NCBI GenBank assembly: GCA_016699955.1
Contig: CP064993.1
Location: forward strand, 930,001-962,000
DNA length: 32,000 nt
Direction: 5' to 3'
From: Candidatus Saccharimonadota bacterium
GTDB lineage: Bacteria; Patescibacteriota; Saccharimonadia; Saccharimonadales; UBA4665
Shown: in pieces, positions 1 to 32,000 of the stretch
Position numbering within the stretch: position 1 is the stretch's first letter
Layout: the number at the start of each line of letters is the position of its first letter
Program-made: the position numbers and the translations under genes
The notes under the pieces: model-generated
Databases searched by the model: none
The model's input: the letters and a program-made list of their open reading frames with translations, nothing else
What the model was told of the DNA's origin: nothing

Positions 1-201
1 GCTTAGCCGGCATATTTTGTTATACGCACCTCGGAGTTTGAAACTGTGCACTGGTTGCATATCTTCTCGCTTGAGATAAACGTGTGCGCCGAGCTGCCTG
101 CTCAGTTTTTGGGCTTTCTCGAGCGGAGTTTTTTGGGCGACATCGTACACGCGAGATGTCAGTACCTCGCGGACGATATCGTTGATAGTTGTTGGGCTCA
201 C
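1..201 (-). CDS. ilvA: threonine ammonia-lyase (threonine dehydratase), N-terminal 67 codons; the gene continues past the left edge
   Basis: Not in the ORF track because it runs off the edge. Manual minus-strand translation from GTG 201..199 gives VSPTTINDIVREVLTSRVYDVAQKTPLEKAQKLSRQLGAHVYLKREDMQPVHSFKLRGAYNKICRLS. It contains the PLP-lysine motif SFKLRGA of Thr/Ser dehydratases. The start overlaps the ridA stop (GTGA). Confidence 0.8.
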   Translation of the reverse strand, partial: MSPTTINDIVREVLTSRVYDVAQKTPLEKAQKLSRQLGAHVYLKREDMQPVHSFKLRGAYNKICRLS

Positions 202-566
202 TTTGACTCCCGAAGGAGCGCAACGGCTTCAATTTCTACAAGTAGCGGATGGTCGGCTACGCGTGGTAACTGCGCAACGGCAACACAAGTGCGCGCGGGT
301 GCGGTTCCTGCAGCCTCAAACACAGCGGCGTATACCTCATTCATAGCGGCGTAGTGCCCCATGTCTATCAAGAAAACGGTCGTTTTTACGACACAGTCAA
401 GCCCACTTCCGGCCTCATCTAGCACGCTCGCAAGGTTTTCAAGCGCTTGTTTAACTTGGGGTGTGATGTCTGCTTCGGCCTTCCCCTTCACCGCCCCAAC
501 CTGGCCAGATGTGTACACAAAACCGTTGGCCACCCTAGCAGGACTATACGGCCCATAAGTTTTCAT
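198..566 (-). CDS. ridA: RidA/YjgF/TdcF-family enamine/imine deaminase
   Basis: 122-aa ORF with typical family length and pattern (GPYSPA.., VKTTVFL, PARTCVAVAQLP..VEIEAVA). Sits directly upstream of and overlapping ilvA, the classical functional partner. Confidence 0.9.
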   Translation of the reverse strand: MKTYGPYSPARVANGFVYTSGQVGAVKGKAEADITPQVKQALENLASVLDEAGSGLDCVVKTTVFLIDMGHYAAMNEVYAAVFEAAGTAPARTCVAVAQLPRVADHPLLVEIEAVALLRESK

Positions 567-900
567 AAGTTAATTTCTCCTGTATTTACTTTGGTTGCAT
601 GTGGTGGCTCAACAACATATCCAGTGAAGCATAGGCCAGCGTCTCTACCTATCTGTCTTCTTCTTTCTACTTCAGCAAATTGTTCCGCACGTCCACGACG
701 ACTGGCGCCACGACGGTACATAGAATCAAGGGCATTTGTAACAGAAAAAGCATATTCTTCAGTTTTTCTAGTTTGATTGGGTTTATTTTTCCATCATCCA
801 GGAAGGCTTCCCATGCTCTTTGCCGTGTTGCTGTTGCGGATTGTGCTATGCTTATTTGTTCTCTCGTACCATATTTTCCTGCGTAGTTTCTTTTAGCCAC
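563..900 (-). pseudogene. small hypothetical gene readable only in two frames (frame A 667..900, frame B 563..793); a -1 shift is needed
   Basis: Frame A: (GTG 900..898) AKRNYAGKYGTREQISIAQSATATRQRAWEAFLDDGKINPIKLEKL, then degenerates into junk. Frame B: ..KTEEYAFSVTNALDSMYRRGASRRGRAEQFAEVERRRQIGRDAGLCFTGYVVEPPHATKVNTGEINL*. The frame B stop overlaps the ridA ATG (ATGA at 563..566). A-runs at 760-793 are candidate indel sites. Confidence 0.35.
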
Positions 901-1067
901 TATACTACTACCTCGACGCAAGCTTTCATAACATCAGTAGTGATTCTTTGTCCGGTGTCTCCTTGTAAACGAATAGAATCTTGAACATCAGGACGGCCTG
1001 GATAACAGGCAGCATGTCTTTCAGGGTCTTCTAAAAAGGGAAAGCTATTCCATGTATTATTATTCAT
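900..1067 (-). CDS. hypothetical 55-aa protein (MNNNTWNSFPFLEDPERHAACYPGRPDVQDSIRLQGDTGQRITTDVMKACVEVVV)
   Basis: Below the ORF-track size cutoff; found by manual translation. ATG 1067..1065 is preceded by AGGA 8 nt upstream. It is the first ORF after the attenuator terminator. The TAG stop overlaps the GTG of the next ORF (TAGTG). No recognisable family. Confidence 0.3.
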   Translation of the reverse strand: MNNNTWNSFPFLEDPERHAACYPGRPDVQDSIRLQGDTGQRITTDVMKACVEVVV

Positions 1068-1099
1068 ATTAATTATCCTATCTATATTCTTAAATTATT

Positions 1100-1121
1100 A
1101 AAAAAGGCTTCGGTTGAAGCC
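1100..1121 (-). terminator. intrinsic terminator of the ilv-operon leader (GGCTTC-AACC-GAAGCC followed by T6)
   Basis: Minus-strand hairpin at 1121..1106 followed by TTTTTT at 1105..1100. It lies between a promoter/leader ORF and the downstream ORFs. Its 5' half plus loop (GGCTTCAACC) is perfectly complementary to GGTTGAAGCC at 1171..1162. Confidence 0.65.
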
Positions 1122-1149
1122 ATTTTGGGTTTCGGACTGTGCTGACGAG

Positions 1150-1236
1150 TTATGTTCTCGAGGCTTCAACCATGCTGAAGCACAGCCCGTTAAGGCCGAG
1201 AATAATTATTAGCTGTTGCTTCAAAGTTGATGACAT
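1150..1236 (-). CDS. candidate 28-aa attenuation leader peptide MSSTLKQQLIIILGLNGLCFSMVEASRT
   Basis: ATG at 1236..1234 lies 7 nt after the -10 box, so the transcript would be leaderless. Codons 9-13 are CTA ATA ATT ATT CTC (L-I-I-I-L). The TAA stop at 1152..1150 lies between the antiterminator strand and the terminator. Confidence 0.55.
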   Translation of the reverse strand: MSSTLKQQLIIILGLNGLCFSMVEASRT

Positions 1237-1243
1237 GTTGGTT

Positions 1244-1272
1244 ATACTAACTTTCGTTTGCTGCTTTGTCAA
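1244..1272 (-). promoter_or_regulatory. sigma70-type promoter TTGACA-17 nt-TAGTAT
   Basis: Minus strand: TTGACA (1272..1267), 17-nt spacer, TAGTAT (1249..1244). Sits immediately after the stop of the upstream ORF. Confidence 0.55.
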
Positions 1273-1549
1273 CCTTTTTTTCGGCTCAGTCCAGGCATAC
1301 ATGTAAATACTAGTGGTGGGTCGTACGAGCTAAGCCAACCTAATTCTTGCATATACTGTGGGTTTGATACTAACGGGACTTGTAGTTCCGTTTCGTTAGC
1401 AGTTATCCATGGGAGTGATGTATTCGTTACCATAGGTTGTGCGTACGCCTGTATCCCCATTGCACCTAATCCTTGTTGAAGCATAAACATCCTTTCGACA
1501 TCGCTTGCATCTGGAGTTAAGATATTTATTACATGCGAACGTCGGCCCC
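1269..1549 (-). CDS. hypothetical ORF fragment distal to the poly-G tract (..LTPDASDVERMFMLQQGLGAMGIQAYAQPMV..GLSRKKG*)
   Basis: Part of track ORF 1269..1634. The non-homopolymer part is protein-like, but there is no recognisable family. It is in a different frame from the ORF on the other side of the tract. Confidence 0.25.
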
Positions 1550-1628
1550 GGGGGGGGGGGGGGGGGGGGGGGTGGGGGGGTGGGGGGTGGGGGGGGGGGT
1601 GGGGGGGGGGGGGGGGGGGGGCGGGGGG
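1550..1628. repeat. 79-nt near-homopolymeric G tract (T at 1573, 1581, 1588, 1600; C at 1622)
   Basis: Read directly from the sequence. It produces poly-Pro and poly-Gly pseudo-ORFs on both strands. Confidence 0.95.
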
Positions 1629-1962
1629 AGGCAAAACGAACTGATGAACCGATGATCCTCGAACCCATTAACCTTTCAGCGCTAATACCCATAAATGCCC
1701 TGTATAGGGCAGGATGCCGAAATTCGACGCTGTTATTTTCATCTGGCGCTGGCGCTTTAACGTGGGGGATTTTCAGCTCTAAAAGTATTGCGGCCAGTAT
1801 CTCCAGCGCCTGTATGTCACTCGGAATAATTTCCTTTCGAGCCATGTGTACGGCTCTGCGCTGCCAAGCAATGATATTTCCGATTTTTTTAACGTCGTAT
1901 TTTAGTCGTTCAAGCTGTATGCTTTCGACGATATCGCTAAAGTTACGTTTTCCAACAGCCAA
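1629..1962 (-). CDS. hypothetical protein, N-terminal ~111 aa, interrupted by the poly-G tract
   Basis: Track ORF 1396..1962 (MAVGKRNFSDIVESIQLERLKYDVKK..AERLMGSRIIGSSVRFASP, then poly-Pro). TTG start abuts the tmk stop. No recognisable family. Confidence 0.35.
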
Positions 1963-1963
1963 G

Positions 1964-3577
1964 CTAGGTTTCCCTAGTGATTAACTGATGTAAGAAAGTT
2001 GTCCGTGTTTCAATTGCGCTAAGTATTTGTTGCTGTTGAGACGCTGTGGATGATTTGATTAGGTCACTTAGGCCAATAAATGAAACGACGGTATGCCAGC
2101 GTTGTTTGTGGCCGAGTAGGGTGGCGTACTGAGACTCGGCGGTGAAGCCACGTGCCTGGAGGATGCTTACTAGGGTGAGGCTTTGATCAAATATGGCATC
2201 GTAATCATCGGTTAGGTCGGCCGCCTCTATCTCTGGGGGCATGTCGTAGCCATAGCGAGGCGTGAGGGCTTGAAGTTGAACGTGCTGCTGCAACTCTTGT
2301 GAAAGGTCAGTCAAGGCAGAAAGGTCTGTCAACAAATCAAATTCAAAACGCGTTGATTCAAGCACTTTGCTGCTTGGGTACTTCTGCAAGTAGTCCAGAA
2401 AAAGGCGTGCTTTTACTTCGTATGGCCATTTCTCCACTGTTTCCTTCACTTCATTCATCGGCATGTCGAATGCCTCGTAAAGCATGGCAGGTAGCAAGTC
2501 GAGTTCGTTACGCGGTATTACAGAAGCTAGCCGGACGGGTGTTGTGTCGCTGCTGTATGCGTTTGGAAGGGTTGATAAGACGTCGCCTGGGAGCTGCAGT
2601 TGTTGTTTGTTTGCCAGTAACGATAGTAGCGGCTCTGGTGCGCAGGCTACTGGTAGCAAAGATTTGAGTAGTTCGAGGGAACGCGCGTAGGCGCTAGATT
2701 CGCTGTCGGTTGTTGTACCTTGTTTTTGCATGTACCCTGTGAGGGCTTTTGCCAGCTTCCGTCGAGCTGTCAGGATACGTTCTATATCATCACAGTAGTC
2801 ACACTGTATGTCGTCGGGTAGAGATGGCGGTACGAAGTAGGTTGTTTGTTGCTCACCGTGCTGCATGTCTCGCTTTGTTTTGAGTACCTGAGCAGCCGGG
2901 CTTTTAGCAAGCAGATCCGCCACTGCAACTGGTTCCCGCACTACTGCTTCGCTCAAACCAAGCAGCTGAGCAACATAGCGCCAGACATCTTGAAACGTTT
3001 CGTCGGCTCGGCCGGTTGCATAGATGACAGGCATGTTTCGCTGCTTCGCTTCCCATAAATACCCAGCGCGGATGCGTTCCAGCATTTCGGCGCTCAGATT
3101 GTCAAACCGTTCGTTCTCGCCCCTCTTCTGAACTCTTTTTTGCAAAACGTCGACGGGCGCGTCAAGCACTAAGGTCATATCTGGCCACATATCACCAACC
3201 GCGAACGCAATAATGTCGTTCAAGCGGTTATATTCAGGTATGTCACCTCGGCCGTAAAATTGCACGGCCAACGTTGTTAAGTAGCTTCGGTCGACAATGA
3301 CAATGTTACCGGCTTTTCGCGCTTCGCGAACTGCTTCAAGTGACTGGCTGCGGGCAGCGTTGTACAACAACACCTCCGTACGACTGTTCATGGGGTATTT
3401 TGGGTCTTGTGTTAAGCGGCGAATTTCAGTTGTGGTCGGATCTGCCTGGGCATCGGGTTCCTGCATCTTGCGCACGCTAAGTCCTAAACGCTGTAGCTCA
3501 TGCACAAGCATATCGGCAATTGTAGTTTTGCCAACACCCATAGCACCTTCTAAAACAATATATTTGCCATCATTCAT
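1964..3577 (-). CDS. tmk: thymidylate kinase (N-terminal ~215 aa) fused to a ~310-aa C-terminal domain of unclear function (weakly ThyX-like)
   Basis: P-loop IVLEGAMGVGKTT, then EP.., NAARSQ, VDRSYLTTLAVQ and PDMTLVLD match the Tmk layout. ATG at 3577 (MNDGKYIVLEG) is preferred over the track GTG at 3604. C-terminal domain: see findings. Confidence 0.75.
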   Translation of the reverse strand: MNDGKYIVLEGAMGVGKTTIADMLVHELQRLGLSVRKMQEPDAQADPTTTEIRRLTQDPKYPMNSRTEVLLYNAARSQSLEAVREARKAGNIVIVDRSYLTTLAVQFYGRGDIPEYNRLNDIIAFAVGDMWPDMTLVLDAPVDVLQKRVQKRGENERFDNLSAEMLERIRAGYLWEAKQRNMPVIYATGRADETFQDVWRYVAQLLGLSEAVVREPVAVADLLAKSPAAQVLKTKRDMQHGEQQTTYFVPPSLPDDIQCDYCDDIERILTARRKLAKALTGYMQKQGTTTDSESSAYARSLELLKSLLPVACAPEPLLSLLANKQQLQLPGDVLSTLPNAYSSDTTPVRLASVIPRNELDLLPAMLYEAFDMPMNEVKETVEKWPYEVKARLFLDYLQKYPSSKVLESTRFEFDLLTDLSALTDLSQELQQHVQLQALTPRYGYDMPPEIEAADLTDDYDAIFDQSLTLVSILQARGFTAESQYATLLGHKQRWHTVVSFIGLSDLIKSSTASQQQQILSAIETRTTFLHQLITRET

Positions 3578-3715
3578 AGCTCTGTAACATAATATAACTA
3601 ACACCCCTCATTTGTACACTGTCCAATCGAACACTCACACTGGCTCCCATAACAAAAGTATTGCAACCGCGACACAAATGTTATGGGGTTTTGTTGTATG
3701 CTGACGAATCGGAAA

Positions 3716-3724
3716 TGCTATAGT
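3716..3724 (+). promoter_or_regulatory. extended -10 element TGcTATAGT, 8 nt upstream of the folA ATG
   Basis: TG at 3716-3717, TATAGT at 3719-3724, ATG at 3733. No Shine-Dalgarno fits in the 8-nt gap. Confidence 0.4.
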
Positions 3725-3732
3725 GGTGTAAT

Positions 3733-4221
3733 ATGATTGCAATTGTTGTGGCGGTGGCCGAGAACGGAGTAATTGGGTCGAGGAATGACCTGCCGTGGTA
3801 CTTGCCTGCCGACCTGAAGCACTTCAAGAAAGTTACCAGTGGGCATACAGTGGTAATGGGCCGAACTACATTTGAGTCAATTGTAGCGCGCCTTGGAAAG
3901 CCTTTGCCGAACCGTAAAAACGTAGTTCTGTCGCGGGATAAATCTTTTGAGCACAAGGGAGCTTCGGTTATACACGACATTCAAGAGATTGCTACGCTTG
4001 CAGAAGACGTCTACGTTATTGGGGGTGCCCAGGTTTACGCGGCCATGCTTAGTAGTGCCGATATGCTCTACGTGACGCAGGTGCATGCCAACATTTCTGG
4101 GGATGCGCATTTCCCTGGCATAAACCCAGCACAATGGCAGGAAGTTTCGCGTGAGTCGCATGTGGCAGACGAAAGAAATCAGTATGACTACGATTTTGTG
4201 GTGTACAAGCGTTGCCGTTAG
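3733..4221 (+). CDS. folA: dihydrofolate reductase
   Basis: MIAIVVAVAENGVIGSRNDLPWYLPADLKHFKKVTSGHTVVMGRTTFESI.. and VIGGAQVY match the canonical DHFR signature and length (162 aa). Confidence 0.9.
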   Translation: MIAIVVAVAENGVIGSRNDLPWYLPADLKHFKKVTSGHTVVMGRTTFESIVARLGKPLPNRKNVVLSRDKSFEHKGASVIHDIQEIATLAEDVYVIGGAQVYAAMLSSADMLYVTQVHANISGDAHFPGINPAQWQEVSRESHVADERNQYDYDFVVYKRCR

Positions 4222-4260
4222 GAAATTTCCAGTGGTATACTACATGTAGCGAGGGGAGAT

Positions 4261-5247
4261 TTGATGGCAGCAATAAGTACACACAATGCGCCGGTAGCAT
4301 ACCGGCAAGAGCGTAGTCCAGACGAGCAATATAAACGGTTATTAGAGCGTATTCGCGGCACTGGAGCACCAGCGAAGTCGGGTATGGACGAAGGCTCTAC
4401 TGAGGTGCTCGGCGCTATTCTAGAATATGATCTCGAAAACGGCTTTCCGCTCATTACCGAACGTGACCTAACTCAGGTATCGACACCAGAAGCAATTGCT
4501 GCATACGTGCCTGACGTCAGTCACCGGCCACTCGCGGGCATGGTGAAACAGTCTGTCGGAGAAATACTCGGCTTTATTAACGGTGCTAGGACGCAGGAAG
4601 AGCTTGAAACATATGGCTGCAAGTTCTGGAAGCCGTGGACGTCTGACGAAGACAAGGCTAAAAAACGAGGGCTTGAACTAGGTGATTTAGGCCCGGGTTC
4701 ATATGGTGCGGCTTTTCATGACTTCCCGACTCTTGAAGAAGGCGGCTTTAACCAGTACAAAGTTATGTTAGAGCAGATAAAAGCCCGACCAGAGCTACGA
4801 ACGCACATAATTACGCCATTTATACCACAGTACATTTCTAGGGCACCAGGACGACAGCAAAAAGTGCTCGTTGTGCCGTGTCACGGTCTGCAGCATTACA
4901 ATATTGATATTGAACGAGGTGAAATGTCGCTTGTCCATTTCCAGCGCAGCGGTGACGTGCCAATTGGGGTGCCGTTTAACATGGTGCATTACGCCCTGCT
5001 GCTTATTATGGTGGCACAAGTGACGGGTTATAAACCCCGCAAACTTGTGCATATTATTTCTAACGCGCATATGTACAACCAACACACAGAAATGGTAGAA
5101 GAGCTATTAAGGCGTCCGGCCTATCCATTTCCGCTACTCAAAGTCGACCCAAGTATCAAGCGCCTTGAAGATTTTCGCACTGAACATTTTTCGATTCACG
5201 AGTATAAAGCTCACCCACCTCTTCGCATGGGGGGGACGGCGGTCTAG
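4261..5247 (+). CDS. thyA: ThyA-family thymidylate synthase, divergent
   Basis: GFPLIT, FWKPW, GDLGPGSYG, VPCH (catalytic Cys), FQRSGD, VPFN and AHMYNQH align with ThyA blocks. Sits directly downstream of folA. ATG at 4264 is preceded by GAGGGGAG. Confidence 0.8.
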   Translation: MMAAISTHNAPVAYRQERSPDEQYKRLLERIRGTGAPAKSGMDEGSTEVLGAILEYDLENGFPLITERDLTQVSTPEAIAAYVPDVSHRPLAGMVKQSVGEILGFINGARTQEELETYGCKFWKPWTSDEDKAKKRGLELGDLGPGSYGAAFHDFPTLEEGGFNQYKVMLEQIKARPELRTHIITPFIPQYISRAPGRQQKVLVVPCHGLQHYNIDIERGEMSLVHFQRSGDVPIGVPFNMVHYALLLIMVAQVTGYKPRKLVHIISNAHMYNQHTEMVEELLRRPAYPFPLLKVDPSIKRLEDFRTEHFSIHEYKAHPPLRMGGTAV

Positions 5248-5685
5248 ATGGCAGGCTACGTCAATCTCGATAATGCGCGGCATGATGATCAGCGTCAGGT
5301 TATGCAAAATATCAAAGAAGCCGAGGTATGCCCGTTCGACGAAGAACACCTGGCAAAATACCATAAACTGCCTGTGCTCAGACAAGGAAAGTATTGGTCA
5401 ATTACTGCAAACCAGTGGCCATACGAGTACACCCAGATTCACTTGTTAGCCATTGCCAGAAAGCATGTAGAGTCAATAGAGCAACTACCAGATGGTGCTG
5501 GCGAAGAGCTGTTTGGACATGTTAGCTGGGCAATCAAAAAATATCATGTCGACTTTGGCGGGCTTGCCATGCGTTTTGGCGACGTGAAGCACAATGGTGC
5601 ATCAGTTAACCACCTTCACGCACATTTGATTGTACCGAATAAAGACAAGCCGGCTGACGCAAAAGTGCGTTTCAAGATCAGCTAG
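5248..5685 (+). CDS. HIT-family nucleotide hydrolase/transferase
   Basis: Histidine-triad motif NHLHAHLIV near the C-terminus. 145 aa. ATG abuts the thyA stop (TAGATG). Confidence 0.8.
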   Translation: MAGYVNLDNARHDDQRQVMQNIKEAEVCPFDEEHLAKYHKLPVLRQGKYWSITANQWPYEYTQIHLLAIARKHVESIEQLPDGAGEELFGHVSWAIKKYHVDFGGLAMRFGDVKHNGASVNHLHAHLIVPNKDKPADAKVRFKIS

Positions 5686-6550
5686 TCGGATACTTTTTAA
5701 GCTTTTGTCGAGAAGTAGCAGGTGTTTTAGCAGTAATTTTTATGATTTCAACGGCGTTATTCTTTAATATCGATTGGCCGTCAATGCTGGCATATCCTTC
5801 GACATAGTAACACTGCGTGATGCCGCTGGCAGCGATAAGCTTAGCACATGTCGGGCACGGAAAGGTTGAAACATAAATTGATGTACCTGATAACTTTTTG
5901 CCCTCTGCCGCTGCTTTGCCAATCAATCGAGATTCGGCATGAATATCGATACTTGTATCGATTGCAGACCCACGGTTAGCAAGAATCCTAGGGTCGCCGT
6001 CGATAGCAGATGAAAAAGCGGTCGGCACTGAGCCGTTATGTGCTGTTGCGACAAGCTCACCATCAGCTACAATCGCAGCCCCGACTGTACGCCACCAGTT
6101 TGTGCTCTTGCTAGCCTCAGCGTAGAGCGCCGCAATGATAGAATCATTTCCAGCCACACTAAGGACTTTATCAGGGTGGACGACTTGATTTGTGTCGATT
6201 GCTTGACGATCCCACCGTAAAAATACAGGCTCAAAAGTTACTTCAGAAGCTCCAAACTCTTTTGCAAGCGCATGGGAAATATCGTCGTCGGGCATAACAA
6301 CTCCACCTGAGCGTAAGACTTCTTTTAGGGTAGGTTCGTCAATAACCTCTGCCACTCGGCCAATGCCACGAAGTATTGTGGCCACCTTTTCTGGATGGAG
6401 CGCTCGGATATCTTTCCGCAAATAGTCAAACCGCTTGCTGAGAACGTCTTTACCAAGGACACCTATGGAAGCACCTGGGTATTTAGCAAAAAAGTTGACG
6501 TAGCCTTCGTGGATTACTGGTACATAGCAGATGATATGCTGCGATGCCAT
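5678..6550 (-). CDS. dCMP/cytidine deaminase-fold protein (C-terminal CDA domain) with a ~140-aa N-terminal domain of unknown function
   Basis: Zinc-binding motifs HAESRLI and PCPTCAKLI in the C-terminal half. The N-terminal half has no motif I recognise. Confidence 0.8.
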   Translation of the reverse strand: MASQHIICYVPVIHEGYVNFFAKYPGASIGVLGKDVLSKRFDYLRKDIRALHPEKVATILRGIGRVAEVIDEPTLKEVLRSGGVVMPDDDISHALAKEFGASEVTFEPVFLRWDRQAIDTNQVVHPDKVLSVAGNDSIIAALYAEASKSTNWWRTVGAAIVADGELVATAHNGSVPTAFSSAIDGDPRILANRGSAIDTSIDIHAESRLIGKAAAEGKKLSGTSIYVSTFPCPTCAKLIAASGITQCYYVEGYASIDGQSILKNNAVEIIKITAKTPATSRQKLKKYPTS

Positions 6551-6551
6551 G

Positions 6552-7211
6552 CTATTTCTTTGACCCGGTTGCGCCGCTCAAAATCTTTTGTATTATCTGA
6601 CGAGACTTTTCTGGAAGGCCGCCAAGTGACAATACTTCGGTAAGTGGCTCAACGATATTTGCACTCCAGCTGATTTGCATGCGGCGGATTTGCGCGGAAG
6701 TTGATGTCGTGGCTTGCGGGGCAAGCACAACGACCTTTCCACAGAGATCCTCGAGTTTTTTAAGCTCTTTGTCAGTGTAGGTTTCTGCAGTCGCCACAAG
6801 CACATCGGGCTGTACTAGCTTAATGAGGGTCCATTTGGGGTCATCCGGTTGCTTTGACGTTATTAGATCAACTGAGCGTAAATAAGCGAGCATCTGAACT
6901 CGTTCTTGCTCCGGTACGATTGGTCTGGTTGGACCCTTACGAAGTTTTACTTTGGCATCGGAATCGACGCCGACAATCAGCACATCACCGTATGATTTTG
7001 CCCGTTCCATGTACCGGGCATGCCCAACATGAATCAAGTCAAATGTACCACTAGTGAGCACAATTTTCATCCCAAGTGTTTTGAGTGCTTCAACATACAG
7101 TCGCAGTTTTTCGTGATCCTGAATAAAGCGAGCTTCCGGGTTTGAACCGTAACCCATTACGCCACGTTCGCTTGAGAAAGCCTTATCAGCAGTAGTTTTT
7201 ACATTTCCCAT
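6552..7211 (-). CDS. cytidylyltransferase-superfamily nucleotidyltransferase (TagD / RfaE domain II-like)
   Basis: SGTFDLIHVGHARYMERAK (HxGH motif) and VGVDSD; 219 aa. Confidence 0.7.
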   Translation of the reverse strand: MGNVKTTADKAFSSERGVMGYGSNPEARFIQDHEKLRLYVEALKTLGMKIVLTSGTFDLIHVGHARYMERAKSYGDVLIVGVDSDAKVKLRKGPTRPIVPEQERVQMLAYLRSVDLITSKQPDDPKWTLIKLVQPDVLVATAETYTDKELKKLEDLCGKVVVLAPQATTSTSAQIRRMQISWSANIVEPLTEVLSLGGLPEKSRQIIQKILSGATGSKK

Positions 7212-7375
7212 TTGCTTCTATAGTAATACAAACAGCCCGTTGCACATAGTCCTGTTGGCCACATCGTCTTACTTTTTTCTAGCAATCACGCATAACTCAA
7301 TCAGCCAGTCTGCTAGCAGAGCTGTAAATTCTGATTTGCTCCTTGACAACCGTGGAGATTATGCGACAGTCGAGT

Positions 7376-8317
7376 TTATTCGTTGGGGTTGACGGTGATG
7401 CTCGGACCCATGGTTGTGGTGACGTGCACAGCTTTTATGAAGGTGCCTTTGACGCTTTGCGGCTTAGCATTTTTGATACTTGCCATGACGGCAGCTGCAT
7501 TTTCGTTTAGTTTTACTCCGCCAAAGCTTACTTTGCCTATGGCCAAGTGAATAATACCTGTGCTGTCAACGCGGTACTCCACACGACCTGCCTTTGCTTC
7601 TGCGACGGCTTTATTTACATCTGTTGTAACCGTACCGCTTTTTGGGTTTGGCATAAGACCACGTGGGCCAAGCAAGCGGGCGTATTTGCCAAGCTTGGGC
7701 ATGTTTGCCGGTGTTGAAATAAGCGTATCAAATGTAATCTCACCTTTTTCAAGCTGCTTGGTGATTTCCTCGACACCTGCCAAGTCTGCTCCTTCAACTG
7801 TATCATCAGCAAAAACCGCGACGCGAATGGTTTTGCCAGTGCCCTGTGGCAAGACAAGGTTGGCGCGAATGTTTTGGTCGGCCTGGCGTGGGTCTACACC
7901 GAGGTTAATGTGCAGCTCGACGCTGGCGTCAAACTTTACGCTACTTGTTTTGGTGGCCAGCTCAAGTGCTTCAGCAAGGCCATAAACCTTACCATTTTCT
8001 ATGAGTTCGGCTGCTTTGCGGTAGCCTTTGCTGCGTCGTTCTAGACGGCTACGAGTCGGTTTTACTGGTGCCTTTGGCTTTGCCTCGGCTTCTGCTTCTT
8101 CTTCGGTGCGATGTTTCTGATGTTCAATTTTTTCTTGCTTGGCTTCGGCTTCTTCAAGCCCTTTGGTGCTGCGCTTGCCAGCTTTGGCTACTTTGGCCAC
8201 TTTCACCGCGGATGCGTCTTTTTCCTCTGGTACTTCAACTTCATTTACCTCAGCAGCCGCTGCTTGTGCCTCTAGTGCCATGGCAGCTACTGCTGCGTCG
8301 TCATTTTTCTTTGCCAT
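7376..8317 (-). CDS. rplA: 50S ribosomal protein L1 with a ~85-aa Ala/Glu/Lys-rich N-terminal extension
   Basis: Core VYGLAEALELATKTSSVKFDASVELHINLGVDPRQADQNIRANLVLPQGTGK.. is canonical L1. Strong SD (AAGGAG) upstream of ATG 8317. Confidence 0.95.
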   Translation of the reverse strand: MAKKNDDAAVAAMALEAQAAAAEVNEVEVPEEKDASAVKVAKVAKAGKRSTKGLEEAEAKQEKIEHQKHRTEEEAEAEAKPKAPVKPTRSRLERRSKGYRKAAELIENGKVYGLAEALELATKTSSVKFDASVELHINLGVDPRQADQNIRANLVLPQGTGKTIRVAVFADDTVEGADLAGVEEITKQLEKGEITFDTLISTPANMPKLGKYARLLGPRGLMPNPKSGTVTTDVNKAVAEAKAGRVEYRVDSTGIIHLAIGKVSFGGVKLNENAAAVMASIKNAKPQSVKGTFIKAVHVTTTMGPSITVNPNE

Positions 8318-8640
8318 ATATTATTTCTCCTTTTGTGGTTCAAACCCTACTAAATTCGGTCCCACTTACTGTTGGTACATTGATAAGTATAGTTATTTTT
8401 TCTTTCGGTTATTAGGTAAGATAGTCGGTGGTGTGGCAGAAGGCATTCCGGCTTGTTCATCTAGACCTCCGCCCCGTGCGTTAGGTAAGGGTTTAACAGT
8501 TATCTTGACTGGGAAGCCCGTATGTTCAGCGCTAACACCGGCAATAGCTGAGGCTGCGGCAGTCTGATGACGGTCAAGGTGAGGCGCATGAGTAAACGCA
8601 AAGCCTAGAGCACGCGCTGGATTTGTTTCGTTGCCACCCA

Positions 8641-9069
8641 TTATGCTGCTACTTCCACGCCCATACTGCGGGCGGTGCCGGCGACCATTTTCATGACGGC
8701 TTCGACATCGTTGGTGTTCATATCATGAGCTTTTTCTTCGGCAATTTTACGGAGGTCTGCTTGACTAAGTTTCTTGGCGATTTTCTCGCTGTTTGGTCGG
8801 CCACTGCCTTTTTGTATGCCAAGCGCGGCACGTATGCGGTCGTCGGTTGGTTCAGCAACGACACGGAAGCTCATGGTCCGGTCCTCATATATGGTAATGT
8901 GTGCGGTAACGGTTTTACCCATCATGTCTTTGGTGGCGTCGTTGAATGGACCAATAAAATCCATCATGTTGACACCGTATTGGCCGAGGGTACTACCCAC
9001 GGGCGGCGCTGCAGATGCCTGCCCGCCTTTAATTTTCATTTTTAAGTTAGCTTTGACGACTTTTGCCAT
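8641..9069 (-). CDS. rplK: 50S ribosomal protein L11
   Basis: MAKVVKANLKMKIKGGQASAAPPVGSTLGQYGVNMMDF.. is canonical L11; 142 aa. Confidence 0.95.
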   Translation of the reverse strand: MAKVVKANLKMKIKGGQASAAPPVGSTLGQYGVNMMDFIGPFNDATKDMMGKTVTAHITIYEDRTMSFRVVAEPTDDRIRAALGIQKGSGRPNSEKIAKKLSQADLRKIAEEKAHDMNTNDVEAVMKMVAGTARSMGVEVAA

Positions 9070-9219
9070 CAGTTTTCTCCTTTCGAACGGGATATTATGA
9101 GACGTTTGAAGCTAGTCTCGCCGTTCTCCTACCTTTAAGTAGTGCGTAACAGATAAGATCGTATCATATTTTTCCTTGAAGCACAAGGTTTGAGGCACGA
9201 GGAATTCTAATTGTGGCTA

Positions 9220-9438
9220 TCAAATACGAGGGCCATCCTTCGTAAAGACATTCGAGCCGCCTACTGCCGAACTGGACAAATATGCTAAAGGGTTTAGACC
9301 GTGACCAATTTCGGGGCGTCGTATTGTGGTGCCGTCGACTATCTCAACATAGGGAACAAGTAGGTCGGGTATACGCTTGCCACGAAAAACTAGAAAATAC
9401 GGCTGCCCAGCTACAAGAAACTCCCCTGAGTTATCCAT
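9220..9438 (-). CDS. hypothetical 72-aa ORF between nusG and rplK
   Basis: Track ORF 9220..9447. First ATG is at 9438 (MDNSGEFLVAGQPYFLVFRGKRIPDLL..). No clear SD and no recognisable family. Could be non-coding leader sequence. Confidence 0.25.
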   Translation of the reverse strand: MDNSGEFLVAGQPYFLVFRGKRIPDLLVPYVEIVDGTTIRRPEIGHGLNPLAYLSSSAVGGSNVFTKDGPRI

Positions 9439-9439
9439 A

Positions 9440-9985
9440 CTAGACACGCTTTACTTGGAGGCTGTCGAGCTCTACTGGTGTTTCACGGCCAAACATATTG
9501 ACGAGTACTTTGAGCTTGCCTTTTTGTGCGTCTAGCTCGCTGACTGAGCCATCGAAACCTTTGAAAGGCCCGTCAATAATGCTGACAACTTCGCCGATGG
9601 CGTAATCAATCTTATGTTTTGGCTGTTCGAGACCCATGCGTTTCTGGATTTTCTCTATTTCGTCTTGGTCAACAGGCGTTGGTTCGGTGCCGCTCCCGAC
9701 AAACCCGGTAACAGAAGGAGTGTTGCGCACAATGTACCAAGCATCTTCGCTTAGTTTCATTTGCACAAGCACATAGCCTTGAAATATACGCTTCTCGACA
9801 ATTTTGCGTTTGCCGTTTTTGATTTCAATTTGCTTTTCTTTGGGCACGAGCGCTTGGAAAATCTTATCTTTCATGTCAAGTGACTCTGCTCGCTGGCGGA
9901 TGCTTTCGGCTACTTTTTCTTCGTACCCGCTGTACGTGTGGATGGCGTACCATTGTTTGCTTGTGTCGTAACGCTTGTTGCTCAT
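9440..9985 (-). CDS. nusG: transcription termination/antitermination factor NusG
   Basis: WYAIHTYSGYEEKV (NGN domain) and the KOW motif GEVVSIIDGPFKGFDGSV; 181 aa. Confidence 0.95.
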   Translation of the reverse strand: MSNKRYDTSKQWYAIHTYSGYEEKVAESIRQRAESLDMKDKIFQALVPKEKQIEIKNGKRKIVEKRIFQGYVLVQMKLSEDAWYIVRNTPSVTGFVGSGTEPTPVDQDEIEKIQKRMGLEQPKHKIDYAIGEVVSIIDGPFKGFDGSVSELDAQKGKLKVLVNMFGRETPVELDSLQVKRV

Positions 9986-9993
9986 AAAACTCC

Positions 9994-10395
9994 TTAATTC
10001 ACAAATAGCTGTTTGAATACTTTATCAAGACCATAATCTACCACCGCGATTATCAGACCAAACATAATTGAAAAAATAACAACGGCGGAGGTAAGACGCA
10101 CACTTTCCCGGAACGTTGGCCAGGTGACACCGCGCAACTCTTTCCAGCTGGCGCGTATATAAGTGAGCCCAAGTATACGCCAGAGTAGCTTGAAAGGCGG
10201 CAACTGTGCAACATAGCGCAAAACATGTCCGATATGTTTTAGCGGGAAATGGTGTGATAGCCATACCAGTGCGCGCCAGACAAGCCTAGCGGGCAAGAAA
10301 AAACCGCTCCAAAAAACTTGCGTAAGAGTTTGTTCCTGCGTTTGTTTACGTACCTTTTTTGCCACCGTTGTTCTCTCTTTCGAATGATTAGCCAT
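9994..10395 (-). CDS. secE: preprotein translocase subunit SecE (N-terminally extended, 133 aa)
   Basis: C-terminal SWKELRGVTWPTFRESVRLTSAVVIFSIMFGLIIAVVDYGLD matches the SecE core TM. Position directly upstream of nusG is conserved synteny. Confidence 0.8.
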   Translation of the reverse strand: MANHSKERTTVAKKVRKQTQEQTLTQVFWSGFFLPARLVWRALVWLSHHFPLKHIGHVLRYVAQLPPFKLLWRILGLTYIRASWKELRGVTWPTFRESVRLTSAVVIFSIMFGLIIAVVDYGLDKVFKQLFVN

Positions 10396-10397
10396 TT

Positions 10398-10420
10398 AAA
10401 AAGCCTACAGTGTTGTAGGC
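10398..10420 (-). promoter_or_regulatory. terminator-shaped hairpin plus U-run abutting the secE start codon
   Basis: Minus strand reads GCCTACA-ACAC-TGTAGGC-TTTTT-AA-ATG(secE). A candidate promoter, TTGACT-17-TAATCT, lies about 30 nt upstream on the same strand. Confidence 0.4.
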
Positions 10421-10441
10421 GTCTAATGTCAAGATTACGGT

Positions 10442-11989
10442 ATGGGACAGATAAAGTCAAGATGCTATAGTATGATTATGTATGTTTGGCTCGGCCTGTG
10501 GGCTGTCGTTGCCGCGCTAGAGGCGCTGCTTTATGCTTTTGGCTCAAAAATACTGCAACGGACCTTGTCTGGCAGATTGGCTGTATCTCTGGTGCTTGGT
10601 ACGGCACTTGTTGTAGTAGATGTTGGGTTACTACTGAACGCCTGGAAGTACTGGTTGCTAGCCGTATTTATCACCCCTTACCGGCTCGTCAATCTGGCAC
10701 GGTTTGTGAAGCACCGTTTGCACGTTGAACGTTTGCGGGCTGTGTCTTTACGTGCGCATGGCTGGCAGATTACCGCTCAGCTAGTACTTCTTGGCCTTTG
10801 TTTGGCACTGCATACTGTTCCGCTAACGACGTTGGTTGCATTGGTTGCCTCGGCGCAACTGCTTGGTGTGCTTACATTGCTAAGAGCAAGTATGCAAACG
10901 TGGGAACATGCTAAGCCAGTACCCCTGGCCAAGCACTACTCTAACAGCCAACTGCCGAGTGTCAGTGTGCTCATACCGGCGCGCGACGAAACAGAGGCTC
11001 TGCGTGTTTGTTTGGACAGTCTTGTTGCAAACGATTACCCAAGGCTAGAAATACTGGTGCTAGACGATTGCTCTGTTAGCAAAAAAACGCCTGAAATAAT
11101 CCGCAGCTATGCTCAGTCCGGTGTACGTTTCATAAAGGGCGAGCTACCGCCGGAGGATTGGATTGCTAAAAACTACGGTTATGAACAACTCCGCCGCGAT
11201 GCCTCCGGTGATGTGCTTCTGTACTGTGGTGTCGATACAGTGTTTGAACCGCGAGCAATTCGCGCAATTGTGGAAACAATGTTGTCTCGAGAAAAAGAAA
11301 TGATGAGCGTTTTACCGACGCGCGCTGCTACTGAAGATAAAACAGTGTCGTTTTTGCAAACCATGCGGTACTATTGGGAACTGTGTTTGCCAAGAAGAAT
11401 GTTTAAACGTCCGCCAGTGCTCAGCACCTGTTGGATTGTCCGTAAAGACTTGCTGCAGGAATTTGGCGGTCTGGGCGCTGTCTCGCAAAGTGTTTCTCCG
11501 GAGGCACATTTTGCAAAATTGGCTGTCGCTAAAGACATATATACGTTTGTACGAAGCCACGGTGATTTGCAAATTCACAGTACTAAGACCTTGGGCGAAC
11601 AGTTTAATACGACTGTGCGCTTACGCTATCCGCAGCTTCACAGGCGCCTCGAATTGGTTGCGGCCACAACGCTTTTTGAGCTCTTCTTTTTCATTGGGCC
11701 ATTTGTAGGGCTACCCGTTAGTTTTCTACTGCCTCACACCGGCGCGTATTTTGCGATATGGTTTGGAGCAGTGCTAGCCGTTGAGCTCATGTACTACCTA
11801 ATTGCCGTGCAGACAAAGCTCAATAGCGCCTGGGTAGCCTTTGTAACCGCGCCTTTTGGCTTTGCGGCAGACGTTGTGATGCTGCACATTTCTATGCTGC
11901 GATACGAGTTTGGCACGGTAAATTGGAAAGGGCGCAATGTCTGCATACCTGTTATGCGCGTCGAACCCCGCCTTCCCAAGGTAAGTTGA
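10442..11989 (+). CDS. family-2 glycosyltransferase with N- and C-terminal multi-TM regions
   Basis: VSVLIPARDETEALRVCLDSLVANDYPRLEILVLDDCS (GT2 DxD region), flanked by hydrophobic segments; 515 aa. The true start may be the ATG at 10472. Confidence 0.8.
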   Translation: MGQIKSRCYSMIMYVWLGLWAVVAALEALLYAFGSKILQRTLSGRLAVSLVLGTALVVVDVGLLLNAWKYWLLAVFITPYRLVNLARFVKHRLHVERLRAVSLRAHGWQITAQLVLLGLCLALHTVPLTTLVALVASAQLLGVLTLLRASMQTWEHAKPVPLAKHYSNSQLPSVSVLIPARDETEALRVCLDSLVANDYPRLEILVLDDCSVSKKTPEIIRSYAQSGVRFIKGELPPEDWIAKNYGYEQLRRDASGDVLLYCGVDTVFEPRAIRAIVETMLSREKEMMSVLPTRAATEDKTVSFLQTMRYYWELCLPRRMFKRPPVLSTCWIVRKDLLQEFGGLGAVSQSVSPEAHFAKLAVAKDIYTFVRSHGDLQIHSTKTLGEQFNTTVRLRYPQLHRRLELVAATTLFELFFFIGPFVGLPVSFLLPHTGAYFAIWFGAVLAVELMYYLIAVQTKLNSAWVAFVTAPFGFAADVVMLHISMLRYEFGTVNWKGRNVCIPVMRVEPRLPKVS

Positions 11990-12220
11990 TAGTGCCTGTC
12001 TAGTCGTTAAATCGTAGCAGCTTGATGTTAGCATAAGTCGAGTCCACGTTGGGGGGCTTGGCTGACCCTGCGAAAGCCTATGATGGGCAGCTGCGATACC
12101 ACTTAACTTAACCTTACGAATCATTCCGTGCTTGCAGGAGAAAATGCATTATGCGAGCTAAAAATGCGAAATGCGTGGAGTACCTCCACTTGGTTAACGC
12201 TCTCTGCCTGTTACTATATG

Positions 12221-12251
12221 TCTGGCTTGGCACAATGGCAAGCAGTTTTTT
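12221..12251 (+). terminator. imperfect hairpin followed by T7
   Basis: CTGGCTTGGCA-CAA-TGGCAAGCAG (bulged) then TTTTTTT at 12245..12251. About 230 nt downstream of the GT2 stop. Confidence 0.4.
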
Positions 12252-12285
12252 TGAGAAATAGCTGAGACGAAAGGTTAACTATAAG

Positions 12286-13392
12286 TTACTTGAGATTCGG
12301 GATGAAAATGGAGAAAGTTGAGCCATGGTTTAGCTCGGTTGTTAGATTTATATCGGCGTGAATGAGGCGAGCCAGTTTCATGGTGACGTAAAGCCCCAAC
12401 CCTGTTCCTGTGGTGGCGCGCGTCCGATAATCTTCACTTCTAAAGAATTTGTCGAACACCCGCTCTTCGTCGCCCTTACTAATACCAATGCCGGTATCTG
12501 ACACGGTAAACAGCACCCCGTCATCCTTTGGTTGAGCGCCAACAATGACACTTCCCTTCTCGGTGTATTTAATAGCATTGGTCACAAAATTCTGCAATAT
12601 TTCGCGCACGTATAACTCGCTCGAAGACATAGTTTCAAGGTGGGGGCTGACGTCGGCGCGCAGTATGAGCCCTTTGGTTTTTGCCTCAGTCGCATAGCCG
12701 TCTACGAGATTGGTTACTAGTTGGTAGGCGTTGAAGGCAGAAATTTCTAGGGTGAGCTTGCCTCGTTCAGCACGGCTCAGTGTCGACAAGTCGTTAACCA
12801 TTCCCGCAAGAAACATAATTTGCTCGTGAGCCTGTTTAAGCGCTTCTACTGTGACGTGATCGCCGCCGGCTTTGTCAATAATGAACTGGGCATTGCTAAT
12901 ATTGGCTTCAGCTATTGCAATCGGAGTACGAAGTTCATGGCTAACGACAGAAATAAACTCGTCACGTTCTTCTTCTAGCGATTTTTCATGGGTAATGTCA
13001 CGCAGCAGTAAGACGTAGCCTCTATCACCGGCTGCACCATATCCAAGATGTACCGGTGCTACTGATAGATATAGGTTTATGCGGCTTCCGTCGTCATAAT
13101 GTAGTAACAGGTCGCGGTTGCTCGTGGCTCGTTCGCAGCCCTGAACAAGTGATTCGGCGTCGACATGATGCCCGTTTTTGTCAAAGAGCTGCAAGAGCTG
13201 CTTAAGATTTTTGCCAGAGATTGATCGGTTAGTATCGAGAATATTTAGTGCGGCACCATTGTATAGCACTACCCGTATGTCGTCATCGACCGTGATGACG
13301 CCGTCTGCCATACTCCCGATTAGACTCTGGAGGCGTTCGTGTTCGATTGCCGCGTCTGCAATAAGACCGGCGGGCCGATTTTTCCCACTCAT
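12286..13392 (-). CDS. cytoplasmic PAS-domain sensor histidine kinase (no adjacent response regulator)
   Basis: H-box FISVVSHELRTPIA. HATPase_c motifs NAIKYT, SDTGIGI and GTGLGLYV. PAS-like N-terminus. No TM segments seen. Confidence 0.85.
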   Translation of the reverse strand: MSGKNRPAGLIADAAIEHERLQSLIGSMADGVITVDDDIRVVLYNGAALNILDTNRSISGKNLKQLLQLFDKNGHHVDAESLVQGCERATSNRDLLLHYDDGSRINLYLSVAPVHLGYGAAGDRGYVLLLRDITHEKSLEEERDEFISVVSHELRTPIAIAEANISNAQFIIDKAGGDHVTVEALKQAHEQIMFLAGMVNDLSTLSRAERGKLTLEISAFNAYQLVTNLVDGYATEAKTKGLILRADVSPHLETMSSSELYVREILQNFVTNAIKYTEKGSVIVGAQPKDDGVLFTVSDTGIGISKGDEERVFDKFFRSEDYRTRATTGTGLGLYVTMKLARLIHADINLTTELNHGSTFSIFIPNLK

Positions 13393-13465
13393 GGGTTTTA
13401 GTATGCCATATCCGCGTGAAAAGCAGTAGCAGTTTATCAGGACGACTTACCACAACTGAAGGAAG

Positions 13466-14197
13466 CTACTCTTCTAGGGGTTCGGTGGATGGCCGTGGAA
13501 TAAGCGCGGGCTGAATATGACGAACACGTTTGGCAATCATGCGGGCATCGGGAATCAGACTCTCAACTGCCTGCCAAAAAGCAGCGCTGTGATTCATATG
13601 CTGGGTATGTGCTAGCTCATGACATATAACATAATCGATCTGCTGCCAGCTGAGTTGCATAAGGAAAAGGTTTAACGTTATGTTGCCATTGCTGTCGCAG
13701 CTGCCCCAGCGACGTTTCAAATGTTTAATTGTCACGGTGCCGCACGTCAGCGAGTTTTTTTCGGCCTTTGCTTGTAACCGAGGCACCAGTAACACACGAG
13801 CTTCCTTTTTTAGGGCGCGTATAGCGGCTTGCTCGGCGCGCGTTTGCACCGCTTCTGAGGTGAGGGTTTCACCTGGGTGGTAATATATTATCAGTTTTGT
13901 CGCTGTTACGCGTGACTTCGCTTCACTTCGTTCTGGAATTTGCTCAAAATGCAGGTTATGTAGTTTTCCAATTTTGTCGCCCTCTTTCAAGGTTGTGGGA
14001 GTTGTTTTTGCAAGCTCAAGGCGAATCCAATCAGTGTGCTGGCGTACAAAAGTTACAGCAGTAAAATAGGGCGTCCAGCGTGGTAACGTCACGCGTACAC
14101 CGTGCGCAGTTACGCTTATACGTATTGATTTACTTTGAGCTGTTTTTGTAAATGAAACAAAGCCAATTTCGGGCACCTCAATAATTTTGGTGGCCAT
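13466..14197 (-). CDS. DUF45/YgjP-like (M48/SprT-like) zinc metallopeptidase
   Basis: RRWGSC....I.LN and the ICHELAHTQHMNHSAAFW (HExxH) arrangement typical of YgjP/DUF45; 243 aa. Confidence 0.8.
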   Translation of the reverse strand: MATKIIEVPEIGFVSFTKTAQSKSIRISVTAHGVRVTLPRWTPYFTAVTFVRQHTDWIRLELAKTTPTTLKEGDKIGKLHNLHFEQIPERSEAKSRVTATKLIIYYHPGETLTSEAVQTRAEQAAIRALKKEARVLLVPRLQAKAEKNSLTCGTVTIKHLKRRWGSCDSNGNITLNLFLMQLSWQQIDYVICHELAHTQHMNHSAAFWQAVESLIPDARMIAKRVRHIQPALIPRPSTEPLEE

Positions 14198-14859
14198 TAG
14201 CGGACGCTTATGTTGCGCCGAGACAGATCTACTCGACCGGCAGCAGGGTTTGGCACAATGTTGACAAGACCGGGTTTACTTAGCTGTGCTGGGGTGTTAT
14301 CGAGAGCTATCAACCGTTTTTCGACAAGGTAGCGAATAACAGCGTTTTTTTGAGTGTTAAAGACATGTTTACCGCTAAGAACAAGGTAGTTTTCGGTAAT
14401 TTCAGGGTTTTGCATGCCAGACATGAGCTCACGGAACGTTCCTGGCTCCATTTCTTGAGCGTAGTGGTCATCGTGTTTGCGGCGGTCGCGTTTGCTAGAG
14501 CGCTTAAAAGCCGAGTCTGGGTCAATTTGCAACCACAGCAAAATAGGATGAGCCGCGGCTTTGATAGCAAGATTTCTAAGGGCACGGCGCTGCGATAATC
14601 GCATAGCGTTTGTGTCGAAAACCACGCTGATCCCTGCCTGTAAGAATTCGCTGGTCATGTACGCCATCAGGCTGGCAACGATATGATTTTCTTCTTTGCT
14701 GTACGATGGATTTTCAAAAAGTTCATCCCGAATACGATCGCCTTGAACGTGGGCGGCCGCAAGTTGTTCGCAGAGTTGCCGCGAAAAAAATGTCTTGCCT
14801 GACCCGGGCATGCCATAAAGCATGATAAGCAGCGGTTTTGTCGGTTGTAATTTTACCAT
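14197..14859 (-). CDS. P-loop kinase-like ATP-binding protein (AAA_33/zeta-toxin-like fold)
   Basis: Walker A LYGMPGSGKTF followed by GDRIRDE. 220 aa. Stop overlaps the DUF45 ATG (TAATG). Confidence 0.7.
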   Translation of the reverse strand: MVKLQPTKPLLIMLYGMPGSGKTFFSRQLCEQLAAAHVQGDRIRDELFENPSYSKEENHIVASLMAYMTSEFLQAGISVVFDTNAMRLSQRRALRNLAIKAAAHPILLWLQIDPDSAFKRSSKRDRRKHDDHYAQEMEPGTFRELMSGMQNPEITENYLVLSGKHVFNTQKNAVIRYLVEKRLIALDNTPAQLSKPGLVNIVPNPAAGRVDLSRRNISVR

Positions 14860-14882
14860 GGTTCTTTACAGTATATCAAATA

Positions 14883-14959
14883 TGGTGGGTGATGAGGGAC
14901 TCGAACCCCCGACCCTCTCGGTGTAAACGAGATGCTCTAGCCAACTGAGCTAATCACCC
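14883..14959 (-). tRNA. tRNA-Val (anticodon TAC), CCA encoded
   Basis: Reverse complement GGGTGATTAGCTCAGTTGGCTAGAGCATCTCGTTTACACCGAGAGGGTCGGGGGTTCGAGTCCCTCATCACCCACCA folds as a cloverleaf. Anticodon loop is TTTACAC. Confidence 0.9.
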
Positions 14960-14973
14960 GAATTGTGCTTCTG

Positions 14974-15059
14974 TGGTGCGGACGAGAGGACTTGAACCTC
15001 CACCCCTTGCAGGACTACCACCTCAAAGTAGCGCGTCTACCATTCCGCCACGTCCGCCC
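14974..15059 (-). tRNA. tRNA-Leu (anticodon GAG), long variable arm, CCA encoded
   Basis: Reverse complement GGGCGGACGTGGCGGAATGGTAGACGCGCTACTTTGAGGTGGTAGTCCTGCAAGGGGTGGAGGTTCAAGTCCTCTCGTCCGCACCA. Anticodon stem CTACT/GGTAG, loop TTGAGGT. Confidence 0.9.
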
Positions 15060-15160
15060 AAAGTGACACAGCCTACATGGTATCTATTTTTGAGCGAAAA
15101 CTCAAGTAGTAAATATTCGGTCAGACGTGCGCCGAGCCTTCATATGCCCGGTAATCCAGT

Positions 15161-16798
15161 TTAACTCCGGGGCATGTGTTTGTAGAGAGAATCAAGTGAA
15201 TAATTTGTTCGCAAAGCCGAGCGACTGTCTTCACCAGTCATGTTGATTTTGACACCGGGGTTCAAAATGGAAAACGGGTCAAATATTTGTTTAATTTTCT
15301 TAAATAATTCATAAGCTTCAGCGCCGTACATTTTTTCTACGTATCGCTCGCGCAAGCGACCATCGTTGTGCTGTCCGGTTGTTGAACCACCCAGCCGAAT
15401 AACAAGATCGTAGTATTGATCCATTAGTTTGAACGCTTTTTGCCTGTCACCTAGCTGGCTCAAGTCTAGAAACGGCTGGACGTGCAGATTGCCATCACCC
15501 ATGTGGCCCCAAATGGCTACATCGAGCTTGAGAGCGCCAAACAGGGCGTATATTTCGGCAACAAATTCGGCAGTTTTACTGATGGGCACAACGCCGTCTT
15601 CTATGAGGGGAATCGATTTGTTCTGACCTTCACTATGCGACAGTAAGCTTGCCGAGGCATGTCGTATTTTCCATAATTCAGCTTGAGCGGCAGGCTGGCT
15701 TTCTTCGCGAAAGGTTTGTGCGTGTTTTTCAAAAATGTTACGGATTTTTTTGACATTCTTTTTTCTTCGACGGTCGTTTGGGTTATCGAGCTCAACAATC
15801 AAAACACCGGCTGGAACGACGCTTGGTATGACAGTCTTTAACTGGTTGGGGTTGAGCTGATTGACTATTTGCAGCAGCTTACCATCCACAAATTCTATTG
15901 CACTAGGGGTATCGGACAAATCTCGTAATTCTTGGGCTGCATCTGCTACTGCTTGTATGCTTTCAAAAAAAGCGGCAAATACAATGTTTTCGGGGTTATG
16001 GGGTTCAGTTTCGCAGGTAATTTCCGTCACAATACCGAGTGTGCCTTGAGACCCGACAAACAGAGGTGTCAGGTCAAAACTGCCATCTTTGCGCTTAATA
16101 TCAAACAGGTTATAGCCAGAGTTATTCTTACTAGTATTTCGTACGGTTTTTTGGATTAAGTCGCGGTTTTCTTCCATAATCGTGTCAAGGGAGCGGTATA
16201 CCTCACCTTCAAATGTGGTGAGCCCAAGTTTTTTACTTAGTTCTCGTCGAGTAATGCGCCCTGTCTCAATAACTTCGCCATTAGCCAGAACGACGCGTAG
16301 TGACTTGACATAATCACGTGTAACACCGTATTTAACAGATTTTTCTCCAGCGGCGTTGTTGCCTACGGCTCCCCCAATGGTACTGTATTCGATACTGGCG
16401 GGGTACGGTGGTAAAAAGCGTTCGTGAGTTTGCAGTGTTTGTTGAAGCCGACCGTAGTTGAGCCCTGGCTCTACCACCACAATACCGGTTTTTTGATCAA
16501 GCGAAACGATACGATTCATGTGAGCAGGAAAAACGACCATAATGCCGCTGCCGAGTGCGCCGCCAGTGACATCGGTGCCCCAGCCACGTGGCGTTATCGG
16601 TATAATGCGTCCTCGTTCGGCTAGTTGCCAGGCAAAACGTGTTGTTTTACGAACATCTTGCTCGTTCCTGGGGTAAACAATTATGCTTGGCGCAACACTA
16701 AAAACACTGCAGTCTGTCGAAAAATAACGCCGTGCATCGATGCTGGTCATTACTTCACCGAGTAAATGCTCTTGCAAGTAGTGTGCGACTTTACTCAT
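15161..16798 (-). CDS. FAD-linked oxidase / dehydrogenase (GlcD / D-lactate dehydrogenase family)
   Basis: FAD-binding region PRGWGTDVTGGA and the C-terminal family tail KQIFDPFSILNPGV; 545 aa. Confidence 0.85.
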   Translation of the reverse strand: MSKVAHYLQEHLLGEVMTSIDARRYFSTDCSVFSVAPSIIVYPRNEQDVRKTTRFAWQLAERGRIIPITPRGWGTDVTGGALGSGIMVVFPAHMNRIVSLDQKTGIVVVEPGLNYGRLQQTLQTHERFLPPYPASIEYSTIGGAVGNNAAGEKSVKYGVTRDYVKSLRVVLANGEVIETGRITRRELSKKLGLTTFEGEVYRSLDTIMEENRDLIQKTVRNTSKNNSGYNLFDIKRKDGSFDLTPLFVGSQGTLGIVTEITCETEPHNPENIVFAAFFESIQAVADAAQELRDLSDTPSAIEFVDGKLLQIVNQLNPNQLKTVIPSVVPAGVLIVELDNPNDRRRKKNVKKIRNIFEKHAQTFREESQPAAQAELWKIRHASASLLSHSEGQNKSIPLIEDGVVPISKTAEFVAEIYALFGALKLDVAIWGHMGDGNLHVQPFLDLSQLGDRQKAFKLMDQYYDLVIRLGGSTTGQHNDGRLRERYVEKMYGAEAYELFKKIKQIFDPFSILNPGVKINMTGEDSRSALRTNYSLDSLYKHMPRS

Positions 16799-16920
16799 GG
16801 CTCCCGACTAACTCCTTATGTTTCTTCGTTTTATCATAGCATAAACAGTTTGGCATTTCATAGCATTGCCTAAACTTGAAATACTACTACAAAGCAGTTA
16901 TCCTACCTTTGGCAGTACAT

Positions 16921-17006
16921 GCGGATGTGGCGGAATGGTAGACGCGCTAGTTTCAGGTACTAGTGGGGGCAACTCCATGGAGGTTCAAGTCCTCTCATCC
17001 GCACCA
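16921..17006 (+). tRNA. tRNA-Leu (anticodon CAG), long variable arm, CCA encoded
   Basis: GCGGATGTGGCGGAATGGTAGACGCGCTAGTTTCAGGTACTAGTGGGGGCAACTCCATGGAGGTTCAAGTCCTCTCATCCGCACCA. Anticodon stem CTAGT/ACTAG, loop TTCAGGT. Confidence 0.9.
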
Positions 17007-17171
17007 AATTTTAAATATCAAGTTTTGGCTTGGTATTATAAATTTGGCATTAATGTGCATGAATCGATACGCGCGTGGAGGTGAGGAGTGGAAGTCTTCA
17101 CTCCTCAGGGACGGAGACAGATTTGAAGCTATGCTTCAAATCTGTCGAGTTGGGGTAGCCGAAAAGGTGAC

Positions 17172-17193
17172 CAAGTCCTCTCATCCGCACCAA
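17172..17193 (+). repeat. 22-nt direct repeat of the tRNA-Leu(CAG) 3' end (identical to 16986..17007)
   Basis: caagtcctctcatccgcaccaa occurs at both positions. The second copy lacks the T-loop/T-stem and a matching 5' acceptor strand. Confidence 0.9.
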
Positions 17194-17240
17194 TGTAAAA
17201 ACATAAGTATAACGTTTTCCAAACTTACAAATACTGTATA

Positions 17241-17264
17241 GTTTGGAAAGCATTCTTTCCAAAC
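17241..17264. terminator. perfect 10-bp hairpin GTTTGGAAAG-catt-CTTTCCAAAC between the tRNA-Leu region and the convergent SBP gene
   Basis: Read directly. A third copy of the arm (TTTTCCAAACT at 17215..17225) allows an alternative pairing. U-rich tracts are weak on both sides. Confidence 0.45.
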
Positions 17265-17345
17265 ATATATCATTTTTATACAATCCAAGCCCCTGTCAGC
17301 GGTTTGACTTAAATTTGATCCACCCTGTGGAGCTTTCTAGTTTGA

Positions 17346-19136
17346 TTACTTGGGGAGATATCCGGTTTTGACTGCCCACTCAGTTACTGAGTAGTAGCGG
17401 TCGGCGTCAGTGTTTATGGTGTGTTCCACCAGGCCATTTACCTGACCGCGCGTCAGGTATAGAGCAACCGGTTGGTATAGCCCAATCGCCGGTGTGTCTT
17501 CTTGCCATGCCTTCAAAAAAGGTTTGTATTTTTGCGCGCGCACGAGTGGGTCTTGACGCGTTCTTCCGCCTTCAAGCGCTGCGTCAGCAACAGCCGATTT
17601 ATATTCAGAGAAATTTAATCTGTTATTACTGCGCGGGTCAGCCTGGGTACTGCTCCAGTAAGCGTATACATCGGGATCGGGGCCAATGGATATACGGTAT
17701 AGTAAAGCAGCGTATGAATGTGTTTCTACAGAACTTTGGAAATCCGACCTTGGTAAGAGTTGCACCTGTATGTCGGCGCCAATGCCCTTCCAGAGCCCCT
17801 TCACCTGCTTTAAGAGGGTTTGATTATCAGGCGTATCTTCGCCAATCACAACAAAACTCAGCGGCTGATTATTTTTGCTACGGACGCCATTTTTCCCTTG
17901 AACCCATCCCGCTTTCTCAAGAAGACTAATAGCTAGAGCGGGGTCATACTGTGTCTGCGCGTACTCTTTGGCATAGCCAAGCTGCCCAATCAGTAGCGGT
18001 GCGTTAACAGGGCGTAGGCCACCGCCTAGCTCCTCAATAAGTGCCTGCCTATCGGTCGCCAGTGCCAACGCCTTGCGTACCGTAGCGTCCGCCAGCAAAC
18101 CCTCACTTGTTCTAAAAAATAGCATCGTCGCCGCGGTGGTAGTAAATTTACTTAAATAGACTGATGTATCATTTTTTAGGGCTTCAGGAACATTTTTTAC
18201 ACCGGCAATAGCTTCGATAGAACGTTTTTTATATGCCGCCACAAGCTGATCTTCTTCGTCGTAAACATGCAGAACAAACCCGTCTAGCTTTGGAGCACCA
18301 GCATTGTAATTCTGAAAAGCCTTCAATGAAATCAGCGTTGTTGCATCGCCTGTGCCTGCGCCGCTACCTAGCTGGAGATTGTCCCACATAAACGGACCCG
18401 CGCCAACAGGGGTAGTTGTGTTGAAGCTGTCAGAGCGAAGCTGAAAAACAGGCACGTCTCCGAGTATATGAAACGGCACAATACCCGTTGTCAGACTATG
18501 CGGAAAGGCAGTTAATGCACTTGGCAAGGTAAACACAACAGTATTAGGGTTGGAGGCGGCAACCACTATACCCTGCCAGCTGCTAAGCAACGGCGACCGT
18601 GTGTCTGGATTTTGTATAAGCTGGTATGTAAAAACAACATCTTTTGCTGTAATCGCCGTACCGTCATGCCATGTTAGTCCAGGTTTCAAAGTCAGTGTGT
18701 ACTGTCGACCCGAGGCATCTACCGTATAGCCGGTTGCTAAATCGCCAACGAGTTCGTTGTTGACGCCATATTTCAACAGCCCCGCAAAAAGCAGCCGCGA
18801 AACACTGGTGTCGACGGGTCCTGTTGCATAAATAGGATTTGCATTACTATAGGTACCTAGCATCCCTTCATTAAACTTACCCCCTGCCACTGGCCCTGGG
18901 TGCAAATAATAGCTGTTCAGCTGTACGGTTTGTAAGGCGGTTACGGTTGCCAGTGAAACAACCAGCAGCAGCCAACCTAAAACAAATCGCTTCACATCCA
19001 GTAATCGTTCCAGACGATCTATAAAGTTGGAGTCAAAACTTGTCTCAGCGCGTGATGTGACTGATTCGACTTGCTTTTGGCGATTACGAAGCGACCGTCG
19101 AAGCCGAAGTTTTGTCGCACGATTTATAACATTCAT
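17346..19136 (-). CDS. family-5 ABC-type substrate-binding protein (peptide/nickel type), membrane-anchored; no adjacent permease or ATPase
   Basis: LKPGLTWHDGTAITAKDVVFTYQLIQNP and overall SBP_bac_5-like layout. N-terminal basic segment plus one TM; 596 aa. Confidence 0.8.
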   Translation of the reverse strand: MNVINRATKLRLRRSLRNRQKQVESVTSRAETSFDSNFIDRLERLLDVKRFVLGWLLLVVSLATVTALQTVQLNSYYLHPGPVAGGKFNEGMLGTYSNANPIYATGPVDTSVSRLLFAGLLKYGVNNELVGDLATGYTVDASGRQYTLTLKPGLTWHDGTAITAKDVVFTYQLIQNPDTRSPLLSSWQGIVVAASNPNTVVFTLPSALTAFPHSLTTGIVPFHILGDVPVFQLRSDSFNTTTPVGAGPFMWDNLQLGSGAGTGDATTLISLKAFQNYNAGAPKLDGFVLHVYDEEDQLVAAYKKRSIEAIAGVKNVPEALKNDTSVYLSKFTTTAATMLFFRTSEGLLADATVRKALALATDRQALIEELGGGLRPVNAPLLIGQLGYAKEYAQTQYDPALAISLLEKAGWVQGKNGVRSKNNQPLSFVVIGEDTPDNQTLLKQVKGLWKGIGADIQVQLLPRSDFQSSVETHSYAALLYRISIGPDPDVYAYWSSTQADPRSNNRLNFSEYKSAVADAALEGGRTRQDPLVRAQKYKPFLKAWQEDTPAIGLYQPVALYLTRGQVNGLVEHTINTDADRYYSVTEWAVKTGYLPK

Positions 19137-19162
19137 TGCTGATTTTTTCCCACCAGTGGCAC

Positions 19163-19381
19163 TTAGCCGATAAGAATACCCAGTAGTATCGCTAGCACAA
19201 ACACGAGCGCCGACACTATGGTCAACTGATAAATTGTTTTGTCAGTGCCCCGCCGTTCGGTGTTTACTTCGCCGCTGCTGCCAATACCTGCACCTAGGGA
19301 AGCTCCCCTAGTTTGAACCAGTATTAGAAGCGTCATTAGCAGCATGGCACCCATGGCTATGTAGTTGTATATGCTCATCAT
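19163..19381 (-). CDS. secG: preprotein translocase subunit SecG
   Basis: 72 aa, two TM segments with LLILVQTRGASLGAGIGSSG between them, the typical SecG loop. Confidence 0.75.
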   Translation of the reverse strand: MMSIYNYIAMGAMLLMTLLILVQTRGASLGAGIGSSGEVNTERRGTDKTIYQLTIVSALVFVLAILLGILIG

Positions 19382-19434
19382 GCCCTGTAGTATAGCAAAT
19401 TCTACGGCGACACGAAATAATTGGATTAAATCGA

Positions 19435-19821
19435 TTACGTTGAGGGCTTATCTAAAATCGCGGATACAAGGTAATTAATTAGTCCAATAATAACTCCCGT
19501 CAAAATAGCAACCCCGAAACTATCAATCTGGAGTGGGGAGTACAGTTTACTAGCCAGGTAGACCGTTGCACCGTTTATAACCAACATAAACAGCCCTAGG
19601 GTTAGCAAAATAGCAGGAAGGCTTAGTAGCACCAGCAACGGTTTAAGAAAGGCGTTTATAAGTGCCAGAAGTGCCCCCGCTCCCACGACAACACTGATTC
19701 GGTTCTGATAGTTGACTGACCCCTGAAGCAACCCAGCGGCAACCCACAGTCCCAAGCTGCAAACAAACCACCGGAGCATATAGGAGTACAGAAAGCCCTG
19801 TTTGTTGTTAATAGCGGTCAT
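19435..19821 (-). CDS. 4-TM membrane protein of the phage-holin-4_2 / YvlD (DUF360) family
   Basis: LINAFLKPLLVLLSLPAILLTLGLFMLVINGATVYLASKL matches the family core; 128 aa. Confidence 0.7.
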   Translation of the reverse strand: MTAINNKQGFLYSYMLRWFVCSLGLWVAAGLLQGSVNYQNRISVVVGAGALLALINAFLKPLLVLLSLPAILLTLGLFMLVINGATVYLASKLYSPLQIDSFGVAILTGVIIGLINYLVSAILDKPST

Positions 19822-19831
19822 GTATTAAACA

Positions 19832-21073
19832 TCATATAACGTAAGCGTCATACGAGCAATCACGGCTCAGGTTAGTGTGTCCCGATTCGGTTATCAAAAC
19901 GTCGTCCTCTAGGCGTACGCCAATGCCCTCCTCTGCGATGTAGATGCCCGGCTCGCACGTGAGAACCACACCGGCCGCAAGCGGTCTGTCGTAAAAACCG
20001 ACGTCATGAACATCAAGGCCAAGAAAATGTGACGTGGCGTGTGGAAAATAGTTCCGCATGCTCATGGTGTCTGTTGCATCAGAAATTAAACCTAGCTCTA
20101 CTAGAGCCGTCGCCATTTTTTGTCCAACTTTTTTTTCGTATTCCTGAAGCAGTACTCCAGGCTTTAAGAGGGTCAAGGCATACTGTTGCACATCCCGCAC
20201 AGCAGCCAGAACTGTCTGTTGACGATGAGTCGGCTGCTCACAGGCAACTGTGCGTGTAATATCGGCGGCGTACTCTTCAACCTCTGCGCCAACATCAACG
20301 ACAATTAGCTGTCCTGCTGCCAGCTGGGCGCTATTGGCAATATAGTGAAGAGTCGTTGCGTTTGAGCCGCTCGCTACAATTGGGTCATAGGCATGCCCCC
20401 TAGCGCCTTGTGCACGGAACGACTGTGACAGAGCTGCCTCAAACTCATACTCTGTAGCGAAGCCAGCCAGTACAGCGCTGCTGCGCATAGCATCTATCGC
20501 ACGAGTTGTTATGGCGACCGCCTGCGAGACGGCAGCAATTTCAGCCGGCTGTTTTATCATGCGCAGTTCAGCCAGATTAGGACGTATGTCTGCGAGTGCG
20601 ATTCCAGACTGAAGCCGACGTAAGCGGCCAATCAAACGGTTTCGTGCCGGGTTTACGTATACGCCATGGCGTCGGTCGTAAGAGGGCTCAGAAAACAGTG
20701 TCGAGACAACTTCATAGCGCTTTACGTCGGCCCTTAACTGCCGCCAACCCTCAGTGTTATCCAGCAGTTCGTGCAAGCCAGACCGCGCGGCAACGTGCTT
20801 TAAGTCAAAAGCGCCGTCAAAAATGTCCTGTTCACGGCTGCGCTTTGGAAGTATCAGATATTCCCTGTTGCCGGCCATAACCAGAACGGCATCGGGCATA
20901 TCGAGGCCTGTCAGGTACCAAAAGTTCTTATCCTGAGCAAAAGGAAACGTCGTGTCACGGCTGCGCTGTAAGATGCCGTGCGCACCAACAACACACAGAC
21001 CATCTTGCGACATGGATTCATACAAGCGTTTTCGATTACCCGCAAAAAAATTGTGCGTGAAATATGATTCCAT
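19832..21073 (-). CDS. pepP: Xaa-Pro aminopeptidase (M24B)
   Basis: VVDVGAEVEEYAADITRT, HATSHFLGLDVHD, LTCEPGIY and VRLEDDVLIT match the M24B metal-ligand blocks. Confidence 0.85.
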   Translation of the reverse strand: MESYFTHNFFAGNRKRLYESMSQDGLCVVGAHGILQRSRDTTFPFAQDKNFWYLTGLDMPDAVLVMAGNREYLILPKRSREQDIFDGAFDLKHVAARSGLHELLDNTEGWRQLRADVKRYEVVSTLFSEPSYDRRHGVYVNPARNRLIGRLRRLQSGIALADIRPNLAELRMIKQPAEIAAVSQAVAITTRAIDAMRSSAVLAGFATEYEFEAALSQSFRAQGARGHAYDPIVASGSNATTLHYIANSAQLAAGQLIVVDVGAEVEEYAADITRTVACEQPTHRQQTVLAAVRDVQQYALTLLKPGVLLQEYEKKVGQKMATALVELGLISDATDTMSMRNYFPHATSHFLGLDVHDVGFYDRPLAAGVVLTCEPGIYIAEEGIGVRLEDDVLITESGHTNLSRDCSYDAYVI

Positions 21074-21134
21074 AGTAGTCGAGTATACCAGATTTATTTT
21101 CGGCAGCTGCGGGCTTGTATGCTTCTAAAAATTC

Positions 21135-22388
21135 TTACCGAAGCCGTGTCAGTTTCCACAATAGGCTTGGGCCAGCAGCAGGAGAGGAAATAACGAGTGG
21201 CGTACTTGCCTGTTGCTGCCCAGCATGCGCGACTAAAGCCCCAATGGTTTGAGGCTCCAATGCAGTCGAGGTTTTTGCACTTTTACGGTACTCCACCGAT
21301 TGATTCTTCCAGCGCAGAAGCGATAAATTATCTTTTGCCGTAACAGTTGCCACACTGCCCCACGCCGTACGTACTGTACCAACTTTTTGGTTTTTTTGGA
21401 CGAATGTTGTTTGTTCAAAATTTTCATCAACACTACCTACCAAGTTTACAGATGCTTCCATGGCCGCTGACAGACTTTCAGCACCCATAACAGCGCCAGA
21501 AAGCTGCAGCGTCTTACCGGCAACAGCCAAGTCAGCGGTAAAAAGGAGTGCACCTGGATTTTGGTCGTTGTTACCAGTTTTTAGACCATTTATTCCAGCC
21601 CTTCCGAGAACGCGATTGTAGTTTTCATACTCGTCCCCAAACGGAAAAACGGCGGTTCGTTGCCCGGCAATTTCCATCAGAACATTGTTTTTTCTAGCAA
21701 GCAGACCAAGTTTAGCCAGATCGCTCGCCGTACTAACAGTAGACGGGTCGAGACCGCTGGCGTCGCTGCCAACTTGTGTTTGCACCAAGCCATGCCTCTC
21801 AAGATAGGAATTGGCATACGTGCTATATGCCTCATTGCTCCCAAAAGCCCATATGACCAATGTGTCGGCAATGTTGTTGGCAGATGGAATCATTAAAGCT
21901 TGAAGTGCTTGATATTCGCTCAGTTGCATGCCTTCTTGGACTGGCAAGCGAGACCCGTTTTGCTGAATCTGGTCGTTGTATAATGCAACGTCTCGGCTAG
22001 TAATCGCAATAAGCGGGCCTGATTCATGCAGCTGCAGCGGGGACTTTTCGAGTACACACAGAGCAGTGATGACTTTGGCTATACTCGCCGTTGCAAGCGG
22101 TTCGGTCGTTCCAGAAGTAGCGAGTACCCCAAATCCCCCAGCGCCAACGGCTGCTCGCAGCGAGTCAGGCCACAATAGCGACACCGGCTGAGGAGCCGGT
22201 ACAGCCGGCAACTCGAATGCAACTGCTGCCTCTGGCAGTGGGCGCATAAGTTGTACGCCTATGAATAAACCTAGTATGGCGAGCGTAAAAAAGATTCGTT
22301 TTTTTAGTCGACGGCGTGGCTGTTTGTTGACACTGTAGAATTCCGAGGTTTTTCTTGGAGGCTGGACTAATCTCATGCCTTTTATCAT
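21135..22388 (-). CDS. D-alanyl-D-alanine carboxypeptidase (S11 low-MW PBP)
   Basis: SxxK (ASIAKVIT), SxN (IPSANN) and KTG (LKTGNN) motifs in the correct order. N-terminal signal anchor. Confidence 0.85.
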   Translation of the reverse strand: MIKGMRLVQPPRKTSEFYSVNKQPRRRLKKRIFFTLAILGLFIGVQLMRPLPEAAVAFELPAVPAPQPVSLLWPDSLRAAVGAGGFGVLATSGTTEPLATASIAKVITALCVLEKSPLQLHESGPLIAITSRDVALYNDQIQQNGSRLPVQEGMQLSEYQALQALMIPSANNIADTLVIWAFGSNEAYSTYANSYLERHGLVQTQVGSDASGLDPSTVSTASDLAKLGLLARKNNVLMEIAGQRTAVFPFGDEYENYNRVLGRAGINGLKTGNNDQNPGALLFTADLAVAGKTLQLSGAVMGAESLSAAMEASVNLVGSVDENFEQTTFVQKNQKVGTVRTAWGSVATVTAKDNLSLLRWKNQSVEYRKSAKTSTALEPQTIGALVAHAGQQQASTPLVISSPAAGPSLLWKLTRLR

Positions 22389-22479
22389 ACCATCCGGCTA
22401 TTTTGCATCTCCAAACGTTTCGGTAATTGTTTCGACACCCACATATCGGCTATACTAGATATATGCAAGTGAGGCCAAA

Positions 22480-26084
<3,605 letters not shown>

Positions 26085-26088
<4 letters not shown>

Positions 26089-26783
26089 AAAAACGCACCA
26101 CTTTCTATTGTTTTTCACCGCCAGTAATGATGGCTACTTTTCTGATAGAAATTGGGCTAGCAGCTTGGACGCTGTGGCGATATAAACATACACGGCTAGT
26201 TAAACTTGTTGTGCTCATGCTGGTCTGTTTGGCTTTTTTTCAGCTGGCAGAATATAACATTTGCGAAAGTCTTTTCGGGTTGGCAGGGATCACTTGGGCA
26301 CGGCTAGGGTACGTTGCAATCACTGCCTTGCCAGCTTTAGGTATTCACATGGTAACCGTTTTGGCTGGTAAAAAAATGCCCTGGCTCGTCGCCGGATCAT
26401 ACGCCGCAATGGCTGTGTTTATGGCATATTTCCTTTTCTCAACTCAGGGTTTAACGGCCAGCACCTGCGGTGGAAACTATGTAATTTTCAAAACCGATAA
26501 CAAGGCAACCTCTTGGTATACGCTGTATTACTATGGGCTTGAGCTTGCTGCGCTTATTAGCGCCTGGTCGCTGGGACGCTCGACTAAAAATCCCAGAAAA
26601 AGACACGCACTCTACGGGGTCACGGCTGCATATCTTATGCTCATTTTGCCCGTCGCTACGGTAAACATCATCAACCCCGAGCTCATCCACGCCGTGCCGA
26701 GCATAATGTGCGGATTTGCCGTTTTCTTGGCACTCACTGTAACATTGTATGTTCTACCACGAAGTGCACAGATTAGACCTTGA
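26085..26783 (+). CDS. hypothetical polytopic membrane protein (~7 TM)
   Basis: 232 aa, hydrophobic throughout. Start overlaps the ITPase stop. No recognisable family. Confidence 0.6.
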
Positions 26784-27068
26784 CCATTTGCGGCATCAGG
26801 CTTACGCTTAGCAGTAGTTCGTGCGCTTCATTGCGGCGTTTGAAACAAACACCTTAAAAATAAAAGGATTTGTGCCGGCAGCGCGTGCCACAGTATACAT
26901 GCGCTGAGCGGTCGTCTCTCATATGACGCTTCACCCGCCGCAGGGTGGGCGCGCACGAAGCGAAAACAGGTCCCAAGGGGATCTGTTTTCGGGTCAAATC
27001 AACCCACCTTTCTAGCGACTTAACTTGGCAGAAACTTCAGGACGGTTATTGAAGCTACCCTGATATAG

Positions 27069-27542
27069 CTACTTTTTCTCAGCCTGAGAAGATGGAAAGC
27101 TCTGAATATATGCATAGGCACGCTTCCAGGGGAGCTCGGGAAAATATTCTGGTCCGCGCAGATAGTTGGAATGTTTCAGATACTCAGGAAGGCCCTCCTT
27201 GATAACAATCCGCTCATAACTCCATCCGGGGTATTTTACTTTCGCAAATTCCTCATTGACCCGCAGCAAATCTTTTTCTAGAGACCACCCATTAAAATCG
27301 AACGCCCATGTTCCGTTGCCCGCATACATATGATTGCCCGGGAATTGGTCAGTAGGCTTAATAAAAACGAGGTCAAAGCCTTCCCCAGGATGAAGCGAGA
27401 GGAACATATGAGCTAAGATGTGACAGGCGCCTGCCGCGAAGAAAGACGTATCATCACGCTGCCAAGACAAAAACACATCTTTCGCTTCCTCGGGTGATCG
27501 CATATATTTTAGCGCTGGTTCTAGTTGTACGGCATACTTCAT
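27069..27542 (-). CDS. hypothetical 157-aa protein with Gln/Cys/His/Asp spacing like a papain-fold enzyme
   Basis: WQ28..AGAC40HILAH..GNH71MY..AFD82FNG. No family recognised; see findings. Confidence 0.5.
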   Translation of the reverse strand: MKYAVQLEPALKYMRSPEEAKDVFLSWQRDDTSFFAAGACHILAHMFLSLHPGEGFDLVFIKPTDQFPGNHMYAGNGTWAFDFNGWSLEKDLLRVNEEFAKVKYPGWSYERIVIKEGLPEYLKHSNYLRGPEYFPELPWKRAYAYIQSFPSSQAEKK

Positions 27543-27627
27543 TGATCCTATTATAACTATTTATCAAAGAAGGAGTCAGAATGAAAATCTTAACGTGAGG
27601 ACGTTTGTCGAACCCATTGTAATGTAG

Positions 27628-28350
27628 CTAGTTATTTGATGTGTCGGAATGGTTAATCCAGTTGGAAATTGCCTTCTGATAGTCGGAGAATTTGTCCTTG
27701 GGGTTACGTGGATCACTGAGCGCATGCCAGAAGCCTTCGGCAAGATATGTATTTGCAGAAAATGTTTTGATAAATGCGTCAGTTGTTTCAGCCGGTACAT
27801 ATTCGTCATGCTCGTGAATCATAACAAAGGTTCGTCCAGCAAACCTAGAGGCTCGAGCCAGGAGTGGATGATTCATAAGAGCCTCAACATCTTTACGGAA
27901 AACGTTCCGAGTCCAGTCACGATCTATATCGCGCCAAGTGGTATAAAAATCAGAAGGTTTATATATAGCAGGCGCTCGGAGAATAAGATTTGCGAAGACC
28001 CGGTACTTTGTAAGCTGCGTTGCGAGGAACCCGCCGTAGCTAGTGCCCATGACAGTTATTTCGGCTTCTGGGTATTTCTCATGCAACCAATCAAATACGT
28101 AGATAACTTCAAGGAAGTGCTGCGCAGGACGAGTGTCCTCAAGCCTAAACGGACTTTCACCGTGACCGGAGTAATCAAAGACGAGAGCGCTCATTCCGGT
28201 TCCGGCAACGATACTGCTAACAAGATCTACTTGGTTTGATTTCTTGGCGCTGTAACCATTAAGACTTAGCAATATTTTGTCGGTACTACCGCCATCATAC
28301 CAATCGGCCGCAACAGCATACCCGGTGCAATCTATTTGTATTCCATTCAT
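27628..28350 (-). CDS. alpha/beta-fold hydrolase
   Basis: Nucleophile elbow VMGTSYGGF, oxyanion region FDYSGHGES, late H (HEHDEYV / FWHAL); 240 aa. Confidence 0.8.
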   Translation of the reverse strand: MNGIQIDCTGYAVAADWYDGGSTDKILLSLNGYSAKKSNQVDLVSSIVAGTGMSALVFDYSGHGESPFRLEDTRPAQHFLEVIYVFDWLHEKYPEAEITVMGTSYGGFLATQLTKYRVFANLILRAPAIYKPSDFYTTWRDIDRDWTRNVFRKDVEALMNHPLLARASRFAGRTFVMIHEHDEYVPAETTDAFIKTFSANTYLAEGFWHALSDPRNPKDKFSDYQKAISNWINHSDTSNN

Positions 28351-28436
28351 ATTGCAATTCTAGCAAATTTTTCTCATGGGGTACAAAAATGCGAGCAAGT
28401 CTTTAAGCGGCGGTGACAAAAGCCAGGACTGCCGCT

Positions 28437-28973
28437 TTACAAAGATAGCAGTAATTTGAGCCGTGCAATTGTTTCTTCCGTTGATTCATTGGTCGTATCA
28501 ATAATAATCTCGGAAGAATTAAGCTCCTGGTGGACCCCGTTATACAGTTCTTCGAACTCTTTTGCTGGAACCGTGTACTCACGCATAGTATTGCGCCTAC
28601 GCAGTTCTTCTTTTTCGGCCGTTAGTACAATCGAGATTGCTTCAAAGCCATGCTGCTCTGCTAAATCCACCAGTTCTTTGGCGCTACCTTCAGGGGAAGA
28701 TTTATTATTCCACGTAAAAAGACCTTCGAGAACAATACTGTACATTCCGACTTCAAGGTATCTTTCGTATAGCATTCGAGTATTCTCATAAGCAAATCTA
28801 TGTTCATCGGAGCCGACCTCACTAACGGATCTACCGATGATATGGAATCCCCAACGAAACTTGTCTTCCTCTATTAAAACTACTGGTTTGGTCAGTAGTT
28901 TGGCTATCTCTGGTACAATCGTACTCTTTCCGCTGGCTGGTGCTCCCCTAAAGATTAGGACTTTTTGCATCAT
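28437..28973 (-). CDS. P-loop kinase-like ATP-binding protein (AAA_33-like)
   Basis: Walker A FRGAPASGKST; 178 aa. Second member of this fold in the window. Confidence 0.7.
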   Translation of the reverse strand: MMQKVLIFRGAPASGKSTIVPEIAKLLTKPVVLIEEDKFRWGFHIIGRSVSEVGSDEHRFAYENTRMLYERYLEVGMYSIVLEGLFTWNNKSSPEGSAKELVDLAEQHGFEAISIVLTAEKEELRRRNTMREYTVPAKEFEELYNGVHQELNSSEIIIDTTNESTEETIARLKLLLSL

Positions 28974-29032
28974 AGTTTCTACAGTAGCAAAAATAGTCCT
29001 CAGATAAAACTAGTGGGCTTAGTGAATATATG

Positions 29033-29090
29033 TGGCACGGGCACGTGGAATACTTTTGTATAGCCTTGCAGGGTGCTCGGAAACAATATT
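29033..29090 (+). repeat. copy A: displaced tRNA-Trp 3' end (18/19) plus a ~40-nt shared arm
   Basis: tggcacgggcacgtggaat versus the tRNA's tggcaggggcacgtggaat, followed by acttttgtatagccttgcagggtgctcggaaaca, which recurs at 30216..30250. Confidence 0.85.
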
Positions 29091-29093
29091 GAG

Positions 29094-29963
29094 CTATTCC
29101 CCTATTTTCCAAATACCTTTTTCGCGGAAGGCTGGTATCGTCTGTCGTTTTGCGGCGTTAAGTTGGCCGTTTGTTGTTAAATTACGTTGTTTTGCGTAAT
29201 CTGTTAACTTTACAATTTTCTGTCCCTTCAAATAGGCGATCCTCTTGTTTAACGATTCTTGCAGGGCAAGGGCAAACAATTCTGACATTCCGTCATAATC
29301 ATTTTTTTCTTGGTAACTAATAAACAATGGATAGTAGCTACTGTGCTTACCTTTGTTTCGGATTATGATTGGCGGGTACCCCAAGGCTGCTAACTGGACA
29401 TTAACCAATACCCTGCCTATACGACCATTTCCGTCACAGAAGGGATGAATATGCTCGAATTCCGCATGAAAACGTCCAATACTATCGACAAAGTATCGAC
29501 CGTGATCGCTCAAATAATCATCGATTAGGTCGTCCAGTAGCGCACTAACGTATTCTGGCGCTGGGGCGATATGCGAACCGACCCGTACATATTCGCCTTC
29601 TTTGCGCAATCTGCCTGCAATATTATCATTAATTCCACCAATTAGCATCTGATGCAACAGTAGTATATTCTCAGTGGATAGTTCGATATTTGGCCGAGTT
29701 GACAAATATTCCAGAACTCTAGCCAAGTTTTTTGCCTCAAAAAGCTCACGGACGGAAACATCGCGCATTACCTCTTGCTCAAGTATAATTCGTTCAGTTT
29801 CCTTCAATGTTAATGATGAGTTTTCTATGGCGTTTGAGTTATAGACTAATTCGGGCAGTTCTACCTCTCGTAGCAGCCCTAAAAGTGACTCTTTGCCGCC
29901 TTTACGCTGTTCGTATTCCTTCTTTAGAGTTCTTATCTTTGATTTTGTTAATTCGCTTATCAT
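29094..29963 (-). CDS. Fic-domain protein (class II: N-terminal inhibitory helix motif in the same polypeptide)
   Basis: Fic motif HPFCDGNGRIGR. Upstream SNAIEN fits (S/T)xxxE(G/N). ATG at 29963 is preferred over the track TTG at 29999, which is itself the -35 box. Confidence 0.9.
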   Translation of the reverse strand: MISELTKSKIRTLKKEYEQRKGGKESLLGLLREVELPELVYNSNAIENSSLTLKETERIILEQEVMRDVSVRELFEAKNLARVLEYLSTRPNIELSTENILLLHQMLIGGINDNIAGRLRKEGEYVRVGSHIAPAPEYVSALLDDLIDDYLSDHGRYFVDSIGRFHAEFEHIHPFCDGNGRIGRVLVNVQLAALGYPPIIIRNKGKHSSYYPLFISYQEKNDYDGMSELFALALQESLNKRIAYLKGQKIVKLTDYAKQRNLTTNGQLNAAKRQTIPAFREKGIWKIGE

Positions 29964-29970
29964 GCTATTG

Positions 29971-29999
29971 ATTGTACCGAATTCACGTATTATTGTCAA
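29971..29999 (-). promoter_or_regulatory. near-consensus promoter TTGACA-17 nt-TACAAT, 7 nt upstream of the Fic ATG (leaderless)
   Basis: Minus strand: TTGACA 29999..29994, TACAAT 29976..29971, ATG 29963..29961. Confidence 0.6.
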
Positions 30000-30010
30000 T
30001 AACGCGTGAA
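29982..30010. promoter_or_regulatory. 29-bp imperfect palindrome TTCACGnnTTATTG-t-CAATAAnnCGTGAA over the Fic -35/spacer; third half-site at 30033..30045
   Basis: Read directly. 12 of 14 positions per arm are symmetric. TTCACGATTATT repeats 45 nt upstream. Confidence 0.6.
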
Positions 30011-30196
30011 TATGTAGTAAAATCCAGACAGATTCACGATTATTCCGCTAAAAGTGGTTCAGCCGAGACCCGAAACATGACCGGGGGTTAGGAACCAAAG
30101 GTATTTAACACAAATAGTTTTGACAAATATATCGGAGCAGATTGCATGCAGAAAAACCGGTCATATTTTTTTCTGTTATTCAAATCTTATTAAGCT

Positions 30197-30311
30197 TGGT
30201 AGCGGCATGTGGAATACTTTGTATAGCCTTGCATTGGGCTCGGAATACATTCCTGTGCGCAGTGCTACGTTATCGAACCACGATCTACACTCACTTCGTT
30301 CGCTAGACCTT
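30197..30311 (-). pseudogene. copy B: decayed tRNA-Trp pseudogene with a 58-nt insertion in the T-loop
   Basis: tggtagcggcatgtggaat (16/19), a 58-nt insert (30216..30273), then cgaaccacgatcta (14/14, equal to 31097..31110), plus an AAGGTCT anticodon-stem remnant at 30305..30311. No 5' half. Confidence 0.7.
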
Positions 30312-30373
30312 GGTCAGACTTCAAAAGCTCTATCAATGTAAAACGACCAATCTTGCGACTGGCCGTTTTACAT

Positions 30374-30390
30374 TGGCAGGGGTATGCGGA
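30374..30390 (+). repeat. copy C: third degenerate copy of the tRNA-Trp 3' end (14/17), abutted by a 10-bp-stem hairpin at 30336..30373
   Basis: tggcaggggtatgcgga versus tggcaggggcacgtgga. Adjacent hairpin ATGTAAAACG..CGTTTTACAT. Confidence 0.55.
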
Positions 30391-30480
30391 CGCATTTCAA
30401 ACGGCAGCCATTAATACCGGTGACGATTCTAAGCTCAAATACTTAGTCACATCATTTAGTTTGTCGGGCGACCTGCTGTA

Positions 30481-31017
30481 CTAAGGTCCATCATGCCTGA
30501 ATGTGGGAGCAAATAATCTCGGTGTATGTTTAAACGAATCTACAAATTTTCCTATTTCATCAGTGTGTATCACATGATTGGTGGTTGTCGGTATTGCCGA
30601 AGATATTAACGTCGAGCCATTCAGCTGAGTAACTTCATATCTACTTATTTTGCCGTAATCCACCGAATGACAAAGTCGGTAATGTCTCTGGTGCGGAGAA
30701 ACAAACAGACTGCAAGTAAAATTAGTGCTGGTAGCATCATAGTTCCCTTTGGCGGCAGGTAATGTGGTGCTTCGTGTTTGCGATTGCTGTATTTCATAGA
30801 CCCAGTCTTCAGTTGTAAAATTAAGTTCTGTAAATACGTCAGCCTTAGTTGCCGTCACACGAACATCTTTTATAGAAATGCCTGAGGGTAAGTACGTTGG
30901 CTTTAGGTAACTAAATACCAGTACACCGCCACTAAGCTTGAATAGAATACCGACAATTACCACAACTATAATCAAGATAAAAAGGAGAATTTTCTTTGAC
31001 TTTTCTGAGTGCGACAT
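30481..31017 (-). CDS. hypothetical membrane-anchored protein (178 aa from ATG 31017)
   Basis: MSHSEKSKKILLFILIIVVVIVGILF.. single N-terminal TM, then a Thr/Ser-rich soluble domain. No recognisable family. Confidence 0.55.
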   Translation of the reverse strand: MSHSEKSKKILLFILIIVVVIVGILFKLSGGVLVFSYLKPTYLPSGISIKDVRVTATKADVFTELNFTTEDWVYEIQQSQTRSTTLPAAKGNYDATSTNFTCSLFVSPHQRHYRLCHSVDYGKISRYEVTQLNGSTLISSAIPTTTNHVIHTDEIGKFVDSFKHTPRLFAPTFRHDGP

Positions 31018-31031
31018 CACTTTATAATACC

Positions 31032-31060
31032 AAAACAAAAAAGAACTTCCGAAGAAGTCC
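31032..31060 (-). terminator. intrinsic terminator downstream of tRNA-Trp
   Basis: Minus strand GGACTTC-TTCG-GAAGTTC followed by TTTTTTGTTTT. One stem position is G-U on the minus strand but A-C on the plus strand, supporting minus-sense function. Confidence 0.75.
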
Positions 31061-31077
31061 TTTTAGCATAAGCGATT

Positions 31078-31152
31078 TGGCAGGGGCACGTGGAATCGAA
31101 CCACGATCTAAGGTTTTGGAGACCTTTATACTAACCGTTGTACTATGCCCCT
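31078..31152 (-). tRNA. tRNA-Trp (anticodon CCA), CCA encoded
   Basis: Reverse complement AGGGGCATAGTACAACGGTTAGTATAAAGGTCTCCAAAACCTTAGATCGTGGTTCGATTCCACGTGCCCCTGCCA. Anticodon stem AAGGT/ACCTT, loop CTCCAAA. Confidence 0.9.
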
Positions 31153-31171
31153 TTGGCTTTGAACAGATACA

Positions 31172-31200
31172 ATTATACCTTTTTGCTTACTAAAATCCAA
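31172..31200 (-). promoter_or_regulatory. promoter TTGGAT-17 nt-TATAAT for tRNA-Trp
   Basis: Minus strand: TTGGAT 31200..31195, TATAAT 31177..31172. The tRNA 5' end is about 20 nt downstream. Confidence 0.5.
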
Positions 31201-31474
31201 CGAGTAGCGTAGCGTAACCTTGGCTCGGTGTGGGCACAGAGTTCTGGGTAGAGAGGGATAGTGTGTTTGCACCTGGGATTATGAATTTATCTCTATTAGC
31301 TTTACCTGGTTTTGTTTTTTGCTTGTTATCTATTGTGATCGGGCAACGTTATAGCTGGCGTAATATATCCCGCTAATTTCTACACGTTTATCACTGTAAA
31401 AATATGCTGGCACTGGCTAGCAAGGAGTATACTAAAATTACTAGGGGGATAACCCCCATTTAAGGAGGTTCAAA

Positions 31475-31978
31475 GTGGAGCTACCAAAAACCTACACAGA
31501 CAAAAACGACACAGGGTGCTGCGCAGTCCCAAACGTCGACGAGTGGGATAACAAAGAAGTAGTTTTTGAGGACAAACGCTTCATCCGAATGCATACGCGC
31601 AGCTTTCTATACATGCCCCTCAATATGTCGAAAGTTATGACTGAAATTCAACGCACAGCCGAAGATGCAGGAGCTGCCATGGTACCAAACGAGGCCATGA
31701 CGTTGTCCCGCGACGTATCGCCGTGGAAGGCCGAACATCTTTACGCAGTTACCAAAGAGGTCGGCGGTGCAGACAACGTAGTGCTGAGTGGTACGTACAT
31801 AACAAAAGTATTTGAAGGTCCGTTTAAAAACATCAGAAACTGGTATAACTCGCTGCAAACTTATGTCACGAGCCAGGGTAAAATACCAGGCGACACTTAT
31901 TTCTTCTATACGACCTGTCCAAAATGCGCCAAACATTACGGCAAAAACTACGTTATTGGTATGACAAGCGTCGCCTGA
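31475..31978 (+). CDS. conserved-looking hypothetical Cys-rich protein (N-terminal CC, C-terminal CPKC)
   Basis: GTG start 6 nt after AAGGAGG. A GGGGGATAACCCCC hairpin sits just upstream. ..DTGCCAVPN.. and ..FFYTTCPKCAKHYGKNYVIG... I cannot assign a family. Confidence 0.6.
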   Translation: MELPKTYTDKNDTGCCAVPNVDEWDNKEVVFEDKRFIRMHTRSFLYMPLNMSKVMTEIQRTAEDAGAAMVPNEAMTLSRDVSPWKAEHLYAVTKEVGGADNVVLSGTYITKVFEGPFKNIRNWYNSLQTYVTSQGKIPGDTYFFYTTCPKCAKHYGKNYVIGMTSVA

Positions 31979-32000
31979 TACTGCCGCAATAATGCGAATT

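Follow-up and report, generated by a model that had tools for sequence, protein, structure and literature searches.

Classical attenuators of amino-acid operons alternate between 1:2, 2:3 and 3:4 pairings. They have a 5′ untranslated region with a Shine-Dalgarno sequence, and they carry more regulatory codons than the element described here, placed within region 1. A leaderless variant is known from the ilvBNC operon of Corynebacterium glutamicum, where, in the account that PMC11857589 gives with reference to Morbach et al. (2000), transcription of the leader peptide IlvL (MTIIRLVVVTARRLP) starts 1 nt from its start codon. The same account describes two Ile codons together with Val and Leu codons, and anti-antiterminator, antiterminator and terminator hairpins upstream of ilvB (PMC11857589). 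In mycobacteria, leaderless polycysteine short ORFs and attenuation at the ilvB1 leader of M. tuberculosis have been described (bioRxiv 10.1101/834739; PMC13236596).

A 32,000-nt stretch of Saccharibacteria DNA (hereafter the window) contains, on its minus strand, an element of ~137 nt upstream of ridA and ilvA. Judged from sequence comparison and folding, this element is probably a transcription attenuator of the ribosome-mediated (leader-peptide) type. It would respond to branched-chain amino acids, isoleucine above all. Like the C. glutamicum ilvBNC leader, it has no ribosome-binding site, contains Ile, Val and Leu codons and can form antiterminator and terminator hairpins. A leaderless leader peptide, which an earlier sequence-only reading of this DNA had called unusual, therefore has a precedent in that operon as it is presented in PMC11857589. 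In contrast to the C. glutamicum system, to which no sequence or Rfam relationship was found, the Saccharibacteria leader is about twice as long as IlvL (26–31 codons), its stop codon lies in the loop of a covarying hairpin or at the edge of that loop, and there is an extra helix, P1. The element also stands mostly before ridA-ilvA without ilvBN, and its hosts are Saccharibacteria, whereas C. glutamicum belongs to the Actinobacteria.

The short ORF, cognate codons, competing pairings and intrinsic terminator are shared with the enterobacterial ilvGMEDA/ilvBN, trp, his, leu and thr attenuators. Unlike those leaders, the mRNA appears to be leaderless, and its Ile codons are placed not within region 1 (H0) but between it and region 2; the Rfam models of the Thr, Leu, His and Trp leaders gave no match to the element. 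In outline, the mycobacterial cases resemble the proposed attenuator: a leaderless short ORF is the first cistron and acts as an amino-acid-responsive attenuator of the genes downstream. They differ in amino acids and sequences, and the element described here has a hairpin and U-tract terminator and an explicit 10-nt antiterminator.

Architecture and conservation of the element

The element was found in the window and in 13 other distinct Saccharibacteria contigs. These 14 sequences are 72–97% identical over the element, and their ridA genes are 51–75% identical. Homologues were gathered mainly through IlvA homologues and the contigs that carry them, and all belong to a single, fairly narrow clade of these ultra-small bacteria; the contig L014 and several other short ones stop before the leader. 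A metagenome scan with a 20-nt core pattern returned only two near-identical matches, and no second copy of the element was found in the window. The promoter, ORF, helices, terminator and gene neighbourhood are all conserved (Table 1).

Table 1. Features of the leader element and its operon, with positions in the window.
Feature	Position	Strand	Details
−35 hexamer TTGACA	1267..1272	−	overlaps the TGA stop of an upstream Pro-rich ORF
−10 hexamer TAGTAT	1244..1249	−	17-nt spacer to −35
Leader ORF MSSTLKQQLIIILGLNGLCFSMVEASRT	1150..1236	−	28 codons plus TAA (1152..1150); kept in 14/14 sequences
H0, 5′ strand UCAACUUUGAAGC	1218..1230	−	codons 3–7; pairs with 1181..1166
Ile codons ATA ATT ATT	1201..1209	−	codons 10–12; flanked by Leu codons CTA and CTC
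P0 mini-hairpin	1183..1198	−	CGGCC (1198..1194) with GGCUG (1187..1183); 6-nt variable loop; competes with P1
Strand B GGGCUGUGCUUCAGC	1174..1188	−	5′ arm of P1 (1188..1179) and 5′ arm of P2 (1181..1174)
Strand C GGUUGAAGCC	1162..1171	−	antiterminator 5′ strand; invariant in 14/14; alternative partners B (P2) or H0
P3 hairpin	1146..1160	−	CGAG (1160..1157), loop AACAUAA with the stop codon, CUCG (1149..1146)
Strand D AGCACAGUCC	1134..1143	−	3′ arm of long-range helix P1
A/C-rich linker	1122..1133	−	length variable, 9–13 nt in homologues
Intrinsic terminator GGCUUC-AACC-GAAGCC-U6	1100..1121	−	antiterminator 3′ strand (region 3) is its first 10 nt, 1121..1112
55-aa ORF, first gene past the terminator	900..1067	−	AGGA Shine-Dalgarno; no family match
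Second small gene	563..921	−	homologue of the 113-aa ORF of L001; split here into two reading frames
ridA (Ribonuc_L-PSP family)	198..566	−	
ilvA 5′ end, biosynthetic-type threonine ammonia-lyase	1..201	−	runs off the window; PF00291 and PF00585 in full-length orthologues

The strong promoter and the closely following ATG that had been claimed from the letters alone are both in place, with the ATG at 1236..1234 (−), 7 nt past the −10 hexamer. The promoter scored 10 of 12 matches and was tied for the top promoter-like site in a scan of positions 1..4000. In the homologues, TTGAC is invariant in 12 of 13 with identical spacing, TAnnnT is kept, and the ATG follows 6–8 nt downstream (10 nt in L018); no Shine-Dalgarno sequence precedes the leader ATG. 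Since the ATG lies only 6–10 nt after the −10 hexamer, the leader ORF is judged to be leaderless.

The 28-codon ORF and its three Leu-flanked Ile codons were likewise confirmed. The ORF is the 3′ part of a listed 50-aa ORF (1150..1302), but the 50-aa version from the ATG at 1302 was rejected, as its upstream extension overlaps the promoter and is unconserved. Leader length ranges from 26 to 31 codons across the 14 sequences, and every change in length is in frame. The distance from ATG to antiterminator is 59, 62, 65, 68 or 74 nt, the differences being multiples of 3, whereas the non-coding spacers vary by 1-nt steps (7–10 nt from stop codon to strand D, 9–13 nt from strand D to region 3). The ORF persists in all 13 further contigs, and 12 of the 14 sequences have two adjacent Ile codons (ATT ATT, or ATT ATC in L018); in L010 and L021 the Ile codons are dispersed. 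Each leader encodes 2–3 Ile, 1–4 Val and 3–5 Leu within its 26–31 residues. Codons 13–18 read CUC GGC CUU nnn GGG CUG, and the Leu residues at codons 13, 15 and 18 are invariant or nearly so. The C-terminal residues vary (SRT, TRQ, PSS, SSR, SNR, TR), with the P3 pairing kept throughout, and the stop codon lies in the P3 loop or at its 3′ edge in every sequence. In the 3′ half of the leader (codons GGG..GCC), third positions are 96% identical, compared with 38% in ridA, which indicates that RNA structure is under selection.

The antiterminator is formed by GGTTGAAGCC (1171..1162) and GGCTTCAACC (1121..1112), which are perfect 10-nt complements on the minus strand, as had been claimed. When the 137-nt leader was shuffled 2000 times with dinucleotides preserved, only 0.85% of the shuffles contained a perfect complement of 10 nt or more, and this one is kept in the 13 further contigs; as RNA, the pair GGUUGAAGCC/GGCUUCAACC has 98.5% of its cells paired in the 13-sequence alignment. 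The terminator pointed out in the same reading was recovered by a terminator scan, and a terminator (hairpin plus U5–6 in the window) was found in every homologue. Homologue terminators stand 25–45 nt before the next start codon, and the next gene has a Shine-Dalgarno sequence. In L016 and L021 the terminator stem has been rebuilt (CCUCGG/CCGAGG and CCACUCGG/CCGAGUGG, respectively), so that CUUCAA is merely the terminator loop, yet GGCUUCAACC is unchanged. The distance from strand C to the stop codon is about 10 nt in all homologues. Both the antiterminator and P2 are invariant and do not covary; their support comes from this invariance and from the rebuilt terminators.

The second pairing that had been proposed, CTGTGCT (1185..1179) with AGCACAG (1143..1137), is present as the core of a 10-bp helix, P1 (1188..1179/1143..1134). 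P1 has 98.5% of its cells paired, with G-U to G-C changes among the variants. Strand B is invariant save for a U to C change in L001 and L008, for which strand D has a compensating change; the resulting U-A to C-G replacement occurs despite a Cys to Arg change in the peptide. The P3 stem covaries (CGAG/CUCG, CGAGA/UCUCG, CGAGC/GCUCG, CGAAC/GUUCG, GCGC/GCGC, GUC/GAC), with covariation in at least four variants and 1-nt indels confined to the loop. P1, P3 and the terminator were independently recovered by RNAalifold. Column-based covariation statistics are weak here, owing to the lack of variation in the helices and to errors in the MAFFT alignment at P3 and in the 5′ region; P3 and H0 were therefore judged sequence by sequence.

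H0 would act as an anti-antiterminator inside the ORF, corresponding to the classical region 1. In duplex tests it reached −15.6 to −22.4 kcal/mol (z = −4 to −6) in 12 of the 13 sequences tested and was absent in L021. P0 has 95% of its cells paired, shows only one-sided changes (G-U to A-U) and is part of the minimum-energy structure predicted for most homologues, which lends weak support to its being a real helix. Helices H0, P0 and P3 were missing from the sequence-only scheme; the switch has more parts than were described there.

Folding, ribosome position and the proposed switch

The leader with its terminator folds at −35.6 kcal/mol (z = −2.7), better than 200 of 200 shuffles. Without a ribosome, however, the RNA has as its minimum-energy fold a three-way junction followed by the terminator, and the antiterminator is not formed. 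When the full terminator was included in equilibrium folding, it was favoured at most ribosome positions, and at every position in L020; ribosome-masked folding was therefore run on RNA truncated after region 3. In these nested simulations, the antiterminator could form only within a range of ribosome positions at codons 13–19 (L-G-L-x-G-L-C), 1–2 codons past the Ile run, and this range was discrete and within the ORF in 13 of 13 sequences tested. The same script placed the Trp codons of E. coli trpL within the corresponding range of that leader. From codon 20 to the stop codon, the antiterminator probability was about 0 in all 13 sequences, in agreement with the earlier claim that a ribosome at the stop codon masks the antiterminator strand.

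The companion claim, that a ribosome at the Ile codons leaves this strand free, does not hold so simply in these folds. In the nested, pseudoknot-free simulations, an Ile codon in the A site leaves P1, P2 and P3 undisturbed; with strand C still tied up by P1 and P2, the antiterminator has a probability of about 0. The claim would hold if a pseudoknot forms. As the permissive range of the nested folds lies past the Ile run, Ile-specific sensing needs either a P1–antiterminator pseudoknot or a longer ribosome reach. By a rough estimate, the pseudoknot of P1 and antiterminator comes to −32 to −42 kcal/mol, compared with −21 to −28 kcal/mol for the junction, and is favoured by 8–14 kcal/mol.

We infer translation of the leader ORF, stalling of the ribosome on it, and the following order of structural switches. 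The element would decide how often transcription from the promoter at 1272..1244 continues past the terminator into the operon, which here comprises two small ORFs, ridA and ilvA. Transcription would start at the ATG or within 1–2 nt of it, and the 28-codon ORF would be translated as a leaderless mRNA. Without translation, the H0 strand would pair with GCUUCA...CAUGGUUGA and P0 would form, leaving strand C sequestered and the terminator free to fold. A ribosome that has run to the stop codon in the P3 loop would cover the 3′ half of C and strand D, again giving the terminator. A ribosome held at hungry Ile, Val or Leu codons (9–18) would break H0 and P0 and leave C uncovered, so that C would then pair with GGCUUCAACC, no terminator would form and RNA polymerase would read through. 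In this sequence of events P1 (B:D) would pull B off C, and P1 and the antiterminator may coexist as an H-type pseudoknot.

The attenuation reading first proposed from the letters alone is supported by these comparisons, since the ORF, the Ile pair and the hairpins recur in relatives and folding yields competing pairings. Isoleucine as the sensed amino acid is also made less likely by the small number of Ile codons, 2–3 per leader. In the window's clade the operon lacks ilvBN and includes the threonine-degrading tdh-kbl, a setting in which the physiological purpose of Ile sensing is not obvious. A more specific model can be offered tentatively, as possible but below an even chance. In this model, an Ile stall breaks H0 and P0, P1 strips B from C, and the antiterminator forms across P1; the design has outlived the loss of ilvBN and now controls ridA-ilvA-tdh-kbl together with the fast-evolving small ORFs, in a CPR bacterium that depends on a host. 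Such a pseudoknot attenuator would be a multi-state design unlike the nested 1:2, 2:3, 3:4 scheme and, to our knowledge, the first known instance in Patescibacteria in which regulation relies on transcription coupled to leaderless translation.

Alternative readings of the element

The same attenuator could instead be decided by the invariant Leu codons, possibly with Gly codons, at positions 13–18, and would then report leucine or general translation speed, with Ile secondary. We consider this unlikely, although the nested simulations speak for it: the antiterminator was allowed only with the A site on L-G-L-x-G-L-C and not on Ile, and the script that gave this result handled the Trp codons of trpL as described above. 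In E. coli, too, the ilv leaders make use of Leu and Val codons. The near-invariance of the three Leu codons points in the same direction, but both the Leu and the Gly codons are part of strands A and B, where they are fixed by RNA pairing, and their invariance need not mean that they function as codons. The adjacent Ile–Ile pair, on the other hand, is explained by no helix that we found, and the downstream IlvA is specific to the Ile branch. Moreover, Ile stalls would also give read-through if the P1–antiterminator pseudoknot is possible.

A second alternative dispenses with the ribosome: the P1-P2-P3 three-way junction would be a ligand- or protein-binding sensor, GGUUGAAGCC/GGCUUCAACC its expression platform, and the ORF incidental. 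The junction with its terminator is indeed the minimum-energy fold of the leader in the window, RNAalifold recovers P1 and P3, nucleotide conservation is very high, and attenuation in its simplest form gives strand D no evident task. We nevertheless regard such a sensor as very improbable. A riboswitch would be expected to have conserved junction and loop nucleotides, covarying helices and a dispensable ORF; here the loops and junctions (P3 loop, J3/1, P0 loop) vary and the helices are invariant, which is the reverse of a typical aptamer. The ORF does not behave as incidental either, given an ATG 6–10 nt from the −10 hexamer, in-frame indels set against single-nucleotide changes in the spacers, a stop codon that is always in the P3 loop or at its edge, and a peptide composition that follows ilv gene content (L021).

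The absence of an Rfam family match also counts against a structured sensor. At gathering thresholds, the whole window gave only tRNA matches; with E values up to 10, the best match within 900..1500, to Atu_C8, scored 16.4 bits (E = 2.2), below the threshold of 50, and L021 and L022 gave only an L10 leader, elsewhere in the locus. A known RNA family was therefore rejected for want of a credible Rfam match. SRP RNA, 6S RNA or another housekeeping RNA, considered for the promoter-plus-terminator layout, was dropped on the Rfam result and the conserved ORF.

The least probable alternative, which we hold to be highly doubtful, is an independent small gene, either a ~137-nt trans-acting small RNA or a small hydrophobic protein (with LIIILGLNGLCFSMV as a conceivable membrane-spanning segment), whose hairpin is its own terminator and perhaps also that of the upstream gene; its own strong promoter and terminator, a hydrophobic peptide core and promoter-like sites of the next gene (TTAATA-18-GATAAT at 1101..1072) would fit, but a small hydrophobic protein or type I toxin-like gene calls for amino-acid selection with free synonymous sites, and selection was found to act on nucleotides and not on the peptide (the conserved third positions), with Cys-to-Arg tolerated where RNA pairing is restored and the C-terminus free to change while P3 pairing is retained, the element is always directly upstream of a ridA-ilvA or ilvBN operon whatever its upstream neighbours, and a plain terminator leaves the conserved 10-nt complement in L016 and L021 unexplained.

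Operon context and significance

The operon behind the terminator does end in ridA and ilvA, as had been proposed, but ridA is not directly next, with ~500 nt of small ORFs (1067..563) in between. The small ORFs between the terminator and ridA match no Pfam family, and the downstream protein of the L001 type (113 aa) has only two homologues. The idea that these ORFs are decayed ilvB and ilvN was rejected, since tblastn with IlvB and IlvN of L021 and L022 gave a best E value of 0.85. Across the homologues, the element stands upstream of ridA and a biosynthetic-type ilvA in every case, and the intervening and upstream genes vary. In the window's clade the operon is without ilvBN and runs on into tdh-kbl, the genes of threonine breakdown.

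Relatives tie the element more closely to ilv genes. IlvB-IlvN also follow in L021, directly downstream of the element, and in L022. The L021 element precedes ilvB-ilvN-ridA-ilvA, and its leader peptide, MRFSEIVDIAVIVLGLRGLCFTTVEATR, is richer in Ile and Val (IVDIAVIVL). The regulator would have been kept through a change of the operon from ilvBN-ridA-ilvA to small ORFs-ridA-ilvA-tdh-kbl.

Saccharibacteria and other CPR bacteria are regarded as poor in regulatory systems and in amino-acid metabolism, and no earlier report of a leader-peptide attenuator in Saccharibacteria was found. If the element is an attenuator, Saccharibacteria keep at least one classical amino-acid sensor that works through tRNA charging. 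Leaderless mRNAs can then be used by their ribosomes for initiation, and the coupling between transcription and translation is tight enough to permit attenuation. The mechanism is a textbook one, and leaderless versions are known in Actinobacteria; it would extend known biology and overturn nothing. For genome annotation, the element represents an unannotated and easily recognised RNA family.

A second family is represented by L022, in which a leaderless Ile-rich leader of different sequence, followed by a terminator, precedes ilvB-ilvN-ridA-ilvA. In this leader the antiterminator is lost only once the ribosome reaches the end of the ORF.

Leader architecture and its conservation

The sequence-only reading had claimed a TTGACA-17-TAGTAT promoter with an ATG 7 nt further on, a 28-codon ORF carrying three consecutive Ile codons, a perfect 10-nt antiterminator pairing and a CTGTGCT/AGCACAG pairing. 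The promoter and ORF were found as described (see table), the former tying for first place among the sigma-70-like sites of the first 4 kb (10/12 matches). GGTTGAAGCC (strand C, 1171..1162) perfectly complements GGCTTCAACC (region 3, 1121..1112), the 5′ arm and loop of the terminator, and CTGTGCT/AGCACAG forms the core of a 10-bp helix (P1) between 1188..1179 in strand B and 1143..1134 (strand D). Because the coordinates and pairings all checked out, every sequence statement of that reading was correct.

Coordinates of leader features and of the genes behind the terminator
Feature	Position	Strand	Remark
-35 TTGACA	1272..1267	-	sequence reading
-10 TAGTAT	1249..1244	-	17 nt past TTGACA
ATG of leader ORF	1236..1234	-	7 nt past TAGTAT
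28-codon leader ORF MSSTLKQQLIIILGLNGLCFSMVEASRT	ATG 1236..1234 to TAA 1152..1150	-	
Ile codons ATA ATT ATT	1209..1201	-	
Terminator GGCTTC-AACC-GAAGCC-T6	1121..1100	-	terminator scan
55-aa ORF, first after terminator	1067..900	-	
Second small gene, between 55-aa ORF and ridA	921..563	-	
L022 leader and terminator	L022 1480..1630		TTGCAA-17-TATAGT, ATG after 8 nt

Scanning metagenomes for a 20-nt core turned up one more variant, and IlvA homologues together with contig look-ups brought the collection to 13 further distinct versions (14 including the window). A gene nearby in the window, a fused thymidylate kinase (1964..3604), has relatives in Saccharibacteria/Saccharimonadales genomes with 61–67% amino-acid identity, and the element in their loci shows 85–90% nucleotide identity. 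No second copy was found within the window, and no Rfam family matched the element there or in relatives.

The small ORF was kept in all 14 sequences, at 26–31 codons with 2–3 Ile, 1–4 Val and 3–5 Leu codons. The Ile run was less uniform, with adjacent Ile-Ile in 12 of the 14 and dispersed Ile codons in contigs L010 and L021. The promoter is conserved as TTGAC-17-TAnnnT with the ATG 6–8 nt on (10 nt in contig L018), leaving no room for a Shine-Dalgarno sequence, which is present at the genes past the terminator. The distance from the ATG to GGTTGAAGCC is 59, 62, 65, 68 or 74 nt, and ORF length therefore changes by whole codons; the non-coding spacers vary by single nucleotides (stop to strand D, 7–10 nt; strand D to region 3, 9–13 nt). 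In L010 (2985..3128), the CTCGGCCTC-ATT segment has been duplicated in frame (12 nt), giving two 5′ strands of the small hairpin P0 and a 31-codon leader.

Mean identity was 82% in the leader core versus 63% in ridA. Third positions of the nine leader codons GGG..GCC were 96% identical over all pairs, versus 38%, near saturation, for ridA in the same genomes. In contigs L001 and L008, a U-A pair of helix P1 has become C-G, a double change that replaces Cys by Arg in the peptide; G-U to G-C changes were also seen in this helix. The stem of hairpin P3 (1160..1146) covaries (CGAG/CUCG, CGAGA/UCUCG, CGAGC/GCUCG, CGAAC/GUUCG, GCGC/GCGC and GUC/GAC), the C-terminal residues drifting along with it, and the stop codon always lies within the P3 loop or at its 3′ edge. 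The terminator hairpin and U-run occur in every homologue, and RNAalifold independently recovered P1, P3 and the terminator.

The antiterminator and competing readings

The whole leader of the window folds at -35.6 kcal/mol (z = -2.7), beating 200/200 shuffles, and 0.85% of its dinucleotide shuffles contained a perfect complement 10 nt or longer. Competing pairings are present, but in the minimum-energy fold P1, P2 (strand B with strand C) and P3 form a three-way junction alongside the terminator, and the antiterminator is absent.

Strand C (GGUUGAAGCC) is the same in all 14 sequences, and 98.5% of its pairing with region 3 is preserved across a 13-sequence alignment. This invariance alone is weak evidence, because GGCUUC is also required by the terminator stem. 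In contigs L016 and L021, the terminator stems are built from other nucleotides (CCUCGG/CCGAGG and CCACUCGG/CCGAGUGG), and CUUCAA is merely the terminator loop, yet GGCUUCAACC is unchanged. A terminator loop by itself gives no reason for conservation; what accounts for the keeping of CUUCAA is its pairing with UUGAAG in strand C.

Other readings of these data fare less well than attenuation. A riboswitch-like sensor is unlikely, since the helices are invariant while loops and junctions vary, and since there is a conserved ORF whose frame, start and stop all stay in place. An independent small protein gene is likewise unlikely, as selection acts on the nucleotides and amino-acid changes are tolerated if pairing is kept. 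If the element were an independent small RNA, neither its constant location upstream of ridA-ilvA or ilvBN nor the presence of the antiterminator motif in rebuilt terminator loops would be accounted for. Transcripts of the upstream gene may also end at the terminator, which is compatible with attenuation.

A possible switching mechanism

Folding the homologues one at a time revealed a helix, H0, that the sequence-only reading had not noticed. Codons 3–7, UCAACYAUG(C)GAAGC (1230..1218), pair with GCUUCA...CAUGGUUGA (1181..1166); of the 13 sequences tested, 12 show duplex energies of -15.6 to -22.4 kcal/mol (z = -4 to -6). H0, which lies inside the ORF, is the counterpart of region 1:2 of the trp attenuator, and in RNA that is not being translated it would sequester the antiterminator strand. 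P0 (CGGCC with GGCUG) competes with P1.

A ribosome was simulated codon by codon: the RNA was masked to 10–15 nt past the first A-site nucleotide, and the transcript, truncated after region 3, was then folded; an equilibrium version was also run. In 13/13 sequences, a high antiterminator probability occurred only with the A site on L-G-L-x-G-L-C (window codons 13–19), and the antiterminator never formed from codon 20 to the stop. The probability was near zero with the A site on the Ile codons, where strand C is still sequestered by P1 and P2. The same script placed the Trp codons of E. coli trpL inside the permissive range, so the offset of the Ile codons is probably no flaw of the method.

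Two ways out may be considered. The effective hungry codons could span the whole stretch that begins with Ile and takes in the invariant Leu codons. Alternatively, P1 and the antiterminator could form side by side in an H-type pseudoknot (loops of 7, 18 and 12 nt), a structure that nested folding is unable to represent. A rough sum of helix stacking energies, with 9.6 kcal/mol charged for the pseudoknot, puts P1, antiterminator and P3 together at about -32 to -42 kcal/mol, versus -21 to -28 kcal/mol for the junction. Strand D would then serve to pull strand B off strand C. Overall, leader-peptide attenuation is well supported as the probable general mechanism, subject to caveats about the geometry of stalling, the specificity for Ile and the physiological role; precise stall positions and what P1 does are inferred.

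Operon context and known systems

At every locus, ridA and an ilvA of the biosynthetic type (PALP domain and Thr_dehydrat_C) lie downstream of the element, whereas the genes upstream of it and the 1–3 small ORFs before ridA vary. In the window, a ridA-ilvA operon does stand behind the terminator, but ridA does not follow it directly, as two small genes intervene. In several relatives (e.g., L001 and L010), the operon runs on into genes for a Zn-dependent alcohol dehydrogenase (tdh-like) and a class I/II aminotransferase (kbl-like). The same element (leader peptide MRFSEIVDIAVIVLGLRGLCFTTVEATR) directly precedes ilvB-ilvN-ridA-ilvA in L021, with strands B, C and D and region 3 recognisable. In L022, from a more distant Saccharimonadales genome, the same four genes are preceded by a leader of other sequence but the same kind; its peptide MSASQNIILSIITTATPRR is leaderless and Ile- and Thr-rich, and its antiterminator strand occupies the last three codons, masked only by a ribosome at the ORF end.

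A leaderless leader peptide had been called unusual, but one is already documented for Corynebacterium glutamicum ilvBNC (PMC11857589). According to a passage there (citing Morbach et al. 2000), transcription starts one nucleotide from the start codon of IlvL (MTIIRLVVVTARRLP), and the leader forms anti-antiterminator, antiterminator and terminator hairpins. Leaderless short-ORF attenuators and ilvB1 attenuation have been described in mycobacteria (bioRxiv 10.1101/834739; PMC13236596). No mention of transcription attenuation was found in the top-ranked literature mentioning Saccharibacteria, Patescibacteria or CPR, and the top-ranked literature on threonine dehydratase, acetolactate synthase, ilvA or branched-chain amino acids in Saccharibacteria included no Saccharibacteria paper. 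The proposed mechanism is classical leader-peptide attenuation and not new in kind; given these precedents and no report found, the element therefore represents a new sequence family of a known regulator type in this phylum.

Just past the terminator, the 55-aa ORF is a member of a fast-evolving protein family of 50–70 aa (also L001 7796..7951, contig L006 and L018 3073..3282) with a shared motif like Y-x-G-x-P-[DE]-V-Q-x-S-I. These ORFs sit where L021 and L022 have ilvBN; the small ORFs replacing ilvBN in the window's clade showed no similarity to IlvB/IlvN and no Pfam family. The second small gene is a homologue of a 113-aa ORF of L001 broken across two reading frames (residues 1–54 at 900..745; residues 49–105 at 763..587) near an A-run at ~760, either a pseudogene or an assembly error.

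Upstream, a proline-rich ORF (1269..1962, minus strand) lies in two frames (1396..1962 and 1269..1634), broken at a long C/G-rich poly-Pro-coding tract (~1530–1620); a frameshift, phase variation of the tract and a sequencing error are possible explanations for the split. This gene is missing from L001 and contigs L003 and L004, where the leader directly follows the thymidylate-kinase fusion gene. The fusion protein (minus strand, 546 aa) has an N-terminal thymidylate kinase domain and ~330 C-terminal aa without a Pfam match; its orthologue in contig L024 (777 aa) has a Thy1/ThyX domain. It adjoins a divergently transcribed DHFR gene (3733..4221), followed by ThyA (4261..5247). The ribosomal protein L10 leader (RF00557) was the sole Rfam cis-regulatory match in the L021 (6154..6295) and L022 (227..358) loci, and with rplJ-rplL it adjoins the ilv operon in several Saccharibacteria.

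Follow-up and report, generated by a model that had tools for sequence, protein, structure and literature searches.

Small recombinase-free modules stacked at the 3’ end of a tRNA-Trp gene in a Saccharibacteria genome

Tycheposons of Prochlorococcus (10.1101/2020.12.28.424599) and the ssrA islands of Dehalococcoides (PMC3146451) target the 3’ portion of tRNA or tmRNA genes for integration, as do the modules described here. In all three, partial-tRNA direct repeats lie between units, newcomers displace older units outward, and accessory or defence genes are carried in a small streamlined genome. Tycheposons and ssrA islands each encode a recombinase of the tyrosine or large serine type, in many cases alongside replication genes, and are several kb to tens of kb in length, whereas the modules of the present array type are 0.2–1.5 kb long, hold one or two genes, and show no recombinase across six arrays. 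The array has 3’ insertion with an intact tRNA and direct repeats, but not an integrase of its own.

Known cis-mobilizable elements (CIMEs), one kind of non-autonomous integrated element, derive from conjugative elements in Streptococcus; they are usually single, several kb long, and have an identified helper. Like the array described here, they are bounded by att sites without recombination genes and form tandem accretions, and their movement would need an enzyme acting in trans or a related element (PMC5704250). Unlike CIMEs, the arrays reported here contain up to seven tiny modules.

Integrons and CALINs, their arrays lacking an integrase (PMC4889954, PMC2727003), share with this locus small, mostly one-gene modules with one end site each, a uniform site orientation, entry at a fixed anchor, and frequent toxin-antitoxin cargo. 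Unlike those of integrons, the sites here are tRNA-derived, have neither a hairpin fold nor a GTTRRRY core, and are not attC. A tRNA gene serves as the anchor in place of an attI beside intI, and no intI adjoins the tRNA. Some of the cargo genes, which lie in both directions, are equipped with individual promoters. In the favored reading, the array resembles an integron in its working but is not one, because its sites do not fold. The dif modules of Acinetobacter plasmids (PMC6449649, PMC13141974) are also small and recombinase-free; each carries a single gene or toxin-antitoxin pair, and their movement is attributed to XerC/XerD encoded elsewhere. Their 28-bp XerC/XerD sites alternate in orientation; judged by sequence, such sites are absent from the array, where chromosomal direct repeats of a tRNA 3’ half are found instead.

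The locus was studied in a 32-kb stretch of DNA, referred to here as the window. The source genome is 1.21 Mb in size. A strain-specific island of ~4 kb (27023–31077) adjoins the 3’ end of tRNA-Trp, with a GC content of 0.428 against 0.484 in the remaining window. The tRNA gene itself is intact. The array begins directly past its CCA and stretches toward lower coordinates, and a PF20603 hydrolase flanks the tRNA on the other side. This tRNA-Trp is an unusual allele: L005 and L116 have a 100% identical tRNA-Trp, whereas that of L001–L003 is very different. The features of the island are given in Table 1.

Table 1. Features of the island in window coordinates, listed from the tRNA outward.
Feature	Coordinates	Strand	Evidence or description
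tRNA-Trp(CCA), array anchor	31078..31152	-	ARAGORN; Rfam tRNA, 66 bits
Terminator-like hairpin and T-run directly 3’ of the tRNA, left end of module 1	31034..31064	-	Read from the sequence
Module 1 cargo, 178-aa protein with hydrophobic N-terminal stretch	30481..31017	-	ORF
Site C, end of module 1	30374..30433	-	tRNA-like 17 nt TCCGCATACCCCTGCCA at 30374-30390 after arm ...GCCGTTTGAAATGCG
Hairpin with 19-nt arms	30334..30375	.	89% complementary
Unit B, module without ORF	30197..30318	-	Repeat comparisons and unit HMM
Module 3 cargo, Fic	29094..30060	-	ORF 29094-29963; own promoter and palindromic operator ~29964-30060
Site A, end of module 3	29033..29090	-	3’ ~57 nt of a B-type unit
Module 4 cargo gene 1, P-loop kinase (AAA_33 / zeta-toxin-like)	28437..28973	-	PF13671 1e-9, PF06414 7e-6
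Module 4 cargo gene 2, alpha/beta hydrolase	27628..28350	-	PF12146 1e-11, PF00561
R-type site, end of module 4, CTAGCTACATTACAATGGGTTCGACAAACGTCCT...; tRNA-like 3’ part decayed	27598..27637	-	L116-repeat HMM, E 0.049
Module 5 cargo, 157-aa protein	27069..27542	-	ORF
Outermost R-type site, …GTAGCTATATCAGGGTAGCTTCAATAACCGTCCTGAAGTTTCTGCCAAGT, distal array end	27023..27083	-	L116-repeat HMM, E 1.4e-3
Conserved flank outside the array, structured non-coding element with its own terminator	26838..26995	+	Marks the ancestral boundary

The 19-mer from the 3’ end of tRNA-Trp (TGGCAGGGGCACGTGGAAT) occurs three times in the 32 kb at three or fewer mismatches: at 31078, at 29033 (copy A, 1 mismatch), and at 30197 (copy B, 3 mismatches). 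Sequence shuffles give 0.02 expected occurrences, and the two tRNA-Trp 3’-end copies are accordingly real. The arm said to be common to A and B is also present, with 89% identity between 29055–29082 and 30218–30245. Copy C matches at 14 of 17 positions, with ~0.01 chance matches in the 4-kb island by our own estimate, and is borne out by orthologous copies at the corresponding position in L084, L086, and L082. The original prediction was limited to these three copies; they stand, but the array is larger, with five modules and two additional sites. All five sites in the window are on the minus strand.

The two additional sites are weak matches to an HMM built from repeats R1–R5 of the relative L116 alone (E-values over 1.6 Mb). 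Each lies directly past a stop codon and is oriented like the tRNA. The same HMM matches a site behind the Fic gene in L087. Direct alignment of the tRNA to the remaining intergenic regions of the window gives no more remnants, and both sites were reached only through the L116-repeat profile. Site 27598–27637 aligns to the 3’ half of the canonical tRNA-Trp with a 5-nt gap in the T-loop (arm-shuffle p ~0.01), and the outermost site occupies the position at which the conserved flank of L003 meets the tRNA 3’ end. Neither direct alignment nor the HMM places a site between the kinase and the hydrolase, and these genes are therefore counted as a single module.

The A, B, C, and R sites align to tRNA-Trp 3’ halves, and direct repeats of this part bound the inserted units in the window, L116, and L087. 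The site ends lie at ...CTGCCA. Site C was placed in the R family by alignment and by an HMM that itself included C, which makes the HMM support circular. Fold z-scores of the R sites against shuffles (−0.6 to +1.3) show no gain in stability, and attC-like folding was rejected by this test. The sites occur solely 3’ of tRNA genes and always in the orientation of the tRNA, which disposes of the view that they are a generic dispersed repeat unrelated to tRNA-Trp.

The gene content of the intervals was predicted correctly. Fic is the sole gene between A and B (PF02661, E 1e-18; PADLOC PDC-S04 and SoFic), and the 178-aa ORF is the sole gene between C and the tRNA. The 178-aa protein gives zero matches in Pfam, NCBIfam, and PADLOC, and the 157-aa protein of module 5 has no family match in Pfam and further family searches.

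The conserved flank element adjoins the tRNA-Trp locus in more than 15 relatives. Its consensus fold shows compensatory pairs and is closed by an invariant 9-bp helix; the element matches zero Rfam families. The ancestral order ligA-ham1-membrane gene-noncoding element-tRNA-Trp-pgl is retained in L001, L003, L005, L111, and L116. None of the five genes of the island was found within 10 kb of ligA in 80 relatives.

The 178-aa protein has five homologues with 60–85% identity, and in all four of the contexts read, its gene lies directly 3’ of tRNA-Trp. The module boundaries are identical in the window, L084, L086, and L082, and the arm and tRNA remnant of site C recur in these three relatives. 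Beyond the CCA of site C the genes differ, and blastn homology to L084 and L086 stops exactly at 30374, the last A of CCA. The terminator-like sequence at 31034–31064 is also found 3’ of tRNA-Trp in L084 and L086, both with the 178-aa gene, and is absent from this position in L005, L111, and L116, all without it. The hairpin at 30334–30375 is probably the former terminator of the tRNA, displaced by module 1, since it resembles by eye the terminator behind the identical tRNA-Trp of L005 (15660–15700). The conserved block of the tRNA and the 178-aa gene could stem from vertical inheritance instead of movement.

The relative L116 has the matching locus, an identical tRNA, and seven modules of 0.6–1.5 kb. 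Their cargo comprises a short-chain dehydrogenase, two Fic genes, two ParE pairs, a phosphotransferase, and one gene without known function, pointing both ways. Five of the seven modules end in a ~53-nt repeat that finishes in CCCCTGCCA, with 64–94% identity, and all repeats are on the strand of the tRNA. The sites are spaced 600–1504 nt apart, and R2–R4 are 87–94% identical to one another.

Recombinase genes were sought in and around the arrays. The 28 window ORFs scanned against Pfam contain no recombinase domain, as was predicted; in the source genome this search covered the 32-kb window of 1.21 Mb. No tyrosine recombinase is present within 31 kb upstream in the window or within 10 kb on either side in L116 and L111, and the Phage_integrase, Resolvase, and Recombinase families are not listed for any called gene of L082–L116. 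None of the six arrays (window, L116, L087, L090, L111, and the L082/L084/L086 group) has an integrase or a listed integrase fragment. A 343-aa protein upstream of ligA was considered as a hidden recombinase and rejected; it has no Pfam or NCBIfam match and is conserved in relatives that lack arrays. Viral contigs gave 0 matches to the A/B arm pattern, and the three tRNA 3’-end and R-site patterns gave 0, 12 (all in one unrelated phage gene), and 0, with no candidate phage bearing an attP. Neither circular forms nor free site copies came to light, the viral-contig scans included.

These data bear on an explanation by ordinary decay, in which the modules are leftovers of integrase-bearing elements or prophages that stacked at tRNA-Trp and lost their integrases and most cargo by deletion, as tRNA-linked genomic islands do in general. 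Saccharibacteria genomes are under strong deletion pressure, and integration at a tRNA 3’ half, partial-tRNA direct repeats, and tandem stacking form the classical pattern of such elements. Several window sites are decayed: B retains 16 of 19 positions, the 3’ part is missing from site 27598, and the last letters of the outermost site are TTTCTGCCA. Tycheposon islands similarly hold partial tRNAs and degenerate elements scattered through them (10.1101/2020.12.28.424599). Set against this are the lack of any integrase in the six arrays and the state of L116, where five consecutive modules have intact ORFs and well-preserved sites. With intact ORFs and R2–R4 so similar, random deletion is an unlikely source of the L116 modules. 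The 178-aa module is also compact, its non-coding DNA amounting to no more than ~60 and ~90 nt, and its boundaries are alike in four lineages. We regard decay as a rather unlikely, though serious, explanation.

Strain-level variation was found at the same position. In L111, the closest relative, one 96-aa gene lies between the flank and the tRNA, which is of the window allele. L112 is a strain variant from another sample, with three further similar contigs. L112 and L111 are identical along 11,274 nt; from the base that follows TGGCAGGGGC, exactly past the last 10 nt of the tRNA, they are unrelated. The 15-mer at this junction (CTGGAGCCCCTGCCA) also ends R2 of L116 and the site after Fic in L087. 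The pair contradicts identical arrays in all close relatives. The L112 insertion is visible for 96 nt only and could be a large integrase-bearing element, a point that would favor decay.

The junction also locates the exchange. The original prediction placed the insertion at the T-loop/acceptor region, but for at least one site class the crossover falls within the last ~10 nt (GCCCCTGCCA) and outside the T-loop. Behind the other tRNA-Trp allele stand sites that derive from the canonical one, which suggests that exchange was confined to the last ~10 nt that both share. The distal site of L084 matches the window-type tRNA at 16 of 17 positions and fits the T-stem of L084’s own tRNA less well, as expected if exchange falls in the shared TACCCCTGCCA.

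The same junction speaks against an origin without a dedicated recombinase, in which the repeats would be short homology anchors for RecA-dependent recombination after DNA uptake, or products of slippage or segmental duplication. DNA-uptake genes are present in many Saccharibacteria, and the R sites offer ~50 nt of homology. The left edge of site A also coincides, by eye, with a GGAAT common to the Fic stop region and the unit hairpin described below, which suggests an illegitimate junction. Yet the L111/L112 junction and the tRNA have just 10 nt in common, a stretch on which homologous recombination would not be efficient. The single site orientation, the precise ends at CCA, and the canonical-allele sites behind the other allele also run against such an origin, which we consider improbable.

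The operator and ORF of the Fic gene form a block conserved in L087, L090, L092, and L093. Fic is 3’ of tRNA-Trp in the window and L087, and 3’ of tRNA-Gln in L090, where it is followed by an arm-like site ending in the tRNA-Gln’s own 3’ end. Homology of the window Fic to L087 covers 30019 to 29095 only. Because Fic modules across genomes share operator and ORF but neither flanks nor site type, module boundaries are less regular than those of integrons.

Copy B had been described as a decayed tRNA-Trp pseudogene with a T-loop insertion. Its tRNA homology does resume after the insert, but over 16 of 16 nucleotides (ATCGAACCACGATCTA, 30272–30287 = 31095–31110) rather than 14 of 14. Copy B is a member of a family of ~125-nt composite units, with two further tandem copies in L005. 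In order, unit B begins with the T-arm 5’ half in inverted form and continues with a loop of 17 nt, TAGATCGTGGTTCGAT (tRNA positions 43–58), a 58-nt insert bearing CACAGG-hairpin-CCGAG, and ATTCCACATGCCGCTACCA. Upstream of tRNA position 43, the three units carry the inverted T-arm-half copy and share non-tRNA sequence in place of acceptor, D, and anticodon arms; an intron-containing tRNA or a simple pseudogene was rejected on these grounds. The AAGGTCT taken for an anticodon-stem remnant is more likely part of this inverted repeat, which all three known B-type units carry. Site A consists of TTCCGAGC...GCAAGGCTATACAAAAGT and ATTCCACGTGCCCGTGCCA and matches the unit HMM from 29082 to 29033 (E 2e-4). 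This HMM matches unit B, the partial copy A, and the two L005 copies, with no others.

ARAGORN and Rfam call no tRNA at copy B, and A, B, and C give zero Rfam matches beyond the tRNA itself, both at gathering thresholds and at E<=10. The unit pattern has 0 matches in viral contigs and one in metagenome contigs, a chance-looking match in the high-GC contig L081, which carries no tRNA. An IS110-type bridge RNA was dismissed by reasoning: the matching segments of 16–19 nt are far above guide length, and no such transposase is present.

For copy B only, the unit might instead be a functional sRNA gene or structured element derived from tRNA-Trp, with Fic inserted into its 3’ part much as elements enter tRNA genes. 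Window B and both L005 units are homologous over ~125 nt, non-tRNA parts included, and two copies keep the 16/16 identity to the T-arm 5’ half. A hairpin of 4–5 bp shows two compensatory changes (GGAAT/ATTCC, GGAGT/ACTCC, GGTG/CACC), the L005 units have fold z-scores of −2.4 and −2.5, and A and B form a ~57-nt direct repeat flanking Fic, as though an element rebuilds the 3’ end of the unit. However, only three copies are known and the metagenome scan added none, there is no Rfam match or evident promoter, folding of the window copy shows no gain over shuffles (z −0.96), and predicted folds vary between copies. An sRNA origin is thus very improbable.

The original prediction offered two mechanisms: site-specific insertion, repeated at the 3’ half of tRNA-Trp, and accumulation in the manner of cassettes on a site derived from the tRNA. 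The comparative data are compatible with both and favor the second. We lean toward site-specific integration into the tRNA 3’ half that stacks small non-autonomous cassettes by means of a recombinase encoded elsewhere. Each module would arrive as a circle bearing one attachment site, composed of a conserved arm of ~20–25 nt and ~30 nt copied from the 3’ half of tRNA-Trp, which run from the T-arm to CCA and differ by a small indel in the T-loop. A site-specific recombinase, most likely a tyrosine recombinase, would join this site with the tRNA gene, with exchange in the commonest site class predicted within GCCCCTGCCA. The tRNA would be rebuilt, with the new module directly behind CCA and the site copy at its far end. 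Later modules would displace earlier ones outward, giving tRNA, module-site, module-site, and so on, with all sites in tRNA orientation regardless of the direction of the cargo gene. Because the modules carry no recombinase, they would depend on one supplied by a helper element or from another part of the genome.

To our knowledge, few mobile elements have been recognized in Saccharibacteria, whose genomes are very small, and how accessory and defence genes are exchanged in these bacteria is poorly understood. The genes carried here, which encode Fic, toxin-antitoxin pairs, kinases, hydrolases, and small membrane proteins, are accessory. Tentatively, the arrays may represent an undescribed form of cassette capture in Saccharibacteria, in which a chromosomal recombinase unlinked to the array inserts and excises one-gene circles through a ~50-nt tRNA-3’-half site, with tRNA-Trp and, in other genomes, tRNA-Gln as the fixed entry point. 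Such tRNA-anchored, recombinase-free mini-modules, found in several lineages and polymorphic between strains, would provide a compact route of gene gain and loss. The conserved ~50-nt site is a simple search key by which metagenomes can be screened for such arrays and for the Fic, ParE, and kinase genes they carry, and a concrete substrate for finding the recombinase. If the proposal is true, the arrays would be a functional analogue of integrons that evolved independently in ultra-small episymbiotic bacteria.

The host belongs to TM7 (Saccharimonadales); LigA proteins from 80 Saccharibacteria genomes share 67-80% identity with its own. As the original prediction held, the 3'-most 19 nucleotides of tRNA-Trp recur as copies A (at 29033, one mismatch) and B (at 30197, three mismatches); three matches exist in the window against 0.02 expected. 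Copy C (30374-30390) agrees with the tRNA 3' end at 14 of 17 positions. A and B share an arm of a further 28 nucleotides at 89% identity, and tRNA homology resumes inside B, where ATCGAACCACGATCTA equals the 5' half of the T-arm (16 of 16) 56 nucleotides away. The sole gene between A and B is Fic, and the sole gene between C and the tRNA encodes a 178-aa protein with a hydrophobic N-terminus. GC content is 0.428 across the island (27023-31077) and 0.484 across the remaining window. A Pfam scan of 28 window ORFs detected no recombinase domain.

A site profile built from the five repeats of L116 alone (related Saccharibacteria loci and contigs carry the prefix L) identified two additional minus-strand sites in the window, each directly 3' of a stop codon, and a site after Fic in L087 (E 1e-6). 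With these two, the window array counts five modules. The outermost site lies where, in L003, the tRNA 3' end abuts the conserved flank.

Features of the array, its surroundings and the compared loci (window coordinates unless a locus is named)
Feature	Position	Strand	Remarks
Gene of 343-aa protein	22480-23511	plus	overlaps ligA start
Conserved non-coding element	26838-26995	plus	also L001 13292-13456; L003 8302-8449; L111 10715-10908; L116 10720-10905; others
R-type site (relative of the L116 repeat)	27083->27023	minus	after 157-aa gene, E 1.4e-3
R-type site	27637->27598	minus	after alpha/beta hydrolase, E 0.049
Module 5 (outermost)	27023-27593		157-aa gene + site
Module 4	27594-29032		kinase + hydrolase + site
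Module 3	29033-30196		Fic + site A
Module 2	30197-30373		hairpin + unit B, without ORF
Module 1 (next to tRNA)	30374-31077		178-aa gene + site C
tRNA-Trp(CCA)	31078-31152	minus	same allele: L005 15585-15659; L116 10967-11041
Other tRNA-Trp allele	L001 14695-14770; L003 8491-8566
Fic operator + ORF shared with L087	30019->29095
Fic promoter region	29964-30060		L087 4040-4121; L090/L092/L093 9925-10000 each
Fic after tRNA-Gln	L090 9750-10984
GGTTCGCTTCCACGTAGG	L093 9519-9536
Region compared for the secE to AAA_33 kinase block	14197-14859		L082 9084-9958
tRNA-Val + tRNA-Leu	14883-15057

Copy B had been taken for a tRNA-Trp pseudogene. In its simple form this was rejected, because L005 units are homologous to it over approximately 125 nucleotides, including the non-tRNA parts. 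L005 has two such units in tandem, directly 3' of an identical tRNA-Trp. Each unit starts with the T-arm 5' half in inverted copy, continues through a loop, TAGATCGTGGTTCGAT and an insert of 58-63 nucleotides, and finishes with the tRNA 3' end. The insert contains a CACAGG-hairpin-CCGAG motif with two compensatory changes in the stem. A unit profile found no further copies in 116 loci, and no copy was found in public metagenome contigs. Site A corresponds to the 3' 57 or so nucleotides of a B-type unit. Its left edge falls on a GGAAT that also occurs in the Fic stop region; by eye, this suggests a deletion junction.

L116 occupies the same chromosomal locus and shows the architecture more clearly. 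Its tRNA-Trp, 100% identical to that of the window, is followed by 7.3 kb with seven modules and then pgl. The cargo comprises a short-chain dehydrogenase, a Fic protein, a Fic_N-Fic protein and a ParE/antitoxin pair (both on the other strand), a 175-aa protein, an APH-type kinase and a second antitoxin/ParE pair. A 53-nucleotide repeat, AAAAACATACTACACCACAATAGGTTCGGTAATCGTCCTGGAGCCCCTGCCAA, terminates five of the seven modules in copies that are 64-94% identical, and two weaker copies close the last modules. The five copies all lie on the tRNA strand irrespective of cargo direction. No recombinase gene is present in this array or within 10 kb on either side.

The best-supported reading, with moderate confidence, is that small non-autonomous modules would integrate site-specifically at the 3' half of the tRNA and stack there, dependent on a recombinase presumably encoded elsewhere. 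The main rival is that integrase-bearing elements simply decayed, which would agree with the classical pattern and with the degraded state of some sites in the window. Decay does not readily account for L116, where five intact one-gene modules follow one another with well-preserved sites, or for the lack of any integrase fragment across six arrays, and we consider it rather unlikely.

In alignments, the common (R2) site type corresponds to the canonical Saccharibacteria tRNA-Trp 3' half (AGGTTCG..GTCCTG..CCCCTGCCA), with the T-loop expanded by 5 nucleotides and a conserved arm of about 22 nucleotides preceding it. L116 repeat R5 aligns instead to the window tRNA allele. The sites fold no better than shuffled sequence, and so resemble recombinase sites recognised as double strands more than the attC hairpins of integrons. 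Behind one tRNA allele lie sites that derive from the other; the tRNA would then stay intact only if exchange were confined to the shared last 10 or so nucleotides.

The order ligA-ham1-membrane protein-conserved non-coding element-tRNA-Trp-pgl-gnd-zwf is kept in L001, L003, L005, L111 and L116. Within 10 kb of ligA, each of the five genes of the island is absent from all 80 relatives. The closest relative found is L111, with 84% identity in the membrane protein; there a single 96-aa gene separates the non-coding element from a tRNA-Trp that is nearly identical and points the same way. The presence/absence polymorphism sought since the original prediction was found between L111 and L112, a contig from a different sample that holds three further similar contigs. 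The two are identical for 11,274 nucleotides and then lose all relatedness (24% identity), beginning with the base that follows TGGCAGGGGC, which forms the final 10 nucleotides of the tRNA. This divergence places one putative exchange point in GCCCCTGCCA, which matches the predicted confinement of exchange to the tRNA end. The junction 15-mer CTGGAGCCCCTGCCA also occurs in L116 R2 and L087. Homology-driven shuffling of modules appears improbable, given a junction of only 10 nucleotides and sites with fixed orientation and a fixed end point.

The boundaries of the 178-aa module recur across genomes. Its gene has five homologues; four had their contexts read, and in each of these a tRNA-Trp directly precedes the gene and the arm TTTGAAATGCG plus a 17-nucleotide tRNA remnant come after it. 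Between the window and L084/L086, nucleotide homology begins at the tRNA and stops precisely at the site C CCA, with different genes beyond. L084 has a different tRNA allele, yet its distal remnant fits the window-type tRNA at 16 of 17 positions. In L082 the tRNA-Trp and 178-aa block lies elsewhere, between a kinase gene and rpmG. After the secE-glycosyltransferase-histidine kinase-YgjP-AAA_33 kinase block, the window has tRNA-Val and tRNA-Leu, and L082 has tRNA-Trp and the 178-aa module; the tRNA-Trp block thus occupies different chromosomal places in different lineages.

Fic modules show less regularity. Operator and ORF are all that the window has in common with L087, and the end sites of the two belong to different types; in L087, too, Fic lies behind a window-type tRNA-Trp, with remnants on both sides. 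In L090 the same Fic family lies directly 3' of tRNA-Gln. After it comes an arm-like site whose terminal TGCCCAGCCA copies the tRNA-Gln 3' end at 9 of 10 positions, which suggests that the site family has versions for other tRNAs. In L093 an 82-aa ORF precedes Fic, and GGTTCGCTTCCACGTAGG separates this ORF from tRNA-Glu. The sequence is similar to the T-arm of the window-type tRNA-Trp, not to that of the local tRNA-Glu, and may be a remnant carried along with a module. The conserved Fic promoter region contains three copies of CGTGAATTT / AAATTCACG in palindromic arrangement, presumably an autoregulatory operator, and moves together with the gene between genomes. The Fic protein matches the PADLOC candidate defence families PDC-S04 and SoFic.

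L005 and L116 share the tRNA-Trp allele of the window at 100% identity; their membrane proteins, which fall in two other clades, are only 67% identical to that of the window. The closer relatives L001-L003 have a very different allele. The allele at this locus does not follow host phylogeny, two very different alleles occurring in close relatives. Between the same flanks, tRNA and array are on the minus strand in the window and L111 and on the plus strand in L005 and L116; it thus seems that the tRNA gene is itself exchanged or inverted together with the array. L001 and L003 also differ in tRNA orientation (plus and minus, respectively), with hardly any further difference.

More than 15 Saccharibacteria share a conserved non-coding element of approximately 160 nucleotides, which has its own terminator and separates the gene of the membrane protein from the tRNA-Trp locus. 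In the consensus fold, the 9-base-pair closing helix (UUCGUGCGC/GCGCACGAA) is invariant, and the helices inside it show compensatory changes. The element matches no Rfam family and is probably an undescribed small RNA. The 343-aa protein, conserved in all relatives, has no match in Pfam or NCBIfam.

The array shares target, repeats and stacking with tycheposons (tRNA-island accretion; 10.1101/2020.12.28.424599) and Dehalococcoides ssrA islands (PMC3146451), but the integrases of both are absent here. It is recombinase-free, like cis-mobilizable elements (PMC5704250) and Acinetobacter dif modules (PMC6449649, PMC13141974). It works like an integron array but has neither of the defining features, intI and attC. 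Tentatively, the array may be an independent cassette-capture system, which we consider possible rather than probable.
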